This document shows positions 1 through 64,000 of a stretch of 64,000 nt of DNA, piece by piece. Made by a program: the position numbers and the translations under genes. Numbering within the stretch: position 1 is the stretch's first letter; each line of letters begins with the position of its first letter. The DNA comes from Macrostomum hystrix. Lineage: Eukaryota > Animalia > Platyhelminthes. Under the pieces are notes generated by a model, which did not search any database, had not been told where the DNA came from, and worked only from the letters and a program-made list of their open reading frames with translations. Location of the stretch: NCBI GenBank assembly GCA_950097015.1, contig CATNEN010000034.1, positions 6,386,001 to 6,450,000 on the forward strand, in the 5' to 3' direction.

Positions 1-391
1 AATAGGGGTCTATAAACTGGAATTCAAGAATATGGATCATTTATAATATTATGCGCCAATTCAAATTAAATTAATTTAACACAGCAAACTAGGAGATTGT
101 TAGTTTTACAATTGCGACTCGCTGTCCAATTTGGACTTACTATTGGCGAAGAGTATATTTTAAGTCAACCATATGTTTCAAAAAGATTTCGGTTGACTTT
201 CAGGGTGGATGCTGTCTCCTGTAAAAGGACTGGCTACTCAAACGCTTAACCGAGAGAAGGCCTAAATCATGTTTGCCTTTATTTTGTACTTATGGCAAAT
301 TCATATGCACTGTGACTAGGCGTCTTCGACACAGTCGGTACAACACAGGCTGCTCAGTAACGCTTGCCATGCATTTAGTTCTACTGCCATT

Positions 392-1279
392 TTAGTAGTA
401 GCCTCTCTTGCTAGCGGAGTCTTTGTAGTTCCACATGCCAGGCCAGTAGTAGCCTCTCTTGCTAGCGGAGTCTTTGTAGTTCCATATGCCAGGCCAGTAG
501 TAGCCTCTCTTGCTAGCGGAGTGTTTGAAGTTCCACATGCCACGCCAGTAGTAGCCTCTCTTGCTAGCGGAGTGTTTGTAGTTCCACATGCCAGGCCAAT
601 AGTAGCTTCTCTTGCTAGCGGAGTCTTTGTAGTTCCACATTCCAGGCCAGTTGTAGCCTCTCTTGTCAGCTTTGTAGTTCCACATGCCAGGCCAGTAGTA
701 GCCTCTCTTGCTAGCGGAGTGTTCGAAGTTCCACATGCCAGGCCAATAGTAGCCCCTCTTGCCAGCGGAGTCTTTGTAGTTCCATATGCCAGGCCAGTAG
801 TAGCCTCTCTTGCTAGCGGAGTCTTTGTAGTTCCACATGCCAGGCCAGTAGTAGCCTCTCTTGCTAGCGGAGTGTTTGAAGTTCCACATTCCAGGCCAGT
901 AGTAGCCTCTCTTGTCAGCTTTGTAGTTCCACATGCCAGGCCAGTAGTAGCCTCTCTTGCTAGCGGAGTGTTCGAAGTTCCACGTGCCAGGCCAGTAGTA
1001 GCCTCTCTTGCTAGCGGAGTCTTTGTAGTTCCACATGCCAGGCCAATAGTAGCCTCTCTTGCTAGCGGAGTGTTTGTAGTTCCACATGCCAGGCCAATAG
1101 TAGCCTCTCTTGTCAGTACTAAAAGTCTCTTCATTGCCATCTACATGTTCCACTGCAGCTAAGATCAGCAAAGTTGAGAAGAGAGCCAAGCAATGCGGTA
1201 AGCTGGAACGGATGTTGGCTGAGATAAAGTTTTGAAATGAGGTTGCCTTTGCACAACTGCGCTCGAAATCGATTGCCAT
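392..1279 (-). CDS. Secreted multi-copy peptide precursor (prohormone/neuropeptide-like): 14 KR-flanked peptides, consensus GYYWPGMWNYK(D/H)SAS
   Basis: The 295-aa ORF has a hydrophobic signal-like segment (SLPHCLALFSTLLILAAVEHVDG), an acidic spacer (NEETFSTD), then 14 complete peptides each bounded by the dibasic convertase site KR, ending GYY-stop (TAA at 394-392). An in-phase acceptor (tttatctcag, exon from 1218) may mean the true start lies in an upstream exon. Confidence 0.8.
   Translation of the reverse strand: MAIDFERSCAKATSFQNFISANIRSSLPHCLALFSTLLILAAVEHVDGNEETFSTDKRGYYWPGMWNYKHSASKRGYYWPGMWNYKDSASKRGYYWPGTWNFEHSASKRGYYWPGMWNYKADKRGYYWPGMWNFKHSASKRGYYWPGMWNYKDSASKRGYYWPGIWNYKDSAGKRGYYWPGMWNFEHSASKRGYYWPGMWNYKADKRGYNWPGMWNYKDSASKRSYYWPGMWNYKHSASKRGYYWRGMWNFKHSASKRGYYWPGIWNYKDSASKRGYYWPGMWNYKDSASKRGYY
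395..1105 (-). repeat. Coding tandem repeat, 51-bp unit (45-bp variant in units 4 and 9)
   Basis: The repeat unit equals one peptide plus KR (17 codons). The two shorter ADKR units are 15 codons, so frame is preserved. Confidence 0.95.
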
Positions 1280-1912
1280 CCTAACTACGCTCGTGCTACC
1301 AGGTCGCTCATAAGAAACGATTCTGCCTATTAAACTTCTTAAAGAAATGGCAGTCCATTGCTTGACAGTTTGACGCGGTCGATAGAATTATTGATTGCCT
1401 TCGCTGATGGGGTCCCGACTCTACATATAGTGTTCCTGAATACAGCAGTCTCCACCTAAGGTTCACCTGGGGTATCACCTTTCCCTGAAAACACAGCTGT
1501 CAGTTTACACTGGGCCCTACCTGATAAGGACATTGCACAATGTTAAGTATGAAAAGTATGAAATGGTTAAGGTTACAAGAAACTTGCCTTCTCAGTCGCA
1601 GCATTTCCAATACTGAGCAGTTTGGAAAGACTGATCAGCTAGACTCGTCAAAGTTTATTGCTTCTTGTCGAACTGTTCGTAGACCGAATTTGAGCAGTCT
1701 CTTGAAACGACTTAAGCAGAATTTATACATATCATGGGAGGCATGTAGATGCGGCATCTTTCGGCTCCCGTATGCAGTCTCTGCCGTGAGACTCGCTAAA
1801 GGCTGCGGCCAATCAGAAATCGTCGTCATTGACAGTCTAATTGATTGGTGCGTGGATGGTCTCAGAGTGCTTCGAGTCGGAAATGGCTGCCTGCAAACCA
1901 GACACTAGATCT

Positions 1913-2082
1913 AAGTTCCCTGAGCTCGATTCCGCAGCGAGGCCACATTAATTTGGGGCCGCATGTACATAGCCTGTGTGAGTCTGTGCTCAGGAGTCAG
2001 CGGAAAGGGGCGGAATTGCCTCTCACTCGCTACGGGTCTGCTGTCATAGATTGATGTGCCAGTGCATACAGCCCTTCTACAA
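1913..2082 (+). mobile_element. Diverged, 5'-truncated and internally deleted copy of the tRNA-derived SINE
   Basis: It retains the B-box-like GCTCGATTCC, gccacatt(a)atttgggg and the 3' body (gaattgcctc...gtgccagtgc...cagccctt), matching the copy at 62679-63044. The central hairpin segment is missing. Confidence 0.7.
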
Positions 2083-4598
2083 TAGAGTTTCGAACCCACG
2101 ACCTATGAGTTGCGATGGTCTCAAGGTCTTGATTTTTCAAATCTTCAGAATTTCTGGCTGCTAAACAAGCGACAGAATAATTGCGTGCTCACTGGCTAGG
2201 CCAGCATTGTTAGGCATAGATGACATGATGCTGAAATTGAGCATCGCCTGTGCAAGCTGATTCCTAGTTAGACAGCTCTTACAACCCTTTGAGCAGTGGG
2301 CAGCGCATTATACTCGTACTATCGACAATATATTCTCTTTTTGTGCCCTACAAAGTTGTCACAATTATTATCCCATTAGGCTAAAAATGCAGCAAAGGTT
2401 TGCACACGTGCATCTAAACACAAGAGACAGAAAAAGTTGGAATGTTTTACAGTTTAAAGGGAGAAATTTAGTTTGAAGAATCTAGATTTATGATAAGATT
2501 CTGGATCGTAATTACGAGTACAAGTTAAGGAAGTCAATGACAAACATCTGACATGCCTGTCCGCTAGGATGTGCGATGCAGGGGGCAAATATTTCAAGGC
2601 GTCATGTTTTTGTGACACGTGCAATGTGTTAAAAACATGCCCTACCCCAAGTACCCACCCCAAGGGGACTTAACTCCTCGATATGTGAATTGTACACAAT
2701 TTAGAATCTTGTCTAAAACATGTCTTCAGCATCAACAATAATCTCTTGGGCGGATGGATATAGGCTAATCAACTACAATAGGCTAACCACCTACAACAGG
2801 CTAACCACCTACAACAGGCTAATCACCTACAACAGGCTAATCAACTACAAAAGGCTAACCACCAACAACAGGCTAATCACCTACAACAGGCTAACCACCT
2901 ACAACAGGCTAATCAACTACAATAGGCTAACCACCTACAACAGGCTAACCACCTACAACAGGCTAACCACCTACAACAGGCTAATCACCTACAACAGGCT
3001 AATCAACTACAAAAGGCTAACCACCAACAACAGGCTAATCAACTACAATAGGCTAACCACCTACAACAGGCTAATCAACTACAATAGGCTAACCACCTAC
3101 AACAGGCTAACCACCTACAACAGGCTAATCAACTACAACAGGCTAACCACCTACAACAGGCTAATCAACTACAACAGGCTAACCACCTACAACAGGCTAA
3201 TCAACTACAATAGGCTAACCACCTACAACAGGCTAACCACCTACAACAGGCTAATCAACTACAACAGGCTAACCACCTACAACAGGCTAATCAACTACAA
3301 TAGGCTAACCACCTACAACAGGCTAATCAACTACAATAGGCTAACCACCTACAACAGGCTAACCACCTACAACAGGCTAATCAACTACAATAGGCTAACC
3401 ACCTACAACAGGCTAATCAACTACAATAGGCTAACCACCTACAACAGGCTAATCAACTACAATAGGCTAACCACCTACAACAGGCTAACCACCTACAACA
3501 GGCTAATCAACTACAATAGGCTAACCACCTACAACAGGCTAATCAACTACAATAGGCTAACCACCTACAACAGGCTAACCACCTACAACAGGCTAATCAA
3601 CTACAATAGGCTAACCACCTACAACAGGCTAATCAACTACAATAGGCTAACCACCTACAACAGGCTAACCACCTACAACAGGCTAATCAACTACAATAGG
3701 CTAACCACCTACAACAGGCTAATCACCTACAACAGGCTAACCACCTACAACAGGCTAATCAACTACAATAGGCTAACCACCTACAACAGGCTAACCACCT
3801 ACAACAGGCTAATCAACTACAATAGGCTAACCACCTACAACAGGCTAACCACCTACAACAGGCTAATCAACTACAATAGGCTAACCACCTACAACAGGCT
3901 AATCACCTACAACAGGCTAATCACCTACAACAGGCTAGTCACCTACAACAGTCTAATCACCTACAACAGGCTAACCACCTACAACAGGCTAATCACCTAC
4001 AACAGGCTAATCACCTACAACAGGCTAACCACCTACAACAGGCTAACCACCTACAACAGGCTAATCAACTACAATAGGCTAACCACCTACAACAGGCTAA
4101 TCACCTACAACAGGCTAATCACCTACAACAGGCTAATCACCTACAACAGGCTAGTCACCTACAACAGGCTAACCACCTACAACAGGCTAATCACCTACAA
4201 CAGGCTAATCACCTACAACAGGCTAACCACCTACAACAGGCTAACCACCTACAACAGGCTAATCACCTACAACAGGCTAACCACCTACAACAGGCTAATC
4301 ACCTACAACAGGCTAATCACCTACAACAGGCTAACCACCTACAACAGGCTAACCACCTACAACAGGCTAATCACCTACAACAGGCTAACCACCTACAACA
4401 GGCTAACCACCTACAACAGGCTAATCACCTACAACAGGCTAATCACCTACAACAGGCTAACCACCTACAACAGGCTAATCAACTACAACAGGCTAACCAC
4501 CTACAACAGGCTAACCACCTACAACAGGCTAATCACCTACAACAGGCTAATCACCTACAACAGGCTAACCACCTACAACAGGCTAATCAACTACAATA

Positions 4599-4934
4599 GG
4601 GGGGTCGGTGGCAGAGCGGTTAACACGTTTGCCTCTCGGACCACGGTCCTTATGTTCGATTCCACGGCGAGGCCACATTTATTTGGGGGCTTGTCGTGCA
4701 ATTTACGCCCTTAAGGGCCAACCTCCAAGGCACAGTGAAATGTACACTGCCTGACGATGAGAAAGTCAGGGCAGATGTACACACCTGTGTGAGTGTATGC
4801 CTGCGTACAGTATCTGTGTGCGTGTGTGCTCTGGACTCAGCCAAATGGGCAGAATTGCCTCCTCGCTGGCTGGGGGTCTAGTGTCACCAAATGTTGTGCC
4901 ATTGCCCGCAGCCCTCCTGCAATTATTAAATATT
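4599..4934 (+). mobile_element. tRNA-derived SINE, full length (336 bp), copy 1 inside the minisatellite
   Basis: It has a Pol III A-box TGGCAGAGCGG, a B-box GTTCGATTCC, a unique body and an AATTATT tail. It matches 6242-6577, 7491-7826 and 62679-63044. Confidence 0.9.
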
Positions 4935-6241
4935 CACCTACAACAGGCTAACCACCTACAACAGGCTAACCACCTACAACAGGCTAATCAACTACAATAG
5001 GCTAACCACCTACAACAGGCTAATCACCTACAACAGGCTAATCACCTACAACAGGCTAATCACCTACAACAGGCTAGTCACCTACAACAGGCTAACCACC
5101 TACAACAGGCTAATCACCTACAACAGGCTAATCACCTACAACAGGCTAACCACCTACAACAGGCTAACCACCTACAACAGGCTAATCACCTACAACAGGC
5201 TAACCACCTACAACAGGCTAATCACCTACAACAGGCTAACCACCTACAACAGGCTAACCACCTACAACAGGCTAACCACCTACAACAGGCTAATCACCTA
5301 CAACAGGCTAACCACCTACAACAGGCTAATCACCTACAACAGGCTAATCACCTACAACAGGCTAACCACCTACAACAGGCTAATCAACTACAATAGGCTA
5401 ACCACCTACAACAGGCTAATCACCTACAACAGGCTAATCACCTACAACAGGCTAATCAACTACAATAGGCTAACCACCTACAACAGGCTAACCACCTACA
5501 ACAGGCTAATCAACTACAATAGGCTAACCACCTACAACAGGCTAATCACCTACAACAGGCTAATCACCTACAACAGGCTAGTCACCTACAACAGTCTAAT
5601 CACCTACAACAGGCTAACCACCTACAACAGGCTAATCACCTACAACAGGCTAATCACCTACAACAGGCTAACCACCTACAACAGGCTAACCACCTACAAC
5701 AGGCTAATCAACTACAATAGGCTAACCACCTACAACAGGCTAATCACCTACAACAGGCTAATCACCTACAACAGGCTAATCACCTACAACAGGCTAGTCA
5801 CCTACAACAGGCTAACCACCTACAACAGGCTAATCACCTACAACAGGCTAATCACCTACAACAGGCTAACCACCTACAACAGGCTAACCACCTACAACAG
5901 GCTAATCACCTACAACAGGCTAACCACCTACAACAGGCTAATCACCTACAACAGGCTAATCACCTACAACAGGCTAACCACCTACAACAGGCTAACCACC
6001 TACAACAGGCTAATCACCTACAACAGGCTAACCACCTACAACAGGCTAACCACCTACAACAGGCTAATCACCTACAACAGGCTAATCACCTACAACAGGC
6101 TAACCACCTACAACAGGCTAATCAACTACAACAGGCTAACCACCTACAACAGGCTAACCACCTACAACAGGCTAATCACCTACAACAGGCTAATCACCTA
6201 CAACAGGCTAACCACCTACAACAGGCTAATCAACTACAATA

Positions 6242-6577
6242 GGGGGGTCGGTGGCAGAGCGGTTAACACGTTTGCCTCTCGGACCACGGTCCTTATGTTC
6301 GATTCCACGGCGAGGCCACATTTATTTGGGGGCTTGTCGTGCAATTTACGCCCTTAAGGGCCAACCTCCAAGGCACAGTGAAATGTACACTGCCTGACGA
6401 TGAGAAAGTCAGGGCAGATGTACACACCTGTGTGAGTGTATGCCTGCGTACAGTATCTGTGTGCGTGTGTGCTCTGGACTCAGCCAAATGGGCAGAATTG
6501 CCTCCTCGCTGGCTGGGGGTCTAGTGTCACCAAATGTTGTGCCATTGCCCGCAGCCCTCCTGCAATTATTAAATATT
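6242..6577 (+). mobile_element. tRNA-derived SINE, copy 2 inside the minisatellite
   Basis: It appears identical to 4599-4934, with the same junctions (caactacaatag| ... |cacctacaa). Confidence 0.9.
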
Positions 6578-7490
6578 CACCTACAACAGGCTAACCACCT
6601 ACAACAGGCTAACCACCTACAACAGGCTAATCAACTACAATAGGCTAACCACCTACAACAGGCTAATCACCTACAACAGGCTAATCACCTACAACAGGCT
6701 AATCACCTACAACAGGCTAGTCACCTACAACAGGCTAACCACCTACAACAGGCTAATCACCTACAACAGGCTAATCACCTACAACAGGCTAACCACCTAC
6801 AACAGGCTAACCACCTACAACAGGCTAATCACCTACAACAGGCTAACCACCTACAACAGGCTAATCACCTACAACAGGCTAATCACCTACAACAGGCTAA
6901 CCACCTACAACAGGCTAATCACCTACAACAGGCTAATCACCTACAACAGGCTAATCCACCTACAACAGGCTAATCACCTACAACAGGCTAATCACCTACA
7001 ACAGGCTAACCACCTACAACAGGCTAACCACCTACAACAGTCTAATCACCTACAACAGGCTAACCACCTACAACAGGCTAATCACCTACAACAGGCTAAT
7101 CACCTACAACAGGCTAACCACCTACAACAGGCTAACCACCTACAACAGGCTAATCACCTACAACAGGCTAACCACCTACAACAGGCTAATCACCTACAAC
7201 AGGCTAATCACCTACAACAGGCTAACCACCTACAACAGGCTAACCACCTACAACAGGCTAATCACCTACAACAGGCTAATCCACCTACAACAGGCTAACC
7301 ACCTACAACAGGCTAATCACCTACAACAGGCTAATCACCTACAACAGGCTAACCACCTACAACAGGCTAGTCACCTACAACAGGCTAATCACCTACAACA
7401 GGCTAATCACCTACAACAGGCTAATCACCTACAACAGGCTAATCACCTACAACAGGCTAACCACCTACAACAGGCTAATCAACTACAATA

Positions 7491-7826
7491 GGGGGGTCGG
7501 TGGCAGAGCGGTTAACACGTTTGCCTCTCGGACCACGGTCCTTATGTTCGATTCCACGGCGAGGCCACATTTATTTGGGGGCTTGTCGTGCAATTTACGC
7601 CCTTAAGGGCCAACCTCCAAGGCACAGTGAAATGTACACTGCCTGACGATGAGAAAGTCAGGGCAGATGTACACACCTGTGTGAGTGTATGCCTGCGTAC
7701 AGTATCTGTGTGCGTGTGTGCTCTGGACTCAGCCAAATGGGCAGAATTGCCTCCTCGCTGGCTGGGGGTCTAGTGTCACCAAATGTTGTGCCACTGCCCG
7801 CAGCCCTCCTGCAATTATTAAATATT
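7491..7826 (+). mobile_element. tRNA-derived SINE, copy 3 inside the minisatellite
   Basis: Same element and junctions. The one difference noticed is ccaCtgcccg versus ccaTtgcccg. Confidence 0.9.
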
Positions 7827-9207
7827 CACCTACAATAGGCTAACCATCTACAATCCCCAGCCAGGCTTATCACCTACAAACCAGGTAGATTTAAGTCTTC
7901 CAAGTTCCCATATCCCTGAGGAGGAACCTTCCCAGATCTTCAGGCACATATACTTTATATACAGGACATTAAATGAGGTCACCCGTCACCGACCATCGCT
8001 TGTCTGTCATGAGTGTTTGCCACTGTCTGAATAAAATCAAAAGACACGGGTCTCTTTAGAAGATCTTATCAGTATGATTCGCTTGAGTCATTTCAACACC
8101 GAACTTATCAGATGAAGCCAACCATACTATTAGAGTACTCAAGCACCGTCTCAAGGTCCGAAAAATAAAAATTCATAGAACGACATCTTGCTGCCAATTT
8201 TGCACTGAAAAATACTTTCAGGATGGCTCCTGGCTTATGAAGAGCGAATGGTTTTCTTCGCTTCCTGATACGAAATTGTTTGTCTATTTTCTTAAATAGA
8301 CTACTCTTGAGTAGTATAAACTGAGTTTAAAGTGCTACTCTCTGCTATCTTAAGATTTATAGTAATAATATCTCTTATTAAAATTTGGTCAAGAAAAAGT
8401 TCATATGACAGAAAAATAAATATCGGCGAGGGACAACAGATAAAATATTCCAAAGTTTATTCTGCCTGTTGAAATTCAATAATTACAGATTACTTACAAG
8501 AAAATGCCTCTAAAGCAGGTTAAGATAAAAATACAACACTATGAAAGAGAATGACAGATATGAATTTGATTTCATGACAAAATCAAATCAAATCAAATAT
8601 ACGAAAATTCAGACTAGAGATGGCGGAAGTGAAGTTGAAAACAAGCAGAATCAAGCTTTGATCTGTCGGATTTGAATGTACTTTTTGTTAGTGGGCCAAT
8701 TTGTGTGTATGTGTGCGTGCGTGTGCATTTCAATGTGTCCTGAATTTAATAATGCGAGTTTAAATATAAGGAGACACTAAGTGGAAAGGACTAGATAAAA
8801 ATTTATATTTTTAAAGCTGACAGGCTAAAACTAAAAAATTAAGAAGTAAACCTCCTGGTTCCTTTTGTAGCTGGGAATACGCGCCATAAAGCACTAACCA
8901 GAAATGATAAATATTGAGTCATTAATTACAGAGAAAAACATTCAATACCGGAATATACAACTTTTGAAAGCTATGCCCTAGAGACACAGTAATCTATAGC
9001 AGCCGCTTCATCCAGCCAGGTTCGCTATAGTCTGCTTTGCTTGCTTGACAAAGCTGTGACGGCTATAGCTGCATGCAGTCAAAAAAGAACAAAAAACAAG
9101 AGCAAAACGGATGAAAGCAATGAGTGAACTTTTCAGTTACATTTTCACGACAACAAGAGAACAAGACGGGAGACGGAGTAGCAAGTTCTGCTTCGATCTT
9201 CAGCTGA

Positions 9208-12200
9208 TCAGCCGCCGCAGCCGCCGCAGCCACCGCCGCAGCCGCCGCAGCCGCCGCAACCACCGCAGCCGCCGCAGCCGCCGCATCCGCCGCAGCCGCC
9301 GCAACCGCCGCAACCGCCAGCGTCTCCACCGTCGCCTCCATCGCCACCAGCATCGGCTCCTACGTCCCCGATGGCGCCGCCGACACAGCCGCCGCAGGAG
9401 CCGCTGTTTATGACGCACTTGTAGTAGGCATTGGATGGCACCCAGGCATCGTATAGAAAGCCAGCTGCCAGACACATGGCGAATGTGTCCGACTCGACCC
9501 TACGGACCCGCTTGTCGCCTCTGCTCTGCGGCGCCCTGGCGCTGGGCCGCGGCACGCCGACGATCCGGGCCTCGTCGGCGTCGGTGAACGGCGGCGGCGC
9601 CTCGGTTGGCACCTGCGTCGTGCTGTCCACCGGGTTCTGGCGCTCGCGCACCTGCGGTTTGTCAGAGTGATGTAATAGAAAATGATATAAATACTTTTAA
9701 CGGATGTTGATAAGAATGATTTATTCAACAGAGCCTATTTTCTGCTAAGGGGTGAGTGGCAGAGCCGTAAACGCGTTTGCCTTTCGCACCAAGGTCCCTG
9801 AGCTCGATTCCGCGGCGAGGCCACATTTATTTGGGGCGCAACTTGAGGGCCAACCTACAAGGCACAGTGTCTCTGCCCTCACCGTCCTTGGCTGGCACAG
9901 AACCTCCAAGGTGGCGGCACAGAATGCCGAGCAGACAAGCTGCCCGACATCCTTACAGCTGGCCGACACCGAGACAACGCCGGATTTGAGATCCACCGAC
10001 ATGTCACGGACGGTGATCTTCATCTGGCCGAGATCATCAGGCAGATTTCTCTGCTCCACAGCCGGTGGAGCCGCCTTGCCGCCGGCGCGCAGACCTTGAA
10101 AGCGGAGCTGCAGCAAGCCGGGGTTGCCTGGCTGGCCGGGCACGCCGCGCGAGACTCCCTTGACGCCCGGCTTACCTGGGACACCTTTGCGAAAACCGAG
10201 CCAGGTGCCTTGCACCACGCCCCAGTCGCCAAGGTGGTCCTTGATTAAGAAGGCTCGCTGCATACTGGCCACGTCGAGGGCGATGCACTTGTTGGACACC
10301 TGTCGGAATAGGAAACCGTTTTCAATCTAGGTGTGTCTAACATTTGAACATGAAATTTAGTTGTGTCTAACATTGGAACGCGTAGTTTAGGTGTGTCTAA
10401 CATTTGAACATGAAATTTAGGCTTGTCTAACATTGGAACATGTAATTTAGGTTTGTCTAACATTTGAACATGAAATTTAGGTGTATAACTGCATATATTT
10501 TACCTGGCTAACCAGAGGCAGCTGATCGGTGCCAATCAGGTGACCAACAGCGATCATCTGGTCAGCGTAGAACACCTGCACCACAGACATTGTCAGCCGC
10601 GTGGAGTGAATGATGCGCACAGTGAAGGCCTGCTGGTTCATGTGATTCAGCAGGCGGTGCGTGGCCACTAGGCACTGGTTCTCCTGACCTGCCGGCAGCC
10701 GGCCCAGCGGCACGGGACCCCAGAGGCTCTCTACGTACTCGGGAATGACAGCCACCAGGTAGCTGCCGGGCTCGAGTTTCAGGTGGCAGGAGTGCCTCTC
10801 AGGTGGCGAGCAGGTGAGCCCCAGGCGGACCCTGGCCCGCTGCGGATCTGATATGCCGGGCGCGGCGGGCCGGCGACAGTCGGTTAGGGGCAGCTCCTGG
10901 TCCACGGCGATAGGCTCCACCGAGTAGTGCTGCTCAAGGCGCTCGAGCATGGGCAGCTGGACGCTGCACATCACGTCGCTGTTGCAGCAGCCGAGCACGC
11001 CGCGCCTGTCAATCAGGTCCACCTTGAGGAATCGATGATGGCCCGTGACAAAGTCTTGCACAGCCAGCGGCCGGTCGCGTTTCTCAGCCAGGGTGTTCGG
11101 GCTGGACATCTTGAATAGTCGCTCCGTGCCGCCGAACACGTTGTAGCTTTCGACGACCACCTTGTAGCGATTCAGCTCGGGCGGCAGGGTGAGCTCGACC
11201 AGATTCAGCGAGATCCGGCTGCGCTTTGACGACAGCATGTACAGAGACTCGTGCGGCAGCTGCTGCAGCTTGCCTCTGGGCGGGTCCCCTCGGAACATGC
11301 ACCTGATTGGAGCGAATGACGAAATTGCTTTATCATTTGTTGCTTTCACTTGCCCTTGTGCTTTTCTTGGCAATCTGTCTGATATTGTATTACTTCTCCC
11401 TTTCTTTTCTCTCTTTCTCTGAGTTTTTTAGGTTTTCCCGCGCCCTCTTTCTACACTCTCTCGTCTCTCCCTCTGTCGCATCAACTTCTTTGGTAATCTT
11501 AATTTCTCTCCTCCCTTCTTAGCCTCTGATTGGCTCGCTGTTCGTCTCTCTTCTCTCATTCGTCTCTGATTGGCTCGCTATTCGTCTCTCTTCCCTCATT
11601 CGTCTCTCTTCTCTTCCTCGTCTCTCTTCTCTTCCTCGTCTCTGATTGGCTCGCTGTTCGTCTCTCTTTCCTCTCCCCCCACTTTTATATCTTATCATCT
11701 GGCCCGTCCCCATTGCTCTTACGCTCCAATCCCTCCTTATTTCGTGTTTATTTGGATCTCTCGACTCTCGGTCTAAAAGGCTCCCGCTCCACTTACGGCT
11801 GTAAGGGGAACAAATTGTTTAGGTAGAAACTAAGCCGTCTATCAGACGGCTGCGGAGAGTTTTGCCCTAACACCTACCAGCCCCTGATGCGCCTCGCCTC
11901 AGCCCGTGAACCTGACCAACGATCTAAACTTTACCCTCTGCTGACTTTGTACTTTTATTGCGATTAGTTTTTCATGGAGTCTCTCCTGCTGCTATTCTCC
12001 TTGACGTGTGACAAGTGTGCAACAACGAAAGGCATTCCATTCTAAAACCTTGATTATTTGCCGTTCGTTAATTAGACAGCTAGCATAAGACAGAAAAGAT
12101 TATGGCAACATTGAAAATTAATGCGTGTGTGTTTTTTGAATAATCTAATAAATTAATACACATACTGAATTCATATTAATAATGATCATTTTTTCCCGCA

Positions 12201-12996
12201 GTTTATGGAAAAATATCTAATCCGGGTCGCAATATAGAGAGATAAAGAGAGAGAAATATGGCTAAGAAAATTTGAGATAAATATAGATTAGATAAAGACA
12301 GGTGAGATAAGGAGAGCTGAGATTAAGAGAGTTAAGATAATTAGACATGAAATGAATAAAGATGAGATAAATAGAAGGTGAGATAAAGAGAGATAAAGAA
12401 AAGAAGACAGTGACACAATTGACACTGGTGACTGCACTAAGTGTTGTCCCTGCCGAGACTCAGCGGAAGGCAGGAACTTATTAACTACATTATTAACTAA
12501 AAAGCAAGCCAAGAAATTTCCCTCATACCTCATAATCACTGGGACAGGGTGGGTTCCCAACCCTAAGAAATAGAGGGTCGAACGCCTCGGGCTGATGGGA
12601 GAATTTTCGTGAGACAGAAAGGATAAGCAAAGAAAGAAAGAGAATGCAGGCCGATCGATAAATCGCCTGAGTGCGCCCGCCCCTCGCCGTCTCGCCCTTC
12701 TCTCCTCGTTTTCTTTCTCTCTACGATTTATTTTGGCTCGCCTTCAAGCGTACCCTCCGACTGCGCCAGTCTCTCCCTGCCTCATCTCCCCCCTGAGTCA
12801 GATTCCTCACCGCCCAGCCCGTGGCGTCGCCTTTATTTTTACTTCATCCGTGAGCCTGCGGGATGCACGCTTCAAGAAAATAAGAAAGGCACTAGACTAA
12901 GGAGACGAGACTTGTGGAGAAAGACTTTGGGGGAAAATTCTAGGTCATGATCCACACACTCACACACTCTCACACACACTCACACACTCACACACT

Positions 12997-13027
<31 letters not shown>

Positions 13028-15262
13028 ACTCACACACACACTCACACACACTCACACACACACTCACACACTCACACACACTCACACACTCACACACACT
13101 CACACACTCACACACACTCACACACTCACACACACTCACACACTCACACACACTCACACACTCACACACTCACACACTCACACACACTCACACACACACT
13201 CACACACACTCACACACACACACACACTTACACACACTCACACACTCACACACTCACACACACGCACACACTTACACACTCACACACACGCACACACTTA
13301 CACACACACTCACACACACACACACTCACACACTCACACACACACGCACGCACACTCACACACACACTCACACACACACTCACACACACACTCACACACA
13401 CGCACGCACACTCACACACACACTCACACACACGCACGCACACAGGCACTTTTCATGCGACGTGTAAAGAACTTTTCCCCTCAAGCAGTTCGACTCATCC
13501 TCTCACAACTGCTTGGGAATTCTGTCTGTCTTTCCCAGCAGGCGCGGGCAGCTTCTTCCACAACCACCCCCTCCTCCGCTGTTCCCATTAGTATGCCGGG
13601 GACGCTTCAGACTCGATCGCCAGAGGGCCGGGCGGCCATTGGGACGGAGCGCTGCGTCTACTTTCAACGCCTTGGGGGAGAGGATGAAGGCAGCGAATAG
13701 TAGAGAAAGTGAGGTGAGATCAGACAGCGGGGGAGAGGTTCGAATTCATTTTTGTGTCAATCGCGTCCCGAGAAATTGCATCAATTCGTTGATGCAAGTC
13801 GAGAGCAAGATCGTGATTTGATCAGCACCAACTAATCATTCCCTTTAGGCGCGAATGGAATTTTTCTTTATTTTTTTTCCAAGGGAAATCACGAAGGAGC
13901 TTCTTTTATGTGTGGGCTCCTGCCGAATTTTTTTATCTCTGCCGGATTGCGCGAAATTCAATTCAAAAGCGCAATTATGTAGGAGTTAAATATTCGGCAC
14001 TTTTGAGGAGAAAAATTGATTTATTGATTTGTATTCATTCCTTTTGAACACATTAACCAGCCACCTCATTCGATTTTTCTCCTAACCCTGTGTACGCTTG
14101 AGCCCCTCCTCGCGCTATTCACCCACCACCTCATTATCGATTTTTTCCTACCCTGTGTACGCATGAGCCCCTCCGCGTGCTATTCACCCACCACCTCATT
14201 ATAGATTTTTTCCTACCTCTGTGTACGCATGAGCCCCTCCGCGTGCTATTCACCCACCACCTCATTATCGATTTTTTCCTACCTCTGTGTACGCATGAGC
14301 CCCTCCACGTGCTATTCACCCACCACCTCATTATAGATTTTTTCTGCTACCCCTGTGCACGCGTAAGCTGCTCCGAGTACTTTTCATCCATAAGCTCATT
14401 ATCAATTTTTCATCGATGTGACTGATTTATTGATCGCTTACCCCTGCCTGGCGAAGTCCTCCTTGAAGAACAGCCGCCAGAGCTCCCTGGTGCGCACATC
14501 AGATTTGAATAGCTTAGAACCCTCGCCGCGGTCGTTGACACTGTCGTCGTGATTGAGCACTCGACCAAGGACGGCCGCGGTGTCCTTCTCATATAGCAGC
14601 GGGTGCAGCATGTGCGAGTGCCATATGAGGTCCATGTCGTAGCAGGGCACCAGAAATTCGCCAGGGTTGCATTTCTTCAGGAATAGATACTTCTTGTAGC
14701 GAACCAGGGCGCACTTGAGAAACTCGGCATCTCTGTAGTGCGGCAGCGACACCTGATAGAAGAAGGCCCTCTGCCGACCGATGGAGCTGCGAATGTCGAA
14801 TCGACAGGCCGAACGAAACTCCAAGGGCTGTCGGCTGGCCCACTCCAGGTCCAGCTCGAAGTTCACTCCCGGATAGGCCTTGTCCCACAGCTCGCGAGTC
14901 TGAGCCACCAGCTTGGCTGTCATCTTCTCTGCGTGCAGCGTGTTGTCAATGAAGCGACCAGTCAGCCGTACAACATCCTCCTTGTAGGCCAGCGGAGACA
15001 GCAGGTGGCAGTGCAGGGCCCACCTGATATCCAGAGGCGGCACCAGGTCCTTGCCTGGCTCCTTCTGCACTAACGGCAGCCAGTACTTCTCGTATCGATA
15101 GACAGCGTGATCGGCTACGGTCGAGTCAAACAACAACGGCCTGGCGTTGACCGCCTCCAGAAACTCCAGCTGGCGCAAGGCGGCCTCAACTAGATTGACG
15201 CTGACGTGAATGCTGCGCTCCTTGAACTGCTGCGGCTGCTGACTGCTGCCCGGCTTTGACAT
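9208..15262 (-). CDS. DUF1399 / glycine-rich domain-containing protein (GRDP-like), 4 exons, about 826 aa, with a C-terminal Gly-Cys repeat tail
   Basis: Exons are complement(15262-14442, 11302-10504, 10299-9883, 9651-9208), all GT-AG, phases 2/0/0, total 2481 nt (827 codons). DUF1399 motifs: [56 protein letters not shown]. The protein ends SGSCGG...(GGC)n. Confidence 0.9.
9749..9869 (+). mobile_element. 5' fragment of the tRNA-derived SINE in intron 3 of the DUF1399 gene (antisense to the gene)
   Basis: gagtggcagagccgtaaacgcgtttgcc...gctcgattccgcggcgaggccacatttatttgggg...gggccaacctacaaggcacagtg aligns to the SINE head. Confidence 0.8.
10326..10485. repeat. 30-bp minisatellite filling intron 2 of the DUF1399 gene
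   Basis: About 5 copies of TCTAACATTTGAACATGAAATTTAG(G/T)TGTG. Confidence 0.9.
12953..13443. repeat. (CA)n/(CACT)n compound microsatellite
   Basis: Direct inspection. It lies in intron 1 of the DUF1399 gene. Confidence 0.97.
14061..14350. repeat. 65-66-bp tandem repeat, about 4.5 copies
   Basis: ccacctcatt recurs at 14061, 14126, 14191, 14257 and 14323. Confidence 0.9.
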
Positions 15263-15495
15263 GTTCCTGCTTGAAGTGCGCAATAACCTTCCTTTGATAT
15301 GGGTCAGCTTTGAAAACAATTTTCAGAGATTAAATGACTGGTTGCTAAGGTTGGTGTGACTAAGCAGTCTTATATATGCGTCTATTTATAGCCACAACAA
15401 TAACTGCACACTCACTGTCCTCGGTCAAAGCTGTTTCACTGTTTGGGTCTAGTGTGTGTCAGACGTGAGGTGGGGGCCTAGTGGACACCCCATCC

Positions 15496-15826
15496 TGATC
15501 CCATCTCCCCTCTGATCCCATCTCACCTCTGATCCCATCTACTTCTCCCCTCTGATCCCATCTACTTCTCCCCTCTGATCCCATCTACTTCTCCCCTCTG
15601 ATCCCATCTACTTCTCCCCTCTGATCCCATCAAATTCTCCCCTCTGATCCCATCAAATTCTCCCCTCTGATCCCGTCTACTTCTCCCCTCTGATCCCATC
15701 TCACCTCTGATCCCATCTGCTTCTCTCCTCTGATCCCATCTGCTTCTCTCCTCTGATCCCATCTGCTTCTCTCCTCTGATCACATCTACTTCTCCCCTCT
15801 GATCCCATCTACTTCTCCCCTCTGAT
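15496..15826 (+). repeat. 23-bp minisatellite GATCCCATCTACTTCTCCCCTCT (left arm of an inverted array pair)
   Basis: It is the reverse complement of the 16708-19238 array unit. Confidence 0.95.
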
Positions 15827-16707
15827 AGCCGTACCCTGCTGCTCCACAGGGTAAACAGCAAAAAATATTATAATTGCGTTAAATTACTTTAAAAAAATTA
15901 AAAAAAATTGTTCAACTCCACTCACCTCTATTTGAACAAAATCCACCGAATTCGGGCGAAAAACTCAATGGAAAACTTCTCAGAGACTTTCTAAATCGAG
16001 CAGCTTTCTCAGCTGTCAGCACTGGCCCCTCTCTCTAGCGGCCTCATAGTTTATAATACAAAAAACGAAGTGCATGCAGCCGTCATGCAGGGTAAGACCG
16101 GATTCGGGGCCGAGGAATTGAGGGTAGAGAGAAAGGGCGAAACTCTGTACACTCACACTGTACATATTTCGATGCTGAAATCAACAACCCCAACGGCTGT
16201 ACACCCACCCCCAGTGCAAACACTGCCTTCCCCCCTCCTATCCCGTCCCCAGAAGCTGTATTAGTACCTCGTCAGAGACTAAAGGGAAGAGAGTGTCTGC
16301 CTTCCGGTTGGAGATTGAGGCAGGGATTGGGTGGGACAGGGCGCTGGGCAGGCTCCTCCACTGTTATATGGGGAAGAACGAGAGGGGGTTCGCAAGAGAG
16401 GCCAGCAACCAAACGCGGTCTATTTCCCTTAGCAACGATCCTCAATTCCCCATTGACGGTCTTTGCTCTGCCCACAATGCCAGAGAGTAAGGGTTGGGGT
16501 GGATGACAAATGGGAAGCGAGTTGGAAGCGGGGGCGGAGGGACTCCGAGCTGAAATCGTCCGCTGCCAGCAGTTCAGTTCGCCTCTCAATCAGTCATGTG
16601 TACGCTGGTAGGCCCCATGTTTCCTCTAAACTAGCATCAATTGGGGGTTCGGGCATAGGCAAGAGTGCAAATTGAGGTCGAGGGATGGAATATGACCTGG
16701 TTGCTAA

Positions 16708-19238
16708 GTAGATGGGATCAGAGGAGAGAAGCAGATGGGATCAGAGGAGAGAAGCAGATGGGATCAGAGGAGAGAAGCAGATGGGATCAGAGGAGAGAAG
16801 CAGATGTGATCAGAGGAGAGAAGCAGATGGGATCAGAGGAGAGAAGTAGATGGGATCAGAGGAGAGAAGTAGATGGGATCAGAGGAGAGAAGTAGATGGA
16901 ATCAGAGAGGAGAAGTAGATGGGATCAGAGGGGAGAAGTAGATGGGATCAGAGAGGAGAAGTAGATGGGATCAGAGGGGAGAAGCAGATGGGATCAGAGG
17001 AGAGAAGCAGATGGGATCAGAGGAGAGAAGCAGATGGGATCAGAGGAGAGAAGCAGATGGGATCAGAGGAGAGAAGCAGATGGGATCAGAGGAGAGAAGC
17101 AGATGGGATCAGAGGAGAGAAGTAGATGGGATCAGAGGAGAGAAGTAGATGGGATCAGAGGAGAGAAGTAGATGGAATCAGAGAGGAGAAGTAGATGGGA
17201 TCAGAGGGGAGAAGTAGATGGGATCAGAGAGGAGAAGTAGATGGGATCAGAGGGGAGAAGTAGATGGGATCAGAGAGGAGAAGTAGATGGGATCAGAGGG
17301 GAGAAGTTAATGGGATCAGAGCGGAGAAGTAGATGGGATCAGAGAGGAGAAGTAGATGGGATCAGAGAGGAGAAGTAGATGTGATCAGAGAGGAGAAGTA
17401 GATGGGATCAGAGGGGAGAAGTAGATGTGATCAGAGAGGAGAAGTAGAGGGGATCAGAGGGGAGAAGTAGATGGGATCAGAGAGGAGAAGTAGATGGGAT
17501 CAGAGGGGAGAAGTAGATGGGATCAGAGGGGAGAAGTTGACGGGATCAGAGGGGAGAAGTAGATGGGATCAGAGGCGAGAAGTAGATGGGATCAGAGGGG
17601 AGAAGTAGATGGGATCAGAGAGGAGAAGTAGATGGGATCAGAGGGGAGAAGAAGATGGGATCAGAGAGGAGAATTTGATGGGATCAGAGGGGAGAAGTAG
17701 ATGGGATCAGAGAGGAGAAGTAGATGGGATCAGAGGAGAGAAGTAGATGGGATCAGAGGAGAGAAGTAGATGGGATCAGAGGGGAGAAGTAGATGGGATC
17801 AGAGGGGAGAAGTAGATGGGATCAGAGTGGAGAAGTAGATGGGATCAGAGGGGAGAAGTAGATGGGATCAGAGGGGAGAAGTAGATGGGATCAGAGAGGA
17901 GAAGTAGATGGGATCAGAGAGGAGAAGTAGATGGGATCAGAGGGGAGAAGTAGATGGGATCAGAGGGGAGAAGTAGATGGGATCAGAGGGGAGAAGTAGA
18001 TGGGATCAGAGGGGAGAAGTAGATGGGATCAGAGGGGAGAAGTAGATGGGATCAGAGGGAGAAGTAGATGGGATCAGAGCGGAGAAGTAGATGGGATCAG
18101 AGGGGAGAAGTAGATGGGATCAGAGAGGAGAAGTAGATGGGATCAGAGGGGAGAAGTAGATGGGATCAGAGGGAGAAGTAGATGGGATCAGAGAGGAGAA
18201 GTAGATGGGATCAGAGGAGAGAAGTAGATGGGATCAGAGGAGAGAAGTAGATGGGATCAGAGGGGAGAAGTAGATGGGATCAGAGGGGAGAAGTAGATGG
18301 GATCAGAGGGGAGAAGTAGATGGGATCAGAGGGGAGAAGTAGATGGGATCAGAGGGGAGAAGTAGATGGGATCAGAGAGGAGAAGTAGATGGGATCAGAG
18401 AGGAGAAGTAGATGGGATCAGAGAGGAGAAGTAGATGGGATCAGAGGGGAGAAGTAGATGGGATCAGAGGGGAGAAGTAGATGGGATCAGAGGGAGAAGT
18501 AGATGGGATCAGAGGGGAGAAGTAGATGGGATCAGAGGGGAGAAGTTGATGGGATCAGAGCGGAGAAGTAGATGGGATCAGAGGCGAGAAGTAGATGGGA
18601 TCAGAGGGGAGAAGTAGATGGGATCAGAGAGGAGAAGTAGATGGGATCAGAGGGGAGAAGTAGATGGGATCAGAGGGGAGAAGTAGATGGGATCAGAGGG
18701 GAGAAGTAGATGGGATCAGAGCGGAGAAGTAGATGGGATCAGACGGGAGAAGTAGATGGGATCAGAGTGGAGAAGTAGATGGGATCAGAGGGGAGAAGTA
18801 GATGGGATCAGAGGGGAGAAGTTGATGGGATCAGAGCGGAGAAGTAGATGGGATCAGAGGCGAGAAGTAGATGGGATCAGAGGGGAGAAGTAGATGGGAT
18901 CAGAGAGGAGAAGTAGATGTGATCAGAGAGGAGAAGTAGATGTGATCAGAGGGGAGAAGTAGATGGGATCAGAGAGGAGAAGTAGATGGGATCAGAGGAG
19001 AGAAGTAGATGGGATCAGAGGGGAGAAGTAGATGGGATCAGAGAGGAGAAGTAGATGGGATCAGAGGGGAGAAGTAGATGGGATCAGAGCGGAGAAGTAG
19101 ATGGGATCAGAGGAGAGAAGTAGATGGGATCAGAGGAGAGAAGTAGATGTGACCAGAGGAGAGAGGCAGATGGGATCAGAGAGGAGAAGTAGATGGGATC
19201 AGAGGGGAGAAGTAGATGGGATCAGAGGGGAGAAGTAG
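16708..19238 (-). repeat. 23-bp minisatellite GATGGGATCAGAGGGGAGAAGTA (right arm, about 110 copies)
   Basis: Direct inspection. It is inverted relative to 15496-15826. Confidence 0.97.
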
Positions 19239-19697
19239 TTAGGACAGGAATAGCCAAATAATAGAGCTGAATATCTCTTGCTGCACAGTCCAAGATTTCT
19301 ATTTGCCAATAGTTAAGTCGGTCAAGCGACCTTCAGTCTCAGAGAGAGAAAAGGATTTTCATCTCGCATGGACTTCCGAACAGGAATGAGCTTGAGAGCT
19401 CATTACAGTGCAAGAAAATCAGCATATATTTGTGCACCCTCAGAGCTGCGTGGGCGGGCGGGGCCAGAATGGACTATCGAAGGGAGATCTCAGTCAACAC
19501 ATGAGCCGAGACGGAAGGCCATTGTATTGGATGGCTATCGTGTTTCGGATTTATTGTAGCAAAACTAATAATTTACTCGTAGCTTCTGATTCCAGGTCAA
19601 GGGATGCGGGTTATTGTACCTGAGTCAGAGGATTTCTGTTTGGTATCTGAGCCATGCTATCTCAGTCCCGTGGTCTTTGTCCACAAGTAAAGTCTTC

Positions 19698-20157
19698 GGA
19701 TCTGGGTCAGGGGATCTGGGTCAGGGAATCTGGGTCAGGAGATCTGGGTCAGGGGATCTGGGTCAGGAGTTCTGGGTCAGGGTCAGGGGATGTGGGTCAG
19801 GGGATCTGGGTCAGGGGATCTGGGTCAGGGGATCTGGGTCAGGAGATCTGGGTCAGGGGATCTGGGTCTGGGTCAGGGGATCTGGGTCAGGGAATCTGGG
19901 TCAGGGGATCTGGGTCAGGGAATCTGGGTCAGGAGATCTGGGTCAGGAGATCTGGGTCAGGGGATCTGGGTCAGGAGATCTGGGTCAGGAGATCTGGGTC
20001 AGGGGATCTGGTTCAGGGGATCTGGGTCTGGGTCAGGGGATCTGGGTCAGGTGATCTGGGTCAGGGAATCTGGGTCAGGAGATATGGGTCATGGGATCTG
20101 GGTCAGGGGATCTGGGTCAGGGGATCTGGGTCAGGAGATCTGGGTCTGGGTCAGGGG
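19698..20157. repeat. 14-bp G-rich minisatellite GGGGATCTGGGTCA
   Basis: Direct inspection. It explains the repetitive ORFs at 19614-20208. Confidence 0.95.
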
Positions 20158-20732
20158 AATGTATCTTATATGAATAGCCACATGTGTATATATTTCTCGG
20201 CTGAGTAATATTTATTTAAATATACTCATTGACACTACTACTTGTCTGAAGTAAGCTCCTGAGGACTTTTATGCAAGAACTTAAAATGTAACTTAAGAGC
20301 GACAGATAATTTTTTTAAATAGGCTAAATAAAGGAGCCTGTTTGAGTTTCAAGGTTCAATTTGAGGTGCTTTGAGCATATATTATCCCTAAACTATACCG
20401 AGCTTCAAATAAGCAGAATACAAGTAGACCATTTGTTAGTCATTTCAAAGATGAAACAAATGTAATAAAATGTGTTCGATTTTTTTATTTATGAGCAGAG
20501 ATACAAACAAAGTAATTTGCTATGTCAAGAATATCCTAGTAACTCAAAATCGTCAATTTTCTTGAGCTGATTACACTGCCGAATAATCCCCAGAGGAATA
20601 AGTGGGAGATTATTTTTAGTCTTGCTTTGCTTTCCTAGCACTATCAAGGCACTCTGTGCCTTTTGAAAGTACATTTACAAATTGAAAATCAATTTGAACA
20701 CAGAGGACTTGGCTGCGATGCCGAAATAGCAT

Positions 20733-20935
20733 ACCGGTTGTCAGGATAAACACCGGTTGTCAGGATAAAACACCGGTTGTCAGGATAAAACACCGGTTGT
20801 CAGAAGACAACACCGGTTGTCAGGATAAAACACCGGTTGTCAGAAGACAATACCGGTTGTCAGGATAAAACACCGGTTGTCAGAAGACAACACCGGTTGT
20901 CAGGAGAAAACGCCGGTTGTCAGGATGAAACACTG
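20733..20935. repeat. 20-bp minisatellite ACCGGTTGTCAGGATAAAAC, about 10 copies
   Basis: Direct inspection. Confidence 0.95.
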
Positions 20936-21478
20936 GTGTTGAGGATAGGCAGATTGTCAAAAATATCCCATGTCAGTCTATTCCTATATTGTCCGTGTCT
21001 CGTTCTGGTGCCATTCAAATGCCCCCCCCATGTCAGATATTTGATGCATGACCTCTCAACTTTCTTCCTATATGAATCCCTCATGGGATGAATGAGGACT
21101 GGGAAGAAGTTATATGAAGAGCTGCTGAAGACAGTTGCAATATGCAGGATGAACTAGTAGGTTTCATGAACTAGCACGACTTTCAGTGCCACTCAGATCC
21201 CAAAAATCCCAATATAAAGTGCAGGAAAGGATTAAGAGTAAATAGAAAGCAGGCTGTCGGGTTTGCCAAAGAAACCTCCTTTGAGTCGGTCGGAAGTGAG
21301 CAGCGTGGACTTGAGGAGGAAGTTCATTTATTTCCACCAAAGAAATGCGTCAACGTTTTAGGAAACACTTTTGTAAAAAAATACTAGCGTTGACAAAAAT
21401 AGATACAGTTGGGATAGGTGGGCCAATGTCATTTAAAAGGCTAAAACTGACACACTAGGAAATATTGTATCTCCTCGA

Positions 21479-23234
21479 TGTCGATTATAACAGATCTAGT
21501 CATTCTGCAGTGTCGATTATAACAGATCTAGTCATTCTTCACTATCGATTATAAGAGATCTAGTCATTCTTCACTGTCGATTATAAGAGATCTAGTCATT
21601 CTTCACTATGCGATTATAACAGATCTAGTCATTCTTCACTTGTCGATTATAAGAGATCTAGTCATTCTTCACTGTCGATTATAAGAGATCTAGTCATTCT
21701 TCACTGTCGATTATAACAGATCTAGTCATTCTTCACTGTCGATTATAACAGATCTAGTCATTCTTCACTGTCGATTATAACAGATCTAGTCATTCTTCAC
21801 TGTCGATTATAACAGATCTAGTCATTCTGCACTATCGATTATAACAGATCTAGTCATTCTTCACTGTCGATTATAACAGATCTAGTCATTCTTCACTGTC
21901 GATTATACTCGTAACAGATCTAGTCATTCTTCACTGTCGATTATAACAGATCTAGTCATTCTTCACTATCGATTATAACAGATCTAGTCATTCTTCACTG
22001 TCGATTATAACAGATCTAGTCATTCTTCACTGTCGATTATAACAGATCTAGTCATTCTTCACTGTCGATTATAAGAGATCTAGTCATTCTTCACTGTCGA
22101 TTATAACGAGATCTAGTCATTCTTCACTGTCGATTATAACAGATCTAGTCATTCTTCACTGTCGATTATAACAGATCTAGTCATTCTTCACTATCGATTA
22201 TAGAGATCTAGTCATTCTTCACTGTCGATTATAACAGATCTAGTCATTCTTCACTGTCGATTATAAGAGATCTAGTCATTCTTCACTGTCGATTATAAGA
22301 GATCTAGTCATTCTGCACTGTCGATTATAACAGATCTAGTCATTCTTCACTGTCGATTATAACAGATCTAGTCATTCTTTCACTGTCGATTATAACAGAT
22401 CTAGTCATTCTTCACTGTCGATTATAACAGATCTAGTCATTCTTCACTGTCGATTATAACAGATCTAGTCATTCTTCACTATCGATTATAACAGATCTAG
22501 TCATTCTTCACTATCGATTATAACAGATCTAGTCATTCTTCACTGTCGATTATAACAGATCTAGTCATTCTTCACTGTCGATTATAACAGATCTAGTCAT
22601 TCTGCACTGTCGATTATAACAGATCTAGTCATTCTTCACTGTCGATTATAACAGATCTAGTCATTCTTCACTATCGATTATAACAGATCTAGTCATTCTT
22701 CACTATCGATTATAGAGATCTAGTCATTCTTCACTATCGATTATAAGAGATCTAGTCATTCTTCACTGTCGATTATAACAGATCTAGTCATTCTTCACTG
22801 TCGATTTTTACAGATCTAGTCATTCTTCACTGTCGATTATAACAGATCTAGTCATTCTTCACTGTCGATTATAACAGATCTAGTCATTCTTCACTATCGA
22901 TTATAACAGATCTCGTCATTCTTCACTGTCGATTATAACAGATCTAGTCATTCTGCACTGTCGATTATAAGAGATCTAGTCATTCTTCACTGTCGATTAT
23001 AACAGATCTCGTCATTCTTCACTGTCGATTATAACAGATCTAGTCATTCTTCACTATCGATTATAACAGATCTCGTCATTCTTCACTGTCGATTATAACA
23101 GATCTAGTCATTCTTCACTGTCGATTATAGAGATCTAGTCATTCTTCACTGTCGATTATAACAGATCTCGTCATTCTTCACTGTCGATTATAACAGATCT
23201 AGTCATTCTTCACTGTCGATTTTTACAGATCTAG
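21479..23234. repeat. 32-bp minisatellite TGTCGATTATAACAGATCTAGTCATTCTTCAC, about 55 copies
   Basis: Direct inspection. One unit carries a 6-bp CTCGTA insertion at 21908-21913. Confidence 0.97.
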
Positions 23235-24284
23235 GCACTCTTTATTGTCGATGTAGATTGACTTTATTGAGGGCATTTGATTTTAATTTAAATGGAAGCA
23301 GTATTTCATCAGTCACTGGTGCAGCGGTGACAGGACTGTACACTATTGATGCTAGAGTTCAATAATGAATTTCAATGCGGTTAAAATGCGACAAAGATGT
23401 GACATTGTTGTGAAAGCTAGTCCACCTAACTACTCGTATTGCTACTCGCATAACAATAATTTGCACTTAAAAATCTGACGAAAGCACAAGAAGCAACACG
23501 CTTTACCAAGCGCAATAATATAATACCATAAAACTGTACGCTTCCACCGGGCAGTGACAGCCAGGCCGTCTCCGATTGGCTGTGCAGTTTATTGAGTCCC
23601 TAGAACACAGTTCCCACACGATAAAAAGCCATTTCGCGATAAGAAGACTCAAGCAGAAGTGGAAGTTGGGCTTAATTCAGCACTAACAATACAGATATTG
23701 GCAGTGCGCCGATACAGCAGTAGCTGGTGATCACACAAGCCGCACTGTACAGTGAGTAAACATCTGAGTAATCTCTGAATATTTTCCCAGTCGGCAATTT
23801 TGAGCACCGCTTCAAAAACAGAAGATTTAAGTTTACTCTCTCATTGCCCATAGCCGTACTCAGCTACAAGTTTATTCCCAAAATTTGCATAAGGGAGTTG
23901 CTGTCAATTCCGGTTTTGCTTCTAAAAAGTTCCCATTCTCTTATTCACCTGGTCCGACCTATTCTAGGTTCTTCCTGGTTTCTAGATCGCATTGTGTCGT
24001 GTCACGTACTAGTGAGCAAACATTCCGCACTTTAATCGGTTGAGGCAGGTTTGAGCAACTATTTTTGTTTCAGACTTGCAGAAATAAGCTTTCATCCAAA
24101 TTGAACCCAATTGTTCCAATAGTTATTTTCATTGATAAAGCTAAATAGAACAAATTTAGAACAACTGTTCGTTCTCTTTATTTTCAGAGCTTTTAAAATT
24201 GGTTGCCCGGATGTTGTGCGAGTTTTCACGAAGTTTTCAATTCTCGGGAATTCGACATTCTTAAGAGTTGAAAAGGTTCGGGAA

Positions 24285-25457
24285 TTGAGAAGTTTCGAAA
24301 ACTGAGAAGTTTCGGAAAACGAGAAGTTTTGGAAAAAGGGAACCTTCGGGAAATTAGAAGTTAGGGAAACTGAGAAGTTTCGGAAAATGAGAAGTTTCGG
24401 GAAACGGAAAAGTTTCGAGAAACGGAGAAGTTTCGGAAAATGAGAAGTTTCAGGAAAGGGGAACCTTCGGGAAATTAGAAGTTAGGGAAACTGAGAAGTT
24501 TCGGAAAAGGGGAACCTTCAGAAATTGATAAGTTTCAGGAAATGAGAAGTTTCGGAAAATGAGAAGTTTCGGGAAACGGAAAAGTTTCGAGAAACGGAGA
24601 AGTTTCGGAAAATGAGAAGTTTCAGGAAAGGGGAACCTTCGGGAAATTAGAAGTTTCGGAAAATGAGAAGTTTCGGGAAACGGAAAAGTTTCGAGAAACG
24701 GAGAAGTTTCGGGAAACGGAAAAGTTTCGAGAAACGGAGAAGTTTCGGAAAATGAGAAGTTTCAGGAAAGGGGAACCTTCGGGAAATTAGAAGTTAGGGA
24801 AACTGAGAAGTTTCGGAAAAGGGGAACCTTCAGAAATTGATAAGTTTCAGGAAATTAGAAGTTTCGGAAAATGAGAAGTTTCGGGAAACGGAGAAATTTC
24901 GGGAAACGTAGAAGTTTCGGGAAACGGAGAAGTTTCGGGAAGTGAGAAGTTTCGGGAAACGGAGAAGTTTCGGGAAGTGAGAAGTTTCGGGAAACGGAGA
25001 AGTTTCGGGAAACGGAGAAGTTTCGGGAAACGGAGAAGTTTCGGGAAACGGAGAAGTTTCGGGAAACGGAGAAGTTTCGGGAAACGGAGAAGTTTCGGGA
25101 AACGGAGAAGTTTCGGGAAACGGAGAAGTTTCGGGAAACGGAGAAGTTTCGGGAAACGGAGAAGTTTCGGGAAACGGAGAAGTTTCGGGAAACGGAGAAG
25201 TTTCGGGAAACGGAGAAGTTTCGGGAAACGGAGAAGTTTCGGGAAACGGAGAAGTTTCGGGAAACGGAGAAGTTTCGGGAAACGGAGAAGTTTCGGGAAA
25301 CGGAGAAGTTTCGGGAAACGGAGAAGTTTCGGGAAACGGAGAAGTTTCGGGAAACGGAGAAGTTTCGGGAAACGGAGAAGTTTCGGGAAACGGAGAAGTT
25401 TCGGGAAACGGAGAAGTTTCGGGAAACGGAGAAGTTTCGGGAAACGGAGAAGTTTCC
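24285..25457. repeat. 18-bp minisatellite GAAACGGAGAAGTTTCGG, degenerate on the left and homogeneous on the right
   Basis: Direct inspection. It explains the PETSPF and RFPKLL ORFs. Confidence 0.95.
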
Positions 25458-25932
25458 GGAATCGTTTCGAGTAACTTTTGGAGTAATTGTAGAAGAAGCA
25501 ATAAAAGATCAAATTGACTGACCAGTTCCTCGTAGAAATAAAATTAATGAAAAAGTGCACCCAGCCTTGCCTATGTACACAATCAAGTGCAAGAATAACC
25601 CATTAAGCTAAAATGTTCCCGCGTGTTCCAGCACCTTATTATCAACAAATCAACAAGTTCTTCTTCTAGGCACTGCCAGTTCTTCTTGCTGTTATCGGGG
25701 CCAATGAAAACTTAACTCAGTGCTGTCAAGCATTTTCGACTGCTTCCTGAATTCTTAACGGACAGCAGTTGAGATAAGACACACCGTTTAAACACTGTGC
25801 AATGATCACTGGTCCTTTAACTCCCTTTGTGGGGCCATGTGTTTTTTTAGCAGTATAAGTTATATTCTACCAACCTTGCTCAATAATACCGTCTGGCTAA
25901 ACTGTCTAGGAAGTCTGAACATTCTCTGATGA

Positions 25933-26471
25933 AACATTCCCTGACTGAACATTCCCTGACCGAACATTCCCTGACTGAGCATTCCCTGACTGAACATTCC
26001 CTGACCGAACATTCCCTGACTGAGCATTCCCTGACCTAAACGAGCATTCCCTGACTGATCATTCCCTGACCTAAACGAACATTCCCTGACTGAACATTCC
26101 CTGACCGAACATTCCCTGACTGAACATTCCCTGACTGAACATTCCCTGACCGAACATTCCCTGACTGAGCATTCCCTGACCGAACATTCCCTGACTGAGC
26201 ATTCCCTGACTGAACATTCCCTGACTGAACATTCCCTGACCGAACATTCCCTGACTGAGCATTCCCTGACCTAAACGAACATTCCTTGACTGAACATTCC
26301 CTGACTGAACATTCCCTGACTGAACATTCCCTGACCGAACATTCCCTGACTGAACATTCTCTGACCAAACATTCCCTGACTGAACATTCCCTGACTGAAC
26401 ATTCCCTGACTGAACATTCTCTGACCAAACATTCCCTGACTGAACATTCCCTGACTGAAAATTCCCTGACT
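25933..26471. repeat. 15-bp minisatellite ACATTCCCTGACTGA
   Basis: Direct inspection. Confidence 0.95.
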
Positions 26472-27099
26472 AAATCGTCAGGGTAATCACGAACATTTTC
26501 TGATTCTAAAAGCAGCAGCAATCTAAAATGCATTAGAAAGGCTTCCAAATGACAAGCGGCTACTGGAGCAACAGATTGTCCGATAGCGTGAGCAGTAATC
26601 TCAAGCCAGGATGCACTCGTTATTGTATTTTTTAACCCTTATCAAACTGCCTGCACCGCTCTAGTCTCCCAAATCTTTGGATCTGCCAATACATTTTCCC
26701 TGGGATTAAATAATAATATCTAACTGTACGATTAGAGCTTTCAAGAAACTGTTTACACTGCTCTCCGCTGCGTGTCTGTCAGTGTGTAACTTGTAGTGAA
26801 CAGCAACTATGGACCGGCTAGCTATTGATTTTTTTGCATGTGTCTACACTTACTGTTTGCAGCTATAGCCGCCTCCATGTCTGTTTAAATTTGCCGCAAC
26901 AGAGTAATTAATATCGGTACCATTGTAACTTAGTCAGCGGCTTGTTTTAGCCCCTACAGAATGCGTTGGGAAAATTTTCTAAAACTCTACAGCTGTGAAA
27001 GTGATCTTATCCTACTCAAAATGCTCTTTTATTTCACCAGAGTTACATATTTTGTACAATCGATATCGAACCAATCATCTCAAACTGCTTATCTCAAAT

Positions 27100-28510
27100 A
27101 AATCATTTTACGCTAGTCATCTCAAGTTAATAATCTCAAACGACTCATCTCAAACGACTCATCTCAAATCACTTATCTTAAGCGACTCATCTAAGACTAC
27201 TCATCTCAAACTACTCATCTCAAACTACTCATCTCAAACTACTCATCTCAAACTACTCATCTCAAACTACTCATCTCAAACTACTCATCTCAAACTACTC
27301 ATCTCAAACTACTCATCTCAAACTACTCATCTCAAACTACTCATCTCAAACTACTCATCTCAAACTACTCATCTCAAACTATCCTCTCAAACTCATCTCA
27401 AACTACTCATTCTTCAAACTACTCATCCCAAACTTACTCATCTTCAAACTAATCATCTCAAATTCCAAACTACTCATCTCAAAACATACTCATCTCAAAC
27501 TACTCATCTCAAACTACCTCATTCTTCAAACTACTCATCTCAAACTACTCATCTCAGACTACTCATCTCAACTATCATCTCAAACTACTCCTCTCAACTA
27601 CTCATCTCAACTATCGAACTCTCTCAAACTACTCATCTCAAACTTACTCATCCTCAAACTACTCATCTCAAACTTACTCATCTCAAACTACTCAACTCAA
27701 CTACTCACATAACTACTTCATCTCAAACTACTCATCTCAAACTACTCATTCTCAAACTACTCATTCTACACTACTCATCTCCAAACTAATTCATCTTCAA
27801 ACTACTCATCTCAAACTACTCATCTCAAACTACTCATCTCAAACTATCATCTCAACTACTCATCTCAAACTACTCCTCTACAACTACTCTATCTCAAACT
27901 AATCATCTCAAACTACTCATCTCAAACTACTCATACTCAAACTACTCATCTTCAAACTTACTCATCTCAAACTACTCATCTCAAACTACTCATCTCAAAC
28001 TACTCATCTCAAACTACTCATCTCAAACTACTCATCTCAAACTACTCATCTCAAACTACTCATCTCAAGCTACTCATCTTAAACTAATCATCTCAAACTA
28101 CTCATCTCAAGCTACTCATCTCAAACTACTCATCTCAAACTACTCATCTCAAACTACTCATCTTAAACTAATCATCTCAAACTAATCATCTCAAACTACT
28201 CATCTCAAACTACTCATCTCAAACTACTCATCTCAAACTACTCATCTCAAGCTACTCATCTTAAACTACTCATCTCAAACTACTCATCTCAAGCTACTCA
28301 TCTCAAACTACTCATCTCAAACTACTCATCTCAAACTACTCATCTTAAACTAATAATCTTACTCATCTTAAATTACTGATCTCTGACTACTCATCATAAA
28401 CTATACTCATCTCAAGCTACTCATCTCAAACTATACTAACTTCTAGCTACTCTTCTCAGACTACTCATCTCAAACTATTCATCATAAGCTACTATCTCAT
28501 ACTACTCATC
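27100..28510. repeat. 14-bp minisatellite CTACTCATCTCAAA with degenerate edges
   Basis: Direct inspection. It lies immediately upstream of the LRR-Ig gene. Confidence 0.95.
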
Positions 28511-28675
28511 TTAATGTTTGGTCAGCTAAAGCTCATCTCAAACTGCTAAACTCATGAAAATAGTTATCAAAAGGTCTCTGCTATTGTTGAAATAGCTAAT
28601 TCCAGAAATTTCATAATGCAATGCATTGCAGGAAATTACGAGCATTTTCTTGGCCAAATTTAGAAGGGCCATAGA

Positions 28676-32757
<4,082 letters not shown>

Positions 32758-35432
32758 ATCTTCACTTGAGTGACGCGACACGCCATGCACCGACAAATTC
32801 CATTTTCTCAGCTGCAAGTTATGAATAGCTTTTTCTTGAAACCCCATACCACGGGGTAAAATTTTACGCTCTATCCGATGAAACAACTTCCAGAATAGCA
32901 AAACATCGGTCAAGATATTCAAGGATTCTCATTGGGGTGTCTTGTGGCAAATACCAGCAATATAGCTCGCAAAACGTCATCATACGAACTTCATCATACT
33001 TATCAAACTGCGTCATCATCTCGTATAATGGCGGCTATCATTGTTGACTATTATTGTATTGATTATAATTATTAATTATTTTATTATTGAACTAAATATA
33101 GATTCGTCATAGAGGTTTACACTGAGCAATGTTTGTTGTCCTTGACACCAGAATCTTCGACAAGAATCGCTGAACGGGTTTATTTCGGACGGTTTTGAAA
33201 GCAAGTTTTCGTAAATGGCGGGAAACTTTGATCCACATGGCGGACTTTCACGAAAATAAATCATTTGGTTTAAGAGCAATCGTGAAGTATGCAGTGGGTA
33301 TTTGAAATACCACGGGGAGCAAAAAATAGCTTAGGCTTTGACTTGACTACATATATTGACTCCAATGAAAACTAATTTAACATGTCCCATTGTGAATTTG
33401 TTTACTAGCTGTCTTGCCTTCAAATTAAAAAGCAGTCTCATGATTATGATAATGGTTAAATTTATTATAAATGTCCAGATTCCAGACGCTTCCAAAAGCG
33501 CTTCAAACTCAGAATAGTCTATTCGTCGCCTTTTTCCTGTAATTTATTTGCAGTGCGGGATGAAATCAAGGATCAATGACCTAAATTGGCCTGCAGTTTT
33601 TTCTATTCCTTTACATCACTATCCCGTCGTCGAATGTATAATTTACAGCTGAGAAATGAAGATCGCATTTGCACCAAAAACTGCTACACAGAGATACTTA
33701 TGTACACACCATGATTTAAAAGTAATTACTATTAAGCATTTATAGCACAAATGTCATCACTGCGAAATTTAGCAAATTTAACGTTTGTTTAACTTATGTA
33801 AAAATGTAAAAATATCGATCAGTAACATACTGAAGTACAATGATGCTACAAAGAAAATTAATTAACACCCAACTGTAATGCTTTTAATATAAAATGTGCA
33901 ATTTTGTCTCGATTAGAGGGGCGCTTAATTGCCACATTTTCGTCTGCCGTTACAGCATTTTATTTGTGATTTAGAGGACTTTAAAGAATAATACGAGCGT
34001 ATAATGGGCACGCGATTAATACAACGTTCGTTAATGACCATCGAAAGCAGAAGTAACCGAACATAAATTTTTTATTTCTTTTAAAATTTAGTGTTTTTGT
34101 ATCTTGAACGCAACAAATTATTATTTTAAAAATGCCTTTATACACGTCTTGTAGTCTCAGTTTGTTTTTTCGCCCTAACTGGCTTCGTAGAGGATCTATT
34201 TTAAATTTTCTGTTTAGTTAACGTTGTGCACACACACCGTTAACGCGCGCGTACGTAGCTCTCAACAAGGGCTGCCAATTGTATCTTTCAGACTAGATTA
34301 AATAAATTTGAGCTTAGGATTTATTGCAAATACAAGGCCTTACAAGAACCTTAGCAGCTTATTCTAACTATTAGTTCAATGTATGTATCTGGTTATGTCA
34401 TTTTCGATTTTCATGCCATTTTATTGGCTCGGGGCATGGGCAACATGGCCATGGCCACATATCATATCATAAGTTGAATAGTGGTATAATTATTAATATA
34501 GCTATAGAAAAAAGGAATACGAACCTTGTTATTTTAGCAGCACGAACGGGACTATTTTTCCGAATTTTAATTCTTTTTTATTTACTTTTTAAACTCAAAC
34601 TCTATGCAAAATTAACAACTTGATGGACCCACTCTGGACATTTGCACTATAAACGTATTAACAAATTATCTTTAAATATTCGTTTTTTTATTTTTGTTTA
34701 ATATACTTTTTAATTAATAATCATGATGGTCATTGTCTCCCTTTGGAGTACTAATTCCCAGATAGTTCCCAGATAGTGATATCATATCCAAATAATGCTT
34801 TTTGTGGTGGTTATTTTCTATTGAAAAATAGTCTAAATATCTGAAGATTTTTGTGCCATTTCTCACTTTGTCAACTTGTGACAAAATATTTAATAAATTT
34901 AAACTATTTAGAATATAAATGAAAGCAAGATTTTAGAATATGTTAAATAGATGAAATGCAACTTCAATTACGCACATATTTCAATGCTTAAGCCTATCAA
35001 AGTGTTTGTATCCTAAGATTGCATTTTTTGTATATATTATTATCCTCGTATATCAGTCACTATGGCTATATATTTCAACTTACCTATATGACCAACAATA
35101 CTTTTAAGAAAATTGAAATTGAAAAAAATCGTTTGAAATATTAAGATAGAGACATAGCACATGTTAAGCATTTATTAGTATACCTTAAATTAAATTCATA
35201 CATCTAGTTTTGTTTTATGCTTTTAGTTCTTTACTACCTTAAATTTCAATTAATTATTTAAAGTTTGCTATTCTGTGCTTAAATATGCATATTTATTGAT
35301 TATTTAATTGCTTGTGAACTGTAAAAACTGGACAAGGAACAGTTAAAACAGAATAAATTCTATATGATAATAGTAACTAATATTTAATAACAAATAAAAA
35401 GCATCTACCATTTAAGCTTTTCAGGCCATCAA

Positions 35433-38400
35433 ATGAAGCTATCAACAAACATTATTCTAACAGCTACGATTTCATGCTTATTTCCAAGCATTATTAATGG
35501 CATACCAGTGATGAAAAAAGAAGACAATAATATAGATGATATGCTTGTAAGTTTTTAAAATTTATATGACTTTTTTATCAGTATATAAAATTGATCATGA
35601 TTATAACTGCCACAGCCAGAAGTGTCCTACAAGAAATACCTTGCTGAGGTGATCAGCACTCTAGAGAGGGACAAGGATTTCGCTGAAAGAGTAGGCAAAC
35701 TCAACAATGTGAGTCCTCTGCAAGATCAATTTTATTAGCCATTGAATAGTTGCTAATGCCCCATCTTTTCAATTAGTTCCGCCTGTTACTCCCACAGACT
35801 GAAGACTTTTCCAGCCAGCTGGATTTCGCCAGCCATTCTGTGCGCTCTCGACTAGACGAACTAAAACGACAAGAGGTGGAGCGACTCAACAAGTTGGAGA
35901 GGGCGCTGCGATCCAAGATGGCTGCAAAGGTTGCAATTCTATTCTAATAACAATTTTTATATCTGTTCTCTGATACAATACAAAGTTTGTCCCTTCCAAC
36001 TACAGCCGGGGTAGGCAAACGTATTAGCTAGCAAGCCAAAGACAGAACCTAAAAGACGACAGCAGGCCGCATTGACTGGTGAAATATTAGATAGGGGACA
36101 GATAAGACGGAGAGATAAGACAGAGAAGAGATGAGTCAGGGGAGAGATGAGACACGGGAGAGATGAGACAGAGGAGAGATGAGACACGGGAGAGATGAGA
36201 CACGGGAGAGATGAGACAGCGGAGAGATGAGACAAGGGAGAGATGAGACACGGAAGAGATGAGACAGCGGAGAGATGAGACAGCGGAGTGATGAGACAGG
36301 GGAGAGATGAGACACGGGAGAGATGAGACAGCGGAGTGATGAGACACGGGAGAGATGAGACAGGGGAGAGATGAGACACGGGAGAGATGAGACAGCGGAG
36401 AGATGAGACAGCGGAGTGATGAGACAGGGGAGAGATGAGACACGGGAGAGATGAGACAGCGGAGTGATGAGACAGGGGAGAGATGAGACACGGGAGAGAT
36501 GAGACACGGGAGAGATGAGACACGGGAGAGATGAGACAGCGGGAGAGATAAGACACGGGAGAGATGAGACAGGAGAGATGAGACACGGGAGAGATGAGAC
36601 AGCGGAGAGATGAGACAGCGGAGTGATGAGACAGGGGAGAGATGAGACACGGGAGAGATGAGACAGCGGAGTGATGAGACAGGGGAGAGATGAGACACGG
36701 GAGAGATGAGACACGGGAGAGATGAGACAGGGGAGAGATGAGACACGGGAGAGATGAGACAGCGGAGTGATGAGACAGGGGAGAGATGAGACACGGGAGA
36801 GATGAAAATTTAGGTGTGGAAGAGGATACGATAGGTGTAGGAAGGGTAAACGGGCTGAATTTGGGAGATTCAAGGGCCGCAATTTTTCCCGCGGGCAGCA
36901 CTTTGCCGACCCCTGAACTACAGTCTCACCTCTCCTATTCCGTTTTCCTCTCTCAGCTCTACTACCTTTCTCTTTATTCTATTTTATTAAATAAAGAAAA
37001 AACTTTATTTTTTCCTCTTTACAGTTCCGCGTTTCCCCTCCTCTTTCCCCCCTTCCTTTCCCATTTCCCTCTGTCGAAAATAATCTAACACTAACACCAC
37101 ACTTTCGATTTATCAGACGATAAATGTTTTACTTGCAACCATGAAGGGGGTAAGTTTGTTGAACCAACTGGGGAGAGATTATTGGGGCACGCGCATACAG
37201 ACAATTGGGGGGGTAAGACAGAGGGTTAGAGAATAAGAATGTTTAGCAGCTGCGATGAGGTGGCGACCAATCATAAAGGAGGAAGGAGAGTGAATGTGAG
37301 ATCAGCCGCGGGCATGCAGAGATAACGAGAGAGAAGGAACTAGATTGAACTGGACGATTTAAAGAAGAAAAGTGCAGAGAACGAAAGAGTGAATAGAGGA
37401 CAGAAAACAGAGACGAAAGTCGCGACAACCTCCTCTGTACTCCCATTTCCTAACCAATTGTCGCATTTCTTTCCGTGCCGACAGACTGATCCTGCTTCTG
37501 ACAGCTGGCCGCGAATCGATCCCCAGCTGATACACCTGGATGAAGATACAATCAAGCGGGCCCATCTTGATCAAGAAAATCCTCATTCATTTGAAATAGC
37601 CGACTTAAAAAAGCTGGTGCGCCAGGTGACGCAGGATATTCAGAAGGTGGACGAAGCTCGGGAAGAAGAGTACAAGCGCTATGAGATGGCGAAGGAGCAT
37701 TCGAAGCGGGCCAGACTGCGCCGAATCAGAGATCGCAAAGAGCGCGAGGCCGCCGAGCAGCAGATGGAAGTGGAGCAGCAGAAGCATCGCCAGCATGAGC
37801 GAGTGCATCAGCCTGTGAGTCTGGCTTTTCTATCAACAGTACCGCCTACTTCATGATTGCTCCCAAACCGAATGACCGACTTTTGTGAAAAACCCACCAT
37901 AATGATCGAACTTTTCCACCCGTTACAATAAAAAGCTTTCTAAGCCGTCTTTTAGGTATTTGAAATACTCCTCGTAGATTTCTGTTGTTAAAGTGGCTAC
38001 GGATAATCTGGTAAAAATTAATAGTTCATTTATTTAACTCATCCAGGGCAGTCGACAACATCTGAAAGAAGTCTGGGAGAAGACCGATCAAATGGATTTT
38101 AATTCTTTTAACCCCAGGACATTTTTTATGATTCATGGTGCGTCGCTCTGCTGATTGGTTAGATTTTGTGCGCCTGTTTGCTGATTGGTTAGATTTTTTG
38201 CGCCTGTTTGCTGATTAGCGAGATTTTTGCGCCTATTTGCTGATTGGCTTGATTTTGTTCGCCTGTTTGCTGATTGGCTAGATTTTGTTCACCTGTTTGC
38301 TGATTGGCTAGATTTTGTTCGCCTGTTTGCTGATTGGCTAGATTTTGTTCGCCTGTTTGCTGATTGGTTAGATTTTGTGCGTCTGTTTGCTGATTGGTTC

Positions 38401-39909
38401 AATTTTTGTTCGCCTGTTTGCTGATTGGTTAGATTTTGTTCGCCTGTTTGCTGATTGGTTAGATTTTGTGCGCCTGTTTGCTGATTGGTTAGATTTTGTG
38501 CGCCTGTTTGCTGATTGGTTAGATTTTGTGCGCCTGTTTGCTGATTGGTTAGATTTTGTGCGCCTGTTTGCTGATTGGTTAGATTTTGTTCGCCTGTTTG
38601 CTGATTAGCTAGATTTTGTGCTCCTGTTTGCCTGCGGGGGTAATGTAATTCCATAAAGCCTTTCCATGGCAGACATTAATGGCGACGGACATTTGGACAT
38701 TGGCGAGATAGAAGCCTTGTTTTGGAAGGAGGTAGGGATCGTCTGCATTGAATTTTGTAAAAGTACATTTACGTTTAACCGCTACTATTAAATTAATTTT
38801 CAGCTGGACAAGGTCTACGGCAGAGATAATGACAATACTGTGGACCGGGTCGAGAGACAGCACGAACTAGACCGAATGCGCAAATCTTTACTAAAAAATC
38901 TCGACACCAACAGGGACATGATGATCAACTGGGAGGAGTTTAACACCTGGCACAAAAGCCTGAAGTCTAATAAGGACGACGAATGGAAGGTGAGTCTCAA
39001 TGCGCAAACGGATTGATAATTCTATATTTCGGATTGATAAGTCTATATTTCGGATTGATAAGTCTAGATTTCGGATTGATAAGTCTAGATTTCGGATTGA
39101 TAAGTCTATATTTCGGATAGATAAGTCTAGATTTCGGATTGATAAGTCTATATTTCGGATAGATAAGTCTAGATTTCGGATTGATAAGTCTATATTTCGG
39201 ATTGATAAGTCTAGATTTCGGATTGATAAGTCTAGATTTCGGATTGATAAGTCTATATTTCGGATTGATAAGTCTATATTTCGGATTGATAAGTCTAGAT
39301 TTCGGATTGATAAGTCTATATTTCGGATTGATAAGTCTATATTTCGGATTGATAAGTCTAGATTTCGGATTGATAAGTCTAGATTTCGGATTGATAAGTT
39401 TGGATTTAGGATTGATAAGTTTGGATTTAGGATTGATAAGTTTGGATTTAGGATTGATAAGTTTGGATTTAGGATTGATAAGTTTGGATTTAGGAATTCG
39501 AGAGTTTTGGATTTAGGATTACAATGTCAGGATTGATAAATGTGGAATTTGAATTTTCTGAATTTTTTTTCGGATTTTCGAATTTCGAATAGTTTCGATT
39601 TAGAAGTTTTTATATCAAATTTAGAGTACATTTTTGTATGTAAATGGGGAGTAAGGATTTCGGAAAGTTTAGCTTATAATTATGGCTTGAACTTTCTTCA
39701 TGTGCTCCACACTTAACTTCTGTTTGGAGTAGAAATTAAATTCTTTAGTAAATATCTGAAAACCGAAAAGTCCAGTTTGAAAGAAATTCCAATGCTTGCA
39801 GACAACTGAAGAGATGGAAAACTCCAAGCCATACAGTGAGGAAGAGCTGAAGCATTTTGAGGAGCAATACGCGCTGGAGCACCCGGAGGAGGCGGCGGGT
39901 GTGAAGTAG
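35433..39909 (+). CDS. NUCB2: Nucleobindin (NUCB1/NUCB2-like EF-hand calcium-binding secretory-pathway protein), 8 exons, about 370 aa
   Basis: Exons are 35433-35546, 35616-35708, 35798-35929, 37485-37814, 38047-38137, 38673-38731, 38804-38989 and 39802-39909 (1113 nt). It has a signal peptide, the motifs YKKYLAEVISTLERD, VRSRLDELKRQEV, YKRYEMAKEH, HLKEVWE and FNPRTFFMIH, and EF-hands DINGDGHLDIGEI and DTNRDMMINWEEF. The exon 3 donor GTTGCA is weak. The invertebrate gene is co-orthologous to NUCB1 and NUCB2. Confidence 0.93.
36006..36915 (+). mobile_element. Non-autonomous hAT (Charlie-type) MITE with an internal minisatellite, in nucleobindin intron 3
   Basis: TIRs are CCGGGGTAGGCAAAC (36006-36020) and CTTTGCCGACCCCTG (36901-36915). 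The perfect 8-bp TSD AACTACAG is at 35998-36005 and 36916-36923. The interior is a 16-17-bp GGGAGAGATGAGACAC repeat (about 36110-36804). Confidence 0.92.
38147..38632. repeat. 30-bp minisatellite CTGATTGGTTAGATTTTGTKCGCCTGTTTG filling nucleobindin intron 5
   Basis: Direct inspection, about 16 copies. Confidence 0.95.
39009..39500. repeat. 21-bp minisatellite GATTGATAAGTCTAGATTTCG in nucleobindin intron 7
   Basis: Direct inspection, about 23 copies. Confidence 0.95.
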
Positions 39910-39984
39910 CTCTGATGCATTTGCTTTGGAAGTATTTGAGTAGGGTTTGAGAACTTAAAGGGCATATTTTAACAGATCATACTG

Positions 39985-40833
39985 TCCCTACCTGAATATC
40001 TGAGGTGTAAGCTGAGCCCCACCTGAACATCTGAGGTGTAATCTGAGCGCCACCTGAATATCTGAGGTGTAATCTGAGCCCCACCTGAATATCTGATGTG
40101 TAATCTGAGCGCCACCTGAATATCTGAGGTGTAATCTGAGCCCCACCTGAATATCTGAGGTGTAATCTGAGCCCCACCTGAATATCTGAGGTGTAATCTG
40201 AGCGCCACCTGACTATCTGAGGTGTAATCTGAGCCCCACCTGAATATCTGATGTGTAATCTGAGCCCCACCTGAATATCTGATGTGTAATCTGAGCGCCA
40301 CCTGAATATCTGATGTGTAATCTGAGCCCCACCTGAATATCTGAGGTGTAATCTGAGCGCCACCTGAATATCTGAGATGTAATCTGAGCGCCACCTGAAT
40401 ATCTGATGTGTAATCTGAGCCCCACCTGAATATCTGAGGTGTAATCTGAGCGCCACCTGAATATCTGAGATGTAATCTGAGCCCCACCTGAATATCTGAT
40501 GTGTAAGCTGAGCCCCACCTGAATATCTGATGTGTAATCTGAGCCCCACCTGAATATCTGATGTGTAATCTGAGCGCCACCTGAATATCTGAGATGTAAT
40601 CTGAGCCCCACCTGAATATCTGATGTGTAAGCTGAGCGCCACCTGAATATCTGAGGTGTAAGCTGAGCCCCACCTGAATATCTGATGTGTAATCTGGGCG
40701 CCACCTGAATATCTGAGATGTAATCTGAGCCCCACCTGAATATCTGATGTGTAAGCTGAGCGCCACCTGAATATCTGAGGTGTAAGCTGAGCCCCGCCTG
40801 AATATCTGATGTGTAATCTGAGTCCCACCTGAA
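39985..40833. repeat. 31-bp minisatellite CCACCTGAATATCTGAGGTGTAATCTGAGCG just downstream of the nucleobindin stop codon
   Basis: Direct inspection. It explains three overlapping repetitive minus-strand ORFs. Confidence 0.95.
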
Positions 40834-41786
40834 TATCAAAAGTCTCAAAGAAAAAATAATTACAATTTTATATTTTAGTGTTGCATTCGGATACAATATT
40901 GCATTAAAATTAAATTTTCAGCCATCAACGCAGCCGCCCAATTAAGAAGCCCATTGGCCCTTGCGATTGATCTAAAAATAATATGTTTTACTAAAACAGT
41001 TGTGTATTGTGCTTCTAAATACAAAATATAAAAATTATTTATAAAAAATTAGCATATCTTCCTAGTCCCATTTAAACTCATTCGGGTTTGTGTTTCAGTC
41101 ACTTAACAGTTTTTATTACTTTTTGTTGTAGTTATGAGATTACCACTATTGGAAGTAGTAATATGCCTTGAATGTCTGAAACGATTTTTCTAGTCTAGCA
41201 TTGAGAAAATCAAATATTTAATAATGGATTGCAGAACTGCAACTTTTTTCCCTGATATTTCTGAGCTTAAAGCAAAACAATAAATATAATTGTCGCATTT
41301 TGTGTGATTGCTATCGTTTCTTACCTAGTAGCATCTTTCTTTTAGGAAATATGGTTATTGCCTCTTTCGTCTTTGCCCGTTGTTTTGTGTCAAAAGCCCT
41401 GAGAACAATAGCGCATCATTCGGCTCCACTTTTTTCTCTTTTGTTTTTATGTCTTGTCTGTTTAACTTTGCAGTAAGACTTGCGTTTTGTTGATTGATAT
41501 CTATTAATTATATACAAGAAAGTATTGATATGGCTTGTTGTTGAGCTCATTCAGTTGGTGCAATAGTGAACAGGAATTCTTTGCTAATATTTTATTTACC
41601 TCATAGAAAAATTGATCCAAAATTCACTCTATCTATCCATCGAATGCTGGTCCGAGAGACCATTTACAGCTTATTAATAACAACAATTTAACGCACATTC
41701 GATGTACACCTGCGAGCCAAGGGCTCCAGCAAGCCAACCAATCAGAGTTGGTCTAAAAACGATAGAGATAAGTAATCAGTGGAAAG

Positions 41787-41987
41787 TCATGCGCTTATGT
41801 TGTTGGCTCCTTGTGCATTTGGATGCTCCCGATTCCAGTACACCAAGCCGAAGACCAGAGCCATGATCAGTGCGCAGAAAGTGTAGTTAAGCACGACTAA
41901 CGGAGTGTTGAGCTGCAGATTCTCATCATTGGCGATCTCAGCCACTGGGCCAAAATCCCCAGTTGGCATACTGTGAGGATAGCTCAT
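41787..41987 (-). CDS. Candidate 66-aa single-pass membrane micro-protein
   Basis: The ATG is in a good context (AAACAATGA). There is one hydrophobic helix (PLVVLNYTFCALIMALVFGLVYW) after an acidic N-terminus, and GC content is higher than in the AT-rich flanks. No family was recognised. Confidence 0.5.
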   Translation of the reverse strand: MSYPHSMPTGDFGPVAEIANDENLQLNTPLVVLNYTFCALIMALVFGLVYWNREHPNAQGANNISA

Positions 41988-42716
41988 TGTTTAAGTTTCT
42001 GATTCTTATTTTTTTATTTGGCTAGCAAAACATAAAAACCTTATTGGCTTTTCGTAGTCTATGGCATTGGTTAAAAGGTATAAGCCAACTATTCGGTTCG
42101 TTTATAAGTGCGAGTTTAAAAAAGCTAAAAGTATTTTCGCTGTTTTTTGTAAACAATTAATACAAATATGAACTGTGTAATTAGTTGTATCGACATTTAT
42201 GTAACAGTAATATATATTTTCCAAGTTTCACACATTATTACCTCCCATTTTGACCAAACTTGTTAAAATCAAATAATCGGAAATCGGAACATTTCAGTAA
42301 CCATGCGATAAGGCTTGCTTGCTGAAATTCAGTTGAAACAAGCTCCCTTTCTTTTTAATTTAGTCAATGGACTTTTGTCTATGGCCAATACTATTGGGGA
42401 AATGTCTGCTTGCGGAAATTTAATTGAAACATGCAATTGAAATTCAATTAACGCAATGTACACATGTAATTGCTAGGTTTAAGGTCTGATTTGTATTGCT
42501 TGCTGTCAAGTAGTCATTGTGTTTGTCTTTGTCGATAGTGTCGATTTATAAGTTTTATTTTGAACTTGATTAACTTTGATTAGGGATATAAAAACGCGTT
42601 AATTACAATTATTCTTTACACAATATAGATTAGCAGCACTGAAGCAAGGCCAGGGTTTGTTAATAACTAGCTTCATAAAAAAACATCTAAAACAACCAAG
42701 TTGGACTCAGAAATAA

Positions 42717-54599
<11,883 letters not shown>

Positions 54600-56370
54600 G
54601 CTGCTGCGCCTTATTTTTGTACTTAAAGCAGTGCTGAAATATTTATAAAAATATAGGTTTAAACTATATCATCTTTTTTCATGCACAAAAAACTTTTTTA
54701 AAGTAAAAATAAAAAATCTGAATATCAAATCAATGTCTTTTCGGTAAGGTATTGTATTTATTGAAAACATTATTTGCCAAAAAGATGTGAACAAAAACTA
54801 TTAATAACAAAACAATTTAATACAGCAAATGTTTCTCTGGCTAGTTTATTGCCCAAAGTAGCTCCGTAGGATCAATTATAATTTTTTCTATTTACGGGTG
54901 TTAACATATTAACATATAAATTATTTTCATTTATTTTTTGATCAATAGCACATATGTAAGAGTTCTTTTCTAGCCAGTACACCTTGCAGAGCAAAGACAA
55001 ATATGCATAAATTTGCAATTTAAAAGAAAGCCTATGCAACTAAGAATACACTATTTTAGACTAAAGTCCCAGCTATATCCTATTGTAACAAAGGCTACCA
55101 CAATCAATTGAAGGTAGCAATCAGTGTTACAAATAGATACATCAGTATCAGTTGCATGGCTGTTGTAGATCCACTAGGTTTGTTGAGAATTCAATCACTC
55201 GTTATTGTGAGTAGAATTCAAATTAAAAAACATCAGAACATGCGTAATTTATTGAAGCTGAAGACAGCAAAATTGAATAAATGAAACTGGAATAGTAAAA
55301 CCGTGAATTTTTTAATAAAAGAACTGGTAAAAGTTAAATCCGCACTGGCTTCTATTGTCTATAGATTTATTTATTTTAGTTTAAACTAAACTTAAAACTG
55401 CAGGTACCATTTTAGCTAGATATTAAATAATAAAACCTAATTGCACTCGCATAACATTAGATTAAGTATTCTTCTGTTTTGTTGTAATCGATGTTCATAT
55501 GAACGCAATAAAATTTAAACTAAAAAGTTCTCGCCTTTTAATAAAAAATTGCTCTATCAGTGCTAAGATTTATAATTTTTAGTTCTCTGATCAATGATCA
55601 AAGATGTCCATCGGAAAAATATGAGGAAAGACATCGAAACAAAATTTCTTCAAGTTTTTGGTCGAAGCTTTCGCAAATTGTTGATTGACGACCGATAATA
55701 TGTGATTCCGTATCCAGTTTCTTATTCCTTAACTTGCAATGTTATGCATTGAAAATGTTCTGCTTTTGTATCTAAAACAAAAATCGGATACTGCGAAAAG
55801 TTTCCTTATTGCACTCCAATGATAAGATTGTTAGATATCAGTTTGTTAGATATCAGTTTGTTAGATATAAGTCTTTTTTACTTTTTTCTTGGAGGACTTA
55901 ACAATACCTCACGATAACTTATAATGTTAATTTATTGAGACAAGTTTTAACCATGGGTAGACACTTTTGGCATTATAATATTTTTAAAGAAGCATGACAA
56001 AGCTGACAATCGTACATCAAAAGCACATTTTAAATAATAAACTGAGAAACGTCGACACAATTATCTGAGATTTGTAAAAAAAGTATATCTAATATCAGTT
56101 TTACATAATGCTTTAGTGTATTACCATAATATAGAGCAAAAAACGTGCCCCTTTTCCTTAATCAGATTTAGCTACGTGATTATGCAATAAATGTTGAGAA
56201 ATTAACTTAAAGGGGAATACAGAACCAGAGGTAAAATTTTAGTAATTTACCTGTAGAAGTTCTGCTGTTTTATCGATTGTCCATGATGTTAATTTGAAAT
56301 GTTACTTTAAATATTAATTTCTTAAAAGTAAAATGCCTAATTAGAACCATTTTCCTGTCTGACATTTCAG

Positions 56371-57220
56371 TTGCAGCTCGTGACCTTGGAGTCGCTGACG
56401 CGACCTCAGCTGCCGCGTCGCTCTCGACCCGACGTTCGTCTACAGTCGCACCCGCCGCAGAGGGAGAACTACTTCGCCGCCATGGTGCCCATCGACGAGG
56501 TCCGCGACGCCTGCCAGAGCCACGGCATGGTGCCCGACGCCGATGGGGAACTGAAGGCTACTTTCATTCTCACCGAAATTGACGAGTGGGGAAATCGACG
56601 GGAGCAGGTTGTCATGGTGACGGCCAGGACGCTGATACTGAGCAAATTCAACTTCATTACTCGGCGCCACAAGTGAGTTAGAAAATCAGGACCCGCATAG
56701 GCGTTTGGACATTGGAAATAGCATTCTTAAGAAAATTTCCATACATTGAATCCACATCCGAAAGATTGAGATCCCTTACTTATCGCCTTACGCAGTGATG
56801 TAAAATTCATTTCTTAGAAGCTCCCGTCGTGTGCCCCTCCGCTTGATTGCTCGCCTGTCAATCGGCGACCTCGCCGGCGGCCATGGCGCCGTCCGCATCT
56901 GCTGGCGCCGTCCGGAAGCGGAGATCGCTGCAGCGACGCCAGACACCGTCAGCGAGGACAGCCCAAAGCCGGAGCAGGCCCTGCTTGAGATCACCCTGGC
57001 ACACCACCCTCTGCACTACTGCGACTCAGATCTGGGCAACGCCCTGTACGACGTTGACGCGTTCTTCGCCTTGTTGCACGGCCTGCTGGAAGGTCGCGAT
57101 CCGCCCGTCGCCGTGGCGGCTGAACCCCTGGCCGCCGGTCCGCTGTTCGGCTTGGCGTCGGTCGTCTATAACCATAGCGACATCGGCTTCTGCAAAGACC
57201 GCAACGGTGTCTGCTTCTGA
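56371..57220 (+). CDS. TPRG1L: TPRG1L/FAM79-like (hSac2-type domain) protein; 5' exon and start not resolved
   Basis: Exons 56371-56672 and 56818-57220 join in phase 2 (705 nt). Motifs [35 protein letters not shown] and the C-terminal [22 protein letters not shown] resemble TPRG1/TPRG1L. Confidence 0.78.
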
Positions 57221-57475
57221 GTAGATTTGAGACACTGAAAACTGACACCGTTCCTCCTCAGAACATTGTTTGAAGTTTCTCTGACAAGTGAAAACTTTTT
57301 TCCAAGGCCTACTAAAAAGCTTTTTTACTTTAGTAGTCCTCGCTCCAATACTTTTTGTTAATTAAAAGCACAATAATCCTAAATTGCAATAACTGGTCAT
57401 CCGAATATGACGGTTTTAAATGCTCATTGGTTTCGGGATGCCCAAACATGTATTGCAAAGGTTTGAGTCTCGATC

Positions 57476-59408
57476 CCTCTAGAATTTGAGTCCCGATCCT
57501 TAGTATTTGAGTCCCGATCCCTAGTATTTGAGTCCCGATCCCAAGTATTTGAATACCGATCCCTAGTATTTGAGTCCCGATCCCAAGTATTTGAGTCCCG
57601 ATCCCTAGTATTTGAGTCCCGATCCCAAGTATTTGAATACCGATCCCTAGTATTTGAGTCCCGATTCCAAGTATTTGAATACCGATCCCTAGTATTTGAA
57701 TCCCGATTCCTAGTATTTGAGTCCCGATCCCAAGTATTTGAATACCGATCCCTAGTATTTGAGTCCCGATCCCAAGTATTTGAATACCGATCCCTAGTAT
57801 TTGAATCCCGATCCCAAGTATTTGAATACCGATCCCTAGTATTTGAATACCGATCCCAAGTATTTGAATACCGATCCCTAGTATTTGAATACCGATCCCT
57901 AGTATTTGAGTCCCGATTCCAAGTATTTGAATACCGATCCCTAGTATTTGAATACCGATCCCTAGTATTTGAATCCCGATTCCTAGTATTTGAGTCCCGA
58001 TCCCAAGTATTTGAATACCGATCCCTAGTATTTGAGTCCCGATTCCAAGTATTTGAATACCGATCCCTAGTATTTGAATCCCGATTCCTAGTATTTGAGT
58101 CCCGATCCCAAGTATTTGAATACCGATCCCTAGTATTTGAGTCCCGATCCCAAGTATTTGAATACCGATCCCTAGTATTTGAATCCCGATCCCAAGTATT
58201 TGAATACCGATCCCTAGTATTTGAATACCGATCCCAAGTATTTGAATACCGATCCCTAGTATTTGAATACCGATCCTTAGTATTTGAATCCCGATTCCTA
58301 GTATTTGAGTCCCGATTCCAAGTATTTGAATACCGATCCCTAGTATTTGAATCCCGATTCCTAGTATTTGAGTCCCGATCCCAAGTATTTGAATACCGAT
58401 CCCTAGTATTTGAGTCCCGATCCCAAGTATTTGAATACCGATCCCTAGTATTTGAATCCCGATCCCAAGTATTTGAATACCGATCCCAAGTATTTGAATA
58501 CCGATCCCAAGTATTTGAATACCGATCCCTAGTATTTGAATACCGATCCCTAGTATTTGAGTCCCGATTCCAAGTATTTGAATACCGATCCCTAGTATTT
58601 GAATACCGATCCCTAGTATTTGAATCCCGATTCCTAGTATTTGAGTCCCGATCCCAAGTATTTGAATACCGATCCCTAGTATTTGAGTCCCGATCCCAAG
58701 TATTTGAATACCGATCCCTAGTATTTGAATCCCGATCCCAAGTATTTGAGTCCCGATCCCAAGTATTTGAATACCGATCCCTAGTATTTGAGTCCCGATC
58801 CCAAGTATTTGAATACCGATCCCTAGTATTTGAATACCGATCCCAAGTATTTGAATACCGATCCCTAGTATTTGAATACCGATCCCAAGTATTTGAATAC
58901 CGATCCCTAGTATTTGAGTCCCGATCCCAAGTATTTGAATACCGATCCCTAGTATTTGAGTCCCGATCCCAAGTATTTGAATACCGATCCCTAGTATTTG
59001 AATCCCGATCCCTAGTATTTGAGTCCCGATCCCAAGTATTTCAATACCGATCCCTAGTATTTGAGTCCCGATCCCAAGTATTTGAGTCCAGATCCCTAGT
59101 ATGTGAATACCGATCCCTAGTATTTGAGTCCCGATCCCTAGTATTTGAGTCCCGATTCCAAGTATTTGAATACCGATCCCTAGTATTTGAGTCCCGATCC
59201 CTAGTATTTGAATACCGATCCCTAGTATTTGAGTCCCGATCCCTAGTATTTGAGTCCCGATCCCTAGTATTTGAATACCGATCCCTAGTATTTGAATACC
59301 GATCCCTAGTATTTGAGTCCCGATCCCTAGTATTTGAATACCGATCCCTAGTATTTGAATACCGATCCCTAGTATTTGAATACCGATCCCTAGTATTTGA
59401 GTCCCGAT
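57476..59408. repeat. 21-bp minisatellite GATCCCTAGTATTTGAATACC / GATCCCAAGTATTTGAGTCCC, about 90 copies
   Basis: Direct inspection. Confidence 0.97.
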
Positions 59409-60073
59409 ATGTAGAGTTTGAGTAGTATTTCAGTTCCTAGTGCTAATGTTGATACTGGTATATACATTTTCAAATCGGCTTGAAATTATTTTGCTAACTG
59501 TGCCTATTTGGTAATTCTGCCTAAATCTGATAGATCTGAGTTCTATTTACATCAGGATAAGCAGGAATTTTCGCTTGTCTTTGATTTTTCCTGATATTTA
59601 ATGAGCAGAATAGTCTAAACAACAATCCATTTTCTTTTGTTAAGTTTTTTGCGAGCAATAACCTGCCAACGATCGGTTTCAGCATGAAATCAATTTGGTA
59701 CACCCTGTTTGTATTTGACTCATTCACTCTATTATCATACATAAATGAATTGATAAATAAACATTTTTTCATCTCGCTCGTTCAGTCAGCATATAATTCA
59801 TTTTCATTTACAATTCTGACTTAAGAAATTGCAATAAATGTGGGGCTTCTAGAACTTTAATCATATAAAATACTTGAGGTTTTCCAATCAACTTATAACT
59901 TCATCCACTGTCTTCTGCTAAGACATTGGGTTGTTGACTGAATATCTTTATAAGTTCGTAGCTTGCCAGTTGACTGTAACTAAAAGCGCATATGTAAAGT
60001 AATTAGTAAAGTTAGCTTATAGTTTTTATGAAAAAATTAAAACGAGTCTTGATTTACCTTATTTTATGAACAA

Positions 60074-61660
60074 CAACAACAACAAGAGACGCTAGCCCCA
60101 GAAGTCAGGGAGGCAGCGTCAGATGGCGCGCCGCAGAGCCAGCACGCGAGCATGATCCGCACCGGTGGCAGTGTCGGGCACCCCGGCGTCGCTCAGCACG
60201 CAGTCGACGTAGCGGCGGGTCCAAGCCTGGCCGCGGCTGAACGGGCCCTGCAGAGTGAGCAGCGGGACGTCCTGGGCGGGCTGGCGGCAGTAGCTCTCGG
60301 CCCGAATAACGTGGCCCGCTAGTCGAAGTCGCGGCTGGCGCAGGATAGTGGACGGGCGTTGCAGCTGGGCTCTCTCGTACAGAGCCTCGGTCCCGACGCT
60401 CTCGTCAGCTTGAAAGGCCGCACGGAGCAGTCCTGAGTGCGCCGAGTCCAGCTGCCGCTCCAGCGTAGCCGTCAGCGTCCACGACTCGGCGTTGTACAGC
60501 AGGACGGTCTCGACCACCGCCTGCCACAGCCGAGCCCTCTGGCGGTCAGGCAGCGCTGTGGACTGGAGGACGGCCCGGATCGAACGGTAGGCCGCCCATG
60601 CGAGTCCTCTGCGCCGCCGGATGTCGTCTTCCACGTTGGGCACCAGACCGCCGAGGTAAGTGAAGCGCTGGCAGCGTGCGAGCGAGATGATCTGCCCGTC
60701 TGCGCCGCGGCACGTCAGGTCCGCTGGAATGTCGGCCAACACGGTCAGCACCTCGGTCTTAAGCGAGTTGATCAATAGGCCGACGCTTGATGCCACCTCA
60801 GCCAACCTGTCAATCTGGCGCTGGGCACCTTCGACAGTCGAGGACAGGAGGGCGAGGTCGTCGGCGTAGCCAAGCACGCTGAGGCGCTTCTCATCGTTGC
60901 GGCGACCGATGGGTCTGTGCAGCGGGAAGCCGTCTTCAGCCGAGGGGAGCGCAGTCCGAAGCACCCAGTCCAGGAGAAGCACGAAGAGGAACGGGGCCAG
61001 CGTGTCGCCCTGCACCACTCCTGACGAGGTGGCAAACAGGTCGGACAGGCCGTCCGCCGTAACAACAGCAGCGCGCGTGTCGCGATACAGCGACATGACA
61101 GCGGCGACTAGCTGCTCTGGGACCCGGTAGGCACGAAGGACGAGTGGGAGCGCGGCTCTTGACACCGAGTCAAACGCCTTGCGGAAGTCGACAAACACGA
61201 CGATCAGTGTTGACTGGCGGATGCGTGCCTCCTCGATGACACGGCGGAGTGCGAGGATCTGGGTCACTGTACCGCGCTGCGGCCGGAACCCGTTCTGCTC
61301 GTAACGGAGGTACGGGTCCAGCACCGACTGCAGGCGATCGAGAAGCAGTCGGTTGAAAAGCTTCGCGGTGCAAGACATAAGCGAGATCCCGCGGTGATCT
61401 TCTTTCCGCGTTGTCCCAGCCTTCTTCGGGATCGGCACGATGAGCGCTACGGTCCACTCGGTGGGCGCAGGGCGCCGGCGAGCACGCGGTTCATGGCGCC
61501 TGTGACTTGGTAAGCCACACAGCGGAGCCGCAGCGCCTCGACTGGAACCTCGTCGGGGCCGAGCGCATTGCCGCCAGATGTTATCCGAGCGAACCGCACA
61601 GCATCCTCCACGGTGACTGGGCTGGTGCGAAAATCTGGCAGGGCCGTGTCCGTCGGCAGC
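60074..61660 (-). mobile_element. 5'-truncated non-LTR retrotransposon (RTE-like LINE) with an intact RT-domain ORF at 60119-61438
   Basis: RT motifs: IPKK..HRGISL, QNGFR, FVDFRKAFDSV, GVVQGDTLAPFLF, LGYADDL, FTYLG. A short 3' UTR ends in a (TTG)n tail. The 10-bp TSD TTATGAACAA is at 60064-60073 and 61661-61670. The element is a GC-rich island in AT-rich DNA. Confidence 0.9.
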
Positions 61661-62026
61661 TTATGAACAATGGGAGCTTCATTGCCAGAATGTAGTTTTT
61701 GCTCTCATATTGTCATGGTGACTGATTCAGATATATTTGAATGACCACAAAGGTCCCCTTGACTCTATTGAAGTTTAATCCTATTTATTTGCCATTCTCG
61801 AACAAATATTGCACCCAACAAAGTTTTCTTCAAAGATTGCTAATTTTTTATGTGCCACAAAGTTTGGTCATCCTCATCAAAGTGGTTGTAGATAGAACAA
61901 AATGGTAATATTGTTTTAACTCAGCACCGCCAAAAGGGTTTATAGACATAGATGACCAAATCTATTGATTACTTACTAAATCTGGAACTATTTTATATAG
62001 GATTAAAGTTCAAGAAAAATGTGGGC

Positions 62027-62509
62027 TTATGTAGTTTCTAAGTAAGCTTCGGATGTGTCGGAGGACAAACTCGAGTTCCCCACGTATTCAATTAGGCGGT
62101 TTTCTTTGGCAGAATTTTTGCGGTTTTCGACCAGCTGAACAATCAGGCACGCGAGCTGCAGCGCAAAGACGAGTACCAGGCCGACTATACAGAACAGATC
62201 GGCGTGTTTATCGTCACTCGGTCCTAGGACTCTTCCGAATTGAACACAGCGCAGCATGAACACGACGTATTCGAGGCTGCAGGCTGAGCCCATGAACACG
62301 AATGCCAGGCAGCGGATCCGGCGCTGGCCAATCCGCAGTCGCGGCGAGGCAGCCTTCTCGAATGGATAGCGATTGTTGCTGTCAAACTGGTGGTCCTTGG
62401 TGTTGCTGCGATTGTACAGCTGCTGGCTGGGCCACAGGTTACTGTGAACCAAGTTGCGGCGCCGCTTCAAGTGCATTCGTCTGGCGATGTCAGCAATTGG
62501 GAAGTTCAT
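62027..62509 (-). CDS. Hypothetical membrane protein ORF or terminal exon with two predicted TM helices
   Basis: The 160-aa non-repetitive ORF has higher GC than its flanks and two hydrophobic segments (CLAFVFMGSACSLEYVVFML; LFCIVGLVLVFALQLACLIVQLV). No family was recognised. Confidence 0.45.
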   Translation of the reverse strand: MNFPIADIARRMHLKRRRNLVHSNLWPSQQLYNRSNTKDHQFDSNNRYPFEKAASPRLRIGQRRIRCLAFVFMGSACSLEYVVFMLRCVQFGRVLGPSDDKHADLFCIVGLVLVFALQLACLIVQLVENRKNSAKENRLIEYVGNSSLSSDTSEAYLETT

Positions 62510-62678
62510 CGCGTCTATCTTGAGAAATCTCTCTCACTACAGCAGTCTAGGGGATGGGTTGCCATAGACGTTTTTGATCTAATTCATATTTAGATTTTTA
62601 GGAGAAGTCCAAATTGAATACCGAGGATCAGACATTTTAGCACAGATGCAAACTTAGCTAGTAAAAAGCTGCTGAGAT

Positions 62679-63044
62679 AGGCGGTCGGTGGCAGAGCGGT
62701 TATCGCGTTTGCCTCTCGCACCACGGTCCCTAAGTTCGATTCCACGGCGAGGCCACATTTATTTGGGGCGCAGCCGCGGAGAGAAGGCTTGAGGGCTTGT
62801 CGTGCAATTTACGCCCTTGTGGGCCAACCTCCAAAGCAAAGTTAAATGTACACTGCCTGACGATGAGAAAGTCAGGGCAGATGTACACACCTGTGTGAGC
62901 GTGTACCTGCGTACAGTGTCTGTGTGCGTGTGTGCTCAGGAGTGAGTGAAATGGGCAGAATTGCCTCCTCGCTGGCTGCGGGTCTAGTGTCACTAAATGA
63001 TGTGCCACTGCCCGCAGCCCTCCTGCAATTATTATTATTATTAT
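62679..63044 (+). mobile_element. Full-length tRNA-derived SINE with an (ATT)n tail and 12-bp TSD
   Basis: It has the A-box TGGCAGAGCGG, the B-box GTTCGATTCC and the tail AATTATTATTATTATTAT. The TSD AGCTGCTGAGAT is at 62667-62678 and 63045-63056. Confidence 0.93.
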
Positions 63045-63054
63045 AGCTGCTGAG

Positions 63055-63560
63055 ATGGAATCGTAGATGGAATCGTAGATGGAATCGTAGATGGAATCGT
63101 AGATGGAATCGTAGATGGAATCGTAGATGGAATCGTAGATGGAATCGTAGATGGAATCGTAGATGGAATCGTAGATGGAATCGTAGATGGAATCGTAGAT
63201 GGAATCGTAGATGGAATCGTAGATGGAATCGTAGATGGAATCGTAGATGGAATCGTAGATGGAATCGTAGATGGAATCGTAGATGGAATCGTAGATGGAA
63301 TCGTAGATGGAATCGTAGATGGAATCGTAGATGGAATCGTAGATGGAATCGTAGATGGAATCGTAGATGGAATCGTAGATGGAATCGTAGATGGAATCGT
63401 AGATGGAATCGTAGCAGGAATCAGCTGGAATCAAAGTTAGAATGTGGAATCGTAGCAGGAATCAGCTGGAATCAAAGTTAGAATGTGGAATCGTAGCAGG
63501 AATCAGCTGGAATCAAAGCTAGAATGTGGAATCGTAGCAGGAATCAGCTGCAATAGCTAG
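63055..63560. repeat. 12-bp minisatellite ATGGAATCGTAG (about 30 perfect copies) followed by about 3 copies of a related 41-bp unit
   Basis: Direct inspection. It explains the YDSI ORF. Confidence 0.96.
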
Positions 63561-63750
63561 AATCGAATGTAGAATCGTATCAGTGATATCGAAGATGGAA
63601 TTGTTTGTCGGCCTGATGAAGATCTTAAATTGGTATATTTAAAGTGCAAGTGCAAATGTGAAGCGTATGAAATTTAAAATTTTTTAACATTTTTTTGTCC
63701 GTAGTCACACCCAGTACGTTTAAAAATCTTTTAATAGAAATCTGACAGTT

Positions 63751-63944
63751 TTATTTGAACCAATTGTATGCAACCAAGTTAATGCATAGAGCCATAGTAA
63801 TAAAGCAAGCAAAAGTAATATGAAACGAGTAGATCTTAGAATTTAGCAAGAAAGAAATATATAAAAGGATGTGCATTAAATCACGAATGTAACCAGGTGT
63901 AACCATACTGAACGAATTCACTATGCAAATTTTAGCAGTACAGA
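63751..63944 (-). other. Possible hydrophobic terminal exon of a gene extending beyond the window
   Basis: A strong pyrimidine-rich acceptor (ttactttt cctctgtccctccaag) is followed by an open hydrophobic frame ending in TAA. The region is AT-rich, so this could be chance. Confidence 0.3.
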
Positions 63945-64000
63945 CTTGGAGGGACAGAGGAAAAGTAAGTAAGTGCGTGTAACTTTGCAATACATTTAAT

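Follow-up and report, generated by a model that had tools for sequence, protein, structure and literature searches.

A spliced gene of the flatworm Macrostomum hystrix encodes a predicted prohormone-type precursor with 14 copies of a WPGMW-core peptide

Does an array of Trp/Tyr-rich peptides read from a minisatellite in a flatworm genome belong to a gene, and, if it does, what kind of product would that gene make? The question is raised by an open frame of 295 aa on the minus strand (392..1279, from a program-made list of open reading frames) of the window, by which we mean the whole stretch of 64,000 nucleotides of Macrostomum hystrix DNA that was analysed. Tandem Repeats Finder resolved 394-1112 into a 51-bp unit repeated 14.3 times (89% matches), with a higher-order unit of 249 bp in the same array. 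Translation and repeat finding on the minus strand gave, at 404..1105, 14 units that each consist of GYYWPGMWN[Y/F], a tail and KR; splitting the translation at KR yielded 15 such sites, which bound the 14 full units, just as an earlier note made from the letters alone had described (14 KR-flanked peptides of 13-15 residues on this strand). Without the KR, 12 of the units are 15 residues long and end in a five-residue tail (KDSAS, KHSAS or EHSAS, and once KDSAG), and the remaining two are 13 residues long and end in KAD, so that every tail listed in that note was found in the translation. At the DNA level the units measure 51 nt (12/14) or 45 nt (2/14), both of which keep the frame, and the 14 copies comprise 11 distinct peptide sequences. 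The two Trp residues of each array peptide, W4 and W8, are separated by three residues and followed by 5-7 more, and position 11 is Lys except in 2/14 copies, which have Glu. A unit-by-unit reading upheld the observation that 13 of the 14 copies have no amidation-type Gly before KR, the one exception being KDSAG-KR. The array closes with a decayed last unit in which GYY is followed by the stop codon TAA (392..403, minus strand).

The openness of the peptide frame is not evidence for a gene, because the array has further open frames and the window is rich in minisatellites. Two further frames of the 394-1112 array, 316..1140 (-) and 521..1162 (+), are open, making three of six in all, and more than 25 other minisatellite arrays fill much of the length of the 64-kb window. 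One of these, an 18-bp minisatellite of 260 copies at 2762-7492, produces a meaningless ORF of 664 codons (2720-4714, plus strand), and this is a good internal control: long ORFs on repeats are uninformative here. Within the array itself, variable sites fall on codon positions 1, 2 and 3 in the ratio 5/3/4, indicating that the copies carry no coding signature and, compared with one another, no sign of purifying selection. They form a young, homogenised array, and are too young for a codon-position analysis inside it to be informative. The three open frames, the dozens of minisatellites (one of them with a 664-aa ORF) and the absence of a third-position excess among the substitutions are all in keeping with a chance opening of the frame in a non-coding minisatellite, a reading to which we nevertheless give almost no credence; what raises the peptide frame above chance is a splice, a signal peptide and conservation across species.

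Eleven public runs contained the stretch, and four of them were compared with window positions 1-2700. In the DNA run X1, coverage was even (~67x over 1-2700) and collinear with the window, and its contig 6 spans 1083-1942. Runs X3 and X4 gave partial coverage, with zero depth at 1261-1530, 1801-1890 and 2071-2700. Contig record 15 of X3 (253 nt) joins 1083-1202 directly to 1588-1720 and so skips 385 nt; further X3 contigs lie on 92-423 (contig 9) and on repeats. A contig of run X9 (contig 25; 151 nt), a run with another organism label and guessed to be RNA, lies on 216-363 with two differences. From the exon-only coverage and the canonical junction we infer that X3, whose record gives no kind, is an RNA run. 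On the minus strand the skipped 385 nt begin with the donor AAG/GCAAGT and end with the acceptor TTCCAG/C, a consensus GC-AG pair, and because these splice sites are canonical on the minus strand and non-canonical on the plus strand, the transcript lies on the minus strand. The minus-strand transcript on which the earlier note had made its proposal depend was thus found, in spliced form and with GC..AG sites that are canonical on this strand only, and it is confirmed that 392-1279 belongs to a real, spliced minus-strand gene.

The gene extends at least over 92-1720 and has two exons. Exon 1, delimited by the extent of the X3 contig (1588..1720, minus strand), comprises 116 nt of 5' UTR and 17 nt of coding sequence; it holds a single ATG, at 1604-1602, and 1588-1604 translates to MLRLR with two nucleotides left over. 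The phase-2, GC-AG intron of 385 nt (1203..1587, minus strand), skipped in X3 and collinear in X1, contains the ATG at 1279, so that this codon and the next 26 codons are intronic. Base 1202 completes a Ser codon (AG/C) that spans the exon junction, and the coding part of exon 2 (392..1202, minus strand) runs from LPHCLALF... to KRGYY and the stop codon at 392-394. The 3' UTR (92..391, minus strand), followed as far as the RNA-type contigs extend (X3 contig 9 and X9 contig 25), includes an AATAAA at 278-283, and the X3 contig continues past this hexamer (283-278) to 92. Upstream, a possible promoter element, TATAAAT (1721..1727, minus strand), adjoins the end of the RNA contig; a similar TATAAAT occurs ~100 nt upstream of the ATG in a relative from Macrostomum lignano that is described below.

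The splice has a direct consequence for the N terminus. Behind the basic MLRLR, inspection of the translation places the hydrophobic core of a signal peptide, S-LPHCLALFSTLLILAAV, at 1151..1202 (minus strand), followed at 1106..1150 by an acidic propeptide of 13 residues, EHVDGNEETFSTD, which reaches up to the first KR. The spliced reading is MLRLR-S-LPHCLALFSTLLILAAV-EHVDGNEETFSTD-KR-GYYW..., all in the peptide frame, and this order, in which a basic head precedes 17 hydrophobic core residues and the acidic propeptide, is, judged by reading, a textbook predicted signal peptide. The hydrophobic segment and acidic spacer noticed earlier are therefore both real features of the gene, but the start assumed for the open frame, the ATG at 1279, is not: it is intronic, and the true start is the ATG at 1604-1602. 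A frame left open by chance in a non-coding minisatellite is hard to reconcile with a splice that joins a start codon and a signal peptide to exactly the peptide frame, or with X3 coverage that is confined to exons.

Relatives were sought with the exons separately, in a word-indexed search and an exhaustive phmmer search of 1.84 billion (1.84e9) representative proteins. The word-indexed search matched one protein, P0001 (UniProt A0A1I8HFB1, M. lignano), a fragment with a signal peptide of its own, an NEDKR stretch and at least four full 16-aa units of the form KR-GYYWPGMWNFRNAD; its name, 'Salivary secreted protein', is automatic and has no evidence behind it. Its layout is tandem as in the window gene, from which it differs in its 16-residue units with their RNAD tail and in the signal peptide. 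The phmmer search returned 45 matches among the 1.84e9 representatives, of which only three, P0001, P0012 and P0025, contain WPGxW. The other 42 were set aside as compositional (bacterial FPIFW-type repeat proteins and translated satellites, none with WPGxW), and P0045, which has a 17-residue period and no KR, was treated as spurious because it comes from a metagenome contig of bacterial type that contains a 51-bp repeat. P0025 is an M. lignano hypothetical protein (PAA81773.1, BOX15_Mlig013514g1) that occurs three times in the M. lignano genome, and P0012 is part of a 926-nt contig from run SRR30276804 (L004), the full frame of which is a complete precursor. A word search with P0025 found no further relatives, another that used 100 residues of the window protein so as to pick up short fragments matched P0025 only, and an exact look-up of P0001 and the window ORF matched no contig. 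As far as the databases show, the family appears to be restricted to Macrostomum.

The two short relatives proved the more informative. P0025 has three cores (ASYWPGMWQF, GYYWPGMWNF and AYYWPGMWRY) and L004/P0012 has four (ASYWPGMWHF, GYFWPGMWHF, GYFWPGMWQY and ATFWPGMWRH); both have a signal peptide, and in both every core stands right after RR or KR, among unrelated acidic spacers of unequal length. Aligning the window gene with these M. lignano and L004 sequences gave a family core of x-[Y/S/T]-[Y/F]-WPGMW-x-[F/Y/H] directly after KR or RR. Codons in the core and the dibasic sites have changed synonymously (Pro CCT/CCG/CCC; Arg of KR AGA/CGA/CGC/CGG; Ser AGC/TCC; Ala GCC/GCT/GCG), and across the family the tails vary freely in sequence and in length (3, 4, 5 or 6 residues) and the spacers differ, while the core stays constant. 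This pattern shows that the core and KR are kept in the relatives by selection on the peptide. It also bears on the earlier concern that orthologues might not conserve the KR sites: the dibasic pair is kept before the core, with its Arg codons changed.

Gene structure is likewise shared. The first coding exon of the P0025 gene is exactly 17 nt long (ATG...GGAAA/gtaagc), as in the window gene, and is followed by a phase-2 intron of ~545 nt; the position and phase of the intron are identical in the two genes, the comparison having been made for P0025. In M. lignano this intron is filled with a short tandem repeat of GTTGCTATGC-type units (L001:4180-4540), so that introns and flanks rich in repeats go with the gene family in both species. 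With the core kept in three other genes, synonymous changes within it and a common intron position, the chance-frame reading is refuted, barring an assembly artefact in the X3 contig and relatives that are not expressed.

Unlike the window gene, which has 14 copies and no such tail, P0025 has three copies, long acidic spacers and a C-terminal loop peptide, YWLGKAC-x8-C. This C-terminal tail is conserved between P0025 and L004 (YWLGKACGETGD..ACS.LNG), with two Cys eight residues apart (L001:4001-5042, NIVC01000471.1; L004:147-650), and in L004 it is preceded by 'ERY'. From its sequence, this tail probably forms a second product of the short relatives, with a disulphide loop. Loose ends at 878-913 in runs X3, X4 and X9 reveal a further transcript type, in which the KRGYYWPGMWNF core is followed, on the minus strand, by DKESSG-KR-SY...; in X3 these 36 nt, together with 18 other letters, repeat as a 54-nt unit at a depth of ~296. 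We interpret the DKESSG-tailed transcript as the product of a paralogous tandem gene elsewhere in the genome, and its tail ends in an amidation-type Gly. The family, a small one, thus comprises a plain form, with 3-4 copies and a Cys-loop tail peptide, and at least two tandemly amplified forms, the window gene being on the tandemly expanded branch.

To what known peptides might this family belong? The earlier note had recognised no described family, and the searches bear this out: no Pfam profile reached its gathering score with the window protein or with P0001, P0012 or P0025, a PDB sequence search with P0025 gave no match, and the full text of 8.4 million papers, with the flatworm surveys of McVeigh et al. 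(2009) and Koziol et al. (2016) standing outside the comparison, yielded no relevant paper for the core motif, its sub-words, the M. lignano locus names or the Cys-tail motif. Wamide/MIP peptides (allatostatin-B, prothoracicostatic peptide) and the annelid non-amidated WI peptides (PMC3890597) are also multi-copy, two-Trp peptides, but the Trp spacing is 3 here versus 6-7 there, the second Trp is internal instead of C-terminal, 13 of 14 copies have no amidation Gly and no profile matched; the note's exclusion of Wamide/MIP, made on the Trp spacing and the missing amidation Gly, holds. Similar in layout and from the same phylum are spp-15 and npp-26, the planarian and schistosome FDPIxF-type precursors (PMC2953531), which likewise combine a signal peptide with many short non-amidated copies between basic sites and an aromatic residue at or near the end; they have no sequence similarity to the window gene, which has a 10-residue N-terminal core, two Trp and a variable tail. 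For the short relatives, whitnin of molluscs and annelids (SPTR/PKYMDT/ERYM; PMC3434067) would offer a faint parallel in its small upstream peptides and looped C-terminal peptide after 'ERY'. Compared by description only, the Haliotis loop is C-x12-C and amidated, in contrast to C-x8-C and unamidated here, and the upstream peptides are unrelated, so that the whitnin likeness of the tail would be a weak, faint lead. The achatin-type peptides and the nematode Gly/Tyr-rich NLP/caenacin peptides share with the array an N-terminal Gly-aromatic-aromatic sequence after KR and multi-copy precursors rich in G, Y and W, but differ from it in length, sequence and charge, and no homology was detected. Achatin-type peptides are G-aromatic-x-D tetrapeptides with a D-residue at position 2. 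For the window protein and for P0025, every language-model neighbour is a multi-copy neuropeptide precursor (score <=0.86), the named ones being prothoracicostatic peptide (top, 0.86), tachykinin, allatostatin, FLP, PBAN and TRH, a neighbourhood that may serve as a lead only. Taken at the level of sequence, the peptide family appears to be new within a well-known kind of gene, with no new mechanism involved.

The features found are those of the precursor class: a predicted signal peptide, dibasic-flanked repeats, and a peptide and cleavage sites that are conserved while the spacers diverge. We therefore favour, as probable but well short of certain, a two-exon minus-strand gene for a secreted prohormone-type precursor in which function lies with the core, most likely as a neuropeptide or as another kind of secreted signalling peptide. 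Neural signalling would hold the larger share of this reading, at somewhat under an even chance on its own account, and signalling with the cell type left open the smaller and by itself unlikely remainder, the two jointly making up the probability given. On the analogy of prohormone biology, from which secretion, cleavage, mature form, cell type and function are all inferred, exon 1 would supply the start and basic head, and exon 2 the hydrophobic core, the 13-residue propeptide and the 14 copies; the signal peptide would be removed in the ER, a PC2/furin-type convertase of the secretory pathway would then cut behind every KR, and a carboxypeptidase would trim the KR, so that 13 of the 13-15-mers would end as free acids and one would be amidated. 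In M. lignano the nervous system expresses a PC2 homologue (PMC4490696), and non-amidated planarian peptides that end in an aromatic residue (spp-15, 1020HH) have been confirmed by mass spectrometry (PMC2953531). In the window peptides, nevertheless, it is the N terminus that is conserved, and the C terminus varies and lacks amidation; most neuropeptides are built the other way round, and this counts against a signalling role.

A further cut at position 11/12 might free the aromatic core as a peptide of 10-11 residues, with the tail acting as a mini-spacer, and it is this core that would act on a putative receptor. Position 11 or 12 is basic throughout the family: the window gene has K, P0001 has R and the paralogue has DK, and in the short precursors the core is followed by DR, NR, SR, RR or QQRR. 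In these short precursors an Arg comes within 0-4 residues of the core, with a long acidic spacer after it, and this gives indirect support to a second cut, which the earlier note had suggested as a source of the decapeptide GYYWPGMWNY. Monobasic cleavage sites usually have an upstream basic residue, and the basic residue at position 11 of the array peptides stands without one, which counts against the cut, as does the Glu found there in two copies. On balance, a second cut that releases the core of 10-11 residues is a tentative proposal, with a little less than an even chance of being right.

The Trp/Tyr-rich repeats could also be read as an uncleaved structural secretion, cross-linked or coacervated (eggshell, cement, adhesive or rhabdite), in which KR would provide charges or cross-link sites. 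The repeat part consists of 16.5% Tyr, 12% Gly, 12% Trp and 11% Lys, the array is tandem and lies in a satellite-rich region, and the short M. lignano relative, P0025, has GY-rich spacers and a poly-Tyr end, all of which would suit such a material. Tyr/Lys-rich tanned flatworm eggshell proteins and DOPA adhesives resemble the repeat part in composition. The predicted structure of P0025 is disordered (pLDDT 0.48), which would suit a structural protein and a processed precursor alike. We consider this reading quite improbable, given that the three to four cores of the short relatives stand exactly after RR or KR among unequal acidic spacers, which is the layout of a precursor, and that KR has been conserved through changes of the Arg codon.

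More credible, though still unlikely in our estimate, is a secreted peptide that is processed at KR in gland cells and not in neurons, for instance a pheromone, a defence peptide or a component of the seminal fluid or prostate secretion. The family is limited to one genus, and both the number of copies (3-4, at least 4 or 14) and the tails change rapidly, the kind of evolution typical of genes for reproduction and defence; the composition rich in Trp and Tyr points the same way. In planarians, the gut, adhesive glands and glands near the copulatory apparatus express prohormone genes too (PMC2953531), and for this reason a prohormone layout does not prove a neural product. M. lignano prostate cells, moreover, express many unannotated secreted products (PMC5977470), but the motif is absent from 27 kb of supplement text of that prostate screen (PMC5977470). 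Against a defence role, the 11 distinct array peptides (five aromatic residues in all but one) are near neutral, with net charges of -1 to +2, unlike cationic antimicrobial peptides, and the language-model neighbours, as a lead only, are neuropeptide precursors. The single-genus spread and the fast change in copy number would suit a reproductive or pheromonal peptide equally well.

Returning to the favoured signalling peptide, a bolder version of it would be a signalling system born within Macrostomum and acting through an orphan, flatworm-specific receptor. Its peptides would combine an aromatic N-terminal core that does not vary with a C terminus that is free and does, and might also undergo a second cut at 11/12 or carry a D-residue at position 2, as achatin-type peptides do; the increase from 3-4 to 14 copies would then be the outcome of recent selection for dose, perhaps in a reproductive or behavioural context. 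We regard this version as doubtful. Regeneration, ageing, adhesion and sexual conflict are all studied in Macrostomum as a laboratory model, yet its peptide signals have barely been catalogued, and the present family has no counterpart in the flatworm, annelid, mollusc and arthropod catalogues searched. Its plain (3-4 copy) and amplified (14-copy) forms would make a clean case of the birth and amplification of a young peptide gene within satellite-rich DNA. An orphan peptide in a model flatworm is also a concrete and testable object that offers cheap targets, namely synthetic peptides, peptidomics masses and probes for RNAi and in situ hybridisation.

Several other features were recorded in the window. 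A dispersed element at 1891-2070 reaches a depth of ~4x10^5 in X1, compared with ~67 in its flanks, and is present in X3, X4 and X9 as well; a tRNA-like GGTTCGAAAC box adjoins it at ~2086-2095 (minus strand), where ARAGORN calls no tRNA. The element is probably a SINE, situated ~200 nt upstream of exon 1. A single 23-bp unit (TCTCCCCTCTGATCCCATCTACT or its reverse complement) makes up both 15521-15826 and 16706-19238, which lie in opposite orientations with ~900 bp between them and form an inverted satellite pair. Remains of a retroelement, with a gag-type zinc knuckle and an integrase C-terminal/SH3 domain, occupy 49595-52546 on the plus strand (66% G+C), and a separate reverse-transcriptase ORF lies at 60119-61438 on the minus strand (RVT_1, E 7e-31). 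Two ORFs are probable host exons: a GRDP-like glycine-rich-domain ORF at 14438-15319 on the minus strand (PF07173, E 2e-44) and a leucine-rich-repeat ORF at 29717-30634 on the plus strand (LRR_8, E 6e-14).
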